Position numbers and translations under genes: made by a program. From the IMG/VR virus record IMGVR_UViG_3300029288_000084, positions 32,001-96,000 of that record: a DNA stretch of 64,000 nucleotides; one strand, given 5' to 3'. The notes beneath the pieces were generated by a model, which saw only the letters and a list, made by a program, of their open reading frames with translations, made no database searches and was not told where the DNA came from. Positions 1 through 64,000 of the stretch are shown piece after piece (position 1 is the first letter of the stretch; each line of letters begins with the position of its first letter). Origin of the DNA: a virus. Taxonomy: Duplodnaviria > Caudoviricetes.

Positions 1-545
1 TCTGGCTTAAAATTTACAAATTCTTTTTGATAATCTTTAACTACTTGCATTAATTTTTCATTATTATTATCCAAAACAATACCAACTACTTCACGCAATT
101 TTTCTCGAACAATTTTTGGAGTTGATGTTCGAACTATTTCGATTCCTGTGATTTTGAGTTTTGGCTCATCGTAAACTTTATTTTCATCCATCCATTTTCG
201 AACAACATATTTTTTCATTGAACACCAGAGACCAACATCTCCGATGATTTCTCGTTTCATTTCGTAAGTATTCTTGAAAACATTCAACTTGAGTGATAAA
301 GCTTGAAGACTTTTTTCTATCTCTTTCTCTACAACAGTTTCACTAAATTTGTTAATAGCTTTAATTGCTTGCTGTGTTGTTAATTCTTTTGGACTTTGCT
401 TAATTAATTTATCACAACAAATGTAAACTGAATTATGCAATAAAATATCATTACCAAAGAAATTATGATTATCTTCTACTTCAATATCATAAACATCTTG
501 TTCTTGTATTCCTAAATCAATAACTTCAAGGGTGGATTGATTCAT
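1..545 (-). CDS. DNA polymerase B (gp43-like), C-terminal half, starting with a 38-aa split-intein C-fragment; runs off the left edge
   Basis: Absent from the ORF track. Manual translation from ATG at 545 (RBS AGGAG about 553-557) gives MNQSTLEVIDLGIQEQDVYDIEVEDNHNFFGNDILLHN|SVYICC...YEMKREII...MKKYVVR...KLKITGIEIVRTSTP: intein blocks F/G followed by the PolB KKY and KITGIE motifs. Confidence 0.93.
   Translation of the reverse strand, partial: MNQSTLEVIDLGIQEQDVYDIEVEDNHNFFGNDILLHNSVYICCDKLIKQSPKELTTQQAIKAINKFSETVVEKEIEKSLQALSLKLNVFKNTYEMKREIIGDVGLWCSMKKYVVRKWMDENKVYDEPKLKITGIEIVRTSTPKIVREKLREVVGIVLDNNNEKLMQVVKDYQKEFVNFKP
432..545 (-). mobile_element. Split intein C-fragment of the DNA polymerase
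   Basis: VYDIEVEDNHNFFGNDILLHN followed by Ser+1 (SVYI). Confidence 0.92.
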
Positions 546-1647
546 TTAATTTCTCCTTTTGAATTTTAATATAATCAACTAAAAAATTTAGTATTTCTAA
601 TTTATTATTTTTCCAATCATATTCCCAAACATATAAATATTTAAATCCTCTGTTTACAAGACATAATTTTTTATTTTCATCATATTTCCAAATATCATCT
701 ACATTATAACTTTTTTTAAAAAAACTAATGATGTCATTTTTACTATAAAATCTTGGGTTTGCATGATAATAATCACCATTAAATTCTATACAAATTTTTA
801 AATCACTTATTACAAAATCATACTTATAATATTTTTTATTTATTAAATCACAAGATCCAAATTCTGTTGTTTTCGGTACAAAATATACTTTTTCAACATT
901 AACAATGTCTTTTATTTTTTCAAAAAGAATAGAAGAAAATTCTTTTTGTATTTTTGATACACCGCTACTAGTTTTTTGTATTCTTTTAAAAAATTGTTTT
1001 ATGCCTTCCTCTTCTCCTAATCTATTTATATAATTATCTAATGTAACACCCTTTAATATATTTATCTCATTACATATTTTTAGTCCTTCTATTTTCCCAT
1101 GCTGATCTATAAAATACTGTTTAGATTTCGTATATGCTTGATTTTTTCTATACTGATCCCATTTAATTTTTCCTTCTTTTTCACCATATCTCTTAACAAA
1201 ATTTTCTAGCGTACTCGATCTTTTTTTATTGTAGTAAACAAAATCTTCTTTCGACATTCCATATTTTTTATTTTTATATTCGAATGTATTTGTTTCTGCC
1301 TGTTTCTTTCTATAACTTTCCCATTTTATTTTTCCTTCTTCATTACCATATTTTTTAACAAAATTTTCTAATGTAATTACTCTTGCTTGTTTTATTTCAT
1401 TATACAATATTTCAGGTAAATTAAGTAATTCAATATAATCTTTATTAATTATATTAGGTGATAATGGTAGCCTATTATATTTTTTTAAAAAACATTTTAC
1501 ACATTTAACTCTGTAGTAATATTTTTCTTTGTAAATAAAAGGTATATTATAAAACCAGCTTGTTTTATAATCTTTTTTATTTCTAAATATAGTAAAAAAA
1601 TCTTCAATATCTTGACCACATATTTGACATTTTCTTTTAGTTTCCAT
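526..1647 (-). CDS. Free-standing Vsr-like (EDxHD-type) homing endonuclease between the polymerase halves
   Basis: C-terminal YDFVISDLKICIEFNGDYYHANP...VWEYDW. Repeated LENFVKxYGxxEGKIKW units upstream. Lies between two split-intein fragments. Confidence 0.8.
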   Translation of the reverse strand: METKRKCQICGQDIEDFFTIFRNKKDYKTSWFYNIPFIYKEKYYYRVKCVKCFLKKYNRLPLSPNIINKDYIELLNLPEILYNEIKQARVITLENFVKKYGNEEGKIKWESYRKKQAETNTFEYKNKKYGMSKEDFVYYNKKRSSTLENFVKRYGEKEGKIKWDQYRKNQAYTKSKQYFIDQHGKIEGLKICNEINILKGVTLDNYINRLGEEEGIKQFFKRIQKTSSGVSKIQKEFSSILFEKIKDIVNVEKVYFVPKTTEFGSCDLINKKYYKYDFVISDLKICIEFNGDYYHANPRFYSKNDIISFFKKSYNVDDIWKYDENKKLCLVNRGFKYLYVWEYDWKNNKLEILNFLVDYIKIQKEKLNESIHP

Positions 1648-1671
1648 AATTTTATATATAAAGATACCTAC

Positions 1672-3777
1672 TCAAATATATATTAATTTATCACTTAGTA
1701 AAATTTCCTTTGGTTTAACTGATATTATAATATCATTTCGATTTACGATAATTGAATGGTCTTCTGTTATTTCAACTTCTTTTCCGTTGTATTTTACTAA
1801 ATACATTCGTTTATTAACTTTATGTTTCATAATATATTTTATTTTTTTTTCTTCAACTTTTCTATTATCGATATTATAAGACAAACAAGTTGTATTTCCT
1901 ATAACATGTTTTATATAATTATCTATCCCTCTAATTTCAATTATTCCAAAAAGCTGATTATACAAATCACTAATTTTAAAATTACCTTGATTTGTTTTTA
2001 CAATAGTATTAAAACCGCAGCTGTCAGTATCGTTGTAAATAATATCAATGTATTTTCCTAGTTTTGTTTTTAACCAATCAGAAACATATCTAATAACCAA
2101 TTGTCCGGTGAGTGTAATAGCAGATGCAATTCGAATGTCATAATATCTAAAATATTCATTGGCAAATGCACCATATCCTGAATTTAACAAGATTTTTAGA
2201 GCTTGCTGTTTCAAATCAAGACTTTTTACTTCAGATTCTTTTCTACCAGCTTTTATAGCCTCTTTTAATTGCTTCTTGATTTCAATTCTTTCATTATATT
2301 TTTTCTCCATAATTTCGCCAACAGTACCTTGCTTATCTCTTTTCCAAAATCTTCCATTTGGCGTATAGCAGTAATTGTACTTTTTAAGAAATTCTTGTAA
2401 TTGTTTATATACTTCGCTTGTATCATCCAATAACAAATCTACAGAAGAAAAAAGAGGGTTCAAAGCTGTATATTCACGCAACACATCAGGTGCAATAAAA
2501 TCACCAAATCGAATTGCATCTGATGGCGATAACCCAGCTTTATTGACGATTGTTTCTTTAGATAAATTGCAACCAATAATATTGTTTGGATATAGAGAAT
2601 TTGCATCATAAGCTACAACCCATTTATACAATCCGGGTTTTACTAAATTTACAAAAGCACCTGGATATTCTTGTTTCTCAGTATGTTTTTTTGTTGGTGG
2701 TATTTCAATATTTTTAATCTTTAGTGCATTGTAAATAATAACATCCCAAAGTTTTACAGGAGAAAATATGTCTCTGTATATGACTCGAGATTCATATGCA
2801 ATAGTCATAGCCAACTCAAGTAATTGTAATTTGTTATTTAGAAGTGAAATTAATTCAACATCCCAAATGTTATATTCAATATACCTTTGAGGATCCTTTT
2901 CCCAAAGTTCTTTTAAATCATATTCATCGTATTTTATTTTTTGTTTGTTCAATTCAACAAAACAGATATTGTCTAACGAATATGATTCTTGTTTTTCATA
3001 TACAAATTTCTTATACAAGTTAATGTAATCGAGAATTGGAATATAAAAATCGTAGAAATTTATTTCTTGATTTATCATCCTTATACTGGTTTGATTGACC
3101 TTGCCAACTGGGGATAATTCAGTTAATGCCCGTTCACCCAGTAATTTATAAATCCGATTTGTTAGATACGGAATATCAAAAAGATCCACATTCCAGCCAG
3201 TAATGAGATCCGGTGATAGAGTTTTAAATAAGAAAATAAACGCTTGAAGCAATTCACCTTCAGAATTCATTTTTTTGAAATTAATCTTTTCTTTATCAAT
3301 ATTGAAAGTAGCCTTTTCTTTATCAAAATCCTTTAGTGAAAGTACATAGAAATTTCCTGTTTTCAAATCCTTTATTGTAATTGCACTGATTGGATAATTT
3401 GCCTTATTAACATTTGGAAAACCTTCTTCATTCAAAACCTCAATATCAATAATAACTGTTTTTACTTGTGAGATATCATAGTATTGATCTTCTTTACCCC
3501 ATTTCGTTTGAATAAACTGATAAATTGGTGAAATATCACCATACAAAGGCATTTCATCCCGATAAGTCTTTACAAAATCATAATATTCTCGAATGGTTTT
3601 AATATGCTTATTTAAATTGATACCATTCTGTGAAATATGACCTGTGTATTCATTTGACTCAGTAAAAATTTCAGCAGGGAAGGGAATTTTATCTTTGAAT
3701 TTTTTCCCGTTTCTATAACCAAGAATTACAAGATCATTTGATAGATTGATGATGTTAGTATAAAATTCTTTTGCCAT
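1672..3777 (-). CDS. DNA polymerase B (gp43-like), N-terminal half, ending in a split-intein N-fragment
   Basis: Exo motifs DIEV and GWNVDLFDIPY; polymerase motifs YDANSLYP, KILLNSGYG, YNDTD; then intein SCGFNT...ITEDHS. Confidence 0.96.
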   Translation of the reverse strand: MAKEFYTNIINLSNDLVILGYRNGKKFKDKIPFPAEIFTESNEYTGHISQNGINLNKHIKTIREYYDFVKTYRDEMPLYGDISPIYQFIQTKWGKEDQYYDISQVKTVIIDIEVLNEEGFPNVNKANYPISAITIKDLKTGNFYVLSLKDFDKEKATFNIDKEKINFKKMNSEGELLQAFIFLFKTLSPDLITGWNVDLFDIPYLTNRIYKLLGERALTELSPVGKVNQTSIRMINQEINFYDFYIPILDYINLYKKFVYEKQESYSLDNICFVELNKQKIKYDEYDLKELWEKDPQRYIEYNIWDVELISLLNNKLQLLELAMTIAYESRVIYRDIFSPVKLWDVIIYNALKIKNIEIPPTKKHTEKQEYPGAFVNLVKPGLYKWVVAYDANSLYPNNIIGCNLSKETIVNKAGLSPSDAIRFGDFIAPDVLREYTALNPLFSSVDLLLDDTSEVYKQLQEFLKKYNYCYTPNGRFWKRDKQGTVGEIMEKKYNERIEIKKQLKEAIKAGRKESEVKSLDLKQQALKILLNSGYGAFANEYFRYYDIRIASAITLTGQLVIRYVSDWLKTKLGKYIDIIYNDTDSCGFNTIVKTNQGNFKISDLYNQLFGIIEIRGIDNYIKHVIGNTTCLSYNIDNRKVEEKKIKYIMKHKVNKRMYLVKYNGKEVEITEDHSIIVNRNDIIISVKPKEILLSDKLIYI
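1675..2022 (-). mobile_element. Split intein N-fragment (116 aa) of the DNA polymerase
   Basis: Begins at Ser after YNDTD, has block B TEDHS, and ends at a stop codon without a terminal HN. Confidence 0.9.
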
Positions 3778-3786
3778 TTTACCTCC

Positions 3787-3817
3787 ATTGTAAAATAGAA
3801 GTTAAAATTATTTAGTT
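3787..3817 (-). promoter_or_regulatory. Phage promoter, variant AACTAAAT-N17-TACAAT, upstream of the polymerase
   Basis: Same 17-nt spacing as nine other copies. Confidence 0.6.
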
Positions 3818-5018
3818 AATCAAACAAACTTCCTAAGGTTGGTTCTTCAGTCTTTACATTAAACTTTCTAAAATATTCTTTGTGATTATATAATACAGAT
3901 AAAGGTTCATTCGAATCAAATACCTTATCAATAACCTGGAATGCTAACATTGTATCACTTGGAAAATAACTATCCATTACTTCAGTACTACCTAAGTTGA
4001 TAATATTTTTTATCTCATATTCATTTCCAATGAGCTGATACATATTGTGAAGGCCCAAAATAGCATAAAAAAGAGAATTGAATGAATCTTTCTCTTTGTT
4101 CTTCAGATCGAAAATATCCCTCCATTTCAAAAGTTTGCATACAGGACAGATACAAGGTAAATTGGTATCCAAATTCCAATCTGGTTGAATAACAGTTGAT
4201 GATGAGAGGTGAACAAAATTCTTCTTAATAGTATATCTTCCATAAGATGCACTCATAAAAGGTGAGGATGAGTCATATGTTAATTTTACATCCAATTGAC
4301 GTTGATTTAATTTTCTCTGAATGTAAGCAAGAATTGGAATAATCTCCATAGATGAAACACCAAGAAAATGAAATAATTTTCTCCCATCTTTTTTTGAATA
4401 TCGTTCTACCTCGCCTTTTGAATACAGATAAAAGAAAGCAAAGATTGTTGTAAAAGCACTACGAGATGTAGCTGAACCAATTCCCCAGCCACCAGGAAAA
4501 TCAAAATTGTGAACTTTGCCATACCATTCTTCAAAATGATCAAAATTTCGTCCTTGAAGAACATTGAGAAATTGTGTTTTTCCTTTTTGATTTTTTTCAA
4601 AGAATGTCATATTATTAACAGTTTTTTGAAGATGATCGTTGAATTTTTCTTCTAAATTCATCTGACTATCAATGAAAGGCGGTAAATCTAGATTGACAGC
4701 ATAGTTAGAATTATTCTCTAGCCAATTGAAGATTTGTTCAACTATATCTGGTGTGTATTTAATAGCACCTGTGGCTATTTGATATCCACCAGAATCACCT
4801 AAAACTATTTTTTTCTCATCTACAAAATCATATCCATATTCTGTTTTCGAATCCTTCTTATAGTTGTGTCCAGCTGAAATAAGAAGGTATGGGTAATTGA
4901 AAACATTATCAGGATGAGTTTGATAAAATTTTAGACTTTTACCCTTGATGTTATACTTTTTACTTTCACCACCAAGAGGACCTAGAGAAATTGCAGGAAT
5001 ATAAGATATTTGGTTCAC
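3816..5018 (-). CDS. dpdA: TGT-like DNA-guanine transglycosylase (inserts 7-deazaguanine into DNA)
   Basis: DSGGYQ, LDLPP, NVLQG, HFLG, YDSSS, Zn site CICPVC...HN; adjacent to que genes in a phage. Confidence 0.85.
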
Positions 5019-6493
5019 ATGTGCCTCGTGTGCAAATTAGCTGGCATTGCTTTAAAATGCTCTGGAACGTCAAAATACAACCTTTTGTGTTCAGCTACAG
5101 TTACAATGCTAATTCCACCACGAGGTACAAAATCACCTACAACACGAATCCAAAAAGGATCCATAACCTGTGTCAAATCTTTACAAATGATATTTGTACA
5201 ATCTTCATGGAAATCTCCATGATTGCGAAAAGAAAATAAATATAGTTTCAAAGACTTAGATTCAACCATATCTATTCTGGGAATATATCGAATGTACATT
5301 GTTGCAAAATCTGGTTGGCCCGTGCGGGGACAATTATGAACTACAATACCATTTGCAAAATAACACTCTGTATCTTCTACTTCCATATTATATACATCTG
5401 CATAACCAGTTTTTTGTACTTCTATTACTTTGTGATTTAGAGATTGTAATTGAATATTTTTCCTTAATTGTTTAGATTCTAAAGATGTTCGAACTTTGCC
5501 ACCACTTTCTTTGATCCAACTTGAAATAGTAGTTGTATCTACATTGAAATATTTAGATAATTCATAACAAGTAAAACCCTGTTCGTATAATTCTTTACAT
5601 TCTTGTCTTTTTTGATAAAATTTATCTGTTCTTTTCATAATCATACTTTCGGATTGACTTCTCAATTGAATATTATTTCTTTCAAGTCTAGTTCTAATAG
5701 TAGAACCATCACAGTTATAAATTTCACATAACTGATCTACACTAAAACCAGATACATACTGATTAATCAATACTTCATCTTTGATTGATTTATCATAACC
5801 ATATCTCAATGATTGATGATGAGAATTATGTTTTGTCAATGACATTACCTCAATATTAGAAGTATTATTGTTGTAATGATTTCCATCTTTATGGTGTACA
5901 GTACCATTCATATTAGGAAATAATGCATTGGCAATTAATTTATGTCGAGCAGTATTGCGAATATTGTCATTAGAACGTTGATCACTAATAATTCTCATCC
6001 CTGGCATTAGTTCACAAGCTTTAACCCATTTAAAATCACAAAATCCAATTTTAACAAGCACTAAATGATTTGGTGTTAATTGTATAGAGGTTTCAGTAAA
6101 TTGATTTTTTCCTTTATTGACATGTCTTGATAACATTCTTACTGTAATAATTTGAGTTTGATTTTGAGTTTTTCGAACATTATAGTATTTTTTTACAACT
6201 GGTTTTCCAATTTTTATATCGAAAGAAAAAACATAACCATTAGTGCCAACAAGTTTTTGAATTGGTACCCCTTTTGGATATTCTTTTTCATTGCAGCAAA
6301 TGTCTATTAGAGTATCACCAGTTAGACACAAACTAGTAAATTCTGGACATTTGAATTCAACTAAATATATACTTCCTTCATGTTTGTTTTTAAATGTTTC
6401 AAGCATACTCGCAGAAGGGTGATCATACGAATATTTTACCTTTTGATCTCCTAACTTAGAAACACTTCCTAACTCTTCTTGTGATCTAGACAT
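5015..6493 (-). CDS. queF: preQ0 reductase (type I QueF) interrupted by a 332-aa HNH intein
   Basis: Exteins join as EFTSL|[10 protein letters not shown]. QueF motif [20 protein letters not shown] and C-terminal PRGGISI present. Confidence 0.93.
5333..6328 (-). mobile_element. Intein with HNH endonuclease in queF
   Basis: CLTGDT start, TPNH block [14 protein letters not shown] motif, VYNMEV...NGIVVHN end, Cys+1. Confidence 0.93.
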
Positions 6494-7169
6494 TTTTAAC
6501 TCCTTGATACATCATTATATACGATCTTTCATAAGTATTTAGTAAAGCAAATTGATGTTCTGTACTTCTTTGTAGAAAGTCTAATACATCAATAGCATGT
6601 TTAATAATAACAGTATCATATCCAAAATATTCAGCAATATCAGAAAATTCTCTTAGTAAATCCTTATCACGGTTCAAATCCTTATGTTCAGACCAAGAAC
6701 ATAAGATTCCTTTTGTTCCATCTATTTTTTTCAAATGATGTGGTCTAGAAAGTAACATTCGCGTTAGCAAAACTTTATCTTTGTAAATACGAACCTTAAT
6801 AGGTTCAAAATCACATAAGAAAGGGTGAACACCATGAATTTCACACCTGCCATCGTGATTGAGGAAAATACATTTCTTAAGATTTTTTGAAATTTTTTGT
6901 TGATTTAAAGAAATGATTTTTTTTGGGAATGGAGTATTATTTACATCTAGTACATCAAATAAACTTACCAATTCAGGAAATTGTTTTTGAAATTTACTCC
7001 ATCTTTCACCTGGATAATAATCAAGAGAAACAGGAACACAACAAGCACCACACTTATCAAGGCAATTTTGTTTTCTCAAAAACATTCGACTAAGTAAAAT
7101 ATCTTTATTAATACTTGGTTGTAGATTTATGATATAGTGAATCAATTTAAATGTTGATTGATAATCCAT
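6486..7169 (-). CDS. YkgJ-family Cys-cluster (putative Fe-S/Zn) protein
   Basis: CLDKCGACC ... [20 protein letters not shown]. Confidence 0.75.
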
Positions 7170-7177
7170 ATCTCACC

Positions 7178-8068
7178 TCAGTAATTTATGTAGCGATACA
7201 AATATATTGTTTCGTGTGGCCAATGCTTTTTGTAATTTTTTAATTGCTTATTCAAAACAAAACCATAGTTGAAATACTTTATTCCTCTTTTTCTCAATTC
7301 ATCAAAAAACATCAATCGCGAACCTTCAGAATAATTACTTGGAAATTCCCAAAATAAGTTGAAACTACTCATAGCAAAAGCACAATCGCCCCAGATGTAA
7401 TCACATTCAACACTGAAGGGTTGTTCATTTACTATACCAAGTTTGATATGTGCAGGGAAAAAATTATTGTAAAACAAAATATATTCTTCAATCAAATTCC
7501 AATACTTAGCACCACCAAATGTCATTCTAAAAGTATTTTCATCTGCCAATTTAGTTTCAACCCAACGAGTATGAATATCTTTTGCAATTTGTGTATTATC
7601 TGATGTTAATTCCTCTGATCGAAAATAATTTTTTTTCATAAGATTAACTGGGTAATTTAATTTTCGTGCTCTATCTTTTGCATTTTCATAGTTACTTGGA
7701 TTAAAAATACCGTCAATGTTGTAAATAAACTCTTCTACTTTTGATTTTTTAAATCCAGGAATATTGCCTAAATCTTGAATAGAAAGTAATTCTGATTTAC
7801 TTTTGACTAGAGAAAAGTCAAATTGCTTATTTGGATCGTAGTAAATCAATCGATTTTTCTTTGAATCAAGTATACATATCAGACCATCTAGGATTACAAC
7901 CTTGTTTGTACAAAGTAGCTTTCTAAAATTGTAATATCCAAATAAAACGGGAAATGCCATTCCATGAACATGAAATACTGGATAAGTATTTTTTAATTGA
8001 TCAAAACTTATTTTATTTTGATGCTGATTTAGAAACTTTTGCATTATTAAATTTTCTCCAATATTCAA
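7178..8068 (-). CDS. Putative GNAT/Fem-like acyl- or aminoacyl-transferase
   Basis: C-terminal LRKRGIKYFNYG...LKNYKKHW resembles the end of GNAT/FemABX/DUF2156-type domains. Weak, by eye only. Confidence 0.45.
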   Translation of the reverse strand: MNIGENLIMQKFLNQHQNKISFDQLKNTYPVFHVHGMAFPVLFGYYNFRKLLCTNKVVILDGLICILDSKKNRLIYYDPNKQFDFSLVKSKSELLSIQDLGNIPGFKKSKVEEFIYNIDGIFNPSNYENAKDRARKLNYPVNLMKKNYFRSEELTSDNTQIAKDIHTRWVETKLADENTFRMTFGGAKYWNLIEEYILFYNNFFPAHIKLGIVNEQPFSVECDYIWGDCAFAMSSFNLFWEFPSNYSEGSRLMFFDELRKRGIKYFNYGFVLNKQLKNYKKHWPHETIYLYRYINY

Positions 8069-8747
8069 CAGCTATATTCCACTCTGCATCGGTTAGTAAA
8101 GGATCCTTTACATTATTCAAATAAAATGCTTCGGTACGTTCAGTACAAGTTCCGCATTTTAAACATGGCCTTGTTTTTCCATTGTAACAAGAATATGTTG
8201 TTGCATAAGGAACATCAATTTTTAAACCATATTTGACAATATCTTCTTTTCTCATCTGTTCAAATGGTGCAATAAACTTGATTTTTTTATATGTACCTAA
8301 TTTGATAGCCTTACTCATTGCTACATTAAATTCTTTACGGCAATCAGGATAAATAGATACATCTCCCAAGTGGCTTCCTAAAATAATATCCCCAATTCCT
8401 CTTGATTCAGCATATCCAGCAGCTATTGCAAGTAAAATACCATTTCTAAAAGGCACAACTGTTGATTTCATAGATTCATCTGAATACATTCCTTCAGGAA
8501 TTTGTTCGCCACTATTGCTAAGCAAAGATGAATTAAAGTTTGCGAAAATTTTCCTAACATCAAAAATATTATGATTAGTACATGTTTGTTTGGTTACATA
8601 TTTAGCCCCTTTTATTTCAGCACTATTGTGTTTAGAACCATAGTTGAAACTAACAGCAGCAACATAGCTATATTTTTTAATACTCCAATATAAAGCTGTT
8701 GTTGAATCTAAACCACCAGATAGTAAAACTAAAGCTGTACTTTTCAT
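8013..8747 (-). CDS. queC: 7-cyano-7-deazaguanine synthase
   Basis: SGGLDST, VPFRNG, YPDCR, TYSCY...CLKCGTC. Confidence 0.97.
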   Translation of the reverse strand: MKSTALVLLSGGLDSTTALYWSIKKYSYVAAVSFNYGSKHNSAEIKGAKYVTKQTCTNHNIFDVRKIFANFNSSLLSNSGEQIPEGMYSDESMKSTVVPFRNGILLAIAAGYAESRGIGDIILGSHLGDVSIYPDCRKEFNVAMSKAIKLGTYKKIKFIAPFEQMRKEDIVKYGLKIDVPYATTYSCYNGKTRPCLKCGTCTERTEAFYLNNVKDPLLTDAEWNIAVEYWRKFNNAKVSKSASK

Positions 8748-8759
8748 ATTTACCTCACT

Positions 8760-9932
8760 TTATCTTTTTAAATTTGAAAATTCAACTAATTTAAAAAATT
8801 CCTGTTTTGCTGAATCATCTGTTTCAAAAACACCATAAACAGAACTAGTTGTAACTTTGGCATCTGGATCATTTACTCCTCGCATAGCCATACACATATG
8901 CCTCCCTTCTACTATAGCAATAGCACCCTTTGCTTTAATTTTTTGAAATATATTTACTAAATCTTGAGTAAAAGACTCTTGTAATATTGGTTGTTTAGCT
9001 AATAATTTTGCAACTCTTGTTAATTTTGAAATACCTAAATATTTTTCACCTGGAATATATCCCAATTTTATCCAATATTCAACAGGTAATAAATGATGTG
9101 GACACATAGAAAAACAATGAATATTAGATGTAATAATACCTTCATAATGTGATGGGAACCCTGTTGATAGTATACTATCAATTTCTTCTTTTGAATTTAT
9201 CCCTTCAAAAATTTCATAGTAAGCCCTAGCAACTCTTTTAGGTGTATCTTTGAAATTTTCATCATTTACATTTAACCCAAATTCATCTTTTAATCCTTCT
9301 AAAATCAATATAGCTGCTTTTTCTATTTTAGAAATACCAGACCATTTACCTCTTTTATTTTCGTTGTGTATTTTGCTATGACAACTCTTACAAAGTACCA
9401 TAAGATTTTCTATTTTGTGATTTCCTCCCAACCTGGTATCATAATTTTTAAAATCAATATGATGTACCGTTAAGTTTTTAATTGAACCACAACGTTGACA
9501 CTCTTTTCCATAATACTCAAGTGCTCTTTCTTTGTAAGTTTTCATTTCAATATCACTACTGTGTTGTTTAAATTTTGCATTTTTATTGTTTTCTCTTTCT
9601 TGATCAGTAACAACATGGTTTTTTCTACTTTGTCTACGAATATCTCTTTGATTACTATCTTTCATTTGATTTACTGTACTATTTTTTCTAGATTCTTTTA
9701 ATTCTTTAGCTTTTTCTTCACCAAATCGTTGTTCGTAAGTAACCCCCTTTGAAAATTTAACTCTTTTTTCAATTGACAATTTACTTGTAAGTTCAGCATT
9801 AGGAAATTGATTTAAATATTCATCAATGCTTATTTGATGTTCATTCCACAAATGTGTATTAGTAATAATGTGAAATTTTTTGTGACATATATTACATTCA
9901 ACATAAGAACTGTCTACTATTTCTTCTGGCAT
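8760..9932 (-). CDS. folE: GTP cyclohydrolase I with an N-terminal Zn-finger/HNH endonuclease fusion
   Basis: C-terminal half: TPKRVARAY, SMCPHHLLP, GISKL, HMCMAMRG. N-terminal half: CQRC...VHHID...NLMVLCKSCH. Confidence 0.93.
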   Translation of the reverse strand: MPEEIVDSSYVECNICHKKFHIITNTHLWNEHQISIDEYLNQFPNAELTSKLSIEKRVKFSKGVTYEQRFGEEKAKELKESRKNSTVNQMKDSNQRDIRRQSRKNHVVTDQERENNKNAKFKQHSSDIEMKTYKERALEYYGKECQRCGSIKNLTVHHIDFKNYDTRLGGNHKIENLMVLCKSCHSKIHNENKRGKWSGISKIEKAAILILEGLKDEFGLNVNDENFKDTPKRVARAYYEIFEGINSKEEIDSILSTGFPSHYEGIITSNIHCFSMCPHHLLPVEYWIKLGYIPGEKYLGISKLTRVAKLLAKQPILQESFTQDLVNIFQKIKAKGAIAIVEGRHMCMAMRGVNDPDAKVTTSSVYGVFETDDSAKQEFFKLVEFSNLKR

Positions 9933-9952
9933 TTGAACTCCTTGTTTTCTTA

Positions 9953-9983
9953 ATTATAATATAAATTTAACAATTATTTAGTA
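9953..9983 (-). promoter_or_regulatory. Promoter TACTAAAT-N17-TATAAT
   Basis: Exact motif upstream of HNH-folE. Confidence 0.75.
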
Positions 9984-10142
9984 TTTTTCTTTGCTATTTT
10001 TTCAGCTAATACATGTCCAATTGGGTAGTGGTGATGTTCCCAATTTGTTCCATTCCATTTCTAACGTTCGCTTGAAATATCACAAATTTCCTTACAAACA
10101 GAACATCTGTAATTTTTTGCATCGTGTATAAATTTTATCAAA

Positions 10143-10496
10143 TTAGTCTTTTTTGTTTTTTGCATATAAAATTGCTTCTAACAAGATCAAATAATTAATT
10201 GTATCACCAATCTTTTCATCAATCAATTCTCTAGGATATATTTTATCTGGATTTTTCACCATCTTACGAACTGAAACATATTGTTTAAGCATATATCCCC
10301 ACAAAACATTTTCTGGTGTTGAATCATCCAGTTTTGCACCAGTTCGAAAATTCAAAAGAAAATCATCATCGACAGCATACTCTTTATGCTTACCTGCTAA
10401 AACTTTTCTGATTAATTCAATTCTTCGGTCTAGAACTTCTACTTTAAATTCATCAGTTGTCAATTTTTTCATTTCTATTTTTTCGACTGGGTTCAT
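10143..10496 (-). CDS. DUF1599/Nmad1-like (MazG-related) nucleotide-modification-associated protein
   Basis: KHKEYA...NF...KIGDTINYLILL pattern. Confidence 0.55.
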   Translation of the reverse strand: MNPVEKIEMKKLTTDEFKVEVLDRRIELIRKVLAGKHKEYAVDDDFLLNFRTGAKLDDSTPENVLWGYMLKQYVSVRKMVKNPDKIYPRELIDEKIGDTINYLILLEAILYAKNKKD

Positions 10497-10498
10497 GT

Positions 10499-10741
10499 TT
10501 AATCCATTTTTGCAATTGCAATACCATTCGGACTGCCTACAACTAAAAATTTATTATTTGTCTTCACATCTTTAACAATAGTATAGTTTCTAAGTGAATC
10601 ACTCATTCTGTAAATTATTGTGAGTTGTTCTGGATTAGCAGCAATAGCATCTTTTGTTGTAATGGTTGTTATGACAAGAAGTACTATAAACATTAAAATC
10701 GCAAAACATACAAAAGTACCTGCAACAGTTATTTTTTTCAT
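10499..10741 (-). CDS. Small membrane or secreted protein
   Basis: N-terminal hydrophobic helix. Confidence 0.6.
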   Translation of the reverse strand: MKKITVAGTFVCFAILMFIVLLVITTITTKDAIAANPEQLTIIYRMSDSLRNYTIVKDVKTNNKFLVVGSPNGIAIAKMD

Positions 10742-11142
10742 TTTACTTCTCCATTTACTTTATTTTTTGTCCAATCTCTTTGTTTTACTTTTAACCAAGT
10801 TTTATCAATTGCATCTTGTAAATTATAACCATTTCTCCAACAATAATCTGCTAAGTAAATTACAATATCAGCAATTGCATCTTCTGCTTTTTCTCTATGG
10901 TTTTGATCTGTTCTAATTCCTTGTTCAAGTTTTAAATGTGAATGACAGAGTTCTCCAATTTCTTCTGTTGCACCTAACAGTGGCTGATAAGGTTTTGCAT
11001 TAGGAAAATTTCTTGTACTCCATTTTTGAACTTCTTCTTGCAATTGTTGTAGATCAATATTACTGAATCTAGAGGAAGGTGGGTTACCTTTTGGCATTTT
11101 TCTAGTATTACAAATCTTACCAGAAGAATCGTTTGTTGACAT
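10738..11142 (-). CDS. MazG-like NTP pyrophosphohydrolase
   Basis: EEIGEL...EDAIADIVIYLAD. Confidence 0.8.
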   Translation of the reverse strand: MSTNDSSGKICNTRKMPKGNPPSSRFSNIDLQQLQEEVQKWSTRNFPNAKPYQPLLGATEEIGELCHSHLKLEQGIRTDQNHREKAEDAIADIVIYLADYCWRNGYNLQDAIDKTWLKVKQRDWTKNKVNGEVK

Positions 11143-11895
11143 TTAAACCCCCATTTTACTTCCATAAACTAAAACATGAAGACGCGGACTAATAGTAAAA
11201 GGAAATTGGATTGCCCTAGAATTCATTGATAAAATATGAATTCCATTTTTAATAGTTTGTTCATCTGTTCCCATTGGCATGAGATAAATTGGATATAATG
11301 AATTAAACCATCTATCATAATTTTTTTCTCTAAATATTTTAACCTTATTCACAAAATCTTCAATTTCATGAATATCATGACCAAGATTAAAATATGTGCA
11401 ATCAACAACAAATTTCAAACATATATCCAAACCCTTCATTAAACTAGTCGCAACATTAGCAACTAAATTATTGATGTATTCTTCTGTTTGAATATTTCCT
11501 GAATTCAGTAACTTGGGAGATACATTAAATAAAGTGTTTTTAAAATCGGGCAAAACTATAGTTCCATTTGTTTCAATTTCAATTTTCATCTTATACAAAT
11601 AATTATGTTCAAATTCTTCAAGAAAATCTTTTTGTAAAAGAGGTTCTCCACCTGTAAAAACAACATGATCAACACCAAATTCTAAAATCTCTTTGGTGAG
11701 CTCATCATAAGTCATTTTTTTAATATCTACATTTCTGTATGCGGCTTCTTCCATTTTTGTTGAATATTTGGAATCGCAGAAAGTACAATTATTATTGCAA
11801 CCGTAAAATCTTACAAAAACTGCTGGTTTACCAATATTAAGCCCCTCACCTTGAAAACTCTTAAAAACCTCTGTAACTGCTAATACTTCATTCAT
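11143..11895 (-). CDS. queE: 7-carboxy-7-deazaguanine synthase (radical SAM)
   Basis: SFQGEG, CNNNCTFCDS, TGGEP, IETNGT, VSPKL. Confidence 0.96.
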   Translation of the reverse strand: MNEVLAVTEVFKSFQGEGLNIGKPAVFVRFYGCNNNCTFCDSKYSTKMEEAAYRNVDIKKMTYDELTKEILEFGVDHVVFTGGEPLLQKDFLEEFEHNYLYKMKIEIETNGTIVLPDFKNTLFNVSPKLLNSGNIQTEEYINNLVANVATSLMKGLDICLKFVVDCTYFNLGHDIHEIEDFVNKVKIFREKNYDRWFNSLYPIYLMPMGTDEQTIKNGIHILSMNSRAIQFPFTISPRLHVLVYGSKMGV

Positions 11896-11896
11896 T

Positions 11897-12394
11897 TTAT
11901 TCCTCCACGATTACTGTATTGTTATTAGTTTCAGAAAATTCTAATCTAACGATTTTGAGATTTTGATTTATAAGCGGAAGAATTGTATTTTTTATGAAAT
12001 TAAACATAAACATTGCAATCACTTCAGAAGAAATATTTTTTTGTTTTAACACAACCAATCTAGGATTTCCATATATCATGTAATCATTATCTTTCATCTG
12101 AATTTCTACCAATTCGGGATCTACAAACTTATCAATTTCAGTATCTTCTAAACTAATGATCATAGCGTGATCAAAACAATCAATAAAATCTTTGATTGGT
12201 TTTAGTTCAGTAAAATCAATAACCATATTCAAATCATCAACTAAAGTATATTTTCTACGAATATAAACTTTTACAATACCAGAATGCCCATGAAAGCTTC
12301 TACACCGAGCTTCGGGATTGTATTTGGTAATTTTTTGATTTTCAATATGATGCGCATATTCCATCTGATATGACTTGCAAATAGTTACTTGCAT
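11897..12394 (-). CDS. queD: 6-carboxytetrahydropterin synthase
   Basis: AHH...CRSFHGHS, MVIDF, FDHA, SE...ET. Confidence 0.92.
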   Translation of the reverse strand: MQVTICKSYQMEYAHHIENQKITKYNPEARCRSFHGHSGIVKVYIRRKYTLVDDLNMVIDFTELKPIKDFIDCFDHAMIISLEDTEIDKFVDPELVEIQMKDNDYMIYGNPRLVVLKQKNISSEVIAMFMFNFIKNTILPLINQNLKIVRLEFSETNNNTVIVEE

Positions 12395-12410
12395 GATTAA
12401 CCTCCTTTAA

Positions 12411-12441
12411 ATTATATAATAAAACAAACAAAAATTTAGTA
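12411..12441 (-). promoter_or_regulatory. Promoter TACTAAAT-N17-TATAAT
   Basis: Exact motif upstream of queD. Confidence 0.75.
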
Positions 12442-12442
12442 A

Positions 12443-13120
12443 TTAAAGCGGTTTTATTTGTGCATTTTGATTTGACATCTTAACAAGTTTCAACTGAGTT
12501 GACTCTCCGCCAAGAGTGTCTAATGCATAAGTACCTGCTAAATGTTTTCTTGCACCTGCATTGTATTTTCTCAAGGCTTCTATCATATTTCCATTTTCTT
12601 CCTGTTCATATATATGCAACACCTCAACACCAAGATAAGTTCCATAATCAATTTCCTGCATTCTTGAAATATCAATTTTCAATTCTTCATGCCATACTGG
12701 GTACATCACTTGCATTATACCTACAGCCCCAGCAGGCGAAATAGCAAATGGATTGTGACGAGTTTCAACATACTGAACATTCATAATAAGAGCAGGAGTG
12801 ATCTTTGGATATTTTTGACCATACTTCCATGCTGCATCAAGACATTCAGAAAGAGTTGGATTTTTCTTTGCATAATATTCTTCTTTAAATAGAAGGCGTT
12901 TTACTTCAGCATTTGCTTTTTCCAACTCTACATTTCTTGTTTGCAACATGACATTGCGACTTGTAAGTTGCATTTCATGCCGAACAGCTTTTTCATTCTT
13001 TTCAATTAAAGATATGAAAGCTGAACTCATGCAAATCAAAATACCTACAAGTAGAAAAGTTAAAAGCTTTTGACCACTTGCCCATTTCGGGTAAAATTTT
13101 TCAAATGAACTGTTTTCCAT
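12443..13120 (-). CDS. Membrane-anchored SLT-family lytic transglycosylase
   Basis: N-terminal TM helix; VETRHNPFAISPAGAVGIMQVM; YNAG. Confidence 0.85.
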   Translation of the reverse strand: MENSSFEKFYPKWASGQKLLTFLLVGILICMSSAFISLIEKNEKAVRHEMQLTSRNVMLQTRNVELEKANAEVKRLLFKEEYYAKKNPTLSECLDAAWKYGQKYPKITPALIMNVQYVETRHNPFAISPAGAVGIMQVMYPVWHEELKIDISRMQEIDYGTYLGVEVLHIYEQEENGNMIEALRKYNAGARKHLAGTYALDTLGGESTQLKLVKMSNQNAQIKPL

Positions 13121-13121
13121 T

Positions 13122-13328
13122 TTATTCCTCCTTTTTAATATGACAAACTTTTTTTAATTGAATCTTTTTACTCATTACAACAATTTTTTGATCGGGAAAA
13201 TATTTACATAATTGTTTATTAATAGAATTTGATGTTATAGGTGAACTTGTATCTACATTAAAAAACATTATATCACCCGGTTCTAGTTTAACCTTTTTTA
13301 CATTTACAATCTTGATATTCAACTTCAT
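13122..13328 (-). CDS. Hypothetical protein
   Basis: ORF with GGAGG RBS downstream of a promoter motif. Confidence 0.6.
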   Translation of the reverse strand: MKLNIKIVNVKKVKLEPGDIMFFNVDTSSPITSNSINKQLCKYFPDQKIVVMSKKIQLKKVCHIKKEE

Positions 13329-13346
13329 TGTAATTCCTCCATTTTA

Positions 13347-13377
13347 ATTATATAGTAAAAACGAAAAAAATTTAGTA
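13347..13377 (-). promoter_or_regulatory. Promoter TACTAAAT-N17-TATAAT
   Basis: Exact motif. Confidence 0.75.
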
Positions 13378-13384
13378 TAAGGTT

Positions 13385-14131
13385 TTAGAAAACGAACGGT
13401 TTAGTGTGTAATCCTACACCATCTACACCATTTCTCACAAATTCAATTTCTTGATCTGTGAGATAATTTATATCATTGACCCTAATTTTCGTTTCCAACC
13501 AAAAAATATAAAGTATCCAAAGTGCATCTACAATGTCTGCTAACGGCGATACATATTTTTTCATGTGAAAATAATCACATAAGTCTATATTGAATTTCCA
13601 ACAAAAAATTTCATGCATAGCATTTTTTTTAAGTGTGTCTATCCTAACTGTACCATCTTTTTTCAATTTTCCTTCAGAACATTTTACAGCCAATTCTTCA
13701 TTTTGTTCTTTTGCAAAACGTTTAATTAAGGTAGGAGAATATAATTTTAATGGAATTTTATTTTTAAACAATCTCTCTTTCATCAAAGCACAATTTTCAC
13801 CAATTGTAAATGTTCTACCATGACTACTAAATGAATAATCTTCCATTGCACAATAAATTTTATTATAATTAAAAGATTTAATAAAATTTATTGATTCATC
13901 TGCAATAAATATAAATTTATCCATATCACATTTAAATTCTTTAAAACTTATATATGTTAAATTTTTACCTAAATTATTATTTTTTTTATTAGGTTGTGTA
14001 ATTATTAATGTTTTTATATCATCTATTAAAAAATTTTTCAAACTATTATATTCTAAACATATTATTGAAGGACAAGAATATGAATAATCTATTCCAACTA
14101 ACAATGTATTATCATAAATTAAATTACTCAT
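13385..14131 (-). CDS. RuvC-like nuclease / Holliday junction resolvase
   Basis: VGIDYS, MEDYSF, PTLIKRFA, DIVDA. Confidence 0.75.
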   Translation of the reverse strand: MSNLIYDNTLLVGIDYSYSCPSIICLEYNSLKNFLIDDIKTLIITQPNKKNNNLGKNLTYISFKEFKCDMDKFIFIADESINFIKSFNYNKIYCAMEDYSFSSHGRTFTIGENCALMKERLFKNKIPLKLYSPTLIKRFAKEQNEELAVKCSEGKLKKDGTVRIDTLKKNAMHEIFCWKFNIDLCDYFHMKKYVSPLADIVDALWILYIFWLETKIRVNDINYLTDQEIEFVRNGVDGVGLHTKPFVF

Positions 14132-14951
14132 TTTTCAATTTTATATTTTTACAATTTAAACATAATTTTTGATTACCAGATGTTCCAATAAATTCTGTTT
14201 TACATTTTTTACAAATTAATTTAAAATTTCTTATTACTCCTATATAATTTCTTCTTTTTTGTGCATCACTTTTTCTTTTCTTTGTAATATAGGAATCTTT
14301 TCTTCCAGTAAGTGTATTTTTTATTTTATTTCGATGTTTTATACCATCTAATGTTTTATAATATTTTTTATTTCGTTCACTTTTTCTTTTTCGTTCTTCT
14401 GGATTTGACCAACGAACATTAGCAGATTTTTTTTGTTTTTGTTTTGTTATTTCGGAAGTTATTTTTCCTTTTCTAGTTCCACCATGTATTTTATAATAAT
14501 TTTTTAATGTATTGCTTATTTTATAACCTACATTTTTAATTCTTTTACTTTGTTCTTTTTTCCAATCCTCTGTACGTTTTTGCCCGTAGGTTGTTCCATT
14601 ATTACTATTTCCACCAATAGTTAAATTTATTCCAATTTTAGGATTTTGAGAATCATATAATTTTATAAAATGCTTTTCCCATTCACCTAATTGTTTATGT
14701 TTTTCCGGCCCGGTTTGAATATCATTATCAAACATTACATAAATAACTTCTGTTTCTATATTCTCTTTACTATATTTATTTGTTATATATGTAATTAATC
14801 TTCCACTTCCAGTATATCTTGATTCATAAAATTTTTCTACTGATTTACATATTGATTTACCAATATAAATTTTACTATGAAATGAAGATTCGGGCGCCAA
14901 TACTGTTGATTTATAAATTACACCAAATATTTTATTTTCTTCTTTAATCAT
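14124..14951 (-). CDS. GIY-YIG (Seg-like) homing endonuclease with NUMOD3-like repeats and a C-terminal Zn ribbon
   Basis: VIYKST...IYIGKS, YTGSG, EKHFI...GINLTIGG. Late box TATAAATA at 14961-14968. Confidence 0.85.
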   Translation of the reverse strand: MIKEENKIFGVIYKSTVLAPESSFHSKIYIGKSICKSVEKFYESRYTGSGRLITYITNKYSKENIETEVIYVMFDNDIQTGPEKHKQLGEWEKHFIKLYDSQNPKIGINLTIGGNSNNGTTYGQKRTEDWKKEQSKRIKNVGYKISNTLKNYYKIHGGTRKGKITSEITKQKQKKSANVRWSNPEERKRKSERNKKYYKTLDGIKHRNKIKNTLTGRKDSYITKKRKSDAQKRRNYIGVIRNFKLICKKCKTEFIGTSGNQKLCLNCKNIKLKNE

Positions 14952-14963
14952 ACTACTATTTAT

Positions 14964-15683
14964 TTATAATTTCGTCTTTTCGTAATAGATTTGTCCTGTT
15001 GGATCTATTGCAGATTTAAAATCAACAAATAGAGGATATAAAGGAATTTCAAGATAAGATAATAAATTACACATAACCCTTCTAATTTCCCAATGTGCTA
15101 CTCTAGATGTCCGCATTTCAAAAATATGTCTCCATTCTCTAAAATTAGCTGAAATAACAATTTGAGATTTTAAACCAATAGGCAAAATTTGTCGAGCATC
15201 TTCTGGTTTCCATCCAGCTTTCCTCAAACCCCTATAAAATCGTTCTATTTCTTCAAACATCATATGCAAACTTATAGAAGTGCCATCATCTAGTGGTATT
15301 GGTTCCCATTCGTTTCTATGTGGTGGCACAACACATTTCAGTTGAAATTTATCTAAATCTACAAAATCATCACCTTCTTTTGCATAATCAACATAGCGAG
15401 TTGATTCTTGAGAAATAGCAGTTAATCTATGACGAACTTGTTCATGAGTAAACCCTCGAGAACAATTGTTGAATCTAACAGTCATATATCCATGCTCAAG
15501 AACACTTTCATGTCCTCTTTTAATAATCATCAAAATAAATTTTCTAGCTGTTTCTAAATCAATCTTGTCTGTTTCTGATTGATAACATGTTCTGCCAGCC
15601 TTTTCTATTTTGATCATTTGTAGATATAAATCTTCTGGAGAATCTAAAATCTCAAATGATCCTTCGTTTTTTAAGATTTGCAT
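14964..15683 (-). CDS. thyX: Flavin-dependent thymidylate synthase
   Basis: GHESVLEH, VRHR...SQESTRY, EDARQILP, AHWEIR. Confidence 0.96.
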   Translation of the reverse strand: MQILKNEGSFEILDSPEDLYLQMIKIEKAGRTCYQSETDKIDLETARKFILMIIKRGHESVLEHGYMTVRFNNCSRGFTHEQVRHRLTAISQESTRYVDYAKEGDDFVDLDKFQLKCVVPPHRNEWEPIPLDDGTSISLHMMFEEIERFYRGLRKAGWKPEDARQILPIGLKSQIVISANFREWRHIFEMRTSRVAHWEIRRVMCNLLSYLEIPLYPLFVDFKSAIDPTGQIYYEKTKL

Positions 15684-15700
15684 TTTAATATACTCTCTTT

Positions 15701-16270
15701 TTACTCGATTCCATATGTATCCTCTTCAATGTCTTTTTCTATGACAATAAATCTCTCATCCAATAGATTGAACAAAATTGGTTGCACTTCTTTCCAATTC
15801 AAATTACCACTACCACAACCAACTCTAGGCACTACTACTTTTTCAATTCCGAGTCTCTTCTCTAGTTGATTCAAGGCCTTTACAAGCTGGAATGTTGATA
15901 ATTCAATTCTCTTAAAATCTGCTACATTATCCCAGTAATTGTATTTTGTTGGAAATGTAAAAACAAAATTATATTCTTTCTTTTTTTCTACTTCATTTAC
16001 CTTATCTGTTGGAAAACTAAAAACAAAAACCCCATTATGACCCTTCATTTTTTTTATAGATCGACCAATCAACATTGGAAGATTTGGAAAAAGTTCTTTT
16101 GCATCTAATGCCAAACCTGAATCCATAACATTGTAGCCAAACTTATCTCGACTACCATTTGTTGGGATAACAACAGCTGCTTCATTACTGTAAAAGTATT
16201 CCCAAATATTGCCTTTTGTTTCTAGGAAATGGGTTTTAGGTGTAATTGTTTCTTTTGTATTTTCTTCCAT
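15701..16270 (-). CDS. Macrodomain (ADP-ribose binding/hydrolase) protein
   Basis: GNIW, VIPTN...MDSGLA, FPTK, PRVGCGSGNLNW. Start placed at MEEN (16270); the track ORF extends to 16324. Confidence 0.85.
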   Translation of the reverse strand: MEENTKETITPKTHFLETKGNIWEYFYSNEAAVVIPTNGSRDKFGYNVMDSGLALDAKELFPNLPMLIGRSIKKMKGHNGVFVFSFPTDKVNEVEKKKEYNFVFTFPTKYNYWDNVADFKRIELSTFQLVKALNQLEKRLGIEKVVVPRVGCGSGNLNWKEVQPILFNLLDERFIVIEKDIEEDTYGIE

Positions 16271-16281
16271 TTTGCCCTCTT

Positions 16282-16542
16282 TTATTTTCCACAATATTGA
16301 ATCAAATACTGACTTAAAGTACATTCATTTAAATAATCACCTTCTAGCCGGATTAGTAATTTTTGTTTTGATATACATACAAATCTTAAAACATCCTTAT
16401 TAACATCATATATTATTTCAACATCGTAAGAAATATTAGGAGCATATAGATATACCCGATCATCTAAAATTTTCTTTATTCCACATAAATGACCTTCTAA
16501 CATTTCATTAAATTTTTTCCATTTTATGATATTTTCTTCCAT
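16282..16542 (-). CDS. Hypothetical protein
   Basis: ORF with AGGAG RBS. Confidence 0.6.
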   Translation of the reverse strand: MEENIIKWKKFNEMLEGHLCGIKKILDDRVYLYAPNISYDVEIIYDVNKDVLRFVCISKQKLLIRLEGDYLNECTLSQYLIQYCGK

Positions 16543-16551
16543 TTTATTCTC

Positions 16552-16875
16552 CTAAAATGATATATCAATAGACATATTACTTTCTACAAGTTTTATAGAA
16601 AATTGTTTATTCTGTTGTATTACATCATTTAACAATACTCTTGCATAATGTTCATTAAATTCATTGTTTGGAAAAAGTTCATTATAACCTATGCCTATAG
16701 TAACACGATTTACCTTTACAACTTTTGTAATGCCATCTATATCTAAATCTGGATATAGTGTTACTAATCTTTCGCCTAAAACAGTAAATAATCTGTTGTA
16801 AACGAAATCTAAATTTTGTTTGTATCTAGATTTAAAAAATTTTTCTAACCATTCTTGAATATTGTCTGGTAACAT
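16552..16875 (-). CDS. Hypothetical protein
   Basis: ORF with AGGAG RBS. Confidence 0.65.
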   Translation of the reverse strand: MLPDNIQEWLEKFFKSRYKQNLDFVYNRLFTVLGERLVTLYPDLDIDGITKVVKVNRVTIGIGYNELFPNNEFNEHYARVLLNDVIQQNKQFSIKLVESNMSIDISF

Positions 16876-16887
16876 TTTATTCTCCTT

Positions 16888-17316
16888 TTAAACTCTTATC
16901 ATTTCATATCTATCTTTTTTCATTGCTACTAATCTGATAAATATCAAATAATCTAAAGAACCATCAATATCAGTATGTTCGTGTAAGGTTATTTCTTTTA
17001 TATAAAATAAATTAGCATTATACCATTTATTTAAAATAAAATTCAATATTACTGGAAAATACTTTTTAACTTCTCTATATTTTAGTTTATTTAAAAAACA
17101 ACAATCTCCTAAGGGACCTAACACTACATAAGTTTCAGCATAATGTTTATCTAAAATCATCTTTGATTGATCATTTATTTCAAAATGATGTCCAAATACT
17201 AACGGATAATCTATTTGTTCAAATACTACATTGCTTGTATTTTGTTTAGTAGCATATTTTACAAATTTTTTAACCAATTTATGTGAATACTTTGAATTAA
17301 ATTTTTCTGCTTTCAT
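16888..17316 (-). CDS. Hypothetical protein
   Basis: Tightly packed ORF; weak similarity to 34533-34892. Confidence 0.6.
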   Translation of the reverse strand: MKAEKFNSKYSHKLVKKFVKYATKQNTSNVVFEQIDYPLVFGHHFEINDQSKMILDKHYAETYVVLGPLGDCCFLNKLKYREVKKYFPVILNFILNKWYNANLFYIKEITLHEHTDIDGSLDYLIFIRLVAMKKDRYEMIRV

Positions 17317-17527
17317 TTTTCTTTTTCCAATATTTTTTTACCAAATCTTTTAATTCTTCTTTTTTGTTTTCACATGTCCTACAAACATTAATACACATTT
17401 CATCTCCCCACAATACATTCCGATACATAAATATCTTTAATGCTTTTTCATCTTTTCTTTCTTGACAAAGAGCACAAATATCTGTTCGGCCATGAGATTC
17501 ATAGGGCGATTTATTTATCTTTCTCAT
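17297..17527 (-). CDS. Small CxxC...CxxC protein
   Basis: CALC...CRTC. Confidence 0.55.
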   Translation of the reverse strand: MRKINKSPYESHGRTDICALCQERKDEKALKIFMYRNVLWGDEMCINVCRTCENKKEELKDLVKKYWKKKNESRKI

Positions 17528-17529
17528 GT

Positions 17530-19659
17530 TTAAATTTGTATTATTTTTGAAAATTGATTTTTTCTAACTTCTAACACGTTTGAAAAATCTTCTGACTTAT
17601 TTTCTTCCCTGTGAGATACAATAAAAATAGAAAATCCATTCGCAGTAAATAATTTCAAAATTTGTACAAGAACTGAGATGCCACTCTTATCAAGACTGCT
17701 GTCTAAAATTTCATCAAAGAACAATAATGAGCAGTTTGCTCCTGTTTTCATCTTTAAGAAAGACACAAACGAAAACATCAAAGCCAAATCAATTCTAATC
17801 TTTTCTCCACCTGAAAATCTATCATAAGCAATGTATTCACCATATCGTTTCTTTATATTGACATCAAAGGTTTCTGTCAATTCAATTGAACATTCTGACT
17901 GAAATAGTGCCAAATATTCATTTACTTTTTGCTGCAATATCGGTAGATAGTGTTTAATGATCTGAGTTTTGATTCCAGAATCTGAAACTAGATTCTCCAT
18001 TATCTTAAAATAATCTTGACTCATTGTGCTTTGCTTTTCACTTTTCACAATGTCAACAAGTTTTTTTCTTACTTCCTCTAGCATATTTTCTATTTCCTGA
18101 ATATTAACAAAAGGAATATTCAGTTCAATTTCATTATACTGTTTCTGATATGCGCTGATAAAAGTTTCATTTTCGCTTTTTGTTTTCTCTAATTTTACAA
18201 TTTCATTTTTATATCTTAGCTCTTCTGCAAGCATGGCCTCAGTTTCTTTTTTAATCTGATTTTCTTTTTCAATTTGATCTTCTATTTCTTTTATTGCAAT
18301 CTCAGATTCTTTTTTAATGCTACAATTTATATCTAATTGCTTCGAATTCATTTCAGTTATTTGATTATTAATAGTTTCGGCATTTTTTTGAAAAATATTC
18401 AACTGTGTCTGAGTTTTGTTTGATTCAATATCCAAATCAGATATTTTCTTAACTTTCAGTAATTCAATTTCCTTTTCATACAAAATAATTTCAGTTTCTT
18501 TTGCTTTAATCTGTAATTGTAAATCTTCCTTTAACTTTTCAACTTTTTCGCCATGTAATTCTGACTTACATTTAGGACAAATGGTATTGGTTGTATAAAA
18601 CTTTAATTCTTCATTTAATTCATCAATTTTTATAGCTGCTGTTTTAATGTGATATTTATTGGCAAGTATATTTTCATCTGCATTGCTTGCAATAGCAAAC
18701 AATACTTTATCCCTTTCTCTTTCAAAATTACTCTTTTCATTTGCAAGTTTTAAAAGTTCTGAATTTGATGAATGTTTTACTCTTTGAATATCTTCAATCT
18801 GTTTACTGTATTTATTTGATATATCAGTTTCAACAGAAGCTTTTTTGATTCTTAAATCACTCAATCTTCTGTTAATATTTTCCAGTGTATCACTTGGTCC
18901 AGCCTTTGACATAATTCGATTGAAATCATAAATACGAAGATCTATCTCAGCGATTGTTGTTTGTTTATCTAAGATTTTTTCTTGTAACTCTTTCTTCTTT
19001 TGTTCAATATTTTCTTTTATCTGAACATTTGTTTGTTCAGCTCTCTTTACTTCATCTTTAACGTGTTGAATAGAATTTTCAACTAACTTCTTATTATTGG
19101 AAATCTCATACAATTTTGTTTGAATTTTGGAAAGCTTGTCTTTGACAATAATTTTCATCTTGGAAAAAATATCCAATTCAAATAATTGCTCAATAATTTC
19201 TCTTTTTTGTGCTAAAGGAAGCTTTAAAAATGGAACATAGTAGCCTGAACCTAAAGTGACAATTTGACGAAAGATCTTTTCATCAAAACCTAAGATATTT
19301 TTTTCAATAAAATCTTGCATATCCTTAATATCTTGTTTTGGTAATTTTTCTTCGCCTTTGAAAATTTCTAATCTCTGTGGTACTAACCCTCTAATGATTT
19401 TCCAAGGTTGGCCATTTCTCTTTATATCAATTTCAGTATAAAGATTCTTTTGATTTATTTCATTTACAAGATCACCAATATTGATTTTTCTATATGGACG
19501 ACCGAAAAAAACAAAATTAAGAGCATCAACAATTGTAGATTTGCCTGCACCATTTGTACCTGTTATCAAAACCAAATCTTGGGAATTAAAATCAATTTCA
19601 GATTCTTCATTTCCAAAACTTTGAAAATTCTTGAACTTAAGTTTTCCGATAATTAGCAT
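17530..19659 (-). CDS. Recombination endonuclease ATPase subunit (gp46 / Rad50-SbcC)
   Basis: GTNGAGKST, CPKC Zn hook, FSGGEK, FFDEILD, VSH. Confidence 0.96.
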   Translation of the reverse strand: MLIIGKLKFKNFQSFGNEESEIDFNSQDLVLITGTNGAGKSTIVDALNFVFFGRPYRKINIGDLVNEINQKNLYTEIDIKRNGQPWKIIRGLVPQRLEIFKGEEKLPKQDIKDMQDFIEKNILGFDEKIFRQIVTLGSGYYVPFLKLPLAQKREIIEQLFELDIFSKMKIIVKDKLSKIQTKLYEISNNKKLVENSIQHVKDEVKRAEQTNVQIKENIEQKKKELQEKILDKQTTIAEIDLRIYDFNRIMSKAGPSDTLENINRRLSDLRIKKASVETDISNKYSKQIEDIQRVKHSSNSELLKLANEKSNFERERDKVLFAIASNADENILANKYHIKTAAIKIDELNEELKFYTTNTICPKCKSELHGEKVEKLKEDLQLQIKAKETEIILYEKEIELLKVKKISDLDIESNKTQTQLNIFQKNAETINNQITEMNSKQLDINCSIKKESEIAIKEIEDQIEKENQIKKETEAMLAEELRYKNEIVKLEKTKSENETFISAYQKQYNEIELNIPFVNIQEIENMLEEVRKKLVDIVKSEKQSTMSQDYFKIMENLVSDSGIKTQIIKHYLPILQQKVNEYLALFQSECSIELTETFDVNIKKRYGEYIAYDRFSGGEKIRIDLALMFSFVSFLKMKTGANCSLLFFDEILDSSLDKSGISVLVQILKLFTANGFSIFIVSHREENKSEDFSNVLEVRKNQFSKIIQI

Positions 19660-19841
19660 TTAAAATACTCCCATTGTTCCTTAACCATTTTTACGAATAA
19701 ATTTACTTCGTACATATCACTAAAAAATTTTTTTTTGGTTCTACCATCAACATATATAATTTCTAATGTTATTTTACTACTATTATCTAATCCAAAAATT
19801 GTTATTGCATTCACTAAATAACTTGGGCGATGTGGAATCAA
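19653..19841 (-). CDS. Hypothetical protein
   Basis: Packed ORF. Confidence 0.4.
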   Translation of the reverse strand: MIPHRPSYLVNAITIFGLDNSSKITLEIIYVDGRTKKKFFSDMYEVNLFVKMVKEQWEYFKC

Positions 19842-19926
19842 ATTATTTTACCTATTTGCTTTTTTAAAACAACACATGTAACAATTACCACAACAGTTGG
19901 AACAATGAAGAACTTGAAAAATTTTT

Positions 19927-20136
19927 TCATTTGTTATTTTCCTCCTTTGAACTTTTTATTAGAGAATATCCTCTAGCAAATGCACAAGAAAATGTATGAT
20001 TCCGAATATTTTTATTTTTTTCTGATGGGCAATTTTCATTCATACCTTTACAATTGTCAAAAAATGGGCATTCTTTGTTTGCAGGTATCTTTCCATTTTC
20101 CAAACCATTTTCATTGAGATATGTTGTTTGATTCAT
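19927..20136 (-). CDS. Small Cys-rich hypothetical protein
   Basis: ECPF..C...CP...SCAFAR. Confidence 0.55.
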   Translation of the reverse strand: MNQTTYLNENGLENGKIPANKECPFFDNCKGMNENCPSEKNKNIRNHTFSCAFARGYSLIKSSKEENNK

Positions 20137-20354
20137 TTAATTTCTTTAATTATAATTTTTCCTACCCTAACATAGGTAAAACTATCTTCGTATTGTTTTG
20201 GTAAATAACCATTGTTCATGAGAAAAGCGCATTCACGACGTATTGTTGTTAAGTCGCTTGTAATAAATATTTCACCATAGAGATTATGATACATTTCATA
20301 TAAAATTTTATTACCATCTTCCCAATAAATTTCTAATGAATAATTTTTTTCCAT
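20133..20354 (-). CDS. Hypothetical protein
   Basis: Packed ORF; shares RxE...LMxNG with its neighbour. Confidence 0.55.
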   Translation of the reverse strand: MEKNYSLEIYWEDGNKILYEMYHNLYGEIFITSDLTTIRRECAFLMNNGYLPKQYEDSFTYVRVGKIIIKEIK

Positions 20355-20584
20355 TATACTTTCTCCTTACTACAATGTGGAACTACTTCAATAGAAATTG
20401 GCTTAACTATTGTTGTTCTACCATCGGGTAAATATTCAATTACACAACCATTTCGCATTAATTTTTGTACTTCTGTCCTAACAAATTTATAACTACCACT
20501 ATAGTTTACTTTTACACTATATATTACAGGATGAGATAAATTAGATTCAAAATAATAAACCTTAAAAACCCAATCCATAATCAA
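20354..20584 (-). CDS. Hypothetical protein
   Basis: AGGAGG RBS; promoter upstream. Confidence 0.6.
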   Translation of the reverse strand: MIMDWVFKVYYFESNLSHPVIYSVKVNYSGSYKFVRTEVQKLMRNGCVIEYLPDGRTTIVKPISIEVVPHCSKEKV

Positions 20585-20598
20585 CCTCCTAAAAACTT

Positions 20599-20629
20599 AT
20601 TATATAATATCTATTACTTTAATTTAGTA
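20599..20629 (-). promoter_or_regulatory. Promoter TACTAAAT-N17-TATAAT
   Basis: Exact motif. Confidence 0.75.
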
Positions 20630-21508
20630 AAAAAACACAAATTCACTGTTGATTGTTTTTACTTCCCCATTCTCAGCTAAAATATCTAATATCCAACCGC
20701 CGTTGATCGTAGGTAAACAATATTGTTTTGATAAGATAGTAGGACCCTGAAAAGAGCCTGCATGATAAGCTGTAATATTTCTTGCTGTAAATTCCATTGA
20801 TTGATGCCAATGACCTACCAAGAGAATTCTGGGTTTATTTCCAGGAACATATGATTCAATTCTTTTTTGTATTTTGTAACTTACAGCATATGCCCCCTTT
20901 CCAGCACCGTGAAATAGATCAAATAGAATCCCATTTATTTTAACACTACCTTCAATTGCACCAAGAAAAGTAAAATCTTTTCTTGAATGGGCAATATCTG
21001 CACCAACATTTTTACCAGCTATCTTGTAAATAGCATATTCATGATTTCCTGTTATAAAAAAACACCTTTTCAAATCAGGGACTATATTGCATAATAAATC
21101 TACTTGATCATCAACACCCACTACTTCTAATTCATATTCTTGACCACGATAAACATTGTTTGCATCAATTAAATCCCCAGGTGCAAGAAATGCTTCAACA
21201 CCCTGATCTTGAGCATATTTGATAAAAGTTTTAAGTTCTGTCTTTTTACATGCTTTAGATCCAATATGCCAATCTGACATAGCTGCAACTTTAAAGTGAT
21301 TGCCCTCAATTTTATATTCAGGTACTATTTTCGGTTGAAGTATTGGATCTGTTAAAAATGGAAGATTGTGAGATGAAAAATATTTTGATATTGATAACCA
21401 TTCCTGAGCTGTTCTATCACTAACATTAAATTCATCACATAGTTTTTTCCTGCCATATCCTTTATCAATGATGAGTTTGAATATTTCCTCTGATAGAGGT
21501 TTTGTCAT
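20624..21508 (-). CDS. Calcineurin-like metallophosphoesterase with an N-terminal HTH
   Basis: SDWHIG, GDLID, GNHE, FHG, GHWH. Confidence 0.88.
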   Translation of the reverse strand: MTKPLSEEIFKLIIDKGYGRKKLCDEFNVSDRTAQEWLSISKYFSSHNLPFLTDPILQPKIVPEYKIEGNHFKVAAMSDWHIGSKACKKTELKTFIKYAQDQGVEAFLAPGDLIDANNVYRGQEYELEVVGVDDQVDLLCNIVPDLKRCFFITGNHEYAIYKIAGKNVGADIAHSRKDFTFLGAIEGSVKINGILFDLFHGAGKGAYAVSYKIQKRIESYVPGNKPRILLVGHWHQSMEFTARNITAYHAGSFQGPTILSKQYCLPTINGGWILDILAENGEVKTINSEFVFFY

Positions 21509-21543
21509 GCATTTCTCCTTTTTGGTTGATTTTCTTGGTAAAT

Positions 21544-21753
21544 TCAGGCATTCTTTTCACCTTTAGAATAGCCATCCCTTGACCAGCAAGAACCTTTAAA
21601 AATTACAGGAGAAGCATTTAAAGTTCGTTCCATTTTATTGTGACATCTTGTACAATAAATTTCTGTTATATCTAATTCATTCAACGGAATTTTTATATCT
21701 GTCACAATATTACCGCACTCTTTATTCGTGCATTCATAATCATATACTGGCAT
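21544..21753 (-). CDS. FmdB-family zinc-ribbon protein
   Basis: MPVYDYEC...C...CTRC...FKGSCW. Late box at 21767-21774. Confidence 0.8.
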   Translation of the reverse strand: MPVYDYECTNKECGNIVTDIKIPLNELDITEIYCTRCHNKMERTLNASPVIFKGSCWSRDGYSKGEKNA

Positions 21754-22015
21754 TTCTCCTACCTATTATTTATAAATTTGCTTTAAATTCTGTAATGTTA
21801 TCTTGTATCTTCATGAGTTTGTACATTTAAACAATGCATATCTTGCATTAGCAAGAAGATGGAGCTTGCTTACTTCATCAATTTTTTTCTCTGTAAGGAA
21901 ATCAATTGTTTCTTGACAAACTTTCAGCAAATCTGATAATGCTGAAATAGCATATGCGTGTTTCTTTGAAGTTGGCTTAGCGTATTTTCTACTTGTTCAT
22001 TGAATGTTAATTCTC

Positions 22016-22606
22016 TCATTTTTTATCTTCTTTGTCTCTGATATAGTTCGTTACATGACTATTTAAATTAGCAAAAGATGCTTCTATAGTTCTGCAACCA
22101 AGATACATAGTCTGAATATGACCGGAGTAATTTCGCATCTGATCTTGAGTAAATGCATCAACAGATGCACCAATATACAACACTTCCCAGCCATCTTTCT
22201 TGACCTTTTCGATCTGATTTTTTATTTGTTCCAGTGTATATTCTGCACTAGAATTTTCTTGACCATCTGTTAAAATGACAAGCATTGTATTAGGTTTTGT
22301 TTTCAGAGTTGAATGTCTTTTTTCAACTGTATCAATAACAAAACCAATTGCATCATTTAATGCTGTCATGCCACCAGGAATATAAGTAGATTCATCTAGT
22401 GGTTTTACATCATCGATTTTTACACCATCGTAAAACATCTTATGTTGTACAGGTGCATCAAAAAATAAAAGTGAAAATAAAGTTGATTTTGATAACTTTT
22501 TTTGTTCAGTGATAAAAGTATTAAAACCACCAATAACATCCTTAAGAGTAGTCTGCATAGAACCGCTCTTATCAATAATACAAATAATTTCATTTTTTCT
22601 TTTCAT
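22016..22606 (-). CDS. von Willebrand factor A domain protein
   Basis: DKSGSM, TALNDA, TDGQEN. Confidence 0.9.
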   Translation of the reverse strand: MKRKNEIICIIDKSGSMQTTLKDVIGGFNTFITEQKKLSKSTLFSLLFFDAPVQHKMFYDGVKIDDVKPLDESTYIPGGMTALNDAIGFVIDTVEKRHSTLKTKPNTMLVILTDGQENSSAEYTLEQIKNQIEKVKKDGWEVLYIGASVDAFTQDQMRNYSGHIQTMYLGCRTIEASFANLNSHVTNYIRDKEDKK

Positions 22607-22623
22607 TTTTTATCTCCTTTATT

Positions 22624-22938
22624 TTACCAATCATGCTCTGTAACTTGCGGCTTTGATCCAAAAGATTCTATAAAAGGCATAATTTTTTCCTTAAAACATT
22701 CTGGACAAACATCAAATTCTGTTTCTGTTGATTCACCGCCACTACCTAAACAATCATTGCCATCTTCTAATTTAATGGTGACTTTTTGCATATTATTTTC
22801 ATATTCATTTGTTGCCCAATTATTATTATCTAAACCTGCATTTACTACTATTATATTTTTCTTACATATATCACAAATCAATTCAACAACTTTTTCATTT
22901 TTCTTTTTGGGAATAATAATTTGTTTTTTAATTTTCAT
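22624..22938 (-). CDS. Hypothetical CxxC protein
   Basis: CDIC...CPEC. Confidence 0.6.
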   Translation of the reverse strand: MKIKKQIIIPKKKNEKVVELICDICKKNIIVVNAGLDNNNWATNEYENNMQKVTIKLEDGNDCLGSGGESTETEFDVCPECFKEKIMPFIESFGSKPQVTEHDW

Positions 22939-22952
22939 TTTATATCTCCATT

Positions 22953-23966
22953 CTATCCATTCGCAACGGCTTCTTGATGAGTTCTTTCAAATAACTCATA
23001 CAGTGTTTTATTTTCAATTGGTTTTTGTAATTCCATTTTTTCTATATATCTCTTCGATAAAGCAAGAATATTCTCAACCCCATCTACTTGATCCAATTCC
23101 ATTATTTTTTGTAATTCACCCTCAAGTGAAAGAATTTTTACAGCAATAGGTAATTGTTTATATATTGCATCTAAAAATTGCTTATAAGCATTTTCATCTT
23201 CTTTCTTTGTTACAACAATCGAAACAGCTTTATTAAAAAAATTATAATCTTTTACTTTTTCACAATCATCTGGATAATTGATTTTTTTAAATAATTCAAA
23301 CTTTGATTTTATAAATTCGATTTTACTAGTTTCATCATCAAATAAATAAAATCCATGTTCTGTATCTGTTTCACCAAAATCTAAAGCAATCAACGAACCT
23401 AGATACATAATATTCTTTTTAATGCTCTTGCGATGAAAATGTCCAACATAAGCAAAATCAAAAAAATCAAATTCATCTATTCTATTCCCTTTATTACTTA
23501 CAACACCCTTTTGATATTCAAATCCATTTATTTCGAAATGACCAAAAGCATATTGGGCAGGGTATTGTTTAGGATTAAACCCCCAAGGAATATAAACAGA
23601 ATTTCCTTGCTTTAAGACCTCGGTATCTACAATTTTAAAACCAGTTCTTTCAAACAAAGAGTGCAAAGAATTAACTTCGTTTCGATCACGAAAATAAGCA
23701 TCGTGATTTCCACAAATCAATATAACTTCTAACCCCAAATCAATAGCAGGTTTTGTGAAACATTCATTAATAATATGGGAAGTCTGCTTATTTATTTGCT
23801 TCTTATCGTTTGTAAAATCACCGACTTGAACAACCCTTTTAACTTTTCTTTCTCTTGCAATAGGCCAGATTTGTTCTATAAATAATCTTTTTAAGATCTT
23901 ATCAGTTGCAAAATCAAAGGTTGGGTTCTGAAAATGGGCGTCACCAAATAGGAGTGTTACTGACAT
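22953..23966 (-). CDS. Recombination endonuclease nuclease subunit (gp47 / Mre11-SbcD)
   Basis: GDAHF, GDF, GNHD, GHFE, GHFH, YLGS. Confidence 0.95.
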   Translation of the reverse strand: MSVTLLFGDAHFQNPTFDFATDKILKRLFIEQIWPIARERKVKRVVQVGDFTNDKKQINKQTSHIINECFTKPAIDLGLEVILICGNHDAYFRDRNEVNSLHSLFERTGFKIVDTEVLKQGNSVYIPWGFNPKQYPAQYAFGHFEINGFEYQKGVVSNKGNRIDEFDFFDFAYVGHFHRKSIKKNIMYLGSLIALDFGETDTEHGFYLFDDETSKIEFIKSKFELFKKINYPDDCEKVKDYNFFNKAVSIVVTKKEDENAYKQFLDAIYKQLPIAVKILSLEGELQKIMELDQVDGVENILALSKRYIEKMELQKPIENKTLYELFERTHQEAVANG

Positions 23967-24838
23967 TTTTGCACCTTTTTTATTTTACAATTATCACAAA
24001 AATATCCCCGATTACTTCTACATAAAAATTCTATACCACATTTTTTACAAATATTTTTAAAAATTCTTTTCTTTAAAGAAGCACTTAAATGTTGTTTATG
24101 TAATCTAGATTGAGGTCCGCGTTTTTTACCAAGCATAGCTTTACTTTGTTTTTTCCTTGTTATTTCAGGTGTTACTTTTCCCTTTCGAGGTGCCCAATGA
24201 CCCCCAAATTTTTCTTTCATCGTTTTCATTCTTTTTTCTACAGTAGTTGGCAACTGTTTTCTTCCTGTTAATTTTTTGCTACAATTCAAATTTTGTTCTT
24301 CCGAATGTTTCCTCCCTTTATTACATAATCCTACATTTTCTTTCCATTTCTTAGCTTTAGCATTATCTTTCTTAGAAATGTGATTACTTACTAATTTTTT
24401 TTTCCATTCTTCCGAGAATATTCTATTTTTTAATTTATCGCTTATTTTTTTACTTCTTATTTTTTTGTTTTCTTCAGAAACAAAAGAATATGTATCACCA
24501 CCATTTCCACCTTCTGTTATGTTCATTCCTATTTTTGGGTTTTGTGAATCATATAACTTGATAAAATGTTTTTCCCATTCACTTAATTGTTTATGTTTTT
24601 CTTGTTTGTTTTGTACATCATTATCAAACATCATATAAACAATTTCCGTTTTTATTTTATCAATTCCATACTTATTTACAACTCTCAAAATATATTTACT
24701 AGAACCAACATATTTGAATTTATAAAATTCATTTGCGGATTGACAAAGTTTTTTTCCAATTACAAACTTATTATAAAAAGAAGATTCCGGTATTAAAACA
24801 GTTGATTTATAAATTACCCCTAACAATAGATTTAACAT
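23957..24838 (-). CDS. GIY-YIG homing endonuclease (paralog of 14124-14951)
   Basis: Shares GVIYKSTVL and WEKHFIKLYDSQNPKIG; GRKHSEE repeat. Confidence 0.82.
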   Translation of the reverse strand: MLNLLLGVIYKSTVLIPESSFYNKFVIGKKLCQSANEFYKFKYVGSSKYILRVVNKYGIDKIKTEIVYMMFDNDVQNKQEKHKQLSEWEKHFIKLYDSQNPKIGMNITEGGNGGDTYSFVSEENKKIRSKKISDKLKNRIFSEEWKKKLVSNHISKKDNAKAKKWKENVGLCNKGRKHSEEQNLNCSKKLTGRKQLPTTVEKRMKTMKEKFGGHWAPRKGKVTPEITRKKQSKAMLGKKRGPQSRLHKQHLSASLKKRIFKNICKKCGIEFLCRSNRGYFCDNCKIKKVQKCQ

Positions 24839-24853
24839 GCTTACCTCACTTTA

Positions 24854-24884
24854 ATTATAATATATTCACTGTTCTTTTTTAGTA
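24854..24884 (-). promoter_or_regulatory. Promoter variant TACTAAAA-N17-TATAAT
   Basis: One mismatch, same spacing. Confidence 0.65.
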
Positions 24885-25444
24885 TTTTCATAGAACAATT
24901 CATCTAATAAATCTGTATTCATATTTTGTACTACCAATTCATCTTCCCAAAGAATAATTGTTTTTTCCTCTGGTTGTTCGTTTCTTTCAATTACTTCTTG
25001 TTCAATTTGTGAATCAATAGGATTATTAAAATTTCTATATGACTTTTTATTATTTCGAATTGTTACAAAACATTCTTCTTCTGCCATTCTTCCAGCTACA
25101 TTCTTTATGATATCCTTTTTCTTTTTTTCGTAATTGTATTTTTGTTGAAAAGCTGATTTTATAATTTCTGTAAAATAAGAAAATGGGTTGTCTGACTTTT
25201 CTCTCGAATAATTGTACATGTAACGAAGACAATATTCAACCCCATACATTTGCATATCTTCGGAATGTTCAAAAGTAATTTTGGAAGGCCAATTAGCAAT
25301 ATATTTTCTAGCAATCAACAAAAACATTGCGCCAATTTCATTTGGACATCCTATCTCAGGATGTAATTTTTTATCTTCAAAATGTTTTTCTAAAAGTTCA
25401 ATAAATTTTTCATTGTCTAAATAGTGTATTTTTGGTTGGTTCAT
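24866..25444 (-). CDS. Late-transcription sigma factor (gp55-like)
   Basis: HYLDNEKF, IGAMFLLIA, NPFSYFTEIIKSAF...EKK. Confidence 0.9.
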   Translation of the reverse strand: MNQPKIHYLDNEKFIELLEKHFEDKKLHPEIGCPNEIGAMFLLIARKYIANWPSKITFEHSEDMQMYGVEYCLRYMYNYSREKSDNPFSYFTEIIKSAFQQKYNYEKKKKDIIKNVAGRMAEEECFVTIRNNKKSYRNFNNPIDSQIEQEVIERNEQPEEKTIILWEDELVVQNMNTDLLDELFYENTKKEQ

Positions 25445-25829
25445 TTTGTTTGTTTATTTTTCCTAATGCTATGTCTAAACTCTTCCAAGAAATCACAAAG
25501 GAAATAAGAAAACAAACAAAAAAAATTATAAATTTATTTTTACCCAAATTAACAATACCTAAATATAAAAATATAAAATATATCAACCAGCAAATTATGA
25601 ATTTTATAATATTGCTAATTTTACTTATTCCCTTTAATTTTTTATATTTGCAAAAAATAAAATTTCTATCCGCATTTGAAGCATCATCCAATTCATTTAT
25701 GTGAAATTCACACCACCCACAACCAATAGAGCCAATATATTTTTCTGGGACATATGGACATAATGTTTTACATATATGTGTTTTATTCTGATACTTATCT
25801 CTAACAATTTCAAAATACATTTTTTCCAT
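25410..25829 (-). CDS. Cys-rich domain plus two TM helices
   Basis: CKTLCPY...IGSIGCGWCEFH; hydrophobic C-terminus. Confidence 0.6.
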   Translation of the reverse strand: MEKMYFEIVRDKYQNKTHICKTLCPYVPEKYIGSIGCGWCEFHINELDDASNADRNFIFCKYKKLKGISKISNIIKFIICWLIYFIFLYLGIVNLGKNKFIIFFVCFLISFVISWKSLDIALGKINKQNEPTKNTLFRQ

Positions 25830-25831
25830 AA

Positions 25832-27055
25832 TTATCCTTTTATCACAGCTAAGGGTTTTAATTCAACTAAAATTTTAACTAAATCTTTTTGATTTTCCAT
25901 TACCTCATCAATATTTTTGTATGCTCCTGCTGCTTCATCTAAATCATTTTTATTTCTTATTCCGTGAATGATTCCCTGATCATCCAATAATTTGATTTCA
26001 TCTTCTAAAGACAATTCATTTTGTGCTCTAGTTCTACTCATTTTCCTACCAGCACCATGACTGCATGAATTGAAACTATCAGTATTTCCTAAACCTTGAA
26101 CAATGTAACTTTTTGAACCTTGACTACCTGGAATAATTCCAACTGTATCTTGTCTTGCTAAAGTTGCACCTTTACGATGAACTAAAACATTTTGTCCAAA
26201 GTGTTTTTCCAATGTAGCGTAATTATGGGCAATATTAATAATTGCATTATTTGTATCAAAATAACCTAAACCTAATATACTTTCAAAAATTCCTAAAATT
26301 CTTTCCATCATTAATTTACGATTTGCATAAGCAAATTCAACGCAATAATTCATTTCACGCAAATAAGATTGTCCATCTTCATCATCTAATGGTAAAAATG
26401 CTAATTGCCATTCTTCTGGGACAATAGAATGCCATTTACTGTTTAATTCAATTGCCAACTTATTATAATGATCTGCTACTTGTTTTCCAAGATTGCGAGA
26501 TCCAGAATGAATCATAATCCAAATATATCCATCAGATCCTTTTTGAATTTCAATAAAGTGATTTCCACTGCCGAGAGTTCCAATTTGTGTTAAAGCATTA
26601 TCATATTGTTCTTGTATAATTGGATAAGCATCAAAATCTCCATCCCAACCATCTTTTTCTAATTGGGAAAGTGGCATTAGTGTAACATCTTGTTCTTTTT
26701 CTTGATGCTTAAAACCAACTGGAACAAATTCCCTAATCTTACTCATAATCTTTTTTAAGTCTTCAGTTGAAATTTCTTGTAGAGCTGTTTTAACAGCACA
26801 CATACCACAACCAATATCAACACCAACTGCATTAGGAATTACAACATCTTTTGTTGCTAAAACACCGCCTATCGGCATTCCATAACCCATATGAACATCT
26901 GGCATAATTGCAATATGATGAAATGCAAAAGGATATCTAGCAAGATTTTCTATTTGTCCCATTGCAGATTCTTCAACATTATCAGTCCATAATTTTACAG
27001 GTAAAGTAAAATTGTTTATAGTCAATCTTGGCGGAATATCACTAATTACTTTCAT
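25832..27055 (-). CDS. rtcB: RNA ligase RtcB
   Basis: MPDVH, VGVDIGCG, GSGNHFIE, HSGSR, HN, HRKGA, SHGAGR, DEA..AYK. Confidence 0.97.
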   Translation of the reverse strand: MKVISDIPPRLTINNFTLPVKLWTDNVEESAMGQIENLARYPFAFHHIAIMPDVHMGYGMPIGGVLATKDVVIPNAVGVDIGCGMCAVKTALQEISTEDLKKIMSKIREFVPVGFKHQEKEQDVTLMPLSQLEKDGWDGDFDAYPIIQEQYDNALTQIGTLGSGNHFIEIQKGSDGYIWIMIHSGSRNLGKQVADHYNKLAIELNSKWHSIVPEEWQLAFLPLDDEDGQSYLREMNYCVEFAYANRKLMMERILGIFESILGLGYFDTNNAIINIAHNYATLEKHFGQNVLVHRKGATLARQDTVGIIPGSQGSKSYIVQGLGNTDSFNSCSHGAGRKMSRTRAQNELSLEDEIKLLDDQGIIHGIRNKNDLDEAAGAYKNIDEVMENQKDLVKILVELKPLAVIKG

Positions 27056-27519
27056 ATTTCTTTGTACCTCTTTTTAAATTCTTCATTTGTAAAAATATTA
27101 TAATCATCATTTTCTTTAACTATCCAATCACCCCACTTTGCATATTTTGAATGTTCAATTATTCTATCAACTTTATATTCAACTTGTTTAATTTCTAAAC
27201 TATTATATTGCAGACCAAAAGCAGTATTTATTAAAAAATTAATTATCAAATTTTTAGGGCAATCTTTTGTAAATTGAATAGCTTCAACTACTTCAGACTG
27301 AGGAATTTTTTCATATTTTTTAACTTCAGTTATTTCTTCTTCTTCTTCTTTTCTTTGTGAAAGTTCTCTAAATCTACAAAACACAATATTATTGTTATCA
27401 TCATGATGTGAATGAAATATGCAGTGGGTACAACAAGCAGAACCTACCTTTATGTTATATAAATATGGACATTTAGTTAAACAAAGAGGACCATCTGATT
27501 CACATTTTATTTCTCTCAT
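27052..27519 (-). CDS. Cys-rich domain plus phage hypothetical domain
   Basis: CLTKCPY...VGSACCTHCIFH; VEAIQF...GDWIVK...F..RY. Confidence 0.65.
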   Translation of the reverse strand: MREIKCESDGPLCLTKCPYLYNIKVGSACCTHCIFHSHHDDNNNIVFCRFRELSQRKEEEEEITEVKKYEKIPQSEVVEAIQFTKDCPKNLIINFLINTAFGLQYNSLEIKQVEYKVDRIIEHSKYAKWGDWIVKENDDYNIFTNEEFKKRYKEI

Positions 27520-27800
27520 TTCTTCTTCCTCTTCCTCAACCTGTAAACATCTTCAAACATGCCTAAGTAAACAAAGTTACTGGGTTGACCACCAGTAACT
27601 TTTACCCAATTTTTTCCTGTAATTTCCTTTCTGCTAAATTCTTTTGTATATAATCTTGTTGGATTTACCCAACGATTTCCATCATTACTTAAACTAATTA
27701 ATGTAACCTGTTTACAATTAACACGGGTAACTATATAATTCTCTTTATCTTTAACATACTGCCAAACCTGACCTTCCCTATACCCATCATTCTTCTTCAT
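27516..27800 (-). CDS. Hypothetical protein
   Basis: ORF with RBS downstream of a promoter. Confidence 0.6.
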   Translation of the reverse strand: MKKNDGYREGQVWQYVKDKENYIVTRVNCKQVTLISLSNDGNRWVNPTRLYTKEFSRKEITGKNWVKVTGGQPSNFVYLGMFEDVYRLRKRKKK

Positions 27801-27817
27801 TTCATACTCCTACATCT

Positions 27818-27848
27818 ATTATAAAATAAAACTTAGAATAATTTAGTA
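27818..27848 (-). promoter_or_regulatory. Promoter TACTAAAT-N17-TATAAT
   Basis: Exact motif. Confidence 0.75.
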
Positions 27849-27854
27849 ATTCAT

Positions 27855-30764
27855 TCAATTTTTCAACATAGAGACTGCATATTCTCTGAAGATTGCATTC
27901 TTCTTTTCGAAGATCCCCATCAAACCAAATTTTTCAACACAGTATTTGGTATATTGAGGCGATGATATTTTATTATCTAATAAATATTTATACATTGCTT
28001 TAAAACGACATCGTAGTTGATTGATCTGACATTTCTTAGAAAAGATATGTTGACGTGCTTTTGTGATAAGATCATTTGATAATTTTTCAACTTTTCTTAA
28101 GATATACTTAATCCATGAACGTGACATAACTTTATTTTTTTCTGCAATCTTTGTTTGATCATCTAATTCTAATCTTTTTCCATGTGCATGCAATAATTGA
28201 GTTTTTTGTAAGTATTCCCAAATTTCAGGAAATTCTCTTTGTTTCTTAACTGATTGATACATTCCTGTGTACGTAAAAATATTTTCGGTTGTATATTTTG
28301 TATCAATGTATGAGAATAAAGAAAAATTCATAATGACAATTACCTCTGAAATTTTATCTGTATTTCTGTACCCTAATACCCTTCCTAAAGCTTGATTCAA
28401 ATCATCATTTATTATTCTTGAAATCATCTCCTGTTCACAAGCTTTTGAATTTAAATATTCATAAAATGGCTCATTTGATTTTTTTGCAAGTTCTTTCAAA
28501 TCTTCTAAATAAAATCCTTTTTTCTCATTTATTTGTTCTGGATGAGGAAAAGTTAGAATGATTGCCATTTTTTTGGAACCCTCAATTTCTTGTAAAGAAT
28601 TTTTAAATCTATTTGTTCCTTTTGAATTCACAAAATTCCACTTTTGATTGATTGCATTAGCAATGATCATGTTTCCGTCTATCTTAAATCGATCCATTGT
28701 CAATTGTTTTATAAAAAGCAATCGATCTTTTCCTTGAAGAATAAATTCAGGTTTTGAAGATGAATTCATTCCCTCTACACCAATGAATGTTAATTTTGGA
28801 GAATGTATTTTATGCGACAAATCATAAATGTCAGCATCTCTTAAAATAACACAAGGAAGATCTTCTGTTGTTAGAATGGTGATATGGAAATTATCTTTCT
28901 TATACCAATCAATTTCTCTCTTTTCTAATAAAGTGGTAAAATTTCCGTAACTTTTTGCAATGAAATATTCTGTGTTTTGGTTTTGTAAATACTCAATCGT
29001 TTCTTTGTCTTGTTCATCACAATTGAAAAACAAATCACCTTGTTCCATTGTATTCCTTGTTGTATAAGCCAAAGCAGCCTTTATATTGTAATTCTTATCC
29101 ATTTTATCAATTATTTTTACAGATTTGTAAATATCTAATAAACACTCATCTTGAAAACATCTTACATGTTCTGAAAATGTTGAAATTAAATTTGACATGA
29201 AGAAAAATTTCTGAGTTGTCATTAGGTAAATTTTATTTTGTGCTTTGATTGCATCGATTTGTGCATGATACATTTCAAGCACTTGATCTTTTTCACTTTC
29301 AAACATTGGATTAGAGTAATGCGACATTAGGAAAGCTCTTATTGAAATATCTTCTAAAACAGATCTGTCGTCATCGTCTTGTACTTTACTTAATTCCTCT
29401 TTAACGAAAGAAATGATTTGTTTTTTGGTATATTCACTATTTGAGCCATTTACTGTAGCATTTGTTACAAAGTCTTCTTGAAATTTTTGTCTTTCATCTT
29501 TTTCTGTTTTGGAAAAAATTTCTTTGAAAAATAAATCATATCTTCTTGTTAATTCTTCAGCAATATTTTTTGCATTTTCTGTTTCGCCCCGATTGTATAA
29601 AACTGTGTTGTAAATCAGATTAGCATTGGAATAAATAACAATGTAGTCTTTTTGCAAATCATGTAATGTCTTTTCAATTTCTTGTAATCGTTCAATTGTA
29701 TTTGCTGTAAAGTACATTCCCTTTTCAATTAATTGACAAACTGCATATGACTTTCCTGTTCCTTCATTTGTTTTTATAATATCAATCTTGTAAGTATCAC
29801 CCTTGTATTTGTTGATTTCTAATATCAATTCTTTTATTCTTGCTTCCATCTTTTTTTGATTCACTTCTTGCGATTGGTTAAAATCGTTCATAGTAAATAC
29901 AGTTGGGTAAAATTCACCTCTTGTTGGATCAGAAATCATTTTTGAATCTGAATATACAAAAACACCAGGGCCTTTGTCTTGTGAATTTCTATGAAAATTC
30001 ATAGAACTATTTGATTCATTATAGTGAGAAAAGATCATTTGAGGGTACATATTGTTAACCTGTTTTACATATAATTCTTGAGCTTCTGTTTGAATAAAAG
30101 GATTTTTTTCTTTGAAAAATGAACCTTGAATTGGGATTTGTCCTTCATCGTATAATTCATTTTTCATATCAACATTAATTTCGAACATTTCACAAAATTG
30201 TTTATTGAAGGAAATCTTGTTTACTTTTTGTAAATTTGGAGTAGGATTGAAATATCTCGCTAAATCTTTTACAGCCTTGTCACATTTTAGTAAATCAATA
30301 AAATAGAGCGCATATGCTCTGTATTTATTTGCATCTGTGATTGGAACATTAGGGATAATTAAAATATGAAATCTATCACATGTTTTGCCATTTTTTTCTT
30401 TTTGATGATTTTTTGATTCAATTACAATATATGAGCATTGAATTCTGTTTAAAATTTCAATAGAATTTTGTAAAGTTTCCCCATCATCTATATCTAGTAA
30501 AATAGCAGATGCAATTTTCCAATTAAGATTTGTTCGATGGCCTTCTTTAAAGATAGAGGTTGAATATTTCTGCGTAGATAGTAATTCAATTAATTCTTTG
30601 TTATTTTCTTTTAATTCATTTTTGTGAAAAAATACTACACTATCAAAAGTTTTCAGTGCAGGTGATTCTGAGTCAGAGATAGAAAACCATATGTGATTTG
30701 AGTTTAAAAAATTTTTGGTAAGAGTTTTAAACTCTGAATAATTAGAATAAGATATTATTTCCAT
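27855..30764 (-). CDS. Large protein: AEP/PrimPol-like N-terminus plus a degenerate helicase-like region
   Basis: LLDIDDG, SKNH...RFHILI, DKAVKDLARYF; EGTGKS (Walker A-like), FQDE (Walker B-like), QALGRV. Confidence 0.6.
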   Translation of the reverse strand: MEIISYSNYSEFKTLTKNFLNSNHIWFSISDSESPALKTFDSVVFFHKNELKENNKELIELLSTQKYSTSIFKEGHRTNLNWKIASAILLDIDDGETLQNSIEILNRIQCSYIVIESKNHQKEKNGKTCDRFHILIIPNVPITDANKYRAYALYFIDLLKCDKAVKDLARYFNPTPNLQKVNKISFNKQFCEMFEINVDMKNELYDEGQIPIQGSFFKEKNPFIQTEAQELYVKQVNNMYPQMIFSHYNESNSSMNFHRNSQDKGPGVFVYSDSKMISDPTRGEFYPTVFTMNDFNQSQEVNQKKMEARIKELILEINKYKGDTYKIDIIKTNEGTGKSYAVCQLIEKGMYFTANTIERLQEIEKTLHDLQKDYIVIYSNANLIYNTVLYNRGETENAKNIAEELTRRYDLFFKEIFSKTEKDERQKFQEDFVTNATVNGSNSEYTKKQIISFVKEELSKVQDDDDRSVLEDISIRAFLMSHYSNPMFESEKDQVLEMYHAQIDAIKAQNKIYLMTTQKFFFMSNLISTFSEHVRCFQDECLLDIYKSVKIIDKMDKNYNIKAALAYTTRNTMEQGDLFFNCDEQDKETIEYLQNQNTEYFIAKSYGNFTTLLEKREIDWYKKDNFHITILTTEDLPCVILRDADIYDLSHKIHSPKLTFIGVEGMNSSSKPEFILQGKDRLLFIKQLTMDRFKIDGNMIIANAINQKWNFVNSKGTNRFKNSLQEIEGSKKMAIILTFPHPEQINEKKGFYLEDLKELAKKSNEPFYEYLNSKACEQEMISRIINDDLNQALGRVLGYRNTDKISEVIVIMNFSLFSYIDTKYTTENIFTYTGMYQSVKKQREFPEIWEYLQKTQLLHAHGKRLELDDQTKIAEKNKVMSRSWIKYILRKVEKLSNDLITKARQHIFSKKCQINQLRCRFKAMYKYLLDNKISSPQYTKYCVEKFGLMGIFEKKNAIFREYAVSMLKN

Positions 30765-30796
30765 TTGCGTAGCCTCCTAAAAATTTTATAACAAAA

Positions 30797-31018
30797 TTAT
30801 ATTTTTAAAATTCCTTCTAAAATAGACTCCCTAATCTTTGTAGCTTCTTCTGGGGTATCAAAAAACCATTCTAGTGAATTACCATCGAAAAAAAGTGATA
30901 TGTGAGAAACAATTTTCTTCTCTTTATCAATTTCTTTTTCTACAGTTTTTACATCAGAGATACCTGTAATTGAATCAGCTCTAATTAAATACCCTGGCAA
31001 TTTGATATACATATTCAC
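30797..31018 (-). CDS. Hypothetical protein
   Basis: ORF with RBS. Confidence 0.6.
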   Translation of the reverse strand: MNMYIKLPGYLIRADSITGISDVKTVEKEIDKEKKIVSHISLFFDGNSLEWFFDTPEEATKIRESILEGILKI

Positions 31019-31022
31019 TCCT

Positions 31023-31053
31023 ATTTTAATCGATATTGTATGTTAATTTAGTA
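31023..31053 (-). promoter_or_regulatory. Promoter TACTAAAT-N17-TAAAAT
   Basis: Same motif with a -10 variant. Confidence 0.65.
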
Positions 31054-31434
31054 TCAAAACTGAGGTACACCAGCTAAATCTCTATCAATTTTTTTCTTGT
31101 ACTCAACCCATAGTGATCTGATTGCTACATAGATGTTAAAAATGTTTGGCTTTGATTCTTCACTGATTAGAATTTCATCAAGATTGAAATAAATTCTTGC
31201 ACGATGTTCACCAAAGAAAATTTCAATTTCGGAATAGTTTAATACAGATTCCCCTTCAATTCCAAAATTACTTATGGTATTTTGCATTTGTTCATTGATA
31301 TTTATACCTACAATTTCATCCATATAAATCATCATTTGGTGCTTAGAAACATCTTCATATCTAATTACCAACATGTTATCATTAACAGTAGAAATTTTTA
31401 CATTTTGTAGATTTTTTTTGATTTCTAGAAACAT
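31054..31434 (-). CDS. Hypothetical protein
   Basis: ORF with GGAGG RBS. Confidence 0.6.
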   Translation of the reverse strand: MFLEIKKNLQNVKISTVNDNMLVIRYEDVSKHQMMIYMDEIVGININEQMQNTISNFGIEGESVLNYSEIEIFFGEHRARIYFNLDEILISEESKPNIFNIYVAIRSLWVEYKKKIDRDLAGVPQF

Positions 31435-31435
31435 T

Positions 31436-31726
31436 TTATTCCTCCTTTTTTTCTTTCCAAATCCAACTTAATTTGATACAGTCACATATTGGTTCAAGTA
31501 CCCAATTTTTTCCACAAGAACATTTGATATTTGCCTCTTTGAAATAACTACTTTTGATTTTTAACAATGTTTTACCACAAGAACACTTCAAAATTATAGT
31601 TTTTTGTCTTCTGAATAACACTTTTCCATAATTCCTCGGTATTTGTATTGGCTGAACTGAATAAAGAGCTTCTGCTATTTGTTTTGGAATAGATTTTCTA
31701 ATTAACTGTAGTAGATCGTCGTTCAT
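31436..31726 (-). CDS. Small protein with a gp23-like N-terminal motif and a Zn ribbon
   Basis: LLQLIRKSIPKQIAEALYSVQPI resembles the capsid segment LISVIRRGYPNLIGMDLYGTQPM; two CSCG motifs. Confidence 0.55.
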   Translation of the reverse strand: MNDDLLQLIRKSIPKQIAEALYSVQPIQIPRNYGKVLFRRQKTIILKCSCGKTLLKIKSSYFKEANIKCSCGKNWVLEPICDCIKLSWIWKEKKEE

Positions 31727-31993
31727 GTTCCTCTTACAAATTCAATTAAATTAGACAAAGCTTCTTTCCAATCTCTAGCATCGCCTGTAGCTGGCTCATC
31801 CATATAAATAAATTCCTCAAGAGGATTTAAGGTTTCTCCACTCTCCTTTTTTTTACTAACCTCATCCCAATCCGGTAATTTAATTTTCTTCATTGTTTTT
31901 ACCTAATCATCGTATTCATCATCTTCTAGCCCATCATCGGTAATAAACTCTTCATCCTCAATTTCTTCTTCGTTTTCTTCAATTTCTTTGTCT

Positions 31994-33586
31994 TCAGGAC
32001 CCATTGTTTGCCTCCATGTTTATTTCTTTGACTTCGTAAGGAAAACCTTCTTTACTATAATACTTTAAACGAGCATTGTGATGTATAAATGAAAAATTAT
32101 CTACTCTGTGCATTCTACCTGTTTCTTTGTTGAGTTCCATTACAGATAGATTATCAACTATATCTATAACTGTGAGTCGTTTTTTTGACTCATGAATTCT
32201 TAGACCTCGACCAATAGCTTGCAACACTCTTATCTTTGATTTGCTTCCAGCAGCTGAAACAATATTGTGTAGATTTTTAATATTAATTCCAACGCCAAAA
32301 ACTTGAACTGATGCAACAACGATGCAGTTAGAATCTCGTTCACAATGAGCTCTTACTTCCTCTCTTATTTGAGCAGGAGTTGAACCATCGATGTAAAAAA
32401 CTTTATTTATACCTTTCGTAAGTTCAGTTATTCGATTAAATAAATACTGGCCATGTTCAATTCGAGTAAACAAAACAAGGGTATTTTGTTTCATCATAGA
32501 AACTAATCTACAAACCGCTTGATTTCTTCTTATGTGACTGTAGATATATTCAATTTCTTTTTGAAAAGCTTTTTTATTATCACCCTGAGCTAACGCTAAT
32601 TGACGCATTAATTGACATTCTCGTTCAGGATATTTAAATACGTAAGGAAATATTTTTATCGGTGATAAGATACCTTTTTCTATCAAAGTTTTTGTTCTTA
32701 TGATTTGATAGATTTCACCTACAAGTCCATTCATTACTAAATGATGAACTGGCCAATCATCAGTTGTTCCAGTCGCACCTAAACGCCAATCAGCATTTAT
32801 ACAACTTTCGGCAATTTCAATCAAGCACTTTGCTTTTCCATATTGATGAAATTCATCGAGAATAATTGCTTTGAATCTTTTGAAATAGTTTATCATAGAG
32901 CCATAAACTGGCTTGATATGTATACTTTGTATAGATTGCCAAGTTGATATTGTAATTTGTTTCGAAGTGTTTTTTTCCAATCCACTCATAATAATGTGAA
33001 TTTTATCACCAATAACATTGTATTTTTCATCATAGTGAATAAAATCACTTTGCATTTGTAATACAAGAGAAGTTGTTGGAACAACAAGAAGAATCTGTTC
33101 ATCAGATTTCAAAACATGTTCCAATAAATATTTGATATAGAGATAATATGCAAAAGATTTACCAGAGCCAGTTGGTGAAATAGCAACAAGACGCTTCAAG
33201 TATAAAGCAGCTTTTAGTAGATCTTTCTGATGCTCGTAAGTTCCTTTGATATCATCAGGTGGTGTGATAGATGAAATAAAATTTTCTATTTCAGAAATAG
33301 GAATTCCTTTATTTATATCATCAAATGAATTATCAATTTCATATGTGATACCTAATTCATTTAATTTTTGGATTAATTTATCTTTTAATCCAATATACAT
33401 TCTACCAGTTTTTTTCTGATATAAGTAAATTTTACCATCCCAAACACCCGCCCTGAATTTTGGTTGATACCAACTATCAGGTAGTATGTAAGACAAAGAT
33501 TCAACAAGATTTTTTTCTATCCCTTCATCTTCAGGAATGGCTAAAAGGTAACTTTCGTTAAGTTTTGTGATTGATACGTTTGGCAT
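31994..33586 (-). CDS. uvsW: SF2 DNA helicase UvsW
   Basis: WDGKIYL, PTGSGKS, DEFH, GATGT, QAIGRGLR. Confidence 0.95.
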   Translation of the reverse strand: MPNVSITKLNESYLLAIPEDEGIEKNLVESLSYILPDSWYQPKFRAGVWDGKIYLYQKKTGRMYIGLKDKLIQKLNELGITYEIDNSFDDINKGIPISEIENFISSITPPDDIKGTYEHQKDLLKAALYLKRLVAISPTGSGKSFAYYLYIKYLLEHVLKSDEQILLVVPTTSLVLQMQSDFIHYDEKYNVIGDKIHIIMSGLEKNTSKQITISTWQSIQSIHIKPVYGSMINYFKRFKAIILDEFHQYGKAKCLIEIAESCINADWRLGATGTTDDWPVHHLVMNGLVGEIYQIIRTKTLIEKGILSPIKIFPYVFKYPERECQLMRQLALAQGDNKKAFQKEIEYIYSHIRRNQAVCRLVSMMKQNTLVLFTRIEHGQYLFNRITELTKGINKVFYIDGSTPAQIREEVRAHCERDSNCIVVASVQVFGVGINIKNLHNIVSAAGSKSKIRVLQAIGRGLRIHESKKRLTVIDIVDNLSVMELNKETGRMHRVDNFSFIHHNARLKYYSKEGFPYEVKEINMEANNGS

Positions 33587-33877
33587 TTACTTTTTCATAT
33601 TCTTCAAGTACCCTTCGACAATAAAGTACTCATCAGAAATTGGCATTGCATTTACCAAGTAGGTTGATATTAGTAAAAGTATAACGATCTCTGATTCTAT
33701 TTTTATTTATCAGCATCTTTAAATAATCCTTCTATTTTTTTTATTAAATAATAATTTAACTTTAGTATTTTCAGTATTTTCTCCTTTAATACGGGGTCCA
33801 AATAATTTTTGACATACCATAAATATTTTATGATCTAACCAAAGACGAAATTGTGAAATTATTGAATTTTCTTTCAT

Positions 33878-34159
33878 TCAATCTTCTTTATTTTGCTGAA
33901 CAGGGAATTGGATAATATTATCTTTCACTTGAGGTTTTTCTTCAGAAATTTGTAAGTATGTGTATAAAGTTTTTATAACTAAAGCTAAATCACCATCTTC
34001 TGGTTTATGTGCAATGGGCGGCATATCAGGATGTTTTGGTTTCATCAATACATAATCATAACCACTTTCACCACCAACTCCTTGGTTTCCGCCACCAAGC
34101 ATCATTATTTCAAACTCTTCTGTTTGTTCATCATTGTTAAAAATTTTTACTTTTATCAT
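33878..34159 (-). CDS. Hypothetical protein
   Basis: ORF with RBS. Confidence 0.55.
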   Translation of the reverse strand: MIKVKIFNNDEQTEEFEIMMLGGGNQGVGGESGYDYVLMKPKHPDMPPIAHKPEDGDLALVIKTLYTYLQISEEKPQVKDNIIQFPVQQNKED

Positions 34160-34398
34160 ATTTTCTCCGGTATAAAAATATTACCATTTTTTAATTCAAT
34201 TCTAGTTAATGGGCATTTTTCTTCTTCAATACAATAAATTGTTCCAATAGGATCAGGAAAAGTTTTTAACGTTAATGCACAACAATCATGTATAAGATTA
34301 CATTCTGAACCTTGTTCATAATCATCACTACGACAAGGACATTTATTGCAATTTATCATATTTCCCCCTAATAATTTACCATTTAATACTCTTTTCAA
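34156..34398 (-). CDS. Small Cys-rich hypothetical protein
   Basis: CNKCP...CPL. Confidence 0.5.
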   Translation of the reverse strand: MKRVLNGKLLGGNMINCNKCPCRSDDYEQGSECNLIHDCCALTLKTFPDPIGTIYCIEEEKCPLTRIELKNGNIFIPEKI

Positions 34399-34532
34399 TA
34401 TCAGAAATTAAATTTTTCATCATTTCAATTTTATGTTTTAACATTAAAATCAATCTTCTCTTATTTAGTCGATCAAAGTTGTAACTAGTAGGTTTTAGAC
34501 TAAGTGTTTTTTGTCCCCATATTTTTTTCATA

Positions 34533-34892
34533 TTACTCTCTTATAGCAATTCTAATACATATTGCATATTGTATCTTTTTTTTATCATCCATTTTTATAG
34601 GAATTGTTCCAAGTTGATAAAATTTTATTTGTTTATTTTCAAAATAATAATTTAGCATTTTCAATATATCTGGAAAATTTTCATATATGATATATTCTTG
34701 CTGAAGTAATATATCTGTTTGATAAGAATTTGCTACCCATTCTCTTTCTCCTTCTCCTTCTGTTGGAAAAGTCATTAAACCATAATAAGTAAATCTTGGT
34801 TCTTGTTTTTGTAAATAATTATGAAAAGCTGAGATAATAGCATTTTCTGATGTTAACATTTTATTCTCCAGCGAGAAACTTGCGGAACTCAA
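34533..34892 (-). CDS. Hypothetical protein
   Basis: ORF; probable start MLTS near 34859. Confidence 0.55.
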   Translation of the reverse strand: MSSASFSLENKMLTSENAIISAFHNYLQKQEPRFTYYGLMTFPTEGEGEREWVANSYQTDILLQQEYIIYENFPDILKMLNYYFENKQIKFYQLGTIPIKMDDKKKIQYAICIRIAIRE

Positions 34893-35262
34893 TCATATTT
34901 TTGATAGCCCATCCACGATCCCGGAAATTGCTTATTGTTTCAGAAATGAATTTTATTAAGGAAGATTGATTCGAAATTTTTTCTTTTAATTCTCGAACTT
35001 CTTCATCTCCATCTACAAATATGAGAAGCTCTTTTTGTGTATCTGGAATTAGAGAATATTTTGTTCTGTAAAACACAATTTTTTCAGCATATAGTTGTTC
35101 ATATTGTTTTTGTAATTTGTTTATTGTAGTACTTTCACCTAAAAAAATGTTGATGTATTTTTGAATGAGCAAGGGGTTTTCAGAAGCATCAAAATCTAAT
35201 TTATTATGATCAATTTTCAATTCTTTGTTGATAGCTGTTTGTAGTTCTTTAATAGTAATCAT
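34861..35262 (-). CDS. uvsY: Recombination mediator UvsY
   Basis: LKID..LD......P....KY; C-terminal RGWAIKNMIEFRKFLAG; near uvsW. Confidence 0.88.
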   Translation of the reverse strand: MITIKELQTAINKELKIDHNKLDFDASENPLLIQKYINIFLGESTTINKLQKQYEQLYAEKIVFYRTKYSLIPDTQKELLIFVDGDEEVRELKEKISNQSSLIKFISETISNFRDRGWAIKNMIEFRKFLAGE

Positions 35263-35276
35263 GTAACCTCAAATCA

Positions 35277-35307
35277 ATTATAATATATTTAAGAAGTTAA
35301 TTTAGTA
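35277..35307 (-). promoter_or_regulatory. Promoter TACTAAAT-N17-TATAAT
   Basis: Exact motif upstream of uvsY. Confidence 0.75.
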
Positions 35308-35309
35308 AA

Positions 35310-36038
35310 TTAGCCACAAATAATATCGATTGGAAGCCTATGTGTATCTTGAAGCTCTTTTTCTAAAGCTTCTCTATCCTTTTCACCCTTGCTTCTAATT
35401 CCTTCAGCATTCAATGTTGACCCACCGGGTAAAGGAACCCCAGAATATTTGCACAAATTATCACCCCATTGTTCTCTAAAACAAGCGACCACATATTTTT
35501 TCAACCAATCGTTGTTATAAATATCAGGGAAATCATACGGATCATTCATTTTATAAACACGTAAAGCTAAAGTTTTTGACTCAACTGGTGCAGGAATAAA
35601 TTGAATTTGATGTGTTGTTGTATTGAAATTATAACCAGTTTCTTGACGAAATTTAATATCAATCATTTTCATCTTTTCAGCAAGTAATTCAAAACCAATC
35701 AAATCAATGTCACCAATCCATCGTCTTTCATTTAAGAATTCCCATTGAATAGAAAACGTTGGTTCGGACAATACTTCCTGAGTTACTTCAATCATATAAG
35801 GAATTGCTAAAATATCATCATCAAGGGTGTATTTATCAAGAGCTGCTGTGACTGCTAATAGTGAATATGTTAAACTTACACCTTCATCATGATATTTACA
35901 AAACATCTGAAGAGCATCATCAATTAAATCTGTTTGCTGTTCTGGCGTTATTTCAATATTTATAACACCATCACCTAGCTTACGAAGGGCATATGTTTTT
36001 AACCCTGCAAGCGTAGTTATTTTGTTAATACCCTTCAT
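35310..36038 (-). CDS. Neck protein (gp13-like)
   Basis: YALRKLG..VINIEIT, WLKKY...QWGDNLCKY.GVPLPGG. Confidence 0.93.
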   Translation of the reverse strand: MKGINKITTLAGLKTYALRKLGDGVINIEITPEQQTDLIDDALQMFCKYHDEGVSLTYSLLAVTAALDKYTLDDDILAIPYMIEVTQEVLSEPTFSIQWEFLNERRWIGDIDLIGFELLAEKMKMIDIKFRQETGYNFNTTTHQIQFIPAPVESKTLALRVYKMNDPYDFPDIYNNDWLKKYVVACFREQWGDNLCKYSGVPLPGGSTLNAEGIRSKGEKDREALEKELQDTHRLPIDIICG

Positions 36039-36385
36039 TATACTTTTTTAGCGTTTTTAGTTACTAAATTTTCTTTTGTACCTAATCCACTTAATGCTTC
36101 TTGTGAACCATCGATGATAGCATTTAGAATTTCTTTTGCTTTGGTAAAATCAACTGAAGCACCTAAATCTTTAGCCTTTAAAACATTTTCATTTACTTTG
36201 TTAAGACCGCTTTTAATTGTGGCATTGCAGGCAGCTACCTTGTTTTCATTCTCCCTCTTCATCTCAGGAGTTGCAGCATTTTTACCAGATTCATCACCGG
36301 TTAGGTTTCTAGGTTCACCAGTAACCTTTTGCCCCTTAATTCCCTTTTCTGTTTCTTCTTTTAAAAATTCTTTGAAGTTAATCAT
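36038..36385 (-). CDS. Putative internal head protein
   Basis: N-terminus MINFKEFLKEE, like the T4 capsid-targeting sequence. Confidence 0.55.
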   Translation of the reverse strand: MINFKEFLKEETEKGIKGQKVTGEPRNLTGDESGKNAATPEMKRENENKVAACNATIKSGLNKVNENVLKAKDLGASVDFTKAKEILNAIIDGSQEALSGLGTKENLVTKNAKKV

Positions 36386-36764
36386 TTTTAATCTCCTTTA
36401 TTTTCTCTTCATATTTTTTTGTCAAACTTTTTACAAGCATTGTTTTGGATCTTTTTGGTTTATTACTGCCTTCAATCTCTTTAATTGCAATATTTAACTC
36501 ATCTGTTAATTTTGTAATCAGAGTTTCATTATTTTCTTCTAAGAGATTTGAATAATCATTTTCTTTAATAGATTCTACTTTTTCAGGAACTGTTTCTGGT
36601 ACTTGAATTACAGGTATAATTCCAGGCAGTAACTTTAACATCGTAGGAAATTTATTCTCTAGTCCATCAGGAAGATTTATATTTTTACCTACAATGATAC
36701 GATAAGACATTTTATCATCGTTTAACAACCATTCGTAACTTACTTTGTTCCAATAATTTGCCAC
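36378..36764 (-). CDS. Hypothetical protein
   Basis: Packed ORF in a late operon. Confidence 0.6.
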   Translation of the reverse strand: MANYWNKVSYEWLLNDDKMSYRIIVGKNINLPDGLENKFPTMLKLLPGIIPVIQVPETVPEKVESIKENDYSNLLEENNETLITKLTDELNIAIKEIEGSNKPKRSKTMLVKSLTKKYEEKIKEIKND

Positions 36765-36765
36765 A

Positions 36766-36993
36766 TTACCCCCTAAAATCGATATTTAGATCACCAAAAA
36801 ATTTTTTGAAACTATTTATAATCTCGCCATTTTTCATTCCGCCACAACGAAAATAGTCAGTAGTAAAATTGATAGAAACTCCTCCTTTATCCCTTTTAAT
36901 TGCTAATCGAGCATCAGAATCTTTATCTATAGTTACCCTTTCTATTGTTGGGTCAATCACACCTTCTTTTAACAACTCACTAAACTTTTCCAT
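36766..36993 (-). CDS. Putative internal head protein
   Basis: MEKFSELLKE N-terminus; late promoter upstream. Confidence 0.55.
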   Translation of the reverse strand: MEKFSELLKEGVIDPTIERVTIDKDSDARLAIKRDKGGVSINFTTDYFRCGGMKNGEIINSFKKFFGDLNIDFRG

Positions 36994-37009
36994 TTATTTC
37001 TCCTTAATG

Positions 37010-37017
37010 TATTTATA
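37010..37017 (-). promoter_or_regulatory. T4-type late promoter TATAAATA
   Basis: Exact box, intergenic; gp55 is encoded in this window. Confidence 0.75.
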
Positions 37018-37022
37018 AAACC

Positions 37023-37565
37023 TTATGTTGGTTCAACAGTTAAATCAAAACTATCAAATGAAAAAGAACAGTCACATGTTAAAATATCAGATCCAGCTTT
37101 AACTGAAAAGGATATTCCGCCAATAGAAACAGGGAAACAATCTATAAATCTAAAAACAACCTGATCATTTTTCTTATTAGTCAAAATATGAAGCTCACAA
37201 TCAGATTTTACCGAATTTACAAATGTGCTTATTTTTTCCATCTGTTGTTGTGCTGATAATTGCATAACGTCTGGAAGTACTTGTAATTCTTTTGTATATA
37301 ACATCCACTTATACAATTGTCTGTAATTTGATAATGTTTCATCTATTATGAATGTTACCCGGAGATCAGAAAATGATAAAGAGGATCCAATGTGTTTAAA
37401 TTCATAAAACGGTGTATGAATTCCAAATTTTCCAATTGATATATCAGGTGTTCCTACGTCTACAATAGAATAAGAAACCTCAGGGAATTTTTCAATTACA
37501 AAATAATGATTTTGCCCCGATAATTGGGCATTTAGATTTGAAGAAGAATTAATTAATTGACTCAT
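37023..37565 (-). CDS. Tail tube terminator / completion protein (gp3-like)
   Basis: P.ISIG, LSFSDLRVTFIIDETLSNYRQLYKWM, FIDCFPVSIGGISF. Confidence 0.8.
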   Translation of the reverse strand: MSQLINSSSNLNAQLSGQNHYFVIEKFPEVSYSIVDVGTPDISIGKFGIHTPFYEFKHIGSSLSFSDLRVTFIIDETLSNYRQLYKWMLYTKELQVLPDVMQLSAQQQMEKISTFVNSVKSDCELHILTNKKNDQVVFRFIDCFPVSIGGISFSVKAGSDILTCDCSFSFDSFDLTVEPT

Positions 37566-39190
37566 ACTTCTTCATCTTTTGGTTGAGGTTCTTTTTTCTT
37601 TGGTGGAACGGAATCCTCTTTTTTGGGTGGAAATTGACCACTTCCTCCAGAACTGCCACCAGCTCCCTCATTACCCAAATCAGGATTCAAAGCTGCCTCT
37701 TCTTTTGCTTTTTCTTCTCGGACTTTTTTACATTCTTCCTTTTTCTTCTTCCATTCTTCTTCTGTGTATTTCAAAATCTTGATTGCTATATCATCATCTG
37801 TGTAGTAAACGCCAACAAAATCTCTCATCTTGCTAGCAAGATCGAGTCTATTGTTAAGCATTTCAGATTCTTTAATTTCTTCATAGTAATTATCATTTGT
37901 GTAAATATAACGGAATTTTTTCTTTATTTTGTCTAAAGTTTCTTTCGTTAATTTACCTTTAAATAGTAATTGTCTGTAAAGAAGTTCTGTAAATAAGGTT
38001 GAAAATTGTTTTCGAAGTTTATTTATGAACTTCATAAACTTAACTTCATCTCTCTCAATTTGGGTACTTCTTCCACTATCAAAGAGTGCCTTTTCCTTTG
38101 TTTCACGTCTTGACTCAGGTACTTTTAATGCTTTGTAAACCTTCAATACAAAGTAATAAAGATCATCTAATTCCCCAAGATTTGATCCACCTGCTAATGT
38201 TGAAATCGAAGATCCTTGGCCGTTGGTACTTTTACCAACGTAAAAATCCTCAATCATAGCCATTGTATTTTTTGTATTTGTAACTTGGCCAGTAGCAGAA
38301 TCATAAACAATTCTGTTTTGGAATTTGTGAATCAGACTCTTAATGTATTCTTCTGCTTTGGGTTTTGATAAATTGCCAGTATCAATTGAAAATACTCTTT
38401 TTTCAGGTGCTCTTACAATTCGATAAATTACAATAGCATCTTCTATCAATCTTAAGTTGTTTATTGCCTTTAAAGCTTTGTGTAGATATGAGACTTCAAG
38501 TCCAGTAACTCTATCAGTTCTAGCACTGCCAATATGAACAACTAGATCAGGTGAAACTTTCCATCTTAATTGTTTTTGTGGATCTGTGTAAATCCAATAT
38601 GTTTCTTTTTCTTTGATCTTAAATTCTTGTCTATCCTTTTGCTCTAATATCTTTTTAACATTTAATGGATCGAGTCTGTTTATTTTTAGAATGCCATTAC
38701 TTGTATTTTTTTTGCCAACTACTACTTCTAAATCTAATCTCCCATCTATATACCAAGTTTCAAAGTAATCTTGACCTTTTTGATTGAAAGATAAAAGATC
38801 TAAAATATTATCAAATTCTTCTTCTATTTCTTTTTTGATAGTATCAGCTAAATCTTTTTTGTCAATTCCAGATAAGTCAAGTTTAACTGAAACATCTTCA
38901 GAATCATTTATTACAGACTCATTTACAATTTCATCAATTGCTTCACCAACCTCTGGATAATTTGAAATTAATCTCCACGTACGTGTGTATGATTCCAATT
39001 GTTGTGAATTTTTTTCAACGGTAGCATCTGCTGATGTATTATATTCAAATGTAATCTGATACATTCCACCAGGCAGTTCATTTGAAAATTCAGTTGTCTG
39101 GCTTCTTTCAATTTCAGTTGTTGGTTTATCAACAAAAATTTCTTTAGCAGGTGCTACACTCTTGCCCAACCAATCTTCTAGTAAATTCAT
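37562..39190 (-). CDS. Portal protein (gp20-like)
   Basis: PEVGEAIDEIVNE, WYIDGR, SYLHKA, EDAIVIYRIVRAPEKRVF. Confidence 0.97.
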   Translation of the reverse strand: MNLLEDWLGKSVAPAKEIFVDKPTTEIERSQTTEFSNELPGGMYQITFEYNTSADATVEKNSQQLESYTRTWRLISNYPEVGEAIDEIVNESVINDSEDVSVKLDLSGIDKKDLADTIKKEIEEEFDNILDLLSFNQKGQDYFETWYIDGRLDLEVVVGKKNTSNGILKINRLDPLNVKKILEQKDRQEFKIKEKETYWIYTDPQKQLRWKVSPDLVVHIGSARTDRVTGLEVSYLHKALKAINNLRLIEDAIVIYRIVRAPEKRVFSIDTGNLSKPKAEEYIKSLIHKFQNRIVYDSATGQVTNTKNTMAMIEDFYVGKSTNGQGSSISTLAGGSNLGELDDLYYFVLKVYKALKVPESRRETKEKALFDSGRSTQIERDEVKFMKFINKLRKQFSTLFTELLYRQLLFKGKLTKETLDKIKKKFRYIYTNDNYYEEIKESEMLNNRLDLASKMRDFVGVYYTDDDIAIKILKYTEEEWKKKKEECKKVREEKAKEEAALNPDLGNEGAGGSSGGSGQFPPKKEDSVPPKKKEPQPKDEEV

Positions 39191-39205
39191 ATTTTCTCCA
39201 CTACA

Positions 39206-39213
39206 TATTTATA
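39206..39213 (-). promoter_or_regulatory. Late promoter TATAAATA
   Basis: Exact box upstream of the portal gene. Confidence 0.75.
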
Positions 39214-39218
39214 AGACA

Positions 39219-39875
39219 TTAAATTCTTTTCCTTGTAAATTTTTTCTTAGCTTCATTTTTTAATTTTCTAACCCTTTCTTTTTCTAACCTAATACTTTTT
39301 TGTATATTAGATTCTCGTTTAGGTGGTTGAATTCGATTTTTAACACGATGAAGAGATTGTAATTGATATTTCGTATCCTCGTAGGCCGTTTGAGCAGTAG
39401 CATCAATCCATTGTGCTCCTTCTGTTGTCATAGCATTGTACCATTCACGCCAATGTAATTCTACAAGATTGGATTTTATTCTTGATCTAATATATTTTCG
39501 GATAATTACCATGCCCTCTCTATACCATAAATTTGCTGCGTTCTTAATTTCATAATATGGTACGTGAGCTGGCAATTCTTTTTTGAGTAATTTGTAATTT
39601 TTAAGGATAATTTTCTTGATAAAATATTCTCTAGTTAATCTAGGAAGATAATGAAATGCTAAACCTAAAATATATTTTGAATCTACAGAAAGAACTAAAA
39701 TAATAGGAAAGGCATCATAGTATGCTAATTTACCTTCTTCATACATCTTACTATCATAATTGAAAAAATATATTTTTCCGGGGATGATATTTTTTGATCG
39801 ACCAGTTCTTAAGTTTTTTTCAGTGTATTTTTTCCAAAAATTTCTTTGTGCCTGCGTTATATTCAAATATGCCAT
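39219..39875 (-). CDS. DNA end protector protein (gp2-like)
   Basis: PGKIYFFNYD.K...LAYYDAFP, GLAFHYL. Confidence 0.88.
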   Translation of the reverse strand: MAYLNITQAQRNFWKKYTEKNLRTGRSKNIIPGKIYFFNYDSKMYEEGKLAYYDAFPIILVLSVDSKYILGLAFHYLPRLTREYFIKKIILKNYKLLKKELPAHVPYYEIKNAANLWYREGMVIIRKYIRSRIKSNLVELHWREWYNAMTTEGAQWIDATAQTAYEDTKYQLQSLHRVKNRIQPPKRESNIQKSIRLEKERVRKLKNEAKKKFTRKRI

Positions 39876-42379
39876 TATGTGATTCCGTTATTGTTGTTTT
39901 TTCTCGTATATGGATCATCTAAATAAAAGCGATAATCAGGTTGTTGAATTACATTTGTTTGTGATATAATAGTTGGGCTTGCCTGTTGTTGATTTGGTTT
40001 TGTTGGTGTGGGGGTTGGGATATCTGTTACTGAAGCTAAAGTTGGTTGTGGCTTCCTAGCATTCTGTACATGCCAAGGTTCATTTTTTACTGGAGTATCT
40101 AAACCGGCCGATTCCATAAGTCCTAATCTCTTTGCTGTATTGATTTGTCGACTTTGTGCATCAAATGCTTTTGCTCCCTCGCCTCTATCTACGTGAGGAG
40201 ATCTATCTGGGGATGCAGCAAATTTATTTACTTTCTTTAACGCAGCTTGTTCAGCATATGTTCTAGCACCCGAATTTACTTGTAATTTTTCACCCGTTTC
40301 TTCTTTGTAATCAGTAGAAAGTTGAGCAAGATTTCCTTTAAGTCTGGGTTCTAAATTTTGAATATCAACATTTGGATTAGCTAGTGTTACATTATCTAAA
40401 GAAGTAGGAGATTCAGTAGCAGATGGGAGAATTATATTTTCGGTAGGTGCTTGAGGCATAGGTAAAGAAGGTGCATTTGCTTTGGGTATAGTTGGCATTG
40501 TAATAGATGCTTGCACTTGAGGAATTCCGCTTCTTTTCACTACTAAAAATTTCAACCACTTGTCTTGAAGATTCTTACCAGCTCGTCCAGTTCTAACTTT
40601 AGAGATCAGTCCATTTACTTGATCTTGTCTATTTTCATAATCAATATCTTTTGACAAACTTTCTTCTTGAGATCTTGTTATACCGTTTTGTTTTGCAAAT
40701 TCATTCCACAATCTTTGTCGTTCAGCAGATTTAGCTTTATTAACTCCTGTTGAGCCAACAATAGAAGCCATTTCTTGATCTTCAACACCCTGTTGCTTTT
40801 TCCATAAATGATTTAGAGTTAATCCCAAAGCCGCAATTGGTGCACCAAGAACTAAACCACCCCCAATACCAGCAGCTACGCCACCAACACCTGCATAACC
40901 AGAACCTGCTGCTGTAGCTGATGGTAACATTCCTTTTCCAAGATTTTTTCCTAATCCTAAAACTTTACTTAGTAAACTAGCCTTTCCAACTGTATCTAAA
41001 AGAGATGATCCCTTGCCTTCTTTATCAAGTGCAGCCTTTCTTTTACCAATACCTTGACTTTCCATGTAAGATTCAACATAATCGTGAATATCCATCAACC
41101 AAAAATCCCTATCTTCTACCTTGCGTTCTGAATAAACTCCATCCCAATTTTTTTTATAATCAACAAAATTATCCTTAAAATCTTCAACTAGTTTGTAAAA
41201 TTCTCCACCAGGGAGTAATGTACTAAAGAAATTTGACATAGCTTCTTCTTCGACAGGACTCATTTCTGTTGATGGCATTACAGAAGCAGTATAAAGAGGT
41301 CTTTCACCTCTAGCTGCTCCAAAATCTTCTGGCAATCCCAAACTTCCAGATTCTAATCCAAGTTCATCTTCTACACCAGCAGAGCTTGCCCTAATATCTT
41401 CCATCAAGGACTTTTCAAATTCGTCAGGTTCTTCAGCAGGTTCAACAACAGCTCGCTTTCTGTTTACAGATTCTATAAAGTTCTTTCTTCCTTCGGGGCT
41501 TTTTAATTCGCCAACTTTTTGCTCCATTTCAGTTAAAATAGGAGCCCATTTCTTTGGGTCATCTTTATTTTGTTCAAGGCGAAGAGTATATTCATTTTCC
41601 AATCTTTGTATTTCTTCATCTACTAACTGAGTTTTTGCTTTTTCAGATAATTTTTCAATCTTCTTTTTTTGATCGGGTTTTAATTTTTGACTTGATTTTT
41701 TTAACATCTCTGTATCAAATTCGTCCCCAACCTGATCTTTTGTTTTTCCTGAATACTTCTTTTTCTTTTCACTATAATATCTTTCTTTAGATTGATCATA
41801 TAATTTATCTTTCATTATACCTTGCATCAATTCTTTTTGTTGTAGAATTCTATGGGATTTAGCTTCTTCTTTCTGTTCCTTTCTTGCTTGTAACCACTGA
41901 GCTCCAATTATTAATGCAGGAGAATCAATTAAGACACCAGCTACACTAGCCATTGTAGCATATTTTCTTGACCCAGTAAATTGCTTTTTAATTTTACCTT
42001 TTACTGTTTGTTCAGGTGTTATAAGTTTTCCTGATTTTTTCTTTATTACACCTTTTCTTTGTTTAAATTCTTTCAATGCATTTGTATTCATAACAGTCAA
42101 CATATCATTTAGACTTTTGTATTCAACGTTTGTTAGTTGACCATTTGTATTTAATGCAGTAATTACTTTTCTGATATTTCGAATTGATTCCAAATTTTCT
42201 TGTGCATCTTCAGCTGTATTTGAAAGTATAATAGAATCAGCTAAATCATTCATTGAATCGGCAAGCGCGTATGCACCAGAAGAAAAATCATCTGGGTCTA
42301 CACGTTTTTTAGAAATGAGATTGAGTTTATTCCTCATTGATTTTTCAAATTCAGCTAATTTATTATTTTTATTGATCAT
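39875..42379 (-). CDS. Probable tape-measure / baseplate hub protein with a C-terminal M15-family peptidase
   Basis: Long helical, Gly/Ala-rich protein downstream of the tube and chaperone genes; NSGARTYAEQ...SPH...AFD...EPWH. Confidence 0.7.
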   Translation of the reverse strand: MINKNNKLAEFEKSMRNKLNLISKKRVDPDDFSSGAYALADSMNDLADSIILSNTAEDAQENLESIRNIRKVITALNTNGQLTNVEYKSLNDMLTVMNTNALKEFKQRKGVIKKKSGKLITPEQTVKGKIKKQFTGSRKYATMASVAGVLIDSPALIIGAQWLQARKEQKEEAKSHRILQQKELMQGIMKDKLYDQSKERYYSEKKKKYSGKTKDQVGDEFDTEMLKKSSQKLKPDQKKKIEKLSEKAKTQLVDEEIQRLENEYTLRLEQNKDDPKKWAPILTEMEQKVGELKSPEGRKNFIESVNRKRAVVEPAEEPDEFEKSLMEDIRASSAGVEDELGLESGSLGLPEDFGAARGERPLYTASVMPSTEMSPVEEEAMSNFFSTLLPGGEFYKLVEDFKDNFVDYKKNWDGVYSERKVEDRDFWLMDIHDYVESYMESQGIGKRKAALDKEGKGSSLLDTVGKASLLSKVLGLGKNLGKGMLPSATAAGSGYAGVGGVAAGIGGGLVLGAPIAALGLTLNHLWKKQQGVEDQEMASIVGSTGVNKAKSAERQRLWNEFAKQNGITRSQEESLSKDIDYENRQDQVNGLISKVRTGRAGKNLQDKWLKFLVVKRSGIPQVQASITMPTIPKANAPSLPMPQAPTENIILPSATESPTSLDNVTLANPNVDIQNLEPRLKGNLAQLSTDYKEETGEKLQVNSGARTYAEQAALKKVNKFAASPDRSPHVDRGEGAKAFDAQSRQINTAKRLGLMESAGLDTPVKNEPWHVQNARKPQPTLASVTDIPTPTPTKPNQQQASPTIISQTNVIQQPDYRFYLDDPYTRKNNNNGIT

Positions 42380-42395
42380 TTAAATCCTCATTAAA

Positions 42396-42403
42396 TATTT
42401 ATA
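42396..42403 (-). promoter_or_regulatory. Late promoter TATAAATA
   Basis: Exact box. Confidence 0.7.
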
Positions 42404-42590
42404 ATGGAGGACCTTTTTTAGCCTTTTTCTTTTTAAGATATTCGATAGTTATCCCCTTCCAAATATCTCTTTCATATACCGTCATACCATTTATGTCAGC
42501 TAATGAAAATAATTTGCTTCTAGATAAAAGATCAAAATTCGTTTTAAAATAGTCTATTACGGAAGTATAATCAACTACAAGTCTAAAAAA
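42399..42590 (-). CDS. gp51-like extension reached by a probable -1 frameshift from the gp26-like gene
   Basis: The -1 frame reads RLVVDYTSVIDYFKTNFDLL...FSLADINGMTVYERDIW...; no start codon before the conserved part; slippery T TTT TTA at 42584-42590. Confidence 0.7.
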   Translation of the reverse strand, partial: FFRLVVDYTSVIDYFKTNFDLLSRSKLFSLADINGMTVYERDIWKGITIEYLKKKKAKKGPPL

Positions 42591-43345
42591 CGGAGTAGAT
42601 CTCTTTCTACGAGTTTATTGTCATTAAGACATTTTGTGCATTTCCATTCTAATTCAAAATATGGTTTTGGTTCATTGACAAACCACTCTTTAATTTTTAC
42701 AATGTCTTTTTTGGATAAATTATTATCTGTCCATTCTATTGCTTCTTTCGGTGTTTTGAAATCGTATCTGGTATCACCCTCAAGGAAGGCAACAATATGA
42801 CTTTGAATTAATTCCATTTCAGCAATAGTTCTGTTCTTTACAATATCTTTATTATCCTTGCTAGATAAACTACGCATATAATCAACCGTAGGATATTGAA
42901 GTTCAAGTCCTCTTGTAGGTGTTAATCTGACAATCTTATCCTTATTGACATTCAAATTTTCAATTTTTTCAATCTCACTTAATTTGAACAGAACACCTTT
43001 GTCAATATAAGGTTCACCATCAGAATCTAAACACTTATCATTTTGGCAAGGTACATTGAGATAAATAGATTCACCCTTTGAAATTTTCATAATTTCAAGA
43101 AAAGACCATATCATATCATTGTAACTCATTTTAGAGACATTAAAATTTGTTGGTTTAATTACACAATTTTCAACAACTCTGATTAATCCATCTAAAAATT
43201 CACTTGTTTCTTCCGATTCTTTCCCTATTAGCCAGATCTTTTCTTCTTTAACTAAAGCAGGTCTAATTTCAACCATGCTCCCGGCACTGGGTAGTTTCTT
43301 TTGATAAGTTTCCAATTGAATTTTTTGTATATCGTTATTCATCAT
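42575..43345 (-). CDS. Baseplate hub / tail assembly chaperone (gp26-like)
   Basis: LPS.G..VEIRP.LVKEEKI.L, SKGE, LQYPT, CTKC. Confidence 0.88.
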   Translation of the reverse strand: MMNNDIQKIQLETYQKKLPSAGSMVEIRPALVKEEKIWLIGKESEETSEFLDGLIRVVENCVIKPTNFNVSKMSYNDMIWSFLEIMKISKGESIYLNVPCQNDKCLDSDGEPYIDKGVLFKLSEIEKIENLNVNKDKIVRLTPTRGLELQYPTVDYMRSLSSKDNKDIVKNRTIAEMELIQSHIVAFLEGDTRYDFKTPKEAIEWTDNNLSKKDIVKIKEWFVNEPKPYFELEWKCTKCLNDNKLVERDLLRFLDL

Positions 43346-43380
43346 AAACCTCCTATGTTAATATATATATAAGTGTATTC

Positions 43381-43911
43381 TTAAGCGTCTTTAAGTAAAT
43401 TTGTGATTTCAAAATCCCAATATTTAAATGTAACAGTAAATTGCATAGGCTCATCAACTTTCTCATAACCAAGACTAATATCAGCCAGATTTGTAGGATA
43501 AACTTCTCTTATTTTGTATTCTCTAACTGGTACTAAGGCTTTGTTAAGAATTGTAATAGCCATATCACAAACGTAATCTTTGTAATAGCTAACAGTAAAA
43601 GTGCTTTTATTTACAATCTGATCAATCCATTCTTCAAATGCTCTTCGAATTTTTAAATCTTTATCACAGATAAATGAAATTGTAATAGGATCAAAATCAA
43701 TTGAACTTGCAATATCTTTTTTCATCCCCCATAAAGCCATAGAATTAGTTCTTACTTCTTGTCCCGGGACATTTACAGAAGAAACAAGATATTTATATTC
43801 ATTATTGGGGAAAATAGATAGAAATTCTGTTCTAGTGAATTTAATGTGATAACGACTTGAAGAAGCTAACCCTTCAATATTTGATTTATAATCATCTACA
43901 GTATTAGACAT
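43381..43911 (-). CDS. Tail tube-like protein (gp54/gp19 family)
   Basis: SVNVPG, ISFICD, FEEW, YYKDY, EVYP, FTVTFKY. Confidence 0.85.
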   Translation of the reverse strand: MSNTVDDYKSNIEGLASSSRYHIKFTRTEFLSIFPNNEYKYLVSSVNVPGQEVRTNSMALWGMKKDIASSIDFDPITISFICDKDLKIRRAFEEWIDQIVNKSTFTVSYYKDYVCDMAITILNKALVPVREYKIREVYPTNLADISLGYEKVDEPMQFTVTFKYWDFEITNLLKDA

Positions 43912-43922
43912 AATACTCCTTG

Positions 43923-43950
43923 AAAAAAAAGGGGGAAATTGCTTTCCCCC
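43923..43950 (-). terminator. Rho-independent terminator after the tail tube gene
   Basis: GGGGGAAA-ttgc-TTTCCCCC hairpin; T8 tail on the minus strand. Confidence 0.85.
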
Positions 43951-43961
43951 ACTGATTTGCG

Positions 43962-44483
43962 TTAAATCTTAGCCCCTCTTGTTGTCTCAGATTCCCAGTA
44001 ATCATATGCGAAATTAACTGTATATTCTTCTGGAGAATCATTTGTATCCCAGTTTAATGCAATAGCACCACCAACGTTTGTTGGTATGCATCCAACCATG
44101 TGATATGTTTTGATAATATTGTGTTTACCATCGAGATGGTCAACACGCATATTTCTCTTAACATCATTTGCATTAATTGTTGAAATATTATCAACTGCTC
44201 CATTTACTAGCTCAGCCCACTCTTCCAGTTTCTTTCTGATTGTGAAGTTTAAATCGTTGTAAACTTCAACTGACCAATCATCGAAACTAGAATCTCCTGG
44301 AAAGACGATCTTTCTACCCATATAACCAACTTTGAAGTTGCCAATTGTTCTTGTTGGAACTTCAGAAGCTTTGCATAAAAACTGCATTATGGATTCACTA
44401 CCGGTTGGGAAAACAAGAGTGACTTGGAATAGATTTGGCCTAGATAAACTATTAACAGCTGACCTGAATCGATCTACATCCAT
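43962..44483 (-). CDS. Tail tube protein (gp19-like)
   Basis: SRPNLFQV, FLCKA, GRK...PGD, YND..F.IR, FAYDYW. Confidence 0.95.
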   Translation of the reverse strand: MDVDRFRSAVNSLSRPNLFQVTLVFPTGSESIMQFLCKASEVPTRTIGNFKVGYMGRKIVFPGDSSFDDWSVEVYNDLNFTIRKKLEEWAELVNGAVDNISTINANDVKRNMRVDHLDGKHNIIKTYHMVGCIPTNVGGAIALNWDTNDSPEEYTVNFAYDYWESETTRGAKI

Positions 44484-44511
44484 TCTGTTTTCCTCCTTTA
44501 CAAGATTTTAT

Positions 44512-44545
44512 GAGGAACTGTTAGCTTTGACACTAACAGTTCCTC
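44512..44545. terminator. 13-bp perfect hairpin after the major capsid gene
   Basis: GAGGAACTGTTAG / CTAACAGTTCCTC. No U-tract on the minus strand, so it may instead be a stability or processing element. Confidence 0.55.
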
Positions 44546-44573
44546 TTTACTTTCAATCAATACTATCACTCGT

Positions 44574-45926
44574 TTATAGAGTGATTGTGATCATCCTGTA
44601 ATAGAGTTCAGCACCGAATGGATTCTCGCCTAAACCATATCTGGTGTGGAACCAGATTCTGTTTTGACCATCTTCCTCACCAATGCCTTTCTTTACGTAT
44701 ACAGGAACATATGGGCAATAATATAAACCGGTATCCCACTCGCCGCCCTTGTAACCAATGGAAACGTAATCAGAAGTAGCGTACATATCGCAATAGACTT
44801 TGTACTTGCCACCTAAGGTTCCCATGAATGCATTGGCGCCGAGGTTGACATCAGCTAACCCACCAGAAACACCTTGACCAGCAGCGATCCAATGGCGCAT
44901 AGTCTCGAACTCAGAAATGACATCCAGAGATGCAACAATGATATTGCCGCGGCCTCTCATTGTGGTTTTTGCAATCTGGTTTGAAACTTTGTTGATATTA
45001 CCATACATTTCATAAGTACGTTCCATTGCCCATCTGCCAGGGGTACCATCGGTGCTGTAATTCCAAGAAGAAGTGCCACCTAGAGCAGCTTTCTCATTCC
45101 ACTTATCAAGGAACTTTTTGTTCATCTCAGCGATGATTTCCTGAGACATAATCTTGGTTAGCTCAGTATCGGCATCCAGATTCTGTTGAGCTTTTAAGTC
45201 CTGTTGGAGTTCATCAGTGTACTTAGCTTTTAGTTTGTAGCTATCAGCGGTAACTGTGGTTTTGAAGATGTCGAAACCAACTTCCTTGATGTTCTTTGCA
45301 GCAGCCTCAGCGAGTGCTACTGTAGTGAACTTTGCGTAATCCTTGAATAGGAACTTCCAGGCGATTTCGTTGGGATATACGGCAGAAATTGTGGTTATAG
45401 CAGTTGCATAAGGATCTGCATCATCAACTGCAGCAGCAGCTACAAAGGTACCAGAAGTCACATCTACTAACACTGTGTTAGTTTCAATGTAACGAATGAC
45501 GCCTACTGCAGGAGCAGCAGTTGAAATTGTGTCGCCAACAGAAAAGCCAGAAGCATCAGCTAGAACTAGGACAGTTGAAGTTGTGCGCTTGATGGCGTTG
45601 TTGGTATCATTATGATAAGAACTCTTTAAACCAAAGATCAGGCCCGAAGGACCGCTCATTGGCTGGGTACCATATAGATCCATACCGATTAGGTTTGGAT
45701 AACCCCTACGAATAACTGAAATCAGAACTGGGTCATATTTCTCAATATCACCAGTCTCTGTACGTTCTGTTAGTTTGTACTTACGGAAGTTCTCTAACAT
45801 TACGGCAACGAATTCTCTCTTATCCTGATTTTTGATTTCAGGAAAGCGAGAATGGTTTAGAATTTCGGCATAGCTTTCAGCCAAAAGTTCTTTGTTTGTC
45901 TTGACAATTTCTAAATTTTTATCCAT
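44574..45926 (-). CDS. Major capsid protein (gp23-like)
   Basis: DPVLISVIRR.YPNLI...QPMSGPSGLIF, LKAKYT.EL.QDLKA, YYCPYVP, TRYGL..NP. Confidence 0.97.
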   Translation of the reverse strand: MDKNLEIVKTNKELLAESYAEILNHSRFPEIKNQDKREFVAVMLENFRKYKLTERTETGDIEKYDPVLISVIRRGYPNLIGMDLYGTQPMSGPSGLIFGLKSSYHNDTNNAIKRTTSTVLVLADASGFSVGDTISTAAPAVGVIRYIETNTVLVDVTSGTFVAAAAVDDADPYATAITTISAVYPNEIAWKFLFKDYAKFTTVALAEAAAKNIKEVGFDIFKTTVTADSYKLKAKYTDELQQDLKAQQNLDADTELTKIMSQEIIAEMNKKFLDKWNEKAALGGTSSWNYSTDGTPGRWAMERTYEMYGNINKVSNQIAKTTMRGRGNIIVASLDVISEFETMRHWIAAGQGVSGGLADVNLGANAFMGTLGGKYKVYCDMYATSDYVSIGYKGGEWDTGLYYCPYVPVYVKKGIGEEDGQNRIWFHTRYGLGENPFGAELYYRMITITL

Positions 45927-45944
45927 TTTATGGCTTTCCTCCTT

Positions 45945-46652
45945 TTAACCAATTGCTAGTTTGCTGAGTTTTGAAGCAAACTTTGTTGCATCAGAATCAG
46001 CAGATTCGTTGATAATTTTCTTCCCATCATCAACATCCTCATCTTTGGAATTTAAAAAGCTTTCTTTCATGATTTTGATTTTTTCAGCAAAATCTTCGGC
46101 TCCCTCAAATTCCACCTCACCCATTAGAGTCTTTAGTTTTTCAACTTGATCTAACGGCATGCCTACTGTATTCTCTGCCCATACACGTAGACCAACTTCC
46201 AGTGTCTTCTCTTCCTTTAAAACTATAACCTCTTCCATAAGAGTGTTAGCTGTTTCTTTTAGTTCAGCTTCTTTAGTTTTGAAATCCTCAGCTAAAGGAG
46301 CAATGCCTTCAGGAAGTTGTAAATTGTGCTCTTTGAAAACACCTACAATACCTTTGAATAAATTCTCGTAGAGATGGTTTTTCATTGTTGCTTCTAAAAC
46401 ATCAACTTTCTCATTTAAATATTCCTCAGCTAATTTTTGAGTATATTCGCCGAGTTTATTAATGAGGTTGTCTTTAAATTCAACAAGTTCAGTCCTTGTC
46501 TCTTCGATCAGTTGATTCTTAATCTCTTCTTTGAGTGTTGCAATATGGGCAGATATTGCTCCTTCCCAAAGAGTATCAAGATTTTTGACTACTTCTTCAG
46601 TCAAAATTTTAGGATCAACTGACTTAAAAAGTTCTTTAAGTTGTTCCTTCAT
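45945..46652 (-). CDS. Prohead scaffold (gp22-like)
   Basis: Acidic coiled coil just upstream of gp23; EKLKTLM..VEF...F.EK...MKESF. Confidence 0.88.
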   Translation of the reverse strand: MKEQLKELFKSVDPKILTEEVVKNLDTLWEGAISAHIATLKEEIKNQLIEETRTELVEFKDNLINKLGEYTQKLAEEYLNEKVDVLEATMKNHLYENLFKGIVGVFKEHNLQLPEGIAPLAEDFKTKEAELKETANTLMEEVIVLKEEKTLEVGLRVWAENTVGMPLDQVEKLKTLMGEVEFEGAEDFAEKIKIMKESFLNSKDEDVDDGKKIINESADSDATKFASKLSKLAIG

Positions 46653-46738
46653 ATCTTTACCTCCTATTGAATATGTATAAAAATCTTAATTTGTAATTCT
46701 GTCAAAAATTGTTTTTAAGAAAAGATAAGAGAAAGGAA

Positions 46739-47212
46739 CTATTCTTTTATATTACGAATTTTGGATTTTAATTCTTCTATTTTATCTCTTAGTTCTTTCT
46801 TTTTTATATCAACTTTGTCTTTGTGATAATATTTTTCATCTAAATTATCAAATAATTCAGAAAGTTTGGCAATTTGTTCTTCATAGCTTTTAATTTTTGC
46901 TTCAGTGGCAGCTCTATCTAATGTTTCAGTTAAAAGATCTCTAAATGTATAAGGAGAATGAGATTCATTTTTAGAGGCATCCATCTTATCATTTCTTTCT
47001 ACTTGAGACCTTCTATTTTTTTCAGGTAAATTTTGCCTTCTCAATTGTTGTTGTTCATTTTTCCACTGTTTTTCTAAATCTTGTATAGCTTTAGAAAGCC
47101 TACCATATTCTCTGTCTTGAAATTCTTGAGATCCAGGAGCATCTTTATACAAAAATACAGCGGATTGCTTACGCAATTTTTCTCGTTTTTTATCAAATTC
47201 TTCTTTTGTCAT
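46739..47212 (-). CDS. Charged hypothetical protein, possibly an internal head protein
   Basis: Internal YTFRDLLTE motif, also seen in 48144-48458. Confidence 0.55.
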   Translation of the reverse strand: MTKEEFDKKREKLRKQSAVFLYKDAPGSQEFQDREYGRLSKAIQDLEKQWKNEQQQLRRQNLPEKNRRSQVERNDKMDASKNESHSPYTFRDLLTETLDRAATEAKIKSYEEQIAKLSELFDNLDEKYYHKDKVDIKKKELRDKIEELKSKIRNIKE

Positions 47213-47880
47213 TTTTTCCTCTTCATATCTTCAACTAATTCTTCAAATATCTTAATCAGAGTTTGACTCTTTTCTTCAACTGACATATTGACTTTGTATC
47301 TAACATCAATTTTATTATTTACGCTTTCAACTAACAACCCCTCTTCATTGAACTCAAACTCAACATCTTCACGAATGCCACGAACAAATGCAGCCTGTGC
47401 AGAAGGCTCAATTACAAGATCTCCTGGTGTGATTAAATGGAGATTTGATTGAACATAACTAGCATCGCTTCTTTCATCTAGAGTCCCAACTGAACGAGAA
47501 GACATTCCCAAAGTACTATCAATATCAATAAGGCCCCTAACGATTTTTCCTAAACCTTCCGGTGCAACTATTGCTTTTGAAATATAATCATACCCGTTTT
47601 TTTGAATATTTAAAAATCGGTGTGAAATTCTCTCTTCGTTTATTTTAGCATTATCAGGATGACCATATTCACCAAAACCTCTGTTTTGATTAATTTTTTC
47701 AGTCGTATAAGCTACAACTTCACGGTTAATAAATTCATCGGGATAAATACGTCCATTTCGGTTCTTAATATTGGACTGAATTGTAACACCTTCAACAAAG
47801 TATTGCTTTGGTTTATCAGCAGACTCTTGTATTATGTTTTTGACAATGTCAAATGTTTCTTCCTTAATTAGTTTCATCAA
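47209..47880 (-). CDS. Prohead protease (gp21-like)
   Basis: MKLIKE, KNRNGRIYP, GEYGHP, GMSSRS.G, D.V.EPSA..AFV. Confidence 0.96.
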   Translation of the reverse strand: MMKLIKEETFDIVKNIIQESADKPKQYFVEGVTIQSNIKNRNGRIYPDEFINREVVAYTTEKINQNRGFGEYGHPDNAKINEERISHRFLNIQKNGYDYISKAIVAPEGLGKIVRGLIDIDSTLGMSSRSVGTLDERSDASYVQSNLHLITPGDLVIEPSAQAAFVRGIREDVEFEFNEEGLLVESVNNKIDVRYKVNMSVEEKSQTLIKIFEELVEDMKRKK

Positions 47881-47892
47881 TTATCACCTCTT

Positions 47893-48147
47893 TTATGGCA
47901 TTACTATAATTTCATCAACTGTTTGTTTATTACCTTGCTCATGTGCCATTTTAATAGCAGTTCTTATTGCATCTGTAATCCCCATATTTGGACGGGGATT
48001 ATAATCTTTTCCATTAACTTTTATTATCCAATTTCCAGATCCCCTAGGTTTTTTGCCTTGAGAATTTTCATATCTACTAGTATCTACTCTGTAACTTTCC
48101 TCAAGTACCTCTTCAAATAATTCTTTAAAATCCATACTTATCCTCAA
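47893..48147 (-). CDS. Putative internal head protein
   Basis: MDFKELFEEVLEE near the N-terminus. Confidence 0.55.
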   Translation of the reverse strand: MRISMDFKELFEEVLEESYRVDTSRYENSQGKKPRGSGNWIIKVNGKDYNPRPNMGITDAIRTAIKMAHEQGNKQTVDEIIVMP

Positions 48148-48458
48148 CGGTAGTAACCATTATGAGATGCAATAACACCTAATTGTCCACCAGCTTTCTT
48201 TACTTTATCTTCGACTTTGTCCCCGACGTCTTTGTACTTCTTTTTGTGCTTCTCATATGCCTCTTCACCTTTGCTGTATGGTGGCCGAGTGTTAGATTCT
48301 CTGTTAGCGAGATTATACTTAAATTTAGCAAGTCTATTTTTCTCACTCTGAGTCAACAGATGTGCAGGTTTTTTCATTAAATCAGATATCTTAGCTTCTT
48401 CTATTACTTCTTCTACAAGGTCTTTAAAAGTATATTCAGTTGAACAAGATTTACTCAT
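48144..48458 (-). CDS. Putative internal head protein
   Basis: YTFKDLVEEVIEE followed by a basic region. Confidence 0.55.
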   Translation of the reverse strand: MSKSCSTEYTFKDLVEEVIEEAKISDLMKKPAHLLTQSEKNRLAKFKYNLANRESNTRPPYSKGEEAYEKHKKKYKDVGDKVEDKVKKAGGQLGVIASHNGYYR

Positions 48459-48481
48459 TTTTTTCTCCGTTTAAAATAATC

Positions 48482-48730
48482 TTACTTTTCATCCTCATCT
48501 GTGTTCTCATTATCATCATTTTCATCACTGTTGTTATCGCTATTTTCATTCTCATCAACATCTTCTTTCTTAGCTTCAGAAAGACCTAATTCTTGAGACA
48601 TGAAGTTAGGAAACTTTTCTTGAACTAATTTAATACGTTCTTTGATTTTCTCATCAACATCAGCACAAAATTCCTCTTTGAAGGTTGAAAAATCACCATC
48701 TAAAACGTTTTTTAAAACTGTAGCTTTCAT
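48482..48730 (-). CDS. Prohead core protein (gp67-like)
   Basis: Short helical N-terminus plus acidic tail, upstream of gp21. Late box at 48749-48756. Confidence 0.6.
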   Translation of the reverse strand: MKATVLKNVLDGDFSTFKEEFCADVDEKIKERIKLVQEKFPNFMSQELGLSEAKKEDVDENENSDNNSDENDDNENTDEDEK

Positions 48731-48911
48731 TTTTATTTCTCCTAATTTTATTTATACTATTGCTCTAAAAAATTTAACGATTTTTTTGAGCATTCTTCCT
48801 TCATAGACTGAACTTGCCTATCAATTTCTTGATAAGTAGAGGTTCGATCTCCAGAAGCGTAAATTCCGGTGTAATCCACCGTACTGTTTTTATTTTTTAT
48901 TTTCATATACA

Positions 48912-48919
48912 TATTTATA
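48912..48919 (-). promoter_or_regulatory. Late promoter TATAAATA
   Basis: Exact box downstream of the gp18 terminator. Confidence 0.65.
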
Positions 48920-48940
48920 AATTCTTTTCAAATTTTCCAA

Positions 48941-48980
48941 AATAAAAAGAGTAAAAGGGGTTATTGAAACCCCTTTTACT
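48941..48980 (-). terminator. Rho-independent terminator after the tail sheath gene
   Basis: AGTAAAAGGGGTT / AACCCCTTTTACT 13-bp stem; T-rich tail on the minus strand. Confidence 0.85.
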
Positions 48981-49004
48981 GTATATCCCATTTACTCTAC
49001 TTTC

Positions 49005-50687
49005 TTATGCATTAATTAAAACTTCACTGAAGTTGACATCAGTTCCAACAGCAATGAAGTTTAATTTGATAAACTCAGCAGCACGAGCAGGTTTGATATA
49101 AATATCACCAACAAATTCATTGGCATCTATGATTGCACCAGTATTGTTTGTAGTATCACAAATAACCTTGTAATCAAAAATGCCTCTGCGACCTTTGATT
49201 CTACGAAGGAAAGGTTCAACCATTAACTTGAATAATGTTCTCTGATAATCATCATTGAATTCAAAAATCATCCACTTAGCAGCTGAAGAAATAGCTTTTT
49301 CTAGAACAATGAATAGTCTTCGGACATTGATTCTATCAAAAGCAGATGGAGCAGAGAGCATTGTTTTCTGACCCCAAGCAACATTTCCTTCACCTGGGAA
49401 AGCAACGATTGGGTTGATGTTGTTTTTGTATAATGTATCTCTGTAAGCTTTTGTAGGATAAATAGCAAATTTGATAACATTCTTGATTTGACCTCTGACT
49501 AAACCTGCAGGTGGATACCATGCATCAGTCAATGTCTCAGATCTTGCAAGAACACCAGCCATATCTCCTGACATTGGAATCCAACGATACTTGTCAGTAT
49601 ACTTATCGTAAATATACTTCCACTGTGCATAGATTGCAGCATAAGAAGAGTTTTTATTCAATGTGGTGTTTTTGTATGTAACACAAGCTGTGATTGAAGT
49701 TGAAAGATCCCCAGCCATAACAGCAGAAGCAGGAATATCTAAAATAGCCATTGCATCTAAACGAGTGTCACAAATATCAACTATATATCCTTGGCTTACT
49801 TCGTCATTGTTAGCACCGTCAAATAGTAAGCTAATATCAAATTCTTCTGGATTTGCAAATAGATCATAACCTAATTCGATATCAGCAACTGCAGGGGTTC
49901 CATCAACACCACCAGCAAGATAAGTTGCTTCAAAAGACATTGGGCTTAAAGCAATTGTAGTATTATCAAAAGCATAAATCCACTGAGACTTTTGATTGAT
50001 GACATTCTCAATATAAGTAGATTTGCCATATGAATCTTTTGCATCAGGATCCATATCAACTAGCCACTTTTCTACTAATGTCCAATTATCATCTAAATCA
50101 TTTTTTGCCATAACAGCAATTGCCAATTGATCGTATTTGTCATATGTATTCGAAACAGGTGCATATTCAAAATTGTTGACAAATGTTAATGAACCAGCAA
50201 TTATGTTGGCAGTTGCAAAATCATCTGCAGTTGCTAAGGCAACCTTGATTTTGGTATTGCCAAGAGCACCAGGATATTTAGCAACAATATGTAACTTTTC
50301 ATGAGCAGCAAAAGTAATTGTTGGAATGCCAGAATAATTTGGAATATAAGGATTTGATCCTATTGTTAATACAGCAGTAGCTTGACCTTCATCAGCAACA
50401 GCAATACCAGCATTTTTAGCTGTATCATGATCTACAGCTCTGACTAGATACAGGCTACTTGCGTAACGTAAAAATTCTGCAGCTGAGTGCCAATGCTGAA
50501 AGTTAGTGTCAAGTGGCAATCCGAAATAAGAACAAAGTTCTTTTTCAGTTGTTACTTGTTTTCTTTCAAAACAAGGACCCCAAGAAAAGTTACCTGCCAT
50601 ACCAGCAATAGTAGTTGCTATTTGAGCTACGCCTAATGTGGTATCAAACTCTTGAATTGTAACCGAAGGACTTAAACTAAATGCCAT
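49005..50687 (-). CDS. Tail sheath protein (gp18-like)
   Basis: SPSV...E.D, FSWGP, WYPPAGLVRG, FDRINVRRLF, FEFND, IKPAR. Confidence 0.97.
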   Translation of the reverse strand: MAFSLSPSVTIQEFDTTLGVAQIATTIAGMAGNFSWGPCFERKQVTTEKELCSYFGLPLDTNFQHWHSAAEFLRYASSLYLVRAVDHDTAKNAGIAVADEGQATAVLTIGSNPYIPNYSGIPTITFAAHEKLHIVAKYPGALGNTKIKVALATADDFATANIIAGSLTFVNNFEYAPVSNTYDKYDQLAIAVMAKNDLDDNWTLVEKWLVDMDPDAKDSYGKSTYIENVINQKSQWIYAFDNTTIALSPMSFEATYLAGGVDGTPAVADIELGYDLFANPEEFDISLLFDGANNDEVSQGYIVDICDTRLDAMAILDIPASAVMAGDLSTSITACVTYKNTTLNKNSSYAAIYAQWKYIYDKYTDKYRWIPMSGDMAGVLARSETLTDAWYPPAGLVRGQIKNVIKFAIYPTKAYRDTLYKNNINPIVAFPGEGNVAWGQKTMLSAPSAFDRINVRRLFIVLEKAISSAAKWMIFEFNDDYQRTLFKLMVEPFLRRIKGRRGIFDYKVICDTTNNTGAIIDANEFVGDIYIKPARAAEFIKLNFIAVGTDVNFSEVLINA

Positions 50688-50822
50688 TATTCACCTTCTC
50701 CGTTCTTAGTAAAACCAAGAACAATTGATTTTGTGTATTTCATTAATACACCTCCTTTTCAAAAATATATATAAAAAAGCCTCTAAAAATCATTATTTTT
50801 TATTTTTTTGACACGGAAAAAT

Positions 50823-50853
50823 TACTAAATAAATACCTTAATTATTATATAAT
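50823..50853 (+). promoter_or_regulatory. Promoter TACTAAAT-N17-TATAAT driving the plus-strand unit
   Basis: Exact motif; the only plus-strand copy I found. Confidence 0.75.
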
Positions 50854-50879
50854 GTATTTGATGAATAAGAAGAATTTAA

Positions 50880-51460
50880 AATGTGAAAGAGTTGATGATT
50901 TCAAATCAACAAGGCAGGTAAATCTTTTCAGCTTCTGTTTCTTTGATTTACCAAATCGCCAAAAGATCACGCGCGTAGGAATATGATCATGCTAAACAGA
51001 AGCGCTAATACTTTGGCTGTATCATTACGAAACAGCCCCCGTAGCAGTGCGATCATGCCTTCAGGGGTGAAGGGTCAGGGATCGTACGGCCAGCCCAAAG
51101 GAGACAAGCTCACTCCCCGGTACGATAAGCTGGGGCTTTATGTTGTTTTAGGGGAGATGAAAAAAATAACGGTTTTTGGGAGTATTTTTTCCAGCTTTGC
51201 CACTGATCGCTTGCGAGATGGGCAGGGGAAGTCGACCGAAAAAAATATTCTTAGTTTTGTGGTGTGTACTACCATGATGCTGATCACATTATGGTTCGCC
51301 AAAAACATCCACTTCTCCGTGATTAGGAGACAGCAAGCATGCTGCTGGAATTATTAAAAAATGCTCGTTATTCTGGGCCAAATCCAGTTCCAGAATTCGC
51401 TCTTAGGCTACACCGAGTTTAAGAGTGTTATACCAAGTACGTTAAGCTTGGTTGCAATAA
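50880..51460 (+). ncRNA. Putative large structured non-coding RNA (about 580 nt), class unassigned
   Basis: Visibly GC-richer than its flanks; more than 12 stems with G-U wobbles on the plus strand; a pseudoknot; promoter directly upstream. Ends are approximate. Confidence 0.75.
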
Positions 51461-51478
51461 TAAAAAGGGGAGTTAAAA

Positions 51479-51694
51479 ATGTACGAACGGTATGATCATC
51501 ATGGAAAATTAGTTTGGGTTAGGAAAGATTTGAAAGGAAAGCATCGCGAACATTGTCTTTGTTTCAGTTGCAGTAAGTTGAATATTGAAGATCGAGAAAA
51601 AAATTGTCCTATTGCAAATGCTTTATTTGCTCTTTGTGTTCAATTCAATCTTACTACTCCAGTGTTTGAATGCCCTGAATTTAAAGAGGTATAA
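51479..51694 (+). CDS. Small Cys-rich protein (putative metal-binding)
   Basis: RBS GGGGAG; HCLCFSC...CPIA...C...ECPEF. Confidence 0.75.
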   Translation: MYERYDHHGKLVWVRKDLKGKHREHCLCFSCSKLNIEDREKNCPIANALFALCVQFNLTTPVFECPEFKEV

Positions 51695-51695
51695 A

Positions 51696-52064
51696 ATGAC
51701 ACATGAGGAAATTGAAAAAGATCCAAGATTTATTGTATTGTCAAATTATAGTTCAAAAGTATACGAGTATAAGGTTGCTGTATTTAGTTTACAAGTCAAA
51801 TATGATTTGTTAAAGAAAGAACAAGAATTCAAAAAGCAAAGTGTGATTGCTACGATTGCTGCAGAAAAAACAGAAGATGGGAAAAAGAAATTTGGCAATG
51901 AGGATCAAAGACAAACTGAGTTTCAAAAACGATTAGAGAATGATGAAAACTATCATTCTAATGAAAAAGAATTGCAGTTACTTTATGCTGAAATCCAGAG
52001 AAAAGTAATTGAAATTTCATACTTGCTTACCGAAATAGAAAATTATCGTTTATTCGTAAAATAA
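51696..52064 (+). CDS. Coiled-coil hypothetical protein (122 aa)
   Basis: ATG at 51696 with GAGGT RBS; the track ORF starts further upstream. Confidence 0.7.
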   Translation: MTHEEIEKDPRFIVLSNYSSKVYEYKVAVFSLQVKYDLLKKEQEFKKQSVIATIAAEKTEDGKKKFGNEDQRQTEFQKRLENDENYHSNEKELQLLYAEIQRKVIEISYLLTEIENYRLFVK

Positions 52065-52075
52065 AAGGAGAAAAA

Positions 52076-52380
52076 ATGTCAGAAATCAAAATCATTGTTT
52101 TAAAAACAGGTGAACAACTTTTAGCTAGGTTGAATATGGAGATGGTACAATTGTGATGGAAAAACCAGTTATGATGTTTCCTCTCCCCGGTAATAAGATT
52201 TCATTTAGAGATTGGATTATTGGAGCAAAATTAGATAAGGTAGCTGTTAAGAATGAAAATATCAATGTTGTAGTTGATCCTTCAAAAGAAATAGAAGATA
52301 TTTACGTTAGCAGTACTTCTAAAATTCAAGCACCGCCTCTTGGTGCGAAGATGTCTATTCTAGGAAACAAGCAATCTTAG
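52076..52380 (+). pseudogene. Sm/LSm-like protein gene with an apparent 1-nt frameshift near 52127
   Basis: AGGAG RBS. MSEIKIIVLKTGEQLLA continues in the -1 frame as VEYGDGTIVMEKPVMMFP...W...VVVDPSKEIEDIY...SKIQAP, matching the pattern I recall for Sm-like proteins of T4-like/cyanophages. Confidence 0.6.
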
Positions 52381-53816
52381 CCAATTCTAATAACTGATAG
52401 CATTTTTTCACTATCACCGTCATCATCATCCATAAGAGTTGCAGGTGAATTTTCCATACCATTTGACATTACTATAGCAGATACTTGGGAATCTATTTGA
52501 ACTTGATGTTCTTTTAAAAATTTCTCTCTAAAACTGATTGGCGCTTCTATGAATTCATCTAAAAACCCAGTTGATTGAACACAAGAGAAAAATACCAATC
52601 CCATAACCATATCATCGTGATAACCAGTTTCAGCTTCGTAACTGTTATTTTTTCTAACAAATTTATAAAATTCACTTATTGTATCAAAGTCATTGACTAT
52701 TAACTTTTCATATTCCATCAATGTTCTTAAATTGCCGCAGCCAACTCTTTTTGTTCTTGTTGTTGTTCTAAGTCCCAATTCTTTTTTATTTTGTTCCATA
52801 TAAAGCATAGAATCAGTTCCTATATCGTTAGCTAAAATATCAAGAACATCTTTTCCAAAACCTATGTTATTTTCAATGATAGTTAAAGTGTTCTCACCGC
52901 CGTACATTTTTATGAGTTCATCATAAATTGTTGCATAGTGTTGATATGGACATTCAGAATCTCGATAAGTTGCAACTTGTTCATATGGGCTTGTAGAAAG
53001 ATCAATAACAGAAATTGTATAGAAATCTTGTTTTTTACCTTCGCTTGGATCTCCAACTATAGCGTAGTAATGACCTGGTATGACTTTGCCCAATGCCTCA
53101 TCCTTTTTGAATAGTATTGGTTCTTGATAAATTTTTAACTTATCTTCATAGTAAGTTCGAATTGGAGTTTTGTGAGTTAATTCAGCTAGCTTTTTACCGC
53201 CAATTAAAGTGTCTGAGGAACCTAGAATTTGACAATCATATTCTTGGTTCCACATCATTTCGCCGATGTTGCTTATTGTTAATTTCTTAAATGCTTCATC
53301 TCTACCAGGAATTTCATTCCATGCAACTTTCAAATACTTGAATTGACTGCGACCTTCAACAGCTTCATTCCAGAATTTAGCAAAGTGATTATATCCAATT
53401 GGAGTGGATGAAAGTGTAATTCTTGAATGCTTGGCTGAAGAAATTGTAGGATAAATGGATGCTAAGAAGTCAGCAGCCATATTAGAATTTGTTTTTGAAC
53501 AATTGTGGCAAGTTATTCCATTGCCTATATAATGGTTTCCGTCCCGTACATTTAATAAATCATAGAAAAAATTCTCTTTTTTAACTTTTTCAATTTTTTT
53601 AATTCTTTTATTTTGAACTATATCTCCAATATTTAAATTTTTTGCTTTTACAAACATATTATTTTGTTTTATTTTATGTTCATTTGAACATTCAACTACA
53701 GTTTTATTATTAAAAATTATTTTTAGTGATTCATTTTTAATTGTTATACTTATACCATCAAAATCTTTCCAACCATTTTCTGTTAAAACTTCGTAATCAG
53801 ATGTTAATATTTTCAT
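52377..53816 (-). CDS. Terminase large subunit (gp17-like), C-terminal half, starting with a 105-aa split-intein fragment
   Basis: ...NGITCHN|CSKT...SIYPTISS, SSTPIGYNHF, QEY, GDPSEG, IENN, HDDMVM. Confidence 0.95.
   Translation of the reverse strand: MKILTSDYEVLTENGWKDFDGISITIKNESLKIIFNNKTVVECSNEHKIKQNNMFVKAKNLNIGDIVQNKRIKKIEKVKKENFFYDLLNVRDGNHYIGNGITCHNCSKTNSNMAADFLASIYPTISSAKHSRITLSSTPIGYNHFAKFWNEAVEGRSQFKYLKVAWNEIPGRDEAFKKLTISNIGEMMWNQEYDCQILGSSDTLIGGKKLAELTHKTPIRTYYEDKLKIYQEPILFKKDEALGKVIPGHYYAIVGDPSEGKKQDFYTISVIDLSTSPYEQVATYRDSECPYQHYATIYDELIKMYGGENTLTIIENNIGFGKDVLDILANDIGTDSMLYMEQNKKELGLRTTTRTKRVGCGNLRTLMEYEKLIVNDFDTISEFYKFVRKNNSYEAETGYHDDMVMGLVFFSCVQSTGFLDEFIEAPISFREKFLKEHQVQIDSQVSAIVMSNGMENSPATLMDDDDGDSEKMLSVIRIG
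53502..53816 (-). mobile_element. Atypical split intein, long C-fragment
   Basis: CSNEH block B, FYDLLNV, terminal HN, Cys+1. Confidence 0.9.
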
Positions 53817-54693
53817 TAATTTTTCTCATTAGTTTATTAAAAACTTCTTCTTTATTTTTGTAATAATCATGTTCCCAAATTTCTATTACTCTATATCCAG
53901 CAAAAATAGCAGCATTTACTTTTTTCTTCCAATACACTCTATATTCTTTGGGTGTTATACCTCTATGTTCTTTATTTTCATCCGGAAATAAACTTTCATG
54001 ATAATGCCAATATGTACCATTAAATTCTACAATTAATTTTAAATCTTTTATTGTAAAATCATAAGAGTAATATTTTGTTTTTTTATCAACATCATTGAGA
54101 ATAAATTCATTATTAAGTGGGTTAAATCTAACACTAGATTTTAATTTATTATCTAAAGCATTGTAAATATTCCAACTTAGTTCCTTATGCCATTTTGATA
54201 TACTATTCTGCGAAGCTTCTCTATTCATTATTGATTTTTCTGATTGGAAAGAATTTATAATTCCATACTTTTTTAATAAAGTATTTTTTCTTTTTTCTTT
54301 ACACTTTACACTTTTAGATCTTTGTGCAAGTATTTTGTTTCTTTCAATTACTTCATTTTTATGTAAAATATGCCAATTGTGAATTTTTGTTCTTTTTTCT
54401 TCTGTCCATAAATAAGAAGTTTTATCTCTACCTATAGTCCCTTCTTGATATGATTTAGTAATACATTCTAGTGAATTACACCTTTTAAAAAATCCCTTGT
54501 TAATACTAATAAATACTGAAGATTTATTACAATATTTACATTTAGGAATATTACTATGCAAAATATATTTTGCATAGTAATCTTTTGGTTGTATTGAATG
54601 TTTTTTAATATGTTTGGTAAAATTTGAATTTTTTGCATTTTTATAAAATATCTTACTACAAATTTCACAAGTTATTATTTGATTATTTTCCAT
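53797..54693 (-). CDS. Free-standing Vsr-like homing endonuclease between the terminase halves
   Basis: YDFTIKDLKLIVEFNGTYWH...IWEHD; N-terminal Zn fingers. Confidence 0.8.
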   Translation of the reverse strand: MENNQIITCEICSKIFYKNAKNSNFTKHIKKHSIQPKDYYAKYILHSNIPKCKYCNKSSVFISINKGFFKRCNSLECITKSYQEGTIGRDKTSYLWTEEKRTKIHNWHILHKNEVIERNKILAQRSKSVKCKEKRKNTLLKKYGIINSFQSEKSIMNREASQNSISKWHKELSWNIYNALDNKLKSSVRFNPLNNEFILNDVDKKTKYYSYDFTIKDLKLIVEFNGTYWHYHESLFPDENKEHRGITPKEYRVYWKKKVNAAIFAGYRVIEIWEHDYYKNKEEVFNKLMRKINENINI

Positions 54694-54694
54694 G

Positions 54695-55378
54695 TTATTT
54701 AATAAAAACTAAATGAGTTGTACCTATTAGTCTATTAGCAAAATCAGACATTTTAATGTTTTCTACAATTCCTGTTTTTTTATTTCTAACTGTAATAACA
54801 GTATTGCCTAAAAAACATTCATCCCAGTATAGATTTTTGATTGGGAAACCAGATAAAGCATCTTTTGATGTTGCAGCTGAAATAGATCTTGAACCATTTT
54901 CTAATTCAAAACCGCCTGATTGCCAACTAACAACACCTTGTTGCATCCAGAAAGGAAGACCCTGGAACATCTTTTGCATAGTAGAAATAATTTCAAAGGC
55001 TGTCTTCTCTTTGTTAGCAACAATACCACAAATTTCATAAGGAAAGAAATTCATCAAATAAGTATAAACACCCGATGTAACAGTTGTTTTACCTGATTGT
55101 CTTGGATTCATGAAGATGTTAAAACGATTCTCCATCATCATGTTGATCATAGTTGTTTGATATGGTCTGGGTTCGAATAAAACCCATTGTCCAGAATCTA
55201 ATGACAATGTTTTTAAGTAAGTTTTAAAAAAATAGTGAATTCCAGTCTTTGGTTCTTTACATTTTCTAATTTCGTCCAGTTGGTATTGGCTGTAAGGAAT
55301 TTCAATTCCGGCTTTACGAAGGTTGAATTTTCCCTGAAAATAATCAGTTTTTTGAGGTTGATATACTATTTCATCCAT
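54695..55378 (-). CDS. Terminase large subunit, N-terminal half, ending in a 40-aa split-intein fragment
   Basis: PRQSGKTT, LPFWMQQGV, ELENGS, LYWDE|CFLGNT. Confidence 0.95.
   Translation of the reverse strand: MDEIVYQPQKTDYFQGKFNLRKAGIEIPYSQYQLDEIRKCKEPKTGIHYFFKTYLKTLSLDSGQWVLFEPRPYQTTMINMMMENRFNIFMNPRQSGKTTVTSGVYTYLMNFFPYEICGIVANKEKTAFEIISTMQKMFQGLPFWMQQGVVSWQSGGFELENGSRSISAATSKDALSGFPIKNLYWDECFLGNTVITVRNKKTGIVENIKMSDFANRLIGTTHLVFIK
54698..54817 (-). mobile_element. Atypical split intein, short N-fragment (40 aa)
   Basis: CFLGNTVITVRNKKTG... immediately after the Walker B DE. Confidence 0.88.
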
Positions 55379-55865
55379 AAGGATCTTCGTCTTGTTCTTC
55401 TAGAGGTTCAGGAACGCCTACAGCTTCAAGCATTTTTTGTTCATCTTGAATAGATTGGAATTTAAGGACATCACTCATCTTACCAAAGAATATTGCTTTT
55501 TCTATTACTTGTGTTGGTTTAGCATCTTTTGGAACTTCTTCTTTAGCTAGTTTGTAAATCTCAGCAACTGTTTTTGATGCTTGTAAAATTTGAGAACCGC
55601 TGCTTGCAACTGCTTCTAGTAATCTAGCAACCACTTCTGCCATACGAGGCGAGGGATCAGCTCTTAATTCTTCTAGTAAAATATCAACAACTTCTTGATT
55701 TGTTTTCATTGATTTTCTCAATTCTCTTTTAACAAATCGATAATCATCTTCTAAATTTTCAGAAGGTCTATCATCATCTTCTGGCATAGTGCTAGGTATA
55801 TTTTTATCTTCAGAATCCGCTATTCCTAATTTATCTTCCCAATTACGTCTAGGTCTCAAAATCAA
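55371..55865 (-). CDS. Terminase small subunit (gp16-like)
   Basis: EDDYRFVK, SPRMAEVVARLL, IFFG. Late box at 55878-55885. Confidence 0.9.
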   Translation of the reverse strand: MILRPRRNWEDKLGIADSEDKNIPSTMPEDDDRPSENLEDDYRFVKRELRKSMKTNQEVVDILLEELRADPSPRMAEVVARLLEAVASSGSQILQASKTVAEIYKLAKEEVPKDAKPTQVIEKAIFFGKMSDVLKFQSIQDEQKMLEAVGVPEPLEEQDEDPYG

Positions 55866-55896
55866 CCTCCTGATAAATATTTATAAAATTGAATTC

Positions 55897-56079
55897 TTAT
55901 TCATATTCTTTTAATTCTAATTCTAATTCTTTCATTTTCTTTTGATATTTTTTTCTCTCTTCATCACTTAAATTTTCAGCTGTTAATGCTTGTTGAGTTG
56001 CTTGTATTTTCATATAAATATTATGTTTTTCATCCCAATTTGATTTTACTTCGTTTAATAATTTTTGAAATTTTTTCAT
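55897..56079 (-). CDS. Putative internal head protein
   Basis: MKKFQKLLNE N-terminus. Confidence 0.55.
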   Translation of the reverse strand: MKKFQKLLNEVKSNWDEKHNIYMKIQATQQALTAENLSDEERKKYQKKMKELELELKEYE

Positions 56080-56897
56080 TCTGGTTTGTCCTCCGTTACT
56101 ACTGTTGTTTTACCTTCTTGAATATTTGTTCTTGTAATATGCCAATCATCACCTTCTTCAGCTTCCCAAGGAATGACTTCTTGTTCCTCTTCCCACCAAG
56201 TATATGGATCAGCTGAATCTAAATCATCGATATCTCGAATTTTCATAATAGTTTTTTTGATAATACTAGACTCAACATTCTGTTTGTAAAGATATCCTTT
56301 CAATGTAAATGACAAATCCCATTGAACAATTCGATCTCTTGTATCTTCACCTGATTCTAATTGCAAATTGTAATTAGGACCACTTGTCAAATCAACAGGT
56401 GTCACCCTCTTGATTCCAAGTGTAGGCATTTCATTTACTGAAATCATATATGTTGGATCAAAGAAAGGACAAATTTGTTCGATCAGTTGTTGACAATCAG
56501 ATTCATTGACAGCCCACATAGCTAACGAATATGAAAAGTTCCAAGGTGATGGTTCAAAAAATCTTATCATCTTGTCAGGATCTGTTACAGTAGGATCAGC
56601 TACTCTGTATGCATTTTTTAGATTCTTTTTTCTACTTGGATCTGGACTGAGATTTGTCAAAATAAAAGACATTCTTGGAAGAAGAATTGAAAATGGATCA
56701 TTTTGCTTCTCAGCATATTGTTTTAACTGTTCATAAAATTTGCGTTTAGAAGCCTGAATCAAGGGAACTTTTATTGATTGAGTTTCAACTACACCATAAG
56801 GATCAGCTCTCTGAACATAGAGATTAGAGAAAATTGTACCAAATGCAATTGCATATCGGCGAATGATTCCGTGATAAAAATAAGTTCCTGCTAACAT
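56076..56897 (-). CDS. Tail sheath stabilizer / terminator (gp15-like)
   Basis: YFYHGIIRRY.IAFGTIF, IKVPL, LPRMSF, QLIEQICPFFDP. Confidence 0.95.
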   Translation of the reverse strand: MLAGTYFYHGIIRRYAIAFGTIFSNLYVQRADPYGVVETQSIKVPLIQASKRKFYEQLKQYAEKQNDPFSILLPRMSFILTNLSPDPSRKKNLKNAYRVADPTVTDPDKMIRFFEPSPWNFSYSLAMWAVNESDCQQLIEQICPFFDPTYMISVNEMPTLGIKRVTPVDLTSGPNYNLQLESGEDTRDRIVQWDLSFTLKGYLYKQNVESSIIKKTIMKIRDIDDLDSADPYTWWEEEQEVIPWEAEEGDDWHITRTNIQEGKTTVVTEDKPE

Positions 56898-57130
56898 TAT
56901 TTTTCAGTGGTTTCTTTTTGAGCTCTTTTTTCTTGATTTATTTTTATACAAATTGTAGCTAATTTTCCATATGATTGACTCAAGTATCGGGCATATCCTA
57001 CCATATTGTTATAATCTCCTTTCTTTTTACATTCATTAAGGTTATATCTTGCATCAGATATATCTTTATTAATTTTCCCTAATTCATCCATGGAATCTTC
57101 TTCATTTAATAATTCCTCAAACTTTTGCAT
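56897..57130 (-). CDS. Putative internal head protein
   Basis: MQKFEELLNEE N-terminus. Confidence 0.55.
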   Translation of the reverse strand: MQKFEELLNEEDSMDELGKINKDISDARYNLNECKKKGDYNNMVGYARYLSQSYGKLATICIKINQEKRAQKETTEK

Positions 57131-57377
57131 TCTCTTTCTCCTTTTGTTTTTTTAAACGATAATTGTAATCAGGATTATCAGTTGAAAATTTTCTGTCTTG
57201 GATATATTTGCCCTTTTCACAGAATTTCCAATGGAATGAAAATGGTGTTAATGTCATTTTCTTACCACATTTTGGACAAACTCGAACCTTCTCTTCATCT
57301 AAAATAATATGACGAATTAAAACTTCTTCGTAATTACCACACTCTTTACTTTCACACTCGAATCCGTAAATTGGCAT
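57117..57377 (-). CDS. FmdB-family zinc-ribbon protein
   Basis: MPIYGFEC...ECG...CPKCG. Confidence 0.8.
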   Translation of the reverse strand: MPIYGFECESKECGNYEEVLIRHIILDEEKVRVCPKCGKKMTLTPFSFHWKFCEKGKYIQDRKFSTDNPDYNYRLKKQKEKENAKV

Positions 57378-57388
57378 TTATAAACCTC

Positions 57389-58012
57389 CTATTGTGATCC
57401 AAATGGATCTGCTTCTGAATTATCAATCACATTATCTTCGCTATCTTCGTTTTGGATATGCGGAGCATCATCCATGTTGTCGTTATTTGCAATAATTGAA
57501 TTTATGTCTACTGTTAATTCCTCCTCATCGTTTAAAGCTGTTAGTGATTCTTTAGAATATTTGAAACGTCTAGCTTTGATGGTATAAGTTGAAACTTGAC
57601 CAAGATGATAGAAAGAAGATTCCATATCTACATGAGAAATCTCCATTATCATTTTATCTTTTTGCCAAGGCAAATATAGCAAATCACTTATCATTGGCCT
57701 TTCTAAACCAGTATAAACTTTGAATTGATCTATTTGAATAGCAAAAGAAGCCTCATCGTTCAATTCTAATCCAAACTTGGCATACATATCACCTTGACCT
57801 TCCCAACCACCTGTGTTGAGAACATAGATAGTCATTTCATATTTATCTTCAAATTTCATCAAGGGATCTTCGCCATAGAAGAAATCTAAAGCTACGTTGG
57901 TTTTAGGCAAATAGTAAGCTTGAACACCATACATTTCAATCATTTCGTTGACAATTTTATTGTACGTTGTAAATTCATTGCCACGATAGAATTGAAAGTA
58001 TTGATTAGCCAT
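57389..58012 (-). CDS. Neck protein (gp14-like)
   Basis: E.IEMYG..AYYLP, YGED, GWEGQGD..AKFGL, RP..SDLLY, FYHLG, DPFG. Confidence 0.95.
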   Translation of the reverse strand: MANQYFQFYRGNEFTTYNKIVNEMIEMYGVQAYYLPKTNVALDFFYGEDPLMKFEDKYEMTIYVLNTGGWEGQGDMYAKFGLELNDEASFAIQIDQFKVYTGLERPMISDLLYLPWQKDKMIMEISHVDMESSFYHLGQVSTYTIKARRFKYSKESLTALNDEEELTVDINSIIANNDNMDDAPHIQNEDSEDNVIDNSEADPFGSQ

Positions 58013-58172
58013 TTTTTAGTTGCTTTAAAGTTTGTATGTATCTTGCTAATAATTTTTCTTTGTCTTTGACTTTTGTTTTCAATTCTTCTATTTCTTTCTC
58101 AATTTTATTGATCGAAGTTTGTATGTATTCAGTATTATCTTCTTCATTCAATAATTCTTCAATTTTATTCAC
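58005..58172 (-). CDS. Putative internal head protein (55 aa)
   Basis: Manual translation from a GTG start: (M)NKIEELLNEEDNTEY...; below the track length cutoff. Confidence 0.5.
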   Translation of the reverse strand: MNKIEELLNEEDNTEYIQTSINKIEKEIEELKTKVKDKEKLLARYIQTLKQLKNG

Positions 58173-58174
58173 TT

Positions 58175-58603
58175 TTATTCTTCTTTCTTAAGAAATTTGT
58201 TTTTCATAGTTTCTAACCACAATTTAATAACAGGTTTTAATAAAGCATATCCACCACATGTTAATCCAGTGAAAAGCATATATTGAACAATTGTCCACAT
58301 TGAAATTTCTACAGTACTTCCATCTGTGATTGGTAATTTGCCACTGTATTTTACAATAAATGAGAAACAATACCAGCCTACTAACCAACTTACAGCTAGT
58401 TTCCAACCATTCATTTCAATGAGTTTTTCAATCCAATCTAACTTGTAGGGATCATGAAAATATTTCTTTTCAATAAAGCATGCTAGAGTTTTTATAATCC
58501 ACTTGATAATATTGGTTGCGATTATCATAGTGAAAATAAAAACTAAAACTGCTATTAGGTCTATTTCTAAACCAAAGAGAAATGATATTTTCATTTTATT
58601 CAT
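58175..58603 (-). CDS. Membrane protein with about 3 TM segments; holin candidate
   Basis: Hydrophobic segments, charged C-terminus, near the endolysin. Confidence 0.5.
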   Translation of the reverse strand: MNKMKISFLFGLEIDLIAVLVFIFTMIIATNIIKWIIKTLACFIEKKYFHDPYKLDWIEKLIEMNGWKLAVSWLVGWYCFSFIVKYSGKLPITDGSTVEISMWTIVQYMLFTGLTCGGYALLKPVIKLWLETMKNKFLKKEE

Positions 58604-58799
58604 CCATATTTATTTTTTTATTTCTTAATTGTTCTAATTGTTTTTGTAATTCTTTTATTTGAGAATGAATTTCTTTTTCTTTCTTTTCAATATATTCATC
58701 TTTTGCTTTTTTTAATGCATCTAATTTTGCATGCACATCTTTCAAAATTTCATCTTTTGAATTTGGATCTTCTTTCAATAATTCTTCAAATTTTTTCAT
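58596..58799 (-). CDS. Putative internal head protein
   Basis: MKKFEELLKE N-terminus. Confidence 0.55.
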   Translation of the reverse strand: MKKFEELLKEDPNSKDEILKDVHAKLDALKKAKDEYIEKKEKEIHSQIKELQKQLEQLRNKKINMDE

Positions 58800-58828
58800 T
58801 TTTTATTCTCCTTTAAAAATATATATAA

Positions 58829-59602
58829 TTACTTTATGCGACCGTAGCCTAATAATTGTGGAACATTTGTTGCATCGTAGTATATTGGAATTTTTGACAT
58901 ATTTAAACAACTATCACAATATCTACTTTGAGAACTCTTTGCTATAAAAATAGTATTACAAATTAAACATTTATTATGATAAATTCTATTTTTAAAAGCA
59001 TTTTTTAATTTATTTTTATTTTCTTCGCTTCTAGTTTTTTCAAACCAAAAATTTTTATTTACTTTGTAATATTCTCTTATTTTTATTTTAAAATTATTAT
59101 TTTGTTCAATAGAGTGTTTTTTACCTTTATTAATTCCCATCATTGTCTCACTCATTTTTTTTCTAAATTCATCTGTTACAGGTTTTCTATTTTTAGCTGC
59201 TTCTCTTAAATGTTGTTTATGTATTTCAGTTTTTGGTTTGCCTTTCCAACTTATACTATGTTCTTTGTAATATTTTTTTAAGGTAGTACTTATTTGAATG
59301 CGAATTTCTTCAGATGGATTACTTACACCATCTTCGCCATCAGTCAAATTATATCCATTTGGCGTTTTACTATTTAATTTTCTAATCCAAGTACTTTCAA
59401 AATTGTTGTATTCTTCTTTCGTACAATGTAATAAAACCCATCTTTTGTGATTTTCTACCCCATATTTCTTTATCGATCTTCCAATCAAAATTCCATGCCC
59501 CCACATATCAGATTGTTGCAATTCTTCATTAGAATTACATTCAATAGTTTTACCTATGTATTTTTTACCATTGATTAGATTTTGAATACAGTAAACTATC
59601 AT
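58829..59602 (-). CDS. GIY-YIG homing endonuclease with NUMOD3-like repeats
   Basis: IVYCIQNLINGKKYIGKT, PNGYNLTDG, GKKHS. Confidence 0.88.
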   Translation of the reverse strand: MIVYCIQNLINGKKYIGKTIECNSNEELQQSDMWGHGILIGRSIKKYGVENHKRWVLLHCTKEEYNNFESTWIRKLNSKTPNGYNLTDGEDGVSNPSEEIRIQISTTLKKYYKEHSISWKGKPKTEIHKQHLREAAKNRKPVTDEFRKKMSETMMGINKGKKHSIEQNNNFKIKIREYYKVNKNFWFEKTRSEENKNKLKNAFKNRIYHNKCLICNTIFIAKSSQSRYCDSCLNMSKIPIYYDATNVPQLLGYGRIK

Positions 59603-59603
59603 T

Positions 59604-60149
59604 TTATTTTATTCTTCCATAACCAAGAAGTTTGGGAACATTTGTTGCATCATATTTATATTTATTTACAACAGATGGAAAAGCACCTTTATTTCCTTCC
59701 AGCGTTTTTAGAATTTTTTTCCAAGAACCGGGTGAAACTTCTGAATCATATCGATCAAGAACAAAACCAACATGACCCATCCAAGAAAATTCGTTATCAC
59801 CTCTCCAGAAAAATACAATATCTCCTGCTTGCGGTTCTTGTTCTTGAATATCTTTCCAAGCCCAACCATTTGCTTTAAAAATATTATGAAGTTTTCTTGC
59901 TGATAGTGTATATTCGAATGGCATCGAAATATTTAAATTCTCGCATGCTTCTTTTATACACCAACAAACAAAAGCTGCGCACCAATTCATAGGTGGTTCA
60001 GCTAAACCATTGAGATATTTCCTAATGTAAGGACCTGAGTTGTTAGTTCCCTCTTCTCCTGCATTAGCATCAAATTCCATGACAGCAAGACTCAGTGCAT
60101 TTTTTAAAATTTCTAATTTTTTGTCAGTTACTTTTAGCATTTCCATCAA
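59604..60149 (-). CDS. CHAP-domain peptidoglycan hydrolase (endolysin candidate)
   Basis: WCAAFVCWC, GDIVFF, GHVGFV, LEGN. Confidence 0.88.
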   Translation of the reverse strand: MMEMLKVTDKKLEILKNALSLAVMEFDANAGEEGTNNSGPYIRKYLNGLAEPPMNWCAAFVCWCIKEACENLNISMPFEYTLSARKLHNIFKANGWAWKDIQEQEPQAGDIVFFWRGDNEFSWMGHVGFVLDRYDSEVSPGSWKKILKTLEGNKGAFPSVVNKYKYDATNVPKLLGYGRIK

Positions 60150-60315
60150 TGTTCTCCCTTAAAATATCAGATAATTCTAGTAATTTGTTATTGTGCATAT
60201 AAACGGTTTCTTTTGTAATTAGAATTGTTTGTCTATCATCATATGGTTGTATTTCTGCAAAATTAATTTGCAATTTTCGCATTTCTCTTGCAACATATTC
60301 TAATACTTCTTTCAT
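60124..60315 (-). CDS. Hypothetical protein
   Basis: Short packed ORF. Confidence 0.45.
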   Translation of the reverse strand: MKEVLEYVAREMRKLQINFAEIQPYDDRQTILITKETVYMHNNKLLELSDILRENIDGNAKSN

Positions 60316-60346
60316 ATAAAATATATATAAGAGTTAAGAAAAATTT

Positions 60347-60931
60347 CTAAAACATTAAATCGTGTTGATATGAGATACCAGCACCTTCTAATATTCTTTC
60401 TATTCTAGCTCTAGATTTTTCATGTAATATTATTCTATTTTTGTTATGTTGATACCAAATATTTGTTTCATAATATTTATCATTCGGAGGGCTAACAAAA
60501 CCTTGTGCTTTTCCTGCGCCAATCCAATCACATATCATTTCTTGTAAATATGGATATGGCATTTCAAGAACTTTTGTTCTTCCATTATCTTCAGGAAGAA
60601 CCCACCATTGCCAATGATGCTTGTTTCTTTTTTGATGAAGCAACCATGCAAAATCAAATTTTTCATCGTTTGTTACTTTAGGTTTACAAAAACCTTCTTT
60701 TTGAATATGTTCTTTACTTTTCTTTCCATAGAAATAATTCATATACGGAAAAAATTCATCAGGGAGAAATTTACTTAAATCGTGGGTTACACCACGCCAA
60801 AATAAACCTTCGTGAAAACATTCTAACATAACATACCATTTATGTTTAACGAGATATCTCAAATATTTAAAGAATTTCATAAAATTTCCTTTTTTGTTTC
60901 TTTTAATGTCTGTTTGATTTTGATTTTCCAT
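60347..60931 (-). CDS. DUF5662-like HD-related protein
   Basis: HK..V, HDLSK, H..RNKHH, EMICDW. Confidence 0.75.
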   Translation of the reverse strand: MENQNQTDIKRNKKGNFMKFFKYLRYLVKHKWYVMLECFHEGLFWRGVTHDLSKFLPDEFFPYMNYFYGKKSKEHIQKEGFCKPKVTNDEKFDFAWLLHQKRNKHHWQWWVLPEDNGRTKVLEMPYPYLQEMICDWIGAGKAQGFVSPPNDKYYETNIWYQHNKNRIILHEKSRARIERILEGAGISYQHDLMF

Positions 60932-61016
60932 CTATTAACAAAACCCATTTTATGTGGTTTACACATTTTACAAGATCTTTTTTTATGTTTATATTTACTA
61001 TCTCTATTTATTCCCA

Positions 61017-61742
61017 TTAGTAATTTACCTTTTTATCTTTCTGTTGTATCCTAGTCAAATTATATTTTTTCATAAAGTCTGCTAATTCTTGTTTGTAATT
61101 GATATTGTCTTTTTTCAAATTGGTATACAAATCTCCTCTGCCCATTGCACGTATATGTTCAACTGAAACAATGTCATATATACCAAGTTTTTTACCCATT
61201 TCTAAAGTTTTTTTAGACCATAAATAATCTAATCCCCATCCTGTTTTTGTATGATTAAAGTAATCAACAAATGAATGTAATGATTGATAACTAAAAAGCG
61301 GGCACATAATTTCTACAAATTTTGTTTCCCGAGCCACATTGTTTGGTTGTGTTGTTGTATGAGGCCATGTATGTGAACATCCACTTTTCAACGACGGTTG
61401 TGCAATGTAAAAATTATTCTTTTTCATCATTTCAAACATCAGATTAATATCAGCAGTTGATGCTTTTATATCATCATCAGGAAGCCAATAGTAATCATAA
61501 CAATTTAAAGTCTCAACATTTAGCAATGAATCATAAATTAGAGGATATTTGTAACCTTTCTTTTCAATATAAATGTCACATTCAGAATAATATTTATCTC
61601 TTACATTTCCATAATAAATCAAACAAAGATCAAAATTTTTAAATTTACTAGCTTCAACCCAAAATTTGTGAATAGAAGAATCGCCTACTGCTGCAATGAC
61701 TAGATTATTGTGGGTCATTTGCTTTGTTATTGATTTTGTCAT
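61017..61742 (-). CDS. DUF707-like glycosyltransferase
   Basis: YDYYWLPDDD, IAQPSL, FVEIMCPLFS, GWGLD. Confidence 0.78.
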   Translation of the reverse strand: MTKSITKQMTHNNLVIAAVGDSSIHKFWVEASKFKNFDLCLIYYGNVRDKYYSECDIYIEKKGYKYPLIYDSLLNVETLNCYDYYWLPDDDIKASTADINLMFEMMKKNNFYIAQPSLKSGCSHTWPHTTTQPNNVARETKFVEIMCPLFSYQSLHSFVDYFNHTKTGWGLDYLWSKKTLEMGKKLGIYDIVSVEHIRAMGRGDLYTNLKKDNINYKQELADFMKKYNLTRIQQKDKKVNY

Positions 61743-62007
61743 TCAACCTAACCCATTCTTCTTTATTTTTATCCCATTCTCCAACAAAACAACTACCATA
61801 TAATTTATATCCATCTTTAATTGCATCTAAAAATAGTTGCCAATCACTTTTCCTTTCTACATTATTTAAAGTAACGATGGGAGGAAATGGTTTTGGGTTA
61901 GGCAAGCTTTCTCGATATTTGATAAGTTCGCGAAGTGCATCATTAAAGTTTCCATTAAAATCATCTGGCAATAAAAAATACATCTGATCTAAACTTAAAA
62001 CTTTCAT
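61705..62007 (-). CDS. Hypothetical protein
   Basis: ORF with GGAGG RBS. Confidence 0.6.
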   Translation of the reverse strand: MKVLSLDQMYFLLPDDFNGNFNDALRELIKYRESLPNPKPFPPIVTLNNVERKSDWQLFLDAIKDGYKLYGSCFVGEWDKNKEEWVRLNDKINNKANDPQ

Positions 62008-62023
62008 ACAAACCTCCTTTGAT

Positions 62024-62539
62024 TTACATACTTCCTGAAACGCCTTTTTGTACTACCATTTCAAAACTATATATATCGATTGAATCAACTTGATAAACAA
62101 AAGTGACATTCTTAATTTTGTTTTGTAAAATATCCTTAACATAGTAAAAATCAAAATTTTCAATTTTATGACTTTGATTATATGGTTGATGTGTTTCTAA
62201 GCAATGTTTTCTATATTTTTGTTCAATAGGACAATATAAAATTAAACGACCATCTAATTTCAATACACGTAACCATTCTCTCAAAACCTTTTCTGTGTCT
62301 ACAAAATCTTCAAGCAAATGACTTGAAAAAACATAGTCCAAACTATTATCTTTGAACCAGTATAAGTTACTTGCATCACCCATTAAATTTTGAGGATGTT
62401 TACCAACATGTGTGTAAGGTTCAGTTAGATCAACGGTTATAGCAGTTGGAATAATTGGATCTCCACCATAACCTAAATCTAAACCATTACCAATACACCA
62501 GCAAGCCAAACGCTTTCTACATTTTTCTGTTTCGCTCAT
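62024..62539 (-). CDS. Class I SAM-dependent methyltransferase
   Basis: GLDLGYG, DYVFSSHLLED, EWLRVLK.DG. Confidence 0.85.
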   Translation of the reverse strand: MSETEKCRKRLACWCIGNGLDLGYGGDPIIPTAITVDLTEPYTHVGKHPQNLMGDASNLYWFKDNSLDYVFSSHLLEDFVDTEKVLREWLRVLKLDGRLILYCPIEQKYRKHCLETHQPYNQSHKIENFDFYYVKDILQNKIKNVTFVYQVDSIDIYSFEMVVQKGVSGSM

Positions 62540-62798
62540 TTGTTTCCCTCTTTAGTGGTTCAATTTCCCAACTATACGAACAGCATTTACAATTACAGTG
62601 AATAGTATCTTTTTTATAAATTGCATAGTCATTGAAAAAAACAACAAACTCATTTGATCTATTTATTACACCATTCAGACTTTTAATACGAGCTATTTCT
62701 TTTTCTGGATTTGGATGTTTCGAATAAAATTGATAATAAACATCTTTTGACCCACACATAGGGCATGGTGTTTTGCAAGGAAGAATTTTTTTGCCCAT
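62517..62798 (-). CDS. Zn-ribbon hypothetical protein
   Basis: CPMCGS...CKCC.Y.W. Confidence 0.55.
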   Translation of the reverse strand: MGKKILPCKTPCPMCGSKDVYYQFYSKHPNPEKEIARIKSLNGVINRSNEFVVFFNDYAIYKKDTIHCNCKCCSYSWEIEPLKRETNERNRKM

Positions 62799-62929
62799 GT
62801 TAAAACCACGGTTTTAATGCCCAAATAATAGCCATAGCAACACATTTTACTGCTATTAGCAACATAAGTGCAAGTATAATTATTGTGATTATAGCAACAA
62901 CAATTTCCTTCATTGTTTCTTTCATTTTA

Positions 62930-63619
62930 TTACTCCCTTTCTAAAATCCAACAAGACCTAGGGCCAGCTTCACAGAATTTGTCTTTATATATTGTTGCCT
63001 TTACTTTTAGTTTGCAGATTTTAAATAATTGTTCAATACTTTCATGAGTCATCCAAAAAGAGTATTCATTGTTTTTAGCACCGCCTGGATCTGACATTCC
63101 ACTTTCAGGATAAAATGTGCCATTAAATGTGGTGTTGAATTCTTCCATTATACCATTAATTTGAGTTTTTGGGTTTGCAGTATGAGTTTCTAGAACTAGA
63201 TATTCTGAAAAATGTTTTGTTAAATCCATTAAATGTTTCATAGGATTATGAACATGATAAAATACGCCTGAGTGAAAAATAATATCCCATTCTTTATCTT
63301 GTGGCAAATTTTCAATATCACCAAGTATAAAATTTATTCTATTCATATTACAACCAAGAGAAAAACATCTAGCAAAACCCATGGCGAGATTTGATGCTCT
63401 ACAATCAATAGAATCTATATTATCTGCATTCATATATGCTAAAGAAACTGTGATATGCCCATCTAAAGTTCCAACATCTAAAACAGATTTGTTGTAAAAA
63501 GAAATAATCTTAGATGCTTCTTCAACACGACAATCCAAATCAGTAATTCGTAAAGGAATGCGCCAATCAAAACGTTGCTCTAATTCAACTATTTGTTCTT
63601 CGGTTAAAATGAATTTCAT
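62930..63619 (-). CDS. Class I SAM-dependent methyltransferase
   Basis: VLDVGTLDG, DIIFHSGVFYH, LVLET. Confidence 0.85.
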   Translation of the reverse strand: MKFILTEEQIVELEQRFDWRIPLRITDLDCRVEEASKIISFYNKSVLDVGTLDGHITVSLAYMNADNIDSIDCRASNLAMGFARCFSLGCNMNRINFILGDIENLPQDKEWDIIFHSGVFYHVHNPMKHLMDLTKHFSEYLVLETHTANPKTQINGIMEEFNTTFNGTFYPESGMSDPGGAKNNEYSFWMTHESIEQLFKICKLKVKATIYKDKFCEAGPRSCWILERE

Positions 63620-64000
63620 TTCATCTCCTGTATTGCTCTATCTACCGCACTTTGTAACATTTGATGTGTTATCATTTCCATACACATATATTTTTTATCA
63701 CGTACACAATCAGCTGGGAAAATTCTAGGTGCTTTTTGCCAATGTTGACAACCTAAACACTTCAACCATTCAACAACTACGGGGAATGTTTTACTACTGA
63801 CGACTCTGTATTTTGGGTCTATCATTCCAAAAGGTACAACAGATGGAATATCAAATGCTTGTGCAATGTGCCAAGGCCCACTATCTAAACCTACAAATAT
63901 TTTTGCATTCTTCATAATAGAAACAAGATCACTGTAAGATGTGTTTTTTACATTGATATCTGAATTTAGCAAATATTTGCTGCCCACTTCTAAGATACTG
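63616..64000 (-). CDS. GT9 (heptosyltransferase-like) glycosyltransferase, C-terminal part; runs off the right edge
   Basis: FVGLDSGPWHIAQAFDIPSVVPFG; frame stays open to the window edge. Confidence 0.85.
   Translation of the reverse strand, partial: SILEVGSKYLLNSDINVKNTSYSDLVSIMKNAKIFVGLDSGPWHIAQAFDIPSVVPFGMIDPKYRVVSSKTFPVVVEWLKCLGCQHWQKAPRIFPADCVRDKKYMCMEMITHQMLQSAVDRAIQEMK

Follow-up and report, generated by a model that had tools for sequence, protein, structure and literature searches.

Probable modular RNA leader ahead of three small genes, including a broken Sm-like gene, in a distant T4-like phage

The DNA analysed here (the window) comprises 64,000 nucleotides, positions 32,001 to 96,000 of the IMG/VR record IMGVR_UViG_3300029288_000084, a 152.9-kb contig of approximately 32% GC from a distant T4-like myovirus, with an estimated genome completeness of 85% and a sheath protein that shares approximately 40% identity with the sheaths of Caulobacter, Pseudomonas, and Campylobacter T4-like phages. 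Nearly all open reading frames (ORFs) of at least 90 aa in the window lie on the minus strand, in a late-gene run, and the stretch from 50,860 to 52,380 is the sole clear plus-strand unit inside these genes. It is flanked by the sheath gene (49005-50687, minus) and by a split terminase gene, the C-terminal half of which occupies 52377-53816 (minus). The ORF map therefore agrees with the first-pass annotation, which had described one inverted unit between the sheath and terminase genes and three tightly spaced ORFs; these were found at 51479-51694, 51696-52064, and 52076-52380, with gaps of 1 and 11 nt. In the direction of the unit, a GC-rich, well-folding region of approximately 600 nt is followed by ORFs for a Cys/His-rich protein of 71 aa and a coiled-coil protein of 122 aa and, in last place, by a frameshifted ORF. 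ARAGORN detected no tRNA or tmRNA in the window. The features are as follows (L002, L004, and L030 are relatives of this locus).

50848-50853, plus strand: TATAAT hexamer, candidate -10 element, aligning with a TATAAT upstream of the L002 and L004 leaders
50891-50910, plus strand: hairpin P1 (GUUGAU...AUCAAC)
50912-51011, plus strand: conserved pseudoknotted RNA domain of approximately 100 nt, with three helices that covary relative to L002
50917-50924 pairing with 50945-50952, plus strand: helix Pa, kept in L002
50931-50940 pairing with 50994-51003, plus strand: helix Pb, kept in L002
50965-50969 pairing with 50984-50988, plus strand: helix Pc, kept in L002
51012-51114, plus strand: middle hairpins from minimum free energy (MFE) folds (GGCUGU...ACAGCC; GUGCGAUC...GAUCGUAC enclosing CCUUCA-GGGG-UGAAGG)
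51115-51148, plus strand: terminator-like hairpin CCCCGGUACGAUAAGCUGGGG with a U-rich tail, from a terminator scan
51149-51478, plus strand: 3' leader segment specific to this phage, identical in the independent assembly L032
51479-51694, plus strand: 71-aa Cys/His-rich protein
51696-52064, plus strand: 122-aa coiled-coil protein with the motif DGKKK[FY]xN[ED]DQR
52076-52156, plus strand: Sm-like gene, N-terminal fragment of 26 codons followed by TGA
52129-52380, plus strand: Sm-like gene, C-terminal part, in the -1 frame

The first-pass annotation had the unit driven by a non-late promoter; the TATAAT hexamer, which was not called by a consensus promoter scan, may mark the start of transcription of the unit. 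The order of the Cys-rich, coiled-coil, and Sm-like genes, followed by a convergent terminase gene, is kept in L002/L003, L004, and L030, and hence the three-gene cassette is a stable feature of a rare lineage. Both flanking genes are also present in L002/L003 and L004, and the terminase end is present in L030. The gene order is apparently kept in the P0003 and P0004 contigs as well, as judged by gene sizes, and in L041 and the P0010 contig at least the Sm-like gene converges on a minus-strand gene, which is the terminase gene in L041. The RNA region and the genes have a common strand and orientation in the window, L002, and L004, and the cassette proteins of the window and L002 share 31-69% identity. 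Searches for further phage relatives with the sheath N-terminus, the Sm-like alignment, and the coiled-coil alignment yielded few new loci.

The first protein of the cassette is widespread: viral contigs yielded 22 relatives of it, and the protein collection 33 clusters. Five of its residues are invariant (H7, L27, C28, C43, and P61), the near-invariant ones include H8, H22, R23, C26, C31, and C65, and it is probably a small metal-binding protein. Its AlphaFold2 model is confident (pLDDT 94.3) and found no match in the PDB by Foldseek or VIA-align, nor did its sequence profile; the protein belongs to no Pfam family. Relatives of 65-73% identity are encoded among early or nucleotide-metabolism genes (PTPS, kinase, ThyX, DNA methylase), with neither cassette partner nearby. 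The coiled-coil protein, which belongs to no Pfam or PHROG family, has homologs in L002, L004, L030 (87% identity to the window), P0001-P0004, L029, and L039, and the distant ones adjoin a Rad52-family gene in L029 and lie among small early-type genes in L039. A weak Atlas lead connected this protein to UvsY (0.89, with UvsY on 15% of the cluster members). This lead was discarded, given that the true UvsY is encoded at 34861-35262 of the window, that the two proteins have no similarity, and that profile comparison gave a probability of 0.7%.

The last ORF had been assigned in the first-pass annotation, from a sequence pattern, to a phage Sm-like family, and its gene had been described as frameshifted; both statements held up. 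The C-terminal fragment matched PHROG 527 (E=6.6e-6) and a family HMM (64 bits, E=1.7e-18 to 2.1e-18), and the confinement of the PHROG match to profile positions 29-90 of 97 implies an absent N-terminus. The missing part is supplied by the upstream fragment, which aligns with residues 1-20 of intact homologs and scores 19 bits against the family HMM. The intact homologs in L030, L002, and L004 have 99-105 aa, and both window fragments align end to end with them. At the level of DNA, the window reads AGG-TTGAA at the break versus AGGATTGAA in L030 and L031, so that the break is a 1-nt deletion of one A just after the AGG at 52127-52129, at a site that is not a homopolymer. Programmed frameshifting was rejected as an explanation, because no slippery heptamer is seen at the break and the relatives have plain in-frame sequence. 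No second Sm-like copy was found in the genome, at its estimated completeness.

The family itself is real: an HMM search of 1.8 billion representative proteins returned 619 Sm-like clusters, mostly of 90-110 aa. A profile of 80 family members, seeded with the L030 ortholog, matched 3BY7_A with E=1e-23 over profile positions 1-88. Among these 80 aligned relatives, 45 matched Pfam DUF6561 and 15 matched Sm_like at E<=0.01; the L030, L002, and L004 proteins scored 15.8-25.6 bits against DUF6561, below the curated cut-off of 27. The AlphaFold2 model was made for the intact L030 ortholog, which is 83% identical to the C-terminal fragment of the window, and showed six strand segments and a helix at residues 71-81 (pLDDT 89.7). 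Its top Foldseek match was 3BY7 (TM 0.72-0.88, rmsd 1.5-2.3 A), followed by spliceosomal Sm, Lsm1-7, and archaeal Sm chains (TM 0.43-0.54, E=2e-3 to 2e-2). The profile match to 3BY7, together with the match of the model to 3BY7 and then to Sm/LSm chains, confirms the Sm fold. The gene is thus a new, defective member of a known phage family (PDB 3BY7, PF16243 Sm_like, PF20198 DUF6561, PHROG 527/483/431), for which a crystal structure, a pentamer ring in 3BY7, has been available since 2008. It resembles that family in the full-length profile match, the bent antiparallel beta-strands with a C-terminal helix, and the length of approximately 100 aa, and differs from it in that the copy here is split by the deletion and leaves no intact ORF of that length. 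With Hfq and the canonical Sm/LSm rings it has the general Sm fold in common, whereas similarity to them is limited to the weak structural matches, with no match at the sequence level. The helix is C-terminal in the phage Sm-like family versus N-terminal in Hfq and canonical Sm/LSm proteins (PMC3710371). The location of such genes also varies: the gene described here converges on the terminase gene, in contrast to the homolog of Pelagibacter phage Mosig, which is part of the replication module, flanked by regA-type and DNA polymerase genes. The homolog of Achromobacter phage Motura lies among hypothetical genes near tRNAs.

Upstream of these genes, GC content rises to 44-49% at 50900-51400, versus approximately 30-35% in the surroundings, and the fold of 50880-51480 was better than that of shuffled sequences on the plus strand (z=-3.7) and less so on the minus strand (z=-1.5). 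A protein-coding reading of this region was rejected, since the long ORFs that overlie it in the window and in L002 are non-homologous and match no Pfam or PHROG family. The leader of L002 can be aligned with that of the window over the first part only. Hairpin P1 lies at the same place in L002 with another stem (GUUAGCCC...GGGCUAAC), the two differing by 3 compensatory pairs. In the domain that follows, the helices of the window and L002 are, respectively, GGUAAAUC/GAUUUACC and GGAAGUC/GACUUCC for Pa, GCUUCUGUUU/AAACAGAAGC and GCAAACUGUUU/AAACAGUUGC for Pb (with one extra unpaired base in L002), and GAUCA/UGAUC and GGGCA/UGCCC for Pc. Of the pairs in these three helices, 17 are the same in both sequences, 5 have changed in a compensatory way, and 1 is lost on both sides together; no pair is broken. 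The strands follow one another in the order Pa5', Pb5', Pa3', Pc5', Pc3', Pb3'; Pa and Pb thereby cross, and the domain is therefore a pseudoknot. The strands that join the helices, CGCCAAAAG and CGCGCGUnGGAAUAUG, hardly differ between the window and L002. By nhmmer, the domain at 50912-51011 was found only in the window and the L002 lineage, and the covariation therefore rests on a single sequence pair. Within these two lineages, the pattern of substitutions is good evidence that the 5' domain is an RNA structure that has been under selection.

The remainder of the leader is a mosaic. Likeness to L002 in the middle hairpin region is limited to a 17-nt stretch, AAGGGUCAGGGAUCGUA. Next comes the terminator-like hairpin at 51115-51148, with 7 bp, 5 of them GC, followed by CUUUAUGUUGUUUU; its sequence recurs in L030, at the start of which 23 nt are identical. 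The earlier description of the unit as lacking any obvious terminator with a U tail between RNA and ORFs must accordingly be corrected. After this shared hairpin, L030 has approximately 130 nt containing a 68-nt motif, versus approximately 330-340 nt of unrelated sequence in the window. This 3' leader segment has no second copy elsewhere in the genome and folds only marginally better than shuffled sequences (z=-1.5; 6 of 100 shuffles were as good). The proposal of one large noncoding RNA likewise does not stand: counterparts in relatives exist only for 50891-51011 and for the hairpin at 51115-51135, and the sequence at 51140-51478 was found only in this phage population. Searches for known or further RNA families were negative within their scope. 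Rfam 15 gave no match in the whole window at gathering thresholds, and its best matches under relaxed conditions were snoRNA or miRNA models with E>=0.13; among the relatives, nothing significant was found in L002, L030, and L032, and tRNAs only in L124. DNA searches of phage and plasmid collections yielded no further homologs, pattern scans of viral contigs returned L002/L003 only, and a scan of genome contigs with the pattern AAAAG-N4-CGCGCGT gave no match.

In the relatives, the first ribosome-binding site is immediately preceded by the 68-nt motif, as one copy each in L030 and L004 and as two tandem copies in L002; the window contains no copy, even in a search with filters off. In this motif, AAGGUU precedes a closing stem of 5 bp that encloses UGAACCUCCU, a variable hairpin, and AAGGUCAUC..GUAAAAAC; the motif also includes an invariant CCUCC complementary to the AGGAG/GGAGG sites downstream. 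A covariance model found one further copy, in the 239-kb jumbo-phage contig L124, between tRNA genes and with no ORF after it. Across the five copies, standard pairs fill all 45 pair cells, covariation scores 0.51 versus 0.18 in shuffles (none of 500 attained 0.51), and pairing falls apart in shifted registers. A Myroides match to the motif pattern, at 23 bits only, is probably due to chance. The pseudoknotted domain and the 68-nt motif are both candidate new motifs from a rare lineage.

It had been proposed that the RNA and the Cys-rich, coiled-coil, and Sm-like proteins form one ribonucleoprotein, with the Sm-like ring on the RNA. Part of this proposal is borne out: the last gene has an Sm-like fold, the three genes occur together beside a structured leader in the window, L002/L003, L004, and L030, and the Sm-like gene converges on a terminase gene in L041, too. 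However, the RNA is not conserved as a unit with the genes, and the absence of conserved linkage, which the first-pass annotation had itself named as grounds for refutation, is largely what was observed for RNA and proteins. The 5' domain occurs in the window and L002 only and the 3' sequence of approximately 340 nt in the window only, so that the gene-proximal RNA differs wholly between the window and its closest relative, L030, and L004 carries all three genes with only the 68-nt motif, which the window does not have. Each protein family also occurs in other phages in which both the other families and an RNA of this kind are absent, the one Sm-like copy found in this genome is broken, and the family has been described as uncharacterised, with RNA binding not reported (PMC3710371, PMC12152347). 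The broken gene occurs in the phage that has the longest leader among the three lineages with a readable leader. We thus regard a joint ribonucleoprotein as improbable. The parts of the locus are real but do not behave as one system. Since the RNA modules vary, the protein families travel separately, and the Sm-like gene is broken, the locus is most likely a structured modular leader, or a set of small RNAs, before three unrelated small early-type genes.

As for what such a leader does, cis-acting attenuation at the 51115-51148 hairpin under the control of the pseudoknotted domain appears to be the best single mechanism, although we hold it at somewhat less than an even chance. According to this model, the locus would be an early- or middle-type, lineage-specific transcription unit inserted backwards between late genes and would start with a long, modular, structured leader, in which P1 and the pseudoknotted domain (the first approximately 150 nt) are followed by more hairpins and by the terminator-like one. 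The folded 5' domain, possibly in response to a signal, would decide between a stop of the polymerase at this hairpin, which would release an RNA of approximately 290 nt, and read-through into the three genes. These genes would be unrelated passengers, encoding a Cys/His-rich protein that putatively binds metal, a coiled coil, and a member of the phage Sm-like family, the last of which the deletion would have inactivated in this phage.

Several observations argue for attenuation. The 5' domain has accumulated compensatory and no disruptive changes relative to L002 despite the divergence of the cassette proteins, the ORFs over the GC-rich region are non-homologous between the two, and a terminator-like hairpin shared with L030 lies between the conserved domain and the genes. 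In addition, RNA and genes are co-oriented in three lineages, the RNA matches no known family, and the parts occur independently elsewhere. The complementarity of the invariant CCUCC of the relatives to the ribosome-binding sites that follow it also fits cis control of the motif's own operon. Counting against attenuation are the restriction of the 5' domain to two lineages and the approximately 330 nt between the terminator-like hairpin and the first gene, which the mechanism leaves unexplained. The copy of the 68-nt motif in the jumbo-phage tRNA array, with no following ORF, points instead to free-standing RNAs and against a cis element.

That copy is one reason why a second reading stands nearly equal to attenuation, though we consider it possible and no better than doubtful: the leader may be an array of free-standing, trans-acting small structured RNAs, cut from or terminated within the transcript, with which the genes merely share a promoter. 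The array would contain one RNA made of the pseudoknotted domain and ending at the 51115-51148 terminator, and perhaps a second RNA within 51149-51478. Modules do come and go as such an array would allow, with the 5' domain and two 68-nt motifs in L002, one motif only in L004, and none in the window, and small RNAs are typically made of a structured domain with an intrinsic terminator behind it. However, the motif in L002, L004, and L030 always lies directly before a ribosome-binding site. Its place in a tRNA array recalls the small stable RNAs found with phage tRNA genes, such as rnaC and rnaD of T4, but the covariance model of the motif finds no match in either of them, and the window itself is without tRNA genes.

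A third explanation, that the GC-rich stretch is a functionless, decaying remnant (left, for example, by an earlier gene or a mobile element) that folds by chance, accounts for the 3' 330 nt, the folding of which is equalled by some shuffles and which has no homolog outside this phage population, and for the long non-homologous ORFs over the region. It has very little probability in our judgment, because it fits poorly with compensatory and no disruptive changes over 22 pairs of the 5' domain, with joining strands that stay nearly identical between lineages whose proteins have diverged so far, and with the better folding of the plus strand than of the minus strand.

Attenuation remains the reading we prefer for the leader, which resembles riboswitch and attenuator leaders in having a covarying pseudoknotted 5' domain, then a terminator-like hairpin, and then co-oriented genes, and is unlike them in its lack of an Rfam match, the 330 nt from hairpin to gene, and its presence in two lineages only. 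More speculatively, and with a chance that we would call no better than doubtful, each of the two motifs (the domain at 50912-51011 with its pseudoknot, and the 68-nt element of the relatives) may define a new class of structured phage RNA, acting as a sensor or else as a small catalytic or decoy RNA. Large, unrelated phages would then exchange them as modules, with operon leaders and tRNA arrays as the sites between which they move.

Had the locus supplied a conserved RNA partner, it would have given a first hint at what the phage Sm-like family does; no such partner emerged here. Its useful yield lies elsewhere, in two uncatalogued, covarying RNA motifs from a rare T4-like lineage and, for one of them, a jumbo phage, as well as in a small, highly conserved Cys/His-rich phage protein whose fold is predicted with confidence and has no counterpart among solved structures.

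A 68-nt RNA motif was found upstream of the first ribosome-binding site in the cassettes of related loci (L002, L004 and the closest relative, L030), and it has a covarying closing stem of 5 bp together with an ACCU/AGGU helix and a CCUCC stretch, both of which are invariant. The motif also occurs a single time within the tRNA array of a 239-kb jumbo-phage contig (L124). Rfam holds no entry for it, and no copy is present in the window.

L002:645-721 and 748-824, 68-nt RNA motif, two copies
L004:438-505, 68-nt RNA motif
L030:63-129, 68-nt RNA motif
L124:3940-4007, minus strand, 68-nt RNA motif

Within the tRNA array, L124:3400-4600 (minus strand) comprises about 1 kb devoid of ORFs and tRNAs. 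Several hairpin elements in this stretch follow the pattern CCGUUGUGCC...GAAAACAACGG, and a weaker second look-alike of the 68-nt motif lies at 3551-3625. In L004, the motif is followed not directly by the Cys-rich gene but by a small ORF (520-615), which, as read by eye, has about 30 codons and is very hydrophobic (MDINLSMTIIFSIGIICLTIIICKLMKKDK).

The 71-aa Cys/His-rich family (window 51479-51694; alignment A12) shows very strong conservation among phages whose GC content spans 27-64%, and the L004 version carries an additional transmembrane helix at its N-terminus. The fold predicted for the 71-aa protein (pLDDT 94) matched no solved structure. For the split Sm-like gene, the following signals could allow a translation restart that produces a fragment of 74-75 aa.

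Window 52139-52142, GGAG
Window 52153, GTG
Window 52156, ATG

Such a fragment would lack the first beta-hairpin and is therefore unlikely to fold.

We found that the adjacent terminase large subunit is split over two ORFs (window 52377-55378, minus strand): the end of the N-half reads ...WDECFLGNTVITV..., whereas an intein-like segment that terminates in CHN|C forms the beginning of the C-half. This arrangement resembles a split intein accompanied by a free-standing endonuclease gene.

Window 53797-54693, endonuclease-like ORF of 298 aa, between the terminase N-half and C-half

A UvsY-like identity was considered for the coiled-coil protein and rejected; a true UvsY homolog is present in the window, and the recombination mediator of the phage is therefore encoded elsewhere than in the cassette. 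In L029, a gene distantly homologous to that of the coiled-coil protein directly precedes a Rad52/Rad22-family gene and overlaps it.

Window 34861-35262, minus strand, UvsY homolog (PF11056, 68.5 bits)
L029:3381-3827, distant homolog of the coiled-coil protein
L029:3791-4624, Rad52/Rad22-family gene (Pfam E=9e-24)

This neighbour may hint at a role of the coiled-coil protein in recombination.

Follow-up and report, generated by a model that had tools for sequence, protein, structure and literature searches.

A probable leader of structured RNA cassettes behind a phage promoter in a T4-like phage

In the 64,000-nt stretch of phage DNA analysed here (the window, taken from a 152.9-kb IMG/VR viral record), positions 50860-51478 of the plus strand probably form the structured non-coding 5′ part of a promoter-driven transcript that leads into a three-gene operon and is built as a chain of cassettes. 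Two of these parts, modules A and C, are very probably functional structured RNAs. Judged by how substitutions fall in relatives, both have been selected for base pairing on the plus strand; compensatory changes in A and the changes seen in C of the relative L030 support the original prediction of a non-coding, strand-specific RNA that is selected for pairing. Both modules are better conserved than the neighbouring genes, and the overlapping ORFs are, on alignment, not conserved.

The plus-strand unit and its promoter

The phage is T4-like. The window carries genes annotated as a gp18-type tail sheath and a large terminase (Pfam, PHROGs), and relatives encode Gp23, the gp21 protease and a scaffold protein. 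The region had been described as lying in the only plus-strand unit, and every other long ORF in the window is indeed on the minus strand; the single exception, at about 50850-52380, sits between the sheath and terminase genes (Table 1).

The promoter reported ahead of the region turned out to belong to a phage-specific class. The window has eight copies of its motif, CTAAAT-N17-TATAAT: one, at 50825-50853, is on the plus strand and the other seven are on the minus strand, each copy sharing the strand of the genes that follow it. The same motif is found at the equivalent position in the relatives L006, L008 and L030 and, by eye, also in L118. At the other seven promoters of the class, the -10 box is followed after 15-21 nt by a Shine-Dalgarno (SD) sequence and start codon; at the plus-strand promoter, 625 nt lie between the -10 box and the first supported gene (ATG at 51479). 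We infer a transcript start near 50860.

The first of the three downstream genes encodes a Cys/His-rich protein that is widespread in phages, with 22 relatives among viral contigs and 332 among metagenome contigs. Its AlphaFold2 model reaches a pLDDT of 97, and a PDB search with this model did not find a structural relative. The second gene contains a segment, AEKTEDGKKKF.NEDQRQ, that has a homologous stretch in the equivalent ORFs of both L006 and L008, and L202 has a 122-aa gene in the same position. The third gene scores slightly under the cut-off for DUF6561 and is frameshifted near 52127-52131 in this assembly, two frames being needed to match intact homologues of 99-105 aa. Compared with an ESM Atlas cluster annotated Sm_like it gives a TM of 0.81; because predicted models were compared with predicted models, we treat the possible Sm-like fold as a lead only.

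Table 1. Features of the plus-strand unit and its surroundings (window coordinates)
Feature	Position	Strand	Remarks
Tail sheath gene, gp18 type	49005-50687	-	
Phage promoter CTAAAT-N17-TATAAT	50825-50853	+	Repeated motif class
Module A, P0 included	50891-51003	+	Relatives L006/L007/L040; covariation
P0 hairpin, 6 bp	50891-50910	+	5′ of pseudoknot; base-pair probability 0.98
H-type pseudoknot	50917-51003	+	P1 50917-24/50945-52 (8 bp); PK 50931-40/50994-51003 (10 bp)
P3 hairpin within module A	50965-69/50984-88	+	
Overlapping ORF, 124 aa	50983-51357	+	No homologue
Module B	51014-51149	+	Hairpins predicted; full-length homologue in near-identical L048 only
Module B, first hairpin	51015-20/51032-37	+	Complementary, in minimum-energy fold
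Module B, long irregular hairpin	51039-43 + 51050-54/51080-89, enclosing 51058-63/51068-73	+	Minimum-energy fold
Terminator-like hairpin CCCCGG/CUGGGG with interrupted U tract	51115-51149 (stem 51115-51135)	+	Flagged by scan
66-codon ORF	from 51158	+	SD-like sequence before ATG
Module C, multi-hairpin, ~295 nt	51172-51465	+	Relative L030
Module C, H1	51195-203/51220-27	+	
Module C, H4	51259-67/51305-12	+	
Module C, H5	51271-79/51287-95	+	
Module C, H6	51314-18/51326-30	+	
Module C, H7	51331-35/51340-44	+	
Module C, H8	51370-76/51390-96	+	
Module C, H9	51398-409/51416-27	+	
Module C, H10	51432-38/51446-52	+	
Candidate 27-codon ORF inside module C	51340-51423	+	AGGAGA ribosome-binding site; read from sequence
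Gene 1, Cys/His-rich protein, 71 aa	51479-51694	+	First supported gene of unit; no assigned function
Gene 2, 122 aa	51696-52064	+	No assigned function
Gene 3, DUF6561-like	52076-52380	+	Possible Sm-like fold

Base pairing in the leader region

The original prediction listed 14 stems in a stretch of elevated GC content, and both parts of this description hold. GC content is 44-48% over 50900-51400, compared with 27-37% in the flanks, and all 14 stems are complementary where they had been placed. The 13 stems with arms of equal length show zero mismatches when compared letter by letter, and four of them contain G-U pairs; in the remaining stem, 51180-91/51238-50, pairing requires leaving out one bulged base and includes one G-U, which brings the wobble-containing stems to the five that had been claimed. 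Folded as a whole on the plus strand, the 581 nt reach -177.4 kcal/mol (z = -3.41, with 0 of 100 shuffles as good); the minus strand gives z = -1.80. In 150-nt windows, z ranges from +0.6 to -2.6, values that some nearby coding windows also reach, and the thermodynamic signal of the region is only moderate.

Tests for known RNAs bear out the reported absence of tRNA, tmRNA, RNase P and intron signatures. ARAGORN finds 0 tRNA or tmRNA genes in the whole window. The covariance-model search of Rfam that had been proposed as a check matched no family: with Rfam 15 at the gathering score there are 0 matches across the window (ROOL, GOLLD, OLE, raiA and HEARO included), and over 50500-51900 at E-values up to 10 there are four chance-level matches only (snoRNA, MS2, psRNA6 and KCNQ1OT1). 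At the gathering score, the relatives yield tRNAs, one tmRNA and one twister ribozyme, all elsewhere, and nothing more; an E-value scan of L118, L008, L030 and L048 returned chance-level matches only.

Module A provides the clearest compensatory changes. Its four helices, P0, P1, PK and P3, are all intact both in the window and in L006 despite sequence divergence. At the position of P0 (GUUGAU/AUCAAC), L006 has a longer hairpin of 8 bp with largely different sequence (GUUAGCCC/GGGCUAAC). P1 reads GGUAAAUC/GAUUUACC in the window and GGAAGUC/GACUUCC in L006, PK reads GCUUCUGUUU/AAACAGAAGC and GCAA(A)CUGUUU/AAACAGUUGC, respectively, and P3 reads GAUCA/UGAUC and GGGCA/UGCCC, closing a conserved 14-nt loop (CGCGCGURGGAAUA). 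On an alignment from a covariance model built on the window and L048, pairing in P1, PK and P3 (23 pairs in all) is 100% across the window, L048 and L006, and five of these pairs are changed on both sides; P1 contributes one such double change as well as the loss of one whole base pair, and PK contributes two. Controls in which the partner was shifted by 1-3 columns are 31-43% paired with 0-1 double changes.

The same covariance model finds L006 at 68.9 bits (E = 1.8e-11). By nhmmer, window positions 50819-51013 align with L006, L007 and L040, and L006 shares module A and its promoter-side flank only; by blastn, 50908-50999 is 79% identical to these contigs. All three are syntenic with the window (sheath, leader, 78-aa Cys-rich gene, terminase), and module A is 78% identical to L006, compared with 67-70% for the flanking genes. 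Since P1 and PK cross and both helices are kept in three sequences, the H-type pseudoknot read by eye (50917-24/50945-52 crossing 50931-40/50994-51003) is supported, with compensatory changes preserving it in L006. We also weighed an HDV-like ribozyme topology for module A but rejected it on inspection, there being no room for a P3 hairpin between the 5′ strand of PK and the 3′ strand of P1.

Module C is 95% identical to L030 over 286 aligned nucleotides with sharp homology borders. Outside the module, the two are 74% identical in the sheath gene (73% in its protein), 76% in the Cys-rich gene and 65% in the upstream spacer. The high identity of module C could come from recent transfer rather than constraint. 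RNAalifold on the window and L030 predicts 91 pairs for the module, with none broken and seven compatibly changed, one of these on both sides. The differences are concentrated in H4, where GC>UA, GC>GU and GU>GC changes all stay paired and a bulged U is deleted; H1 has UG>CG and H9 has UA>UG. Changes of the GC>GU and UA>UG type stay paired on the plus strand only. For the module alone, the fold z-scores are -2.5 (window) and -3.2 (L030).

Not all of module C folds alike in the two sequences. Single-sequence predictions give different folds for its centre (51230-51320). The long-range stem 51172-79/51299-306, at the base of the module, is kept in L030 as two G-U pairs, and the substitution G51178C in L048 would break a predicted G-C pair of this stem. 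Covariation statistics are thin for both modules because each has one divergent relative (L006 for A and L030 for C).

For module B, which has no divergent full-length relative, the hairpins are therefore predictions only; by eye alone there is a loose similarity (GGCUG, UACGAAA) to L006 616-628. The module ends in a terminator-like hairpin (51115-51135) with five G-C pairs, a stability of -10.9 kcal/mol and a pair probability of about 1.0. The U tract in the tail that follows, CUUUAUGUUGUUUU, is interrupted and weaker still in L202, and terminator-like sites are no commoner here than in shuffled sequence. Read from the sequence, this hairpin marks the end of A+B and separates them from C. An alternative antiterminator pairing (51090-94/51129-33 with 51100-03/51113-16) was rejected, being 6 kcal/mol less stable with an ensemble probability of about 0. 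The exclusive terminator and antiterminator folds, coupled to a sensor, that define a riboswitch or attenuator leader were thus not recovered, as no competitive antiterminator fold was found.

The region might instead encode small proteins, through the 66-codon ORF from 51158, the 27-codon ORF at 51340-51423 or the 124-codon ORF at 50983-51357. The ATGs at 51158 and 51340 both have an SD-like sequence ahead of them, in L030 the same 30 N-terminal codons are still preceded by a good SD and an in-frame ATG, and the equivalent spacer of L008 has small hydrophobic ORFs with strong ribosome-binding sites. Against this, indels break the frames between the window and L030 (-1 and +2 in the 124-aa ORF), the shared N-terminal part has two substitutions, both of them non-synonymous, and beyond the stop in L030 nucleotide identity is 100%. 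In L202, the conserved SD and ATG just after the terminator-like hairpin open an ORF of 5 codons only, and the window and L006 do not share a reading frame over module A. L030 retains the 27-codon ORF, in which one change is non-synonymous and one synonymous, too few to tell translation. A search of 5.8 billion proteins matched the 124-aa ORF to itself only, and Pfam and PHROGs returned nothing for it. Coding-type conservation of this overlapping ORF, the observation that the original prediction had named as counting against it, was not found, given the broken frame in L030 and the lack of a homologue; nor did the region as a whole show a conserved frame, homologues and coding-type substitutions.

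Arrangement of the modules in related phages

Relatives were gathered by synteny, as relatives of the sheath gene and of the Cys-rich gene, giving about 200 loci. Among these, A, B or C was found only in L048, L006/L007/L040, L030 and L202 (by nhmmer and blastn, and for L202 by alignment). Written with P for the promoter, the order is P-A-B-C in the window and L048, P-A-D-D in L006, P-C in L030 and P-D in L008 and L118, while L202, whose contig starts inside the terminator hairpin of module B, reads ...B-D. Other relatives than these have gaps that leave no room for such RNAs. In L030, module C stands alone, immediately after that contig's copy of the promoter; L030 and L202 both derive from JGI sample 3300037067. 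The start of L202 is identical to about 23 nt of the hairpin without interruption (alignment, by eye), and this hairpin is followed by unit D rather than module C and then by a Cys-rich gene that is 87% identical to that of the window.

Unit D is a motif of about 65 nt in the relatives, with an anti-SD-like CCUCC and a palindromic loop. The 6-nt palindrome covaries, which suggests that it may mediate RNA-RNA dimerisation. Its covariance model, R1, does not match module B of the window, and D is for this reason taken to be absent from the window. One Rfam family came into question for D: freshwater-2 (RF02980) aligns with L006 767-851, covering unit D and the ribosome-binding site, and both freshwater-2 and the unit D leader are short and end at an SD and AUG. 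We rejected membership, as the match scores 23.8 bits (E = 0.24) compared with a gathering score of 49.9, mostly from the SD/AUG part. The window, L008, L118 and L030 have no freshwater-2 match.

L048, a variant with 97.8% identity, shows three differences in 50880-51472, compared with 16 in the promoter spacer (50778-50874). Searches beyond the syntenic loci added no further copies. GenBank phages gave no blastn match to the region, the rest of the phage's own genome holds no second copy by BLAST or covariance model R2, making the region single-copy, and R2 found no further module A. Exact-motif scans of IMG/VR for the cores of A, C and D returned only contigs already known or chance coding matches. 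In 596 Gb of prokaryote genomes, scans for two core motifs found nothing, and since both scans were empty no host source was identified.

The original prediction of one large ornate RNA of 580 nt is not supported by this comparison, with A occurring without C in L006, C alone in L030, D in place of C in L202, and a terminator-like hairpin between the two halves. Because the same site holds different combinations of modules in close relatives, the 580 nt are not one evolutionary unit, and we are confident that the region is a mosaic.

Possible roles and relation to known RNAs

The arrangement suggests how the leader might act. RNA polymerase would start near 50860 and transcribe A+B; part of the transcripts would then stop within 51115-51149, where the hairpin and its U tract lie, and so be about 290 nt long, and the read-through transcripts would carry module C and the operon genes. 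A partial stop followed by read-through would let the leader set the amount of operon expressed. In this way, the leader would tune the expression level of the operon, and it may also yield stable structured RNAs. That its main role is cis-regulatory rather than trans-acting is a tentative preference and something short of an even bet.

Promoter-proximal leaders that act in cis to control termination or translation are well known, and include riboswitch and attenuator leaders and the put RNA of HK022. The region resembles these in having a structured RNA behind the promoter, then a terminator-like hairpin, then genes, and in the pseudoknot at its 5′ end. Unlike them, it has an unusual length of about 620 nt with three stacked modules, and no antiterminator alternative was found. 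Among the curated riboswitch and leader families of Rfam, neither a sequence nor a model matched the region.

A broader reading, which we regard as possible though unlikely, is that A/B, C (~295 nt) and D (~65 nt) are undescribed interchangeable RNA cassettes at one promoter-proximal site, each functional in its own right. They could then be stable trans-acting RNAs, or components of RNPs with the co-transcribed Cys-rich and Sm-like proteins, with roles that could include counter-defence or control of host RNA metabolism, and phages would exchange such RNA cassettes as they do protein accessory genes.

A serious rival, though in our estimate rather unlikely, is the proposal that A+B and C (and D in relatives) are released from the transcript as independent small or medium-sized RNAs whose targets, in trans, would be factors of the host or the phage; they might serve as decoys for a defence system, or work together with the Cys-rich and possibly Sm-like proteins of the operon. 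Several observations are in line with this. Close relatives swap the cassettes as self-contained units, A+B is laid out like an sRNA gene (promoter, structured body, terminator hairpin), gene 3 may have an Sm-like fold, and unit D carries its covarying palindrome. In addition, tRNA or tmRNA genes lie beside homologues of the Cys-rich gene at 13 of 97 loci, compared with none of 80 sheath loci, though the sheath loci are an unequal control because they are located in structural-gene regions. However, no processing sites are evident, most homologues of the Cys-rich gene do not have the long leader, the gap to the preceding ORF being below 50 nt, and L031 has gene 3 without any such RNA. The Sm-like lead itself comes from predicted models, with DUF6561 under its cut-off.

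We consider it improbable that the region is a single ornate non-coding RNA of about 580 nt, folding and acting as one unit. This was the original comparison with ROOL and GOLLD, and it gained no covariance-model match either at the gathering score or at E-values up to 10. ROOL (RF03087) and GOLLD (RF01998) are large ornate RNAs that are frequent in prophages. Like them, the region spans several hundred nucleotides with many stems, is phage-borne and has no assigned function; its size, phage context and abundance of stems, the whole-region z-score of -3.4 and the occurrence of A, B and C together in L048 with only three changes would all suit one large RNA. Yet the halves occur alone in L006 and L030, each folding by itself, C is replaced by D in L202, the terminator-like hairpin lies between the halves, and in the full-length minimum-energy fold the long-range pairs between A and C are few and outermost only. 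Unlike ROOL and GOLLD, the region consists of separable cassettes with an internal terminator-like hairpin, would be the mRNA leader of a small operon rather than a neighbour of tRNAs, and is known from a handful of closely related metagenomic T4-like phages.

Equally, we see little chance that the region lacks any present function, being either foreign DNA of high GC content or decaying genes that recombination has shuffled within a hyperplastic region, with its high identity due to recent transfer and its stems incidental or mere DNA or terminator hairpins. The content of the terminase-sheath site varies among relatives, the homology borders of module C are sharp, and local z-scores are ordinary. 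T4-type phages also shuffle modules at promoter and stem-loop cassettes (PMC2839356, PMC4122927). These mobile regulatory cassettes, PeSLs, are described as short units of a promoter and a stem-loop on either side of variable ORFs. The region shares with them a repeated phage promoter at the borders of variable segments and modular shuffling between close relatives; in contrast to PeSLs, the shuffled content here is a long structured non-coding RNA with covariation. An absence of function also fits poorly with the compensatory double changes in four helices of A and in H4 of C, and with the conservation of the region in L048, far above that of the adjacent promoter spacer. Furthermore, the two core motifs have no source in the prokaryote genomes scanned, and the ORF has no protein homologue.

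Lastly, the broken frames and the lack of ORF homologues among 5.8 billion proteins leave the small-protein explanation scarcely credible.

Together, these findings favour a structured leader assembled from RNA modules. Phage-borne structured leaders and non-coding RNAs are already known as a general kind; within the searches made, the folds seen here and the exchange of RNA modules as cassettes appear new. Catalogues of structured non-coding RNA from lytic phages are poor, and this locus gives at least two folds that are absent from Rfam (A and C), as well as a third in relatives (D), each supported by compensatory changes. Close relatives swap RNA modules at one site, much as hyperplastic regions swap accessory protein genes. 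If the cassettes are functional, the plasticity regions of phages would trade RNA modules besides ORFs, and the locus would offer new pseudoknot and multi-helix folds for structural work.

A leader motif of related phages

In related phage contigs, the place of module C, the multi-hairpin RNA domain of the leader, is taken by a leader motif of ~65 nt that we call unit D (see table). It consists, in order, of AAGGUU, the closing helix P1, the anti-SD-like sequence RAACCUCCU, a variable hairpin, GGU.AUC, a 6-nt palindrome, GUAAAA and the return strand of P1. An SD sequence and an AUG lie ~20 nt downstream of the end of the motif. Three pairs in P1 show covariation. Because the palindrome also covaries (CGAUCG, CAAUUG or CAGCUG), the sequences hint at RNA-RNA dimerisation. 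The motif is without a match in Rfam.

Downstream of the leader, relatives that have no module other than unit D carry short hydrophobic ORFs whose ribosome-binding sites are strong. In L008 and L118 alike, the Cys-rich protein has one of these ORFs fused to its N-terminus, where it is predicted to act as a membrane anchor.

Coordinates of unit D and of the features discussed with it
Feature	Sequence	Position	Strand
Unit D, copy 1	L006	644-720	
Unit D, copy 2	L006	747-823	
Unit D	L008	437-504	
Unit D	L118	252-319	minus
Unit D	L202	62-128	
Short hydrophobic ORFs	L008	527-608 and 699-800	
Short hydrophobic ORFs	L118	about 220-130	minus
Type-P5 twister ribozyme	L009	2070-2132	
CTAAAT-N17-TATAAT promoter	window	50825	plus
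CTAAAT-N17-TATAAT promoters	window	35305, 27846, 20627, 13375, 12439, 9981, 6542	minus
71-aa Cys/His-rich protein gene (homologues in loci L009-L117)	window	51479-51694	
Gene 3, DUF6561-like	window	52076-52380	plus
Large terminase gene, split	window	52377-54693	minus

Promoters and apparently interrupted genes in the window

The phage promoter class CTAAAT-N17-TATAAT occurs eight times in the window, always on the coding strand, and for seven of these promoters a start codon lies 15-21 nt downstream of the -10 box.

The product of gene 3, the DUF6561-like gene of the operon, may adopt an Sm-like fold, according to a comparison of predicted models. This gene matches intact homologues of 99-105 aa only with a change of frame near 52127-52131, where the window reads AGG TTG and relatives imply AGG GTT; the change could be either an assembly error in the G run or a real frameshift.

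The large terminase is encoded in the window by two overlapping ORFs (298 and 479 aa), and its counterpart in the related contig L006 by a single ORF of 567 aa. ORF1 ends in a match to PHROG 3339, and ORF2 begins with a weak match to Intein_splicing. The additional segment resembles an intein that carries a homing endonuclease, apparently with a frameshift inside the insert.

The Cys/His-rich protein family

The structure predicted for the 71-aa Cys/His-rich protein is confident (pLDDT 97), and the model found no relative in the PDB. Conserved residues of the family are Cys 26, 28, 31, 43 and 65 and His 7, 8 and 22.

L009, another viral contig, carries a type-P5 twister ribozyme ~1.9 kb upstream of a homologue of the Cys-rich gene; the ribozyme's score of 45.7 bits exceeds the gathering score.

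The family is widely distributed among phages. Genes for tRNA or tmRNA are found near its gene in 13 of 97 loci, directly adjoining it in L069, L090, L109 and L115.
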